A program made the position numbers and the translations under genes. A DNA stretch of 13,130 nt from the NCBI GenBank assembly GCA_046597055.1, contig JBKJLC010000002.1, forward strand, positions 1-13,130, written 5' to 3'. The notes beneath the pieces were generated by a model that saw only the letters and a list, made by a program, of their open reading frames with translations, ran no database searches and was not told the origin of the DNA. Of the stretch, positions 1-13,130 are shown in pieces (position 1 is the first letter of the stretch; every line of letters starts with the position of its first letter). The DNA is from Kofleriaceae bacterium. GTDB taxonomy: Bacteria > Myxococcota_A > Polyangia > Haliangiales > Haliangiaceae.

Positions 1-344
1 CCGCCGTGATCGCGCAGCAGCTGCTCGGACAGCGCCCGCAGGTTCCTGGCCTTGGTCGGCGCCAGCCCGCAGGTCTGGATGTGCCCGAGGATCTGGGCGG
101 TCGGCAGGCGCGCCATGGCGGCGGCGTCGGGCGCCTGCGCGAACAGGGCGGGGGTGACCAGGTTGACCCGGGCGTCGGTGCACTGGGCCGACAGCACCAC
201 CGCGACCAGCAGCTGGAAGGGATCGCCGTGATCGAGCGGGATCGCCGGCGCCGGGAAGCGCGCGTCGAGGATGGCGCCGATGCGCGCGATCTTCTCGGCG
301 CGGGACAGCCGCGGGGCCGGCGGCGGGCTAGCGATCGTCGTCAT
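1..344 (-). CDS. nth: Endonuclease III (HhH-GPD DNA glycosylase/AP lyase), 5' part only; truncated by window edge
   Basis: Manual translation from ATG at 344 (not in ORF track): MTTIASPPPAPRLSRAEKIARIGAILDARFPAPAIPLDHGDPFQLLVAVVLSAQCTDARVNLVTPALFAQAPDAAAMARLPTAQILGHIQTCGLAPTKARNLRALSEQLLRDHG. PFQLLVAVVLSAQCTDARVN and GLxxxKARN are Nth signatures. The start overlaps the upstream gene's end by 17 nt. Confidence 0.93.
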   Translation of the reverse strand, partial: MTTIASPPPAPRLSRAEKIARIGAILDARFPAPAIPLDHGDPFQLLVAVVLSAQCTDARVNLVTPALFAQAPDAAAMARLPTAQILGHIQTCGLAPTKARNLRALSEQLLRDHG

Positions 345-2007
345 CGAGCAAGGGCGCGGCGGCCGGCGCCGGCATCGCCTCGGCCGGGACATCGGTGTTG
401 AGCGTGGCGTACAGCTTCCGGGCGTCGGCGTTGCGCGGCTCGAGCCGGAGCGCGGTCTCGAGCGCGGCCTGGGCGGCCGCCTTGTTGCCGCGCTGCAGCT
501 GGACGACCGCCTCGCCGAGGAAGCCACGGGCCCGCTCGGGCTGGCTGCGCTGGGCGGCCTGGTAGTGGGCCAGGGCGCGGTCGGGCTGGCCGACCTTGAG
601 GTCGAGCTCGCCGAGGTAGTAGTGGGCGTACTCCGACGACGGGTCGACCTCGAGCAGGCCGCGGTAGGCCTGGCGCGCGCTGGCGTCGTCGCCGAGCCGG
701 CGGGCCGCGCCGCCCCAGTACCGGTGGTAGTCGGCCGCGACGTCGCTGGCGCGGGCCGCGATCGCAGGGACGGTCGCGGCCAGGCCGACGATCAGGCAGC
801 TGCGCATCGCGGCGCGGCCGTCGCGCCGGATGCCCGCGATGATGACCGCGACCACGAGCCCCACGAACAGGCCCGCGACCAGCGTGCCCGTCAGCTCGGG
901 CGAGACGAAGACGGGCCGGGTCGCCACCGCGAGGAACGCGGCAATCGCGACCCCGCCGGCGGCGGCGCCGCGCACCACCACTGGCAACCGACGGACCTGG
1001 GCCGCGATCGCCGCGCCGAGGCGATGGACGGGGGCGTACACGCGGTCGGGCACGACCAGCAGGTACAGCGCGAACATCAGGTACGAGAACAGGCCGATCT
1101 CGAGGCCGACCAGCTCGATGCCGAGGTGGAGGCCGACGCCGACCACCAGCGCGAACGGCCACAGCTTGCGCCACCACACGGCCGCGACCAGGAACAGCTC
1201 GCCGGCGATCACGCTCATCGCCACCGGGGACCAGCCGACCGCCGCCAGCAGGTCGTGGATCGAGCCGGGCTTCACCTGCCGCGCCAGCGTGGTGCCGTCG
1301 AGCCACAGCGGATCCATCTTGGAGATCGCGGCGTAGCCGTAGACGAGCCCGAGCTGGACCAGCACCAGCCGCAGCGCCCACGAGCGCACCGCCGGCGGCA
1401 CCCCGGCCGCGGCCCGCGCCGGCGCCGGGTCGGGCGCGGTCGGCACGAAGCACAGCAGCACCAGCAGCAGCCAGACCAGGTAGTGATGCTGGTACGAGTC
1501 GAGCTGGCTGACGAAGTAGGTGTAGCCGTAGAGCGCGGTGGCGATCGGCAGCAGCACCCGCACCAGCGCGCCCTGCGCGATCAGCGCGAACCCGAGGCAC
1601 AGCACCGCATGCAGGAACGTCATGAGCCCGCGGCCGGCCTCGGGCAGCAGGCCGGGGACGTGCTGCACGTTGAAGCCGCCGGCGCCGTAGCGCGGCGCGT
1701 GCGACAGCTGCAGATACGCATCGACCGCCAGCAGCGCGAAGAAGACGAACCGGAACCCGACCAGCTTGGCCCACGGGATCTCGAAGCCGGCCCAGAAGCC
1801 ACCGCCGGCGATCGGCGAGCTCACGTGGGCGCGCGGCAGCGGCTCGCGCCGCGGCGGCGGCGGCGGATTGCCGCGCAGCGGGGGCTCGTTGGCATCGACG
1901 ACCGGTGCGGGCGCCGCGGTCACGGGCGGCGCGGGTACCACCGTCACGACCGGCGGCCGGGGCGCGGGCGGACGCGCGCCGCGTCGAGGAGGCGTGCGCT
2001 TGCCCAT
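328..2007 (-). CDS. HTTM-domain / vitamin K-dependent gamma-carboxylase-like membrane protein with C-terminal TPR repeats (559 aa)
   Basis: Pro/Arg-rich N-terminus, then multiple hydrophobic segments with family motifs LVGFRFVF, YQHHYL, QLGLVYGYAAISKMDPLWLDG and LHLGIELVGLEIGLFSYLM. About three TPRs follow (AYRGLLEVDPSSEYAHYYLG; ALETALRLEPRNADA). Confidence 0.85.
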   Translation of the reverse strand: MGKRTPPRRGARPPAPRPPVVTVVPAPPVTAAPAPVVDANEPPLRGNPPPPPRREPLPRAHVSSPIAGGGFWAGFEIPWAKLVGFRFVFFALLAVDAYLQLSHAPRYGAGGFNVQHVPGLLPEAGRGLMTFLHAVLCLGFALIAQGALVRVLLPIATALYGYTYFVSQLDSYQHHYLVWLLLVLLCFVPTAPDPAPARAAAGVPPAVRSWALRLVLVQLGLVYGYAAISKMDPLWLDGTTLARQVKPGSIHDLLAAVGWSPVAMSVIAGELFLVAAVWWRKLWPFALVVGVGLHLGIELVGLEIGLFSYLMFALYLLVVPDRVYAPVHRLGAAIAAQVRRLPVVVRGAAAGGVAIAAFLAVATRPVFVSPELTGTLVAGLFVGLVVAVIIAGIRRDGRAAMRSCLIVGLAATVPAIAARASDVAADYHRYWGGAARRLGDDASARQAYRGLLEVDPSSEYAHYYLGELDLKVGQPDRALAHYQAAQRSQPERARGFLGEAVVQLQRGNKAAAQAALETALRLEPRNADARKLYATLNTDVPAEAMPAPAAAPLLDDDDR

Positions 2008-2008
2008 C

Positions 2009-2439
2009 TCAGAGCTCCGGGATCTTGCAGAGATCGAAGCCGCCGACCGCGTACGGCTCGCCCGCGACCGGGACGCAGCGCAGGCGCGCGACCACCGGCT
2101 GACCCGGGCTCTTGCGACACAGGTGACGGCCCATCGCCGAGACCACCGAGCGCCGGCCCCGCGCCGCGATCTGCTGCCAGGCGTCGTGGAACTCGCTGGT
2201 CACCGCGACCGGCCGGTTGCCGACCGACAGCTCGAGGTCGCACCGCAGCATGCGCATCGGCGAGAACATCCGCCAGGCGAAGCGCTCGTCGTGCTCGTCG
2301 CGCGCCATCAGGTAGTAGTGCAGCGGCACCGCCAGCTGGATCACCAGCCACAGCGCGATGAAGCCGTTCGGCCAGCGCCCCAGCCAGCGGCCGGCCGCGG
2401 TGACGGCATCGAAGACGACGAGCGCGGGCGACTGGGTGG

Positions 2440-2443
<4 letters not shown>
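2009..2443 (-). CDS. Small membrane-anchored protein (144 aa) resembling the C-terminal/lumenal part of vitamin K-dependent carboxylases (SdpA-like partner of the HTTM protein)
   Basis: Last 144 codons of shadow ORF 2009..6850. GTG at 2443 overlaps the lhr stop (GTGA), and its TGA ends 1 nt before the HTTM ATG. Composition is protein-like, unlike the Arg-rich shadow part upstream. It has one TM helix (FIALWLVIQLAVPLHYYL), the motif RFAWRMF and 4 Cys. Confidence 0.85.
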
Positions 2444-6969
<4,526 letters not shown>

Positions 6970-6999
6970 ACAGTACTCACGCGGCCGCGCCGAAATCAA
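6970..6999 (-). promoter_or_regulatory. Putative sigma70-type promoter for the lhr operon
   Basis: Minus strand TTGATT (6999-6994), 18-nt spacer, TACTGT (6975-6970). The -10 lies inside the LexA-like box. Confidence 0.45.
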
Positions 7000-7026
7000 C
7001 GCGGGCGATGGTTCGCCCGGGGATCG

Positions 7027-7719
7027 TCAGGGTTCCGAGAGGGCGGTCCGGTCGCCGGTGTAGTGATACCGGATCTGCGCGTCGCTGTAGCGGTGGTCGC
7101 GGCCGCGCGGGCAAGCATCGCGGACCCCCAGCCACAGCCGCCAGCGCTCGCGCAGCTCGGCGGTGCCGCGGGGTGGTCCGGCCGCCAGCGCGCGCTCGAG
7201 CGCCGGTCCGCAGCCGTGGGCGCAGTCGCAGGGCGCGACCGGTTTCGGGCGGGGGCCGGGGCCCTCGACGTCGATCGCGATCGCGGCGCGCAGCGCGATC
7301 CACGGCCCGTAGGTCGGATGCACGCTCAGGTGGCTGGGCGATAGCCAGGCCAGGCCGGCGGCTTCGGCCAGCTGCTGCATCGCGATCCGTCGCGGCGGTG
7401 GCTCGGGCGCGAACCGGAGCTCGACCGCGGGCACCGGGCTGAGCCCGGCGAGGACGTCGGTGACCGCGGCGGTCACCACCCCGGCGACGTGCTGGTCGAC
7501 TGGATTGGCGCGGCCGTCGGCGCCGGCGCGGATCTGGGGCCACAGCGCACGGGTGTTGGCGATCAGGACCACCAGCGCGCGGGGCCGGCCGTGGTCGGGC
7601 AGCCGGTAGCTGTCCGCAACCCGGACGTTGTAGTCGGCGGCGGCGCAGCTCGCCACCAGGTCGAGCCCGGCGCCGGCGCAGCGGGCGCCGATCGCGGCGG
7701 TGATGGCTTCGGGATCCAC
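7027..7719 (-). CDS. MMACHC/CblC-like cobalamin-processing protein (nitroreductase-like fold), 230 aa
   Basis: Collinear motifs resembling MMACHC as recalled: YNVRVADSYRLP, LVVLIANTRALW, NPVDQHVA, RRIAMQQLAEAAGLA, SVHPTYGPWIALRAAI, WRLWLGVRDA and RYSDAQIRY. GTG start. Confidence 0.75.
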   Translation of the reverse strand: MDPEAITAAIGARCAGAGLDLVASCAAADYNVRVADSYRLPDHGRPRALVVLIANTRALWPQIRAGADGRANPVDQHVAGVVTAAVTDVLAGLSPVPAVELRFAPEPPPRRIAMQQLAEAAGLAWLSPSHLSVHPTYGPWIALRAAIAIDVEGPGPRPKPVAPCDCAHGCGPALERALAAGPPRGTAELRERWRLWLGVRDACPRGRDHRYSDAQIRYHYTGDRTALSEP

Positions 7720-7761
7720 GCGGCAGTTGTAGCCCGTCCGCCGGGCGGTGTGCCGACGGCT

Positions 7762-7790
7762 TTGACCTTGCCGACAAGACCTGTTCGAAT
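7762..7790 (+). promoter_or_regulatory. Putative promoter for the lipoprotein-hydrolase pair
   Basis: TTGACC (7762-7767), 17-nt spacer ending in TGn, TCGAAT (7785-7790), then 7 nt to GTG 7798. Lies in a 78-bp divergent intergenic region. Confidence 0.4.
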
Positions 7791-7797
7791 CGAGCGT

Positions 7798-8277
7798 GTG
7801 CTGCGCAGGCTAATCATCCACGTCGCGTTGGTGACGATCGTGTCGGGCTGTGGTGCGCCCGACTATCAGCTCGCGGAAGAGCCGCGCGGCGAGGTGAACG
7901 GACGTTCGTTCGAGCTGGTCAGCACCAAGCCCGACGGCACCGAGTGGACCTTCCGGGTCCGCGGCAACGCGCTGTGGGTCGGCTTCGTCGAGGGCACCAA
8001 GCTCGGCGAGCTCGGCTCGATCAACCTCGCCGGCAAGGAGCGTCAGAAGCTGTGGAACCTCATCGACATGGTCGATGTAGGTGGCCGCAAGCGCGGCAAG
8101 CCGGACCCGAAGCATGGCACCGTGGTCATGCGCCTGCGCGAGCCCAGCGACGAGGGCGCGCACGACGCGCGCAGCGTGAACGTGTCGCGGCACACCGAGG
8201 ACGAGGACGTGATCGCCCTCGCCAACTTTCTGATCGAGCTGGTCGAGAAGCACAAGCGGGTGTCGCCGGCGTTCTAG
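7798..8277 (+). CDS. Hypothetical lipoprotein (159 aa)
   Basis: GTG 7798 gives MLRRLIIHVALVTIVSG/C: basic N-region, hydrophobic core and lipobox VSGC. The mature part looks globular with GC3-rich codons. The track's start at 7489 overlaps the opposite-strand gene. Confidence 0.75.
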   Translation: MLRRLIIHVALVTIVSGCGAPDYQLAEEPRGEVNGRSFELVSTKPDGTEWTFRVRGNALWVGFVEGTKLGELGSINLAGKERQKLWNLIDMVDVGGRKRGKPDPKHGTVVMRLREPSDEGAHDARSVNVSRHTEDEDVIALANFLIELVEKHKRVSPAF

Positions 8278-8303
8278 CCGCGCCCCGTGCTCGAGGAAAT
8301 GTC

Positions 8304-9140
8304 ATGACCGCACGCCTGCACCACGAGCTCGTCGCCGGCACCGCCGTCGGCCGCTGGCTGCTGATGACCCACGGGATCTACGGCGCCGGCGGCAACTGGC
8401 GCAGCATCGCCCGCCAGCTGGTGACCCGGCTGCCGACCTGGGGCGCGGTGCTGGTCGATCTGCGCCAGCACGGCCGCAGCGAGCCCGGCGCGCCGCCGCA
8501 CACCATCGCCGCCTGCGCCGACGATCTCGCCGCGCTGTGCGATCAGCTCGCCGCCGCTGGGACGCCGGTCACGGTCGCGTGCGGGCACAGCTTCGGCGGC
8601 AAGGTCGTGCTGGGCCTGCGTCAGCGACGGGCGCTGGTCCAGACCTGGGTGCTCGACTCGACCCCGAGCGCGCGCCCGGGCGAGTGGGACCTGCCCGACA
8701 ACTCGGTGCGCACGGTGTGGGCGGCGCTGCACGACCACGATCGGATCTGGCCGCGGCGCGAGGACTACATCGCCGCGATGATCGCCGCCGGGCTGGCCGC
8801 TCCGCTGGCCCAGTGGCTGGCGATGAACCTGGTCCCGACCGAGGGCGGCCTGCGCCTGCGCCTCGATCTCGACGCGGTCCGGGCGATGCTGCTCGACTAT
8901 TACGCCGTCGATCTGTGGCCGGCGGTCGAGGATCCCGCGCTGGCGGGCGAGGTCCACGCGGTCATCGCCACCCGCGCGTCCGCGGTGTCGCCCGCCGATC
9001 GGGACCGGTTCGAGGCGGCGGCATCGCGCGCTCGCGTCCAGGTCCACACCGTCGACGCGGGCCACTGGCTGCACCTCGACGCCCCGACCGCGGTGGTCGA
9101 CGCGCTCGTCACCGGCCTGGCCGCGGTCGACGCGGGCTGA
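8304..9140 (+). CDS. Alpha/beta hydrolase, YbfF/ABHD11-like esterase (278 aa)
   Basis: ATG 8304 preceded by SD-like GAGGA. Motifs HGIYG (oxyanion), DLRQHGRS, GHSFGG (nucleophile elbow) and AGHWLH (catalytic His). Confidence 0.9.
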   Translation: MTARLHHELVAGTAVGRWLLMTHGIYGAGGNWRSIARQLVTRLPTWGAVLVDLRQHGRSEPGAPPHTIAACADDLAALCDQLAAAGTPVTVACGHSFGGKVVLGLRQRRALVQTWVLDSTPSARPGEWDLPDNSVRTVWAALHDHDRIWPRREDYIAAMIAAGLAAPLAQWLAMNLVPTEGGLRLRLDLDAVRAMLLDYYAVDLWPAVEDPALAGEVHAVIATRASAVSPADRDRFEAAASRARVQVHTVDAGHWLHLDAPTAVVDALVTGLAAVDAG

Positions 9141-9229
9141 GGCGCCCCGGCGCCGGTCAGCGGCCGGGTCAGCCGGGTCGGCCTGGTGGTCGGGCAGCGC
9201 CGGCCCGAGCGGCCGCCGTGCCGGGGAAG

Positions 9230-10060
9230 CTAGCGTTCCATCCGGGCGTCGGCGTCGGGGTCGGCCTCGGCGTCGTCTTCGTGCTCGGCCTCGGTCGAGG
9301 GCTCGACCGCCGGGGCGTCGACCGGCGGCAGCACCGGCTTGGGCGGCAACAGCTCGTCCTCGGTCTCGACCGCCAGCGACAGGAACACCGCGGCGTCGAG
9401 CTTGCGGAAGCCGCGCTTGCGGTACCAGCTCAGCGCGTGCTCGTTGTTCTCGGCGACCTCGAGCACGAGGTGCGACAGCCCGCGCACCTTGGCCAGGTGC
9501 TCGAGCTGCTGCATCACGAAGCTGCCGACCCCGCGCCCGTTCCAGCTCGGGTGGACCGCCAGCTCCTCGACGAACAGCGGCCGCATCTTGCGGTTCTCGA
9601 AGTACGCCTCGTTGATCCAGTTGTCGGTGCCGGTCACCTCGTGGGCGCACTCGGCGTACGCGACGATCTCCCCGTCGACCTCGAACAGGAGCTGGTCGAT
9701 GCCCTCCTCGTCGTAGGTCTTGATGAAGCGCTTCTTCGAGCGTGGCCGCTGGTACTCGACCGTCTGCAGGTTGACCTTGGCGAACGAGATCTTGAGGAAC
9801 TCCCAGACCCGGTTGAGGTCGCGCCGGTGGATGCGGCGGACCGCGATGACCGGGCTCTCGGCCGGCATCTCGGTACGGCGCACGCGCGCCCGCTTCCTGG
9901 CGGGCCTGGCGGGCTTGGTCGGCTTGGCGGGCCTGGCCGGCTTGGTCGGCCTGGCCGGCTTGGCCGCCTTGGCCGGCGCGGTCGCCTTGGCCGGACGGGT
10001 CGGTTTGGCCGGCTTGGCCGCGGGCTTCGTGGGACGGGCGCGGCGCTTGGCGGTGGCCAT
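9230..10060 (-). CDS. GNAT family N-acetyltransferase with basic Lys/Ala/Pro/Arg N-terminal tail and acidic C-terminal tail (276 aa)
   Basis: Acetyl-CoA motif A (FVEELAVHPSWNGRGVGS) and motif B (LEVAENNEHALSWYRKRGF). Confidence 0.88.
   Translation of the reverse strand: MATAKRRARPTKPAAKPAKPTRPAKATAPAKAAKPARPTKPARPAKPTKPARPARKRARVRRTEMPAESPVIAVRRIHRRDLNRVWEFLKISFAKVNLQTVEYQRPRSKKRFIKTYDEEGIDQLLFEVDGEIVAYAECAHEVTGTDNWINEAYFENRKMRPLFVEELAVHPSWNGRGVGSFVMQQLEHLAKVRGLSHLVLEVAENNEHALSWYRKRGFRKLDAAVFLSLAVETEDELLPPKPVLPPVDAPAVEPSTEAEHEDDAEADPDADARMER
9895..10035 (-). repeat. Degenerate 9-nt tandem repeat encoding PAK/PTK/PAR tripeptides
   Basis: Plus strand shows repeated ggccggctt / ggtcggctt / ggcgggcct units; protein KPAKPTRPAKATAPAKAAKPARPTKPARPAKPTKPARPAR. 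Confidence 0.8.
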
Positions 10061-10122
10061 CGGGGCTTCATCTTAGGTCCACCGCCGGCGTGGGCGCCAC
10101 CCGTGGGGGCGCTGGTTGGCCG

Positions 10123-10698
10123 CTACGACCCGACCCGGGCGACCAGGGCGGTGACCTGCTCGACGAAGGCGTCGCGGTGAAACCGCTCGAACTCGGTCCA
10201 GGTCGTGAAAGTCGTCGGGTCCACCACCCGGTCCACGAAGAGCTTGCCGTCGAGGTGATCGACCTCGTGCTGGTAGGTGCCGGCCTTGAGGCCGTGGACG
10301 ACCTCGTCGATCTCGTTGCCGTGCCGGTCCCAGGCGTGGACGTGGAGGTGGACGAAGCGGGGCACGGTCCCGCGCAGGTTGGGCACCGACAGGCAGCCCT
10401 CGTTATTGTCGAAGCTCTCGTCGCCGACCGGGGTCAGGACCGGGTTGACCAGCACCGTCAGCGGGATCGGCGGCTTGTACGGATAGCGCGGGTTGTTGCG
10501 CACCTCGATCGCGCAGATCCGGATCGGCTCGTGGACCTGGATCGCCGCCAGACCGGCGCCGCTGGCGTCGCGCATGGTCTCGATCAGGTCGTCGATGAAC
10601 TGCTGGGTCGCCGGGATCGCCAGCTCGTCGCGGGTCAGCTCGCGCGCCCGCTGGCGGAGCACGGGATGCCCGATCTGCGCGATCTTGCGGATGGCCAT
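10123..10698 (-). CDS. def: Peptide deformylase (191 aa)
   Basis: From ATG 10698, MAIRKIAQIGHPVLR. All three PDF motifs are present: GAGLAAIQV, EGCLSV and QHEVDHLDG. Confidence 0.96.
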   Translation of the reverse strand: MAIRKIAQIGHPVLRQRARELTRDELAIPATQQFIDDLIETMRDASGAGLAAIQVHEPIRICAIEVRNNPRYPYKPPIPLTVLVNPVLTPVGDESFDNNEGCLSVPNLRGTVPRFVHLHVHAWDRHGNEIDEVVHGLKAGTYQHEVDHLDGKLFVDRVVDPTTFTTWTEFERFHRDAFVEQVTALVARVGS

Positions 10699-10999
10699 GC
10701 GCCCAGCGTAGCGCGCCACCGCGGGCCCCGCTCGACGGGCCGGACCGAGTTCCCGGGTGCGACAGAGTGGGTCGAGATGCGTTCGGGACGGCGGGTCGAG
10801 CGGGTCGAACGGCGCGACGTCGTGGCCGGCCGTGGGTCCCTGAACGTGTGGTGGTGGCGCACGGTGCGGCCAGGACGAGATCCGGAAGACGTCGGACCAC
10901 GGTAATGCGCGGACAGGTCGCACGCCTGGCCAGGGTCTGTTAGCCCGCAGCGCGCCGAACCCGGCTCGCCGCGCACTCCCGTCGGGCAATGTCCGGCAC

Positions 11000-11566
11000 A
11001 TGCGATCGATCAGTACCGTTCGTCTTCTCGCCGCTCTCACCCTGGCCCTCGGTCTTGCTGCCTGCGGCGGCAGTAGCGACGGGGACGACGATGACGACAC
11101 CGGCCGCACCGACGCTTCGACCGACGCCGCCGGCGGCGCCGCGGTCGATGCTGCTCCCTCGCCCGATGCGCCTGCCGGGCTCACCGGCCTCGGTCAGGCC
11201 TGCGTTCCATCGATGATGGGCGCTGATTGCCCGGCCAACGCCAACGGCTGTCTGTCCACGCAGGGCGCCTCCACCGGCTACTGCACGAAGCTCTGCGTCG
11301 CGAGCGCCACGTTCATGACCAACGCCCAGTCGCAGCCGGGGCCGAGCACACCTCTGCCCTCGACCCAGGACGCGATGTGCACCGCGATCTTCTCGGGCAC
11401 GACCGGGACGGCCGCTTGCCTCGTTCCGGTCAACGTCATGCCGATGCCGCCGCTGCAGCCGAACACGAACTACACCGCAGCCTTCGCTTGCGGCATCCGC
11501 TGCGGGGCGGGCAACACCTGCCCGGGCAGCCTCACTTGCAACATGCAGCTCATGGAGTGCCGCTGA
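11000..11566 (+). CDS. Cys-rich lipoprotein of unknown function (188 aa)
   Basis: Signal peptide with lipobox LAAC, an Asp/Ala/Pro linker (SDGDDDDD...DAAPSPDAP), then a domain with 12 further Cys including two CxxxC. Confidence 0.85.
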   Translation: MRSISTVRLLAALTLALGLAACGGSSDGDDDDDTGRTDASTDAAGGAAVDAAPSPDAPAGLTGLGQACVPSMMGADCPANANGCLSTQGASTGYCTKLCVASATFMTNAQSQPGPSTPLPSTQDAMCTAIFSGTTGTAACLVPVNVMPMPPLQPNTNYTAAFACGIRCGAGNTCPGSLTCNMQLMECR

Positions 11567-11575
11567 CGCGCTGAC

Positions 11576-12907
11576 CTACCGAGTTATCACCGTGCCGACC
11601 GCGGGCGATGGCGAGACGATAGTCAGGTCGGGATCGAAGGTCGCCGTAGGCGGCAGATTGACGCGGATCCGACCCGCGCCACCGCCACCGCCACCGCCAT
11701 ACGACACCCCGGAGCCGCCGACGCCCGCAGGGCTAACGCCGGCGGCCCCGTCGCCTCCGCTGAAGTTTCCGCAGTTGCTCCCCTGTGCCGGCGATGCGGA
11801 CAACATGCCGTCATTGCCATGAAGACGGAATCCGCAGCCTCCGGAACCGCCGTTGGCCACCAGCCCGGAGGTGCCGAGCATCTCGAGCGCGGACGCCTCG
11901 ATCAAGATGGCACCGCCGGAACCGCCGCCAGACCCCTGGTCACACGCAGGCGGTTGGCCGGCGAATACCACGCAGCTCACGTTCGTGCTGCCGGTGAATC
12001 CCTTGGCCCCGCCGCCGTTCGCAGCGACGAATGCCCCGGGTTGGACCCGGATGCGACCTCTCGCGGAAAGCTGTAGCGCGCCCCCGCCCGCACCTGGCCG
12101 GCCGTCCTCTGCAGTCGGTCCCTGGACACCGAACGCTAGCGCTCCCGGACAGCCACCACGGAGAGGGGTCAGCGTCGCATCGCCGTTCGGTGTTCCGCCT
12201 CCGCCGCTCCTGCCACCCCCACCCGTGCCCCCACGCCCTCCGGCCGAGCCGAAGGCGCCGCCGCCCCCGCCGCCGGTACCGTCGGGTGCCTGCGTGCCCT
12301 GACCCGCAGTGCAGACGCTCGCCGGGCTGGCTAGCGCCCCCGGGCCGGGCGTTCCGAGGGCCGCAGACAGGCTGAGCGTGCCGTTCAGCGTCACGTCCCC
12401 GTCAACGAGTATCGCGAGTGCGCGAGCGCCCCGCACTGTCACGTTGCCGGCCTCGAGGGACCGCACACTGATTGCGAGGGTGCCGACCGGGCTGGAGTTA
12501 ACGATCGCTGCCCGCACGACCACGGTCGAGCCGTCCCCGTTCGTCACGGTCTGCGTGGTGGTGTCGATGATCGCGTTGCCCGTCAACACGAGCGGGCTCG
12601 CGCTCGCGGCTTGGTCGAGGTAGATGCCCAGATCGTTCGATGGCGCGAGGTCGTTGCACCGGTCGCCCGACGCGGCGCAGCCGAACCCGCACGTGCTGAC
12701 GGTCGGCACGGCCGCGGCGTCGCACGCCACGAGCGTGGCGTCGGCGCACGTCGTCGTGTTTGCCGTGCAGTTGATTGGTGCATCGGGGGCAGCATCGACG
12801 GACGCATCCGTCTCCTCGAGTGCTGGAAGGGCGGGGAACCCGCACGAGAGCGTGACGGCAGTCGTCAGCGCCAGAACGCAGCAGCGGCCTGTGTGCCATG
12901 TCTTCAT
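11576..12907 (-). CDS. Glycine-rich exported protein, probable lipoprotein (443 aa)
   Basis: ATG 12907 with SD-like AAGGA upstream. Hydrophobic signal ending TLSC, DASVDAAPDA linker and a small Cys-rich module, then poly-Gly tracts alternating with beta-strand-like segments (GAGGGALQLSA, GGGSGGAILIEA, GGGGGGAGRIRVN). Confidence 0.85.
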   Translation of the reverse strand: MKTWHTGRCCVLALTTAVTLSCGFPALPALEETDASVDAAPDAPINCTANTTTCADATLVACDAAAVPTVSTCGFGCAASGDRCNDLAPSNDLGIYLDQAASASPLVLTGNAIIDTTTQTVTNGDGSTVVVRAAIVNSSPVGTLAISVRSLEAGNVTVRGARALAILVDGDVTLNGTLSLSAALGTPGPGALASPASVCTAGQGTQAPDGTGGGGGGAFGSAGGRGGTGGGGRSGGGGTPNGDATLTPLRGGCPGALAFGVQGPTAEDGRPGAGGGALQLSARGRIRVQPGAFVAANGGGAKGFTGSTNVSCVVFAGQPPACDQGSGGGSGGAILIEASALEMLGTSGLVANGGSGGCGFRLHGNDGMLSASPAQGSNCGNFSGGDGAAGVSPAGVGGSGVSYGGGGGGGAGRIRVNLPPTATFDPDLTIVSPSPAVGTVITR

Positions 12908-13130
12908 TGGATTGTTCCTTGTGATGCGCTGCGTCTGGCAACGCTTCAGGGTGGTCGGCGGCGCGGGCGAGCCTGGGTAGGGAGGGTGTTAGGGAGCGGG
13001 CCTGACGACGGGAACGATGGCTGGGCCGAGCGCGCTGCGTGATGGGCCGGGTCTGGGACGCCATCAGGCAGGAAGTTGGCCCTGGCCGGATGGTCGACGA
13101 CGATGTCGCCGCGTTCGCAAGGGCTGGGCA

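Follow-up and report, generated by a model that had tools for sequence, protein, structure and literature searches.

The window, the whole 13,130-nucleotide stretch of Kofleriaceae DNA that was analyzed, carries on its minus strand two adjacent reading frames of 144 and 559 codons with one base between them (Table 1). Read along the minus strand, the order is a gene for an Lhr helicase, the small frame, the large frame, and a gene for an HhH-GPD glycosylase, and each abuts or overlaps the next. The GTG start of the small gene overlaps the Lhr stop codon as GTGA. No Shine-Dalgarno sequence is evident before it, so we infer the exact start from this overlap and from the lengths of the homologues. 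The G + C content at third codon positions is 0.97 in the small frame and 0.96–0.97 in the neighbouring genes, and 577 of 614 candidates were homologues of its product; this codon bias and these homologues show that the frame is not a chance one. The family comprises 626 clusters at 50% identity, and the relatives with a named source are Kofleriaceae and Myxococcales.

Table 1. Genes and features of the locus; positions are those of the window, residues those of each protein
Feature	Position	Strand	Basis or remark
Small subunit gene (144 aa), homologous to clamp A, loop LL9 and the last TM helix of single-chain carboxylases	2009..2443	-	no Pfam match above cut-off
Predicted single membrane helix, residues 24-46; Q36 and P40 equivalent to GGCX Q374 and P378	2306..2374	-	model helix H24-46, hydropathy, alignments
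DERFAWRMFS loop, residues 52-61, against GGCX 394-403: E53=Y395, W57=W399, M59=M401, F60=M402	2261..2290	-	alignments
Clamp-A-like alpha/beta domain, residues 65-144, four invariant Cys, predicted periplasmic	2012..2251	-	model pLDDT 85; GGCX 9bum_A alignment
Large subunit gene, 559 aa: Pro-rich leader, HTTM, three extra TM helices, TPRs	328..2007	-	
HTTM domain PF05090, residues 80-319	1051..1770	-	Pfam, HHalign
YQHHY motif, residues 172-176; H174/H175 equivalent to GGCX N159/H160	1480..1494	-	alignments
K230, equivalent to GGCX catalytic base K218; also W235=W223, E270=D263, H294=H287, F307=F299	1318..1320 (K230)	-	alignments
Three extra hydrophobic helices, residues 343-417	757..981	-	hydropathy
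TPR region, residues 428-536, predicted periplasmic	400..726	-	Pfam; loop charge
Lhr helicase gene, upstream; lineage-limited neighbour, outside the system	2440..6999	-	with the pair in 8 of the clustered loci
HhH-GPD (endonuclease III-like) gene, downstream; overlaps end of large gene, cut by contig end; lineage-limited	3..344	-	

The pair was followed through 59 small genes, namely this locus, four further loci, and 54 genes from a profile search of phylum genomes from which one single-chain hit was removed. Leaving out four loci (no partner, frameshifts, or a contig end) gave 55 aligned pairs. An HTTM gene lies directly downstream of the small gene in 58 of the 59 loci, and under a simple start rule the two genes overlap by four bases in 32 of these 58. 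The small profile matched 51 of 301 phylum genomes, or 49 once the single-chain hit of G283 and the divergent G058 were removed; the large-type profile matched 52, or 49 after removal of three single-chain cross-hits. The carriers of the two genes are the same 49 genomes. Since 43 of these very pairs went into the large profile, the positive direction of this co-occurrence is partly circular; the informative direction is that no large-type gene was found in any of the 301 genomes without a small gene. In one genome (G281), both genes are kept though unlinked, on different contigs. Conservation of the pair across the phylum, which the first-pass annotation had proposed as a check, is thus near-total. 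The other neighbours vary with relatedness alone: Lhr is found at 8 loci, a phosphoesterase-like frame at 10, and a genus-specific block at 12. A functional link to Lhr or endonuclease III was considered and rejected, as these genes accompany the pair in near kin only. As to an adjacent SdpC-like toxin gene, no conserved neighbour or precursor gene was found beside the pair among reading frames of at least 80 aa, a threshold that shorter or divergent precursors would escape. The genome also encodes two single-chain carboxylase genes, each located after an imelysin gene, a neighbour that the split pair does not have. It carries, in addition, a second and different small-gene plus HTTM pair; the layout is recurrent.

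In the large protein, PF05090 was matched at residues 80–319 (E = 2.7e-16; 60.4 bits vs. a cut-off of 27.7), and the same domain was detected in 43 of the 55 large subunits. The large-family profile also matched residues 57–319 of human GGCX (E = 1e-21). The claim that this protein holds only the N-terminal carboxylase motifs agrees with our motif check: IGLFSYLM is present at residue 304, and neither QLxxP nor [FY]xWxM occurs in the chain. Three further hydrophobic segments follow in 45 of the 55 large subunits, and their successive loops have a mean Lys + Arg content of 4.9, 0.3, and 2.9. From these counts and the positive-inside rule, the tail is predicted to end outside, alongside the four-Cys domain of the small subunit. 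The three extra helices would accordingly return the chain to the periplasm, where the TPRs would face the active site and replace clamp B of GGCX. HHalign gave no support to the view of the first extra helix as a remnant of the last helix of GGCX, and we rejected it (probabilities of 0.4% and 0.2%). The large subunit had also been said to have gained TPRs; these are present here, with the qualification that they are variable, the commonest TPR family being found in 16 of the 55 large subunits, with tails of about 30 to 175 residues and none in one divergent member.

The small protein had been proposed to encode the missing C-terminal half of a GGCX-type enzyme, and profiles, reciprocal genome hits and, weakly, fold agree that it is a homologue of that half. 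An HHalign comparison of the small family with 25 single-chain proteins of the same phylum gave a probability of 94.2% (E = 1.2e-7) over columns 289–401, and a reversed-alignment control gave 0.1%. The large family matched the same 25 proteins with 99.7% over columns 10–277, so the two halves tile without overlap. The small protein itself has no Pfam match at E ≤ 0.1. At E ≤ 1, the commonest Pfam match of its homologues is PF22777, the carboxylase lumenal domain, in 71 of 98 close homologues (those aligned, out of 120 listed) and 31 of 55 broad ones; the best values, 1.7e-4 and 3.6e-5, respectively, are weak and, like all of these matches, below the curated cut-off. The small-family profile matched the lumenal domain of the single-chain protein in G283 (E = 2.5e-7), and reciprocally PF22777 matched two small-family genes (E = 3e-4 and 9e-4). 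PF22777 was not found in the large chain and appears, below threshold, only on the separate small one. The last TM helix and clamp A are supplied in trans by the small gene, as the HHalign result and a fold match (Z 5.2; see below) indicate.

The motifs keep the same register, with QxxxPLRHxLY...EGxRFxWRVM of the single-chain proteins lining up with QxxxPLxYY...DERFAWRMF of the small ones. The segments noticed in the first reading, IQLAVPLHYYL at residue 35 and ERFAWRMF at 53, were confirmed. D52, R54, and W57 are present in 55 of 55 pairs, and D.R[FWY].W in all of the 150 representatives listed. A third segment, AMGRHLCR, does occur, at residue 103, and needs correction in one respect: its C109 falls two positions off GGCX C450 in a two-step alignment. 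As one of the four invariant cysteines of the family (C68, C109, C123, and C139), C109 is more likely part of an internal disulfide.

The small protein was modelled (pLDDT 85) as a single long helix together with an alpha/beta domain. In a structural search of 48,161 chains, GGCX (9bum_A) ranked fourth (Z 5.2, rmsd 2.1, 76 residues), and residues 65–144 of the model were aligned with GGCX 405–499, the register predicted by the sequences. Small subunits of Rubisco score as well (Z 5.3 vs. 5.2 for GGCX), and according to the search tool such Z values are common. Foldseek with the small-protein model returned nothing at E ≤ 0.001, and GGCX was absent from its matches; sequence searches of the PDB with the single HTTM region or the small profiles found no carboxylase. 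The modelled likeness to GGCX is consistent with homology and not decisive, and the claim is carried by the sequence evidence, by which the two genes are complementary halves of a putative vitamin K-dependent carboxylase-like protein in swapped order. A search for a fused HTTM plus small-family chain gave 0 of 8000 candidates and no HTTM domain among 11 long representatives, and four matches elsewhere could be put down to read-through, frameshifts, or unrelated fusions; by the account of the tools themselves, these negatives are weak evidence. The small subunit does occur in other fusions: a 2Fe-2S/4Fe-4S module is attached to it in 2 of the 59 loci (two genomes), where an RnfD-NuoF-like gene precedes it; three of the 150 representatives carry Fe-S modules; and in one case the partner is a kinase domain. 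Stand-alone PF22777 proteins of 167 aa form one Atlas cluster (score 0.82), which we mention as a lead only.

Human residue numbers were taken from alignment to GGCX (chain number + 31), and the roles of the catalytic base K218 and of the quinol, CO2, and Glu sites from the part of PMC12647623 available to us. Equivalents of Lys218, Trp223, the acid at 263, and Met401 are present (K230, W235, E270, and M59), as are those of Phe299, Met401, and Met402 of the CO2 pocket (F307, M59, and F60). The small chain contributes W57, M59, F60, R64, and R97, corresponding to W399, M401, M402, R406, and H440. The Glu-binding triad Asn159, His160, and Tyr395 is not kept and reads His, His, and Glu; in the same accessible text, N159A and Y395A are reported to impair GGCX (PMC12647623). 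The K218 equivalent occurs in 43 of the 55 pairs. Within these 43, the equivalents of F299 and M401 are present in 43 each and that of H160 in 42, and the D263 position holds Glu in 27 and Gln in 16. The motif YQHH is found in 42 of the 43, vs. Asn-His in 25 of 25 single-chain relatives. Of the 43, 41 have Glu at the Y395 position; in the 25 single-chain bacterial relatives it is Met, Phe, Trp, or His, with Tyr in only one. None of the 43 pairs, which span several families at 23–58% identity, has lost K230, F307, or M59. In the remaining 12 pairs, all from one genus, the Lys/Trp segment is deleted and M59 is lost in the same loci, while D52 is kept in all 12. The joint loss of K230 and M59 counts as one event, which is consistent with a shared site and is not independent proof of it. 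By alignment, the putative quinol- and CO2-site residues are divided between the two chains in 43 of the 55 pairs.

The reading that we prefer, with a probability of roughly 0.45, is that the pair forms an inner-membrane heterodimer that would carboxylate an acidic residue in an envelope protein at the expense of menaquinol, O2, and CO2. Its parts differ in strength. That the two proteins form a dimer is highly probable from their sequences, and a Lys-dependent oxygenation of quinol is likely; carboxylation as the outcome falls a little short of even odds. Recruitment of the envelope protein that serves as substrate would probably fall to the TPRs. Translational coupling would give 1:1 synthesis of the subunits, and the helix of the small one would replace the last GGCX helix, with the DERFAWRMF loop covering the quinol pocket. 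K230 would deprotonate menaquinol, O2 would add, and the strong base so formed would abstract a proton adjacent to a carboxylate that H174/H175 and R64/R97 bind; the carbanion might then capture CO2 held by F307, M59, and F60. The three extra helices would place the TPRs on the active-site face, instead of the propeptide clamp B of GGCX. The genome encodes menD, and MK-8 has been reported for Haliangium (PMC3035250, in the part available). Several features speak against carboxylation. The Glu at the Y395 position could repel a glutamate substrate, the Asn159 of all single-chain relatives is replaced by a predicted substrate-side His, the D263 position is Gln in more than a third of the Lys-bearing pairs (16/43), and no conserved substrate gene lies beside the pair among frames of at least 80 aa. 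The pair must also have a use without Lys chemistry, because 12 of 55 persist with the Lys region deleted.

The same dimer and the same quinol-driven base could instead serve a peptide epimerase or dehydratase, with the carbanion reprotonated or eliminating and E53 as the proton donor. Similar roles have been suspected for pairs of an HTTM and a small membrane protein in linaridin and SDP maturation, and the substrate site has two acidic residues, D52 and E53, described as invariant, that would suit such chemistry. Linaridin clusters contain HTTM and LinL genes whose mechanism is described as unclear (PMC9927463), and linaridins contain D-amino acids (PMC10849128), both according to the accessible parts of these sources. 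We consider this unlikely, since the CO2-pocket equivalents of F299 and M401 are kept in 43 of 43 pairs, no precursor gene of at least 80 aa is conserved, and sampled DUF5819-linked HTTM proteins have DGGDN where the split-pair family keeps H160 within YQHH. Much the same low likelihood attaches to a quinol oxygenase or redox sensor with no carbon substrate, which would epoxidise menaquinol or signal the state of the quinone pool through the TPRs. A homologue from Leptospira is said to be an epoxidase only, and the Fe-S module fused to the small subunit in two genomes would fit a redox role; however, such fusions are a small minority (2/59 loci), and the substrate-side YQHH, DER, R64, and R97 are conserved as well as the quinol-side residues.

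H174, H175, D52, and E53 might also bind a metal between the subunits, which would make the enzyme a metal oxygenase fed by quinol (a hydroxylase or desaturase). In GGCX, N159, L394, and Y395 line a single pocket, and here they give way to two His and two carboxylates. D52 is, however, retained by every one of the 12 Lys-less pairs, which suggests that it is structural, and we find this proposal quite improbable. As an explanation for the whole family, we give an equally small chance to a noncatalytic membrane scaffold or receptor that presents the TPRs. It is likely for the 12 pairs that lack K230, W235, and M59 yet are still coupled, possibly holds for all, and would accommodate the small subunit with a fused kinase domain; against it stands the strict retention of K230, F307, and M59 in the other 43 pairs, across families as divergent as 23% identity. 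It is very improbable that the two proteins, homologous to the two halves, act apart and that their adjacency is merely inherited. The unlinked genes of G281 would allow this, but 58 of 59 pairs are adjacent while all other neighbours change, presence is identical in 49 genomes, and the predicted active-site residues are split across the chains.

The carboxylating heterodimer remains the reading that we favour. A bolder version seems doubtful, though less so than any of these alternatives: a periplasmic protein-modifying enzyme of myxobacteria with carboxylase-type chemistry, a new reaction or target, a cross-subunit His-His-Asp-Glu site, and substrate capture by the TPRs, in a family that may also link the origin of GGCX to fusion of a small-first two-gene system.

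We found no description of the split-pair family in the literature searched, which was mostly open access; the alignment in Fig. 6b of PMC12647623, seen in part, might include such proteins. The family is large and unnamed; of the 301 genomes sampled from the phylum, 49 carry it. Because its quinol and CO2 machinery is kept and its substrate side is altered in a conserved manner, it would be a defined target in the search for new modifications of envelope proteins that depend on menaquinone. The Lys-less clade and the Fe-S fusions provide natural built-in controls. MloH is the only bacterial relative of vitamin K carboxylases with a stated substrate in the literature that we surveyed.

Among known systems, linaridin LinG (HTTM) and LinL, compared by description and not by sequence, are alike in that an HTTM protein acts with a second membrane-associated protein, as the accessible sources describe; unlike them, the split pair has no conserved precursor peptide and no alpha/beta-hydrolase partner.

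The closest parallel in layout is the DUF5819 + HTTM pair. DUF5819 (PF19136) we take to be SdpA/YitP-like. The first-pass annotation had cited the sdp genes as a precedent; a relationship of the small protein to SdpA/DUF5819 was not detectable (HHalign 0.7% to eight DUF5819 proteins), and these eight gave no HHalign alignment to single-chain carboxylases. The sdpABC and yitPOM genes make peptide toxins (PMC6818787, accessible part). In the portion of bioRxiv 10.64898/2026.08.19.745780 available to us, an adjacent DUF5819 + HTTM pair is modelled as a GGCX-like dimer by AF3, 12,298 pairs are predicted, and MloH is presented as the fused form. The split layout is thus already proposed in that source, and the surprise attached to a small gene that rebuilds an HTTM enzyme was overrated, the more so as the same genome has a second such pair; by its sequence, the split pair is a distinct family with its own predicted active-site signature. 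The model of the preprint rests, as far as its available text goes, on a predicted complex. Our family would support the split-enzyme model independently, because its small subunit aligns by sequence to the carboxylase C-terminal half, unlike DUF5819. In both systems, a one-helix small gene directly precedes the HTTM gene (58/59 here), the two genes together cover the GGCX membrane domain and one clamp (for DUF5819, going by that portion), and the small subunit supplies a W-x-[ML]-F loop. They differ in that PF19136 was found in 1 of 301 genomes and never at split-pair loci, in the substrate-side motif (DGGDN vs. YQHH), in the additional domains (DCC1 vs. extra TMs and TPRs), and in the short hypothetical frames just upstream at the DUF5819 loci sampled, where the split pair has no such conserved gene among frames of at least 80 aa.

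The HTTM protein of the split pair is nearer to single-chain proteins (E = 3e-26) than to SdpB-like ones (E = 7e-11). In quick unrooted trees, the split, single-chain, and SdpB-like proteins (26, 16, and 8 rows) formed separate, supported groups, each on one side of a branch; in a quick unrooted tree of 27 rows, neither grouping of the split family was rejected (with SdpB, p-AU 0.46; with single-chain proteins, p-AU 0.61).

Human GGCX (PDB 9BUM, 9WFN; PMC12647623, accessible part) shares the HTTM profile match, the clamp-A fold match, and the quinol- and CO2-pocket residues. The split pair differs in being two chains, in its changed N159 and Y395 positions, and in having neither clamp B nor the C-terminal domain, and therefore no propeptide exosite. 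The single-chain bacterial carboxylases (PF05090 + PF22777, including MloH) differ from the pair in gene order and chain number, in lacking the four-Cys small domain and TPR tail, and in the positions at which the pair changes N159 to His, G394 and the aromatic 395 to Asp and Glu, and D263 to Glu or Gln. They share with it QxxxPLxxY...R[FY]xWRxM and the K218, W223, H287, and F299 equivalents, and they are its nearest relatives in sequence for both halves.

The small subunit occurs in several fused forms. A 2Fe-2S/4Fe-4S module lies N-terminal to it in one chain at loci L044 (genome G241) and L060 (G061); among the small-family representatives, P0135, P0173 and P0178 have this form. Upstream of the Fe-S fusion lie a fusion gene of RnfD/NqrB-NuoF-like type and two ORFs, one CxxCH-rich and one FGE-sulfatase-like, and a nitric oxide reductase gene is in its vicinity at L044; the Fe-S-fused locus could be a quinol-regenerating module. 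A Ser/Thr kinase domain precedes the small subunit in the fused chain of L055 (G145; P0140), and additional N-terminal membrane helices are found in P0193, P0198 and P0204. Small subunits of L045, L046, L048-L050, L053, L054 and L058 carry an insertion with 10-11 Cys residues, inside which is a DxDGDGxPD motif that we take to be calcium-binding-like.

Within one genus (loci L064, L068, L069, L071-L073, L075, L076, L079, L083, L084 and L087), the segment with the catalytic Lys and the cap is deleted and M59 is lost, while the coupled gene pair is retained; these pairs are likely pseudo-enzymes. The divergent split pair L086 (G058), with a 128-aa small gene product and a 267-aa HTTM protein that has the Asn-His and lacks the tail, is possibly an intermediate between the split and single-chain forms.

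The window's genome (G000) encodes a second small-gene and HTTM pair (L126), preceded by a haem-motif/TPR gene and located ~26 kb from menD. Its 155-aa small protein, with one helix and a loop containing YPMF, matched no Pfam family and aligned neither to the small family of the window's pair nor to DUF5819. The same genome has two single-chain HTTM+PF22777 genes (L127 and L128, contig C104), each with an imelysin gene upstream, and di-haem oxidoreductase and HmuY genes close by; imelysins are candidate substrates of this single-chain branch.

Coordinates of additional ORFs in the window and of related genes at other loci
Feature	Location	Strand	Remarks
230-aa ORF	window 7027-7719	-	upstream of Lhr; Cys-rich C-terminus; weak MMACHC match (E 0.002)
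Cys/Gly-rich lipoprotein-like ORF	window 11000-11566	+	no Pfam family
Cys/Gly-rich lipoprotein-like ORF	window 11576-12907	-	no Pfam family
Second small-gene + HTTM pair	L126:1010-2361 (G000:C161)		
Fe-S/small-subunit fusion	L044:6629-7789 (G241)		

A genome of the same family as the window's (G115) carries the DUF5819 system in its classical arrangement: at L115 (contig C60), next to an insertion-sequence-like gene, a precursor-like ORF is found with DUF5819 and HTTM-DCC1-like genes.
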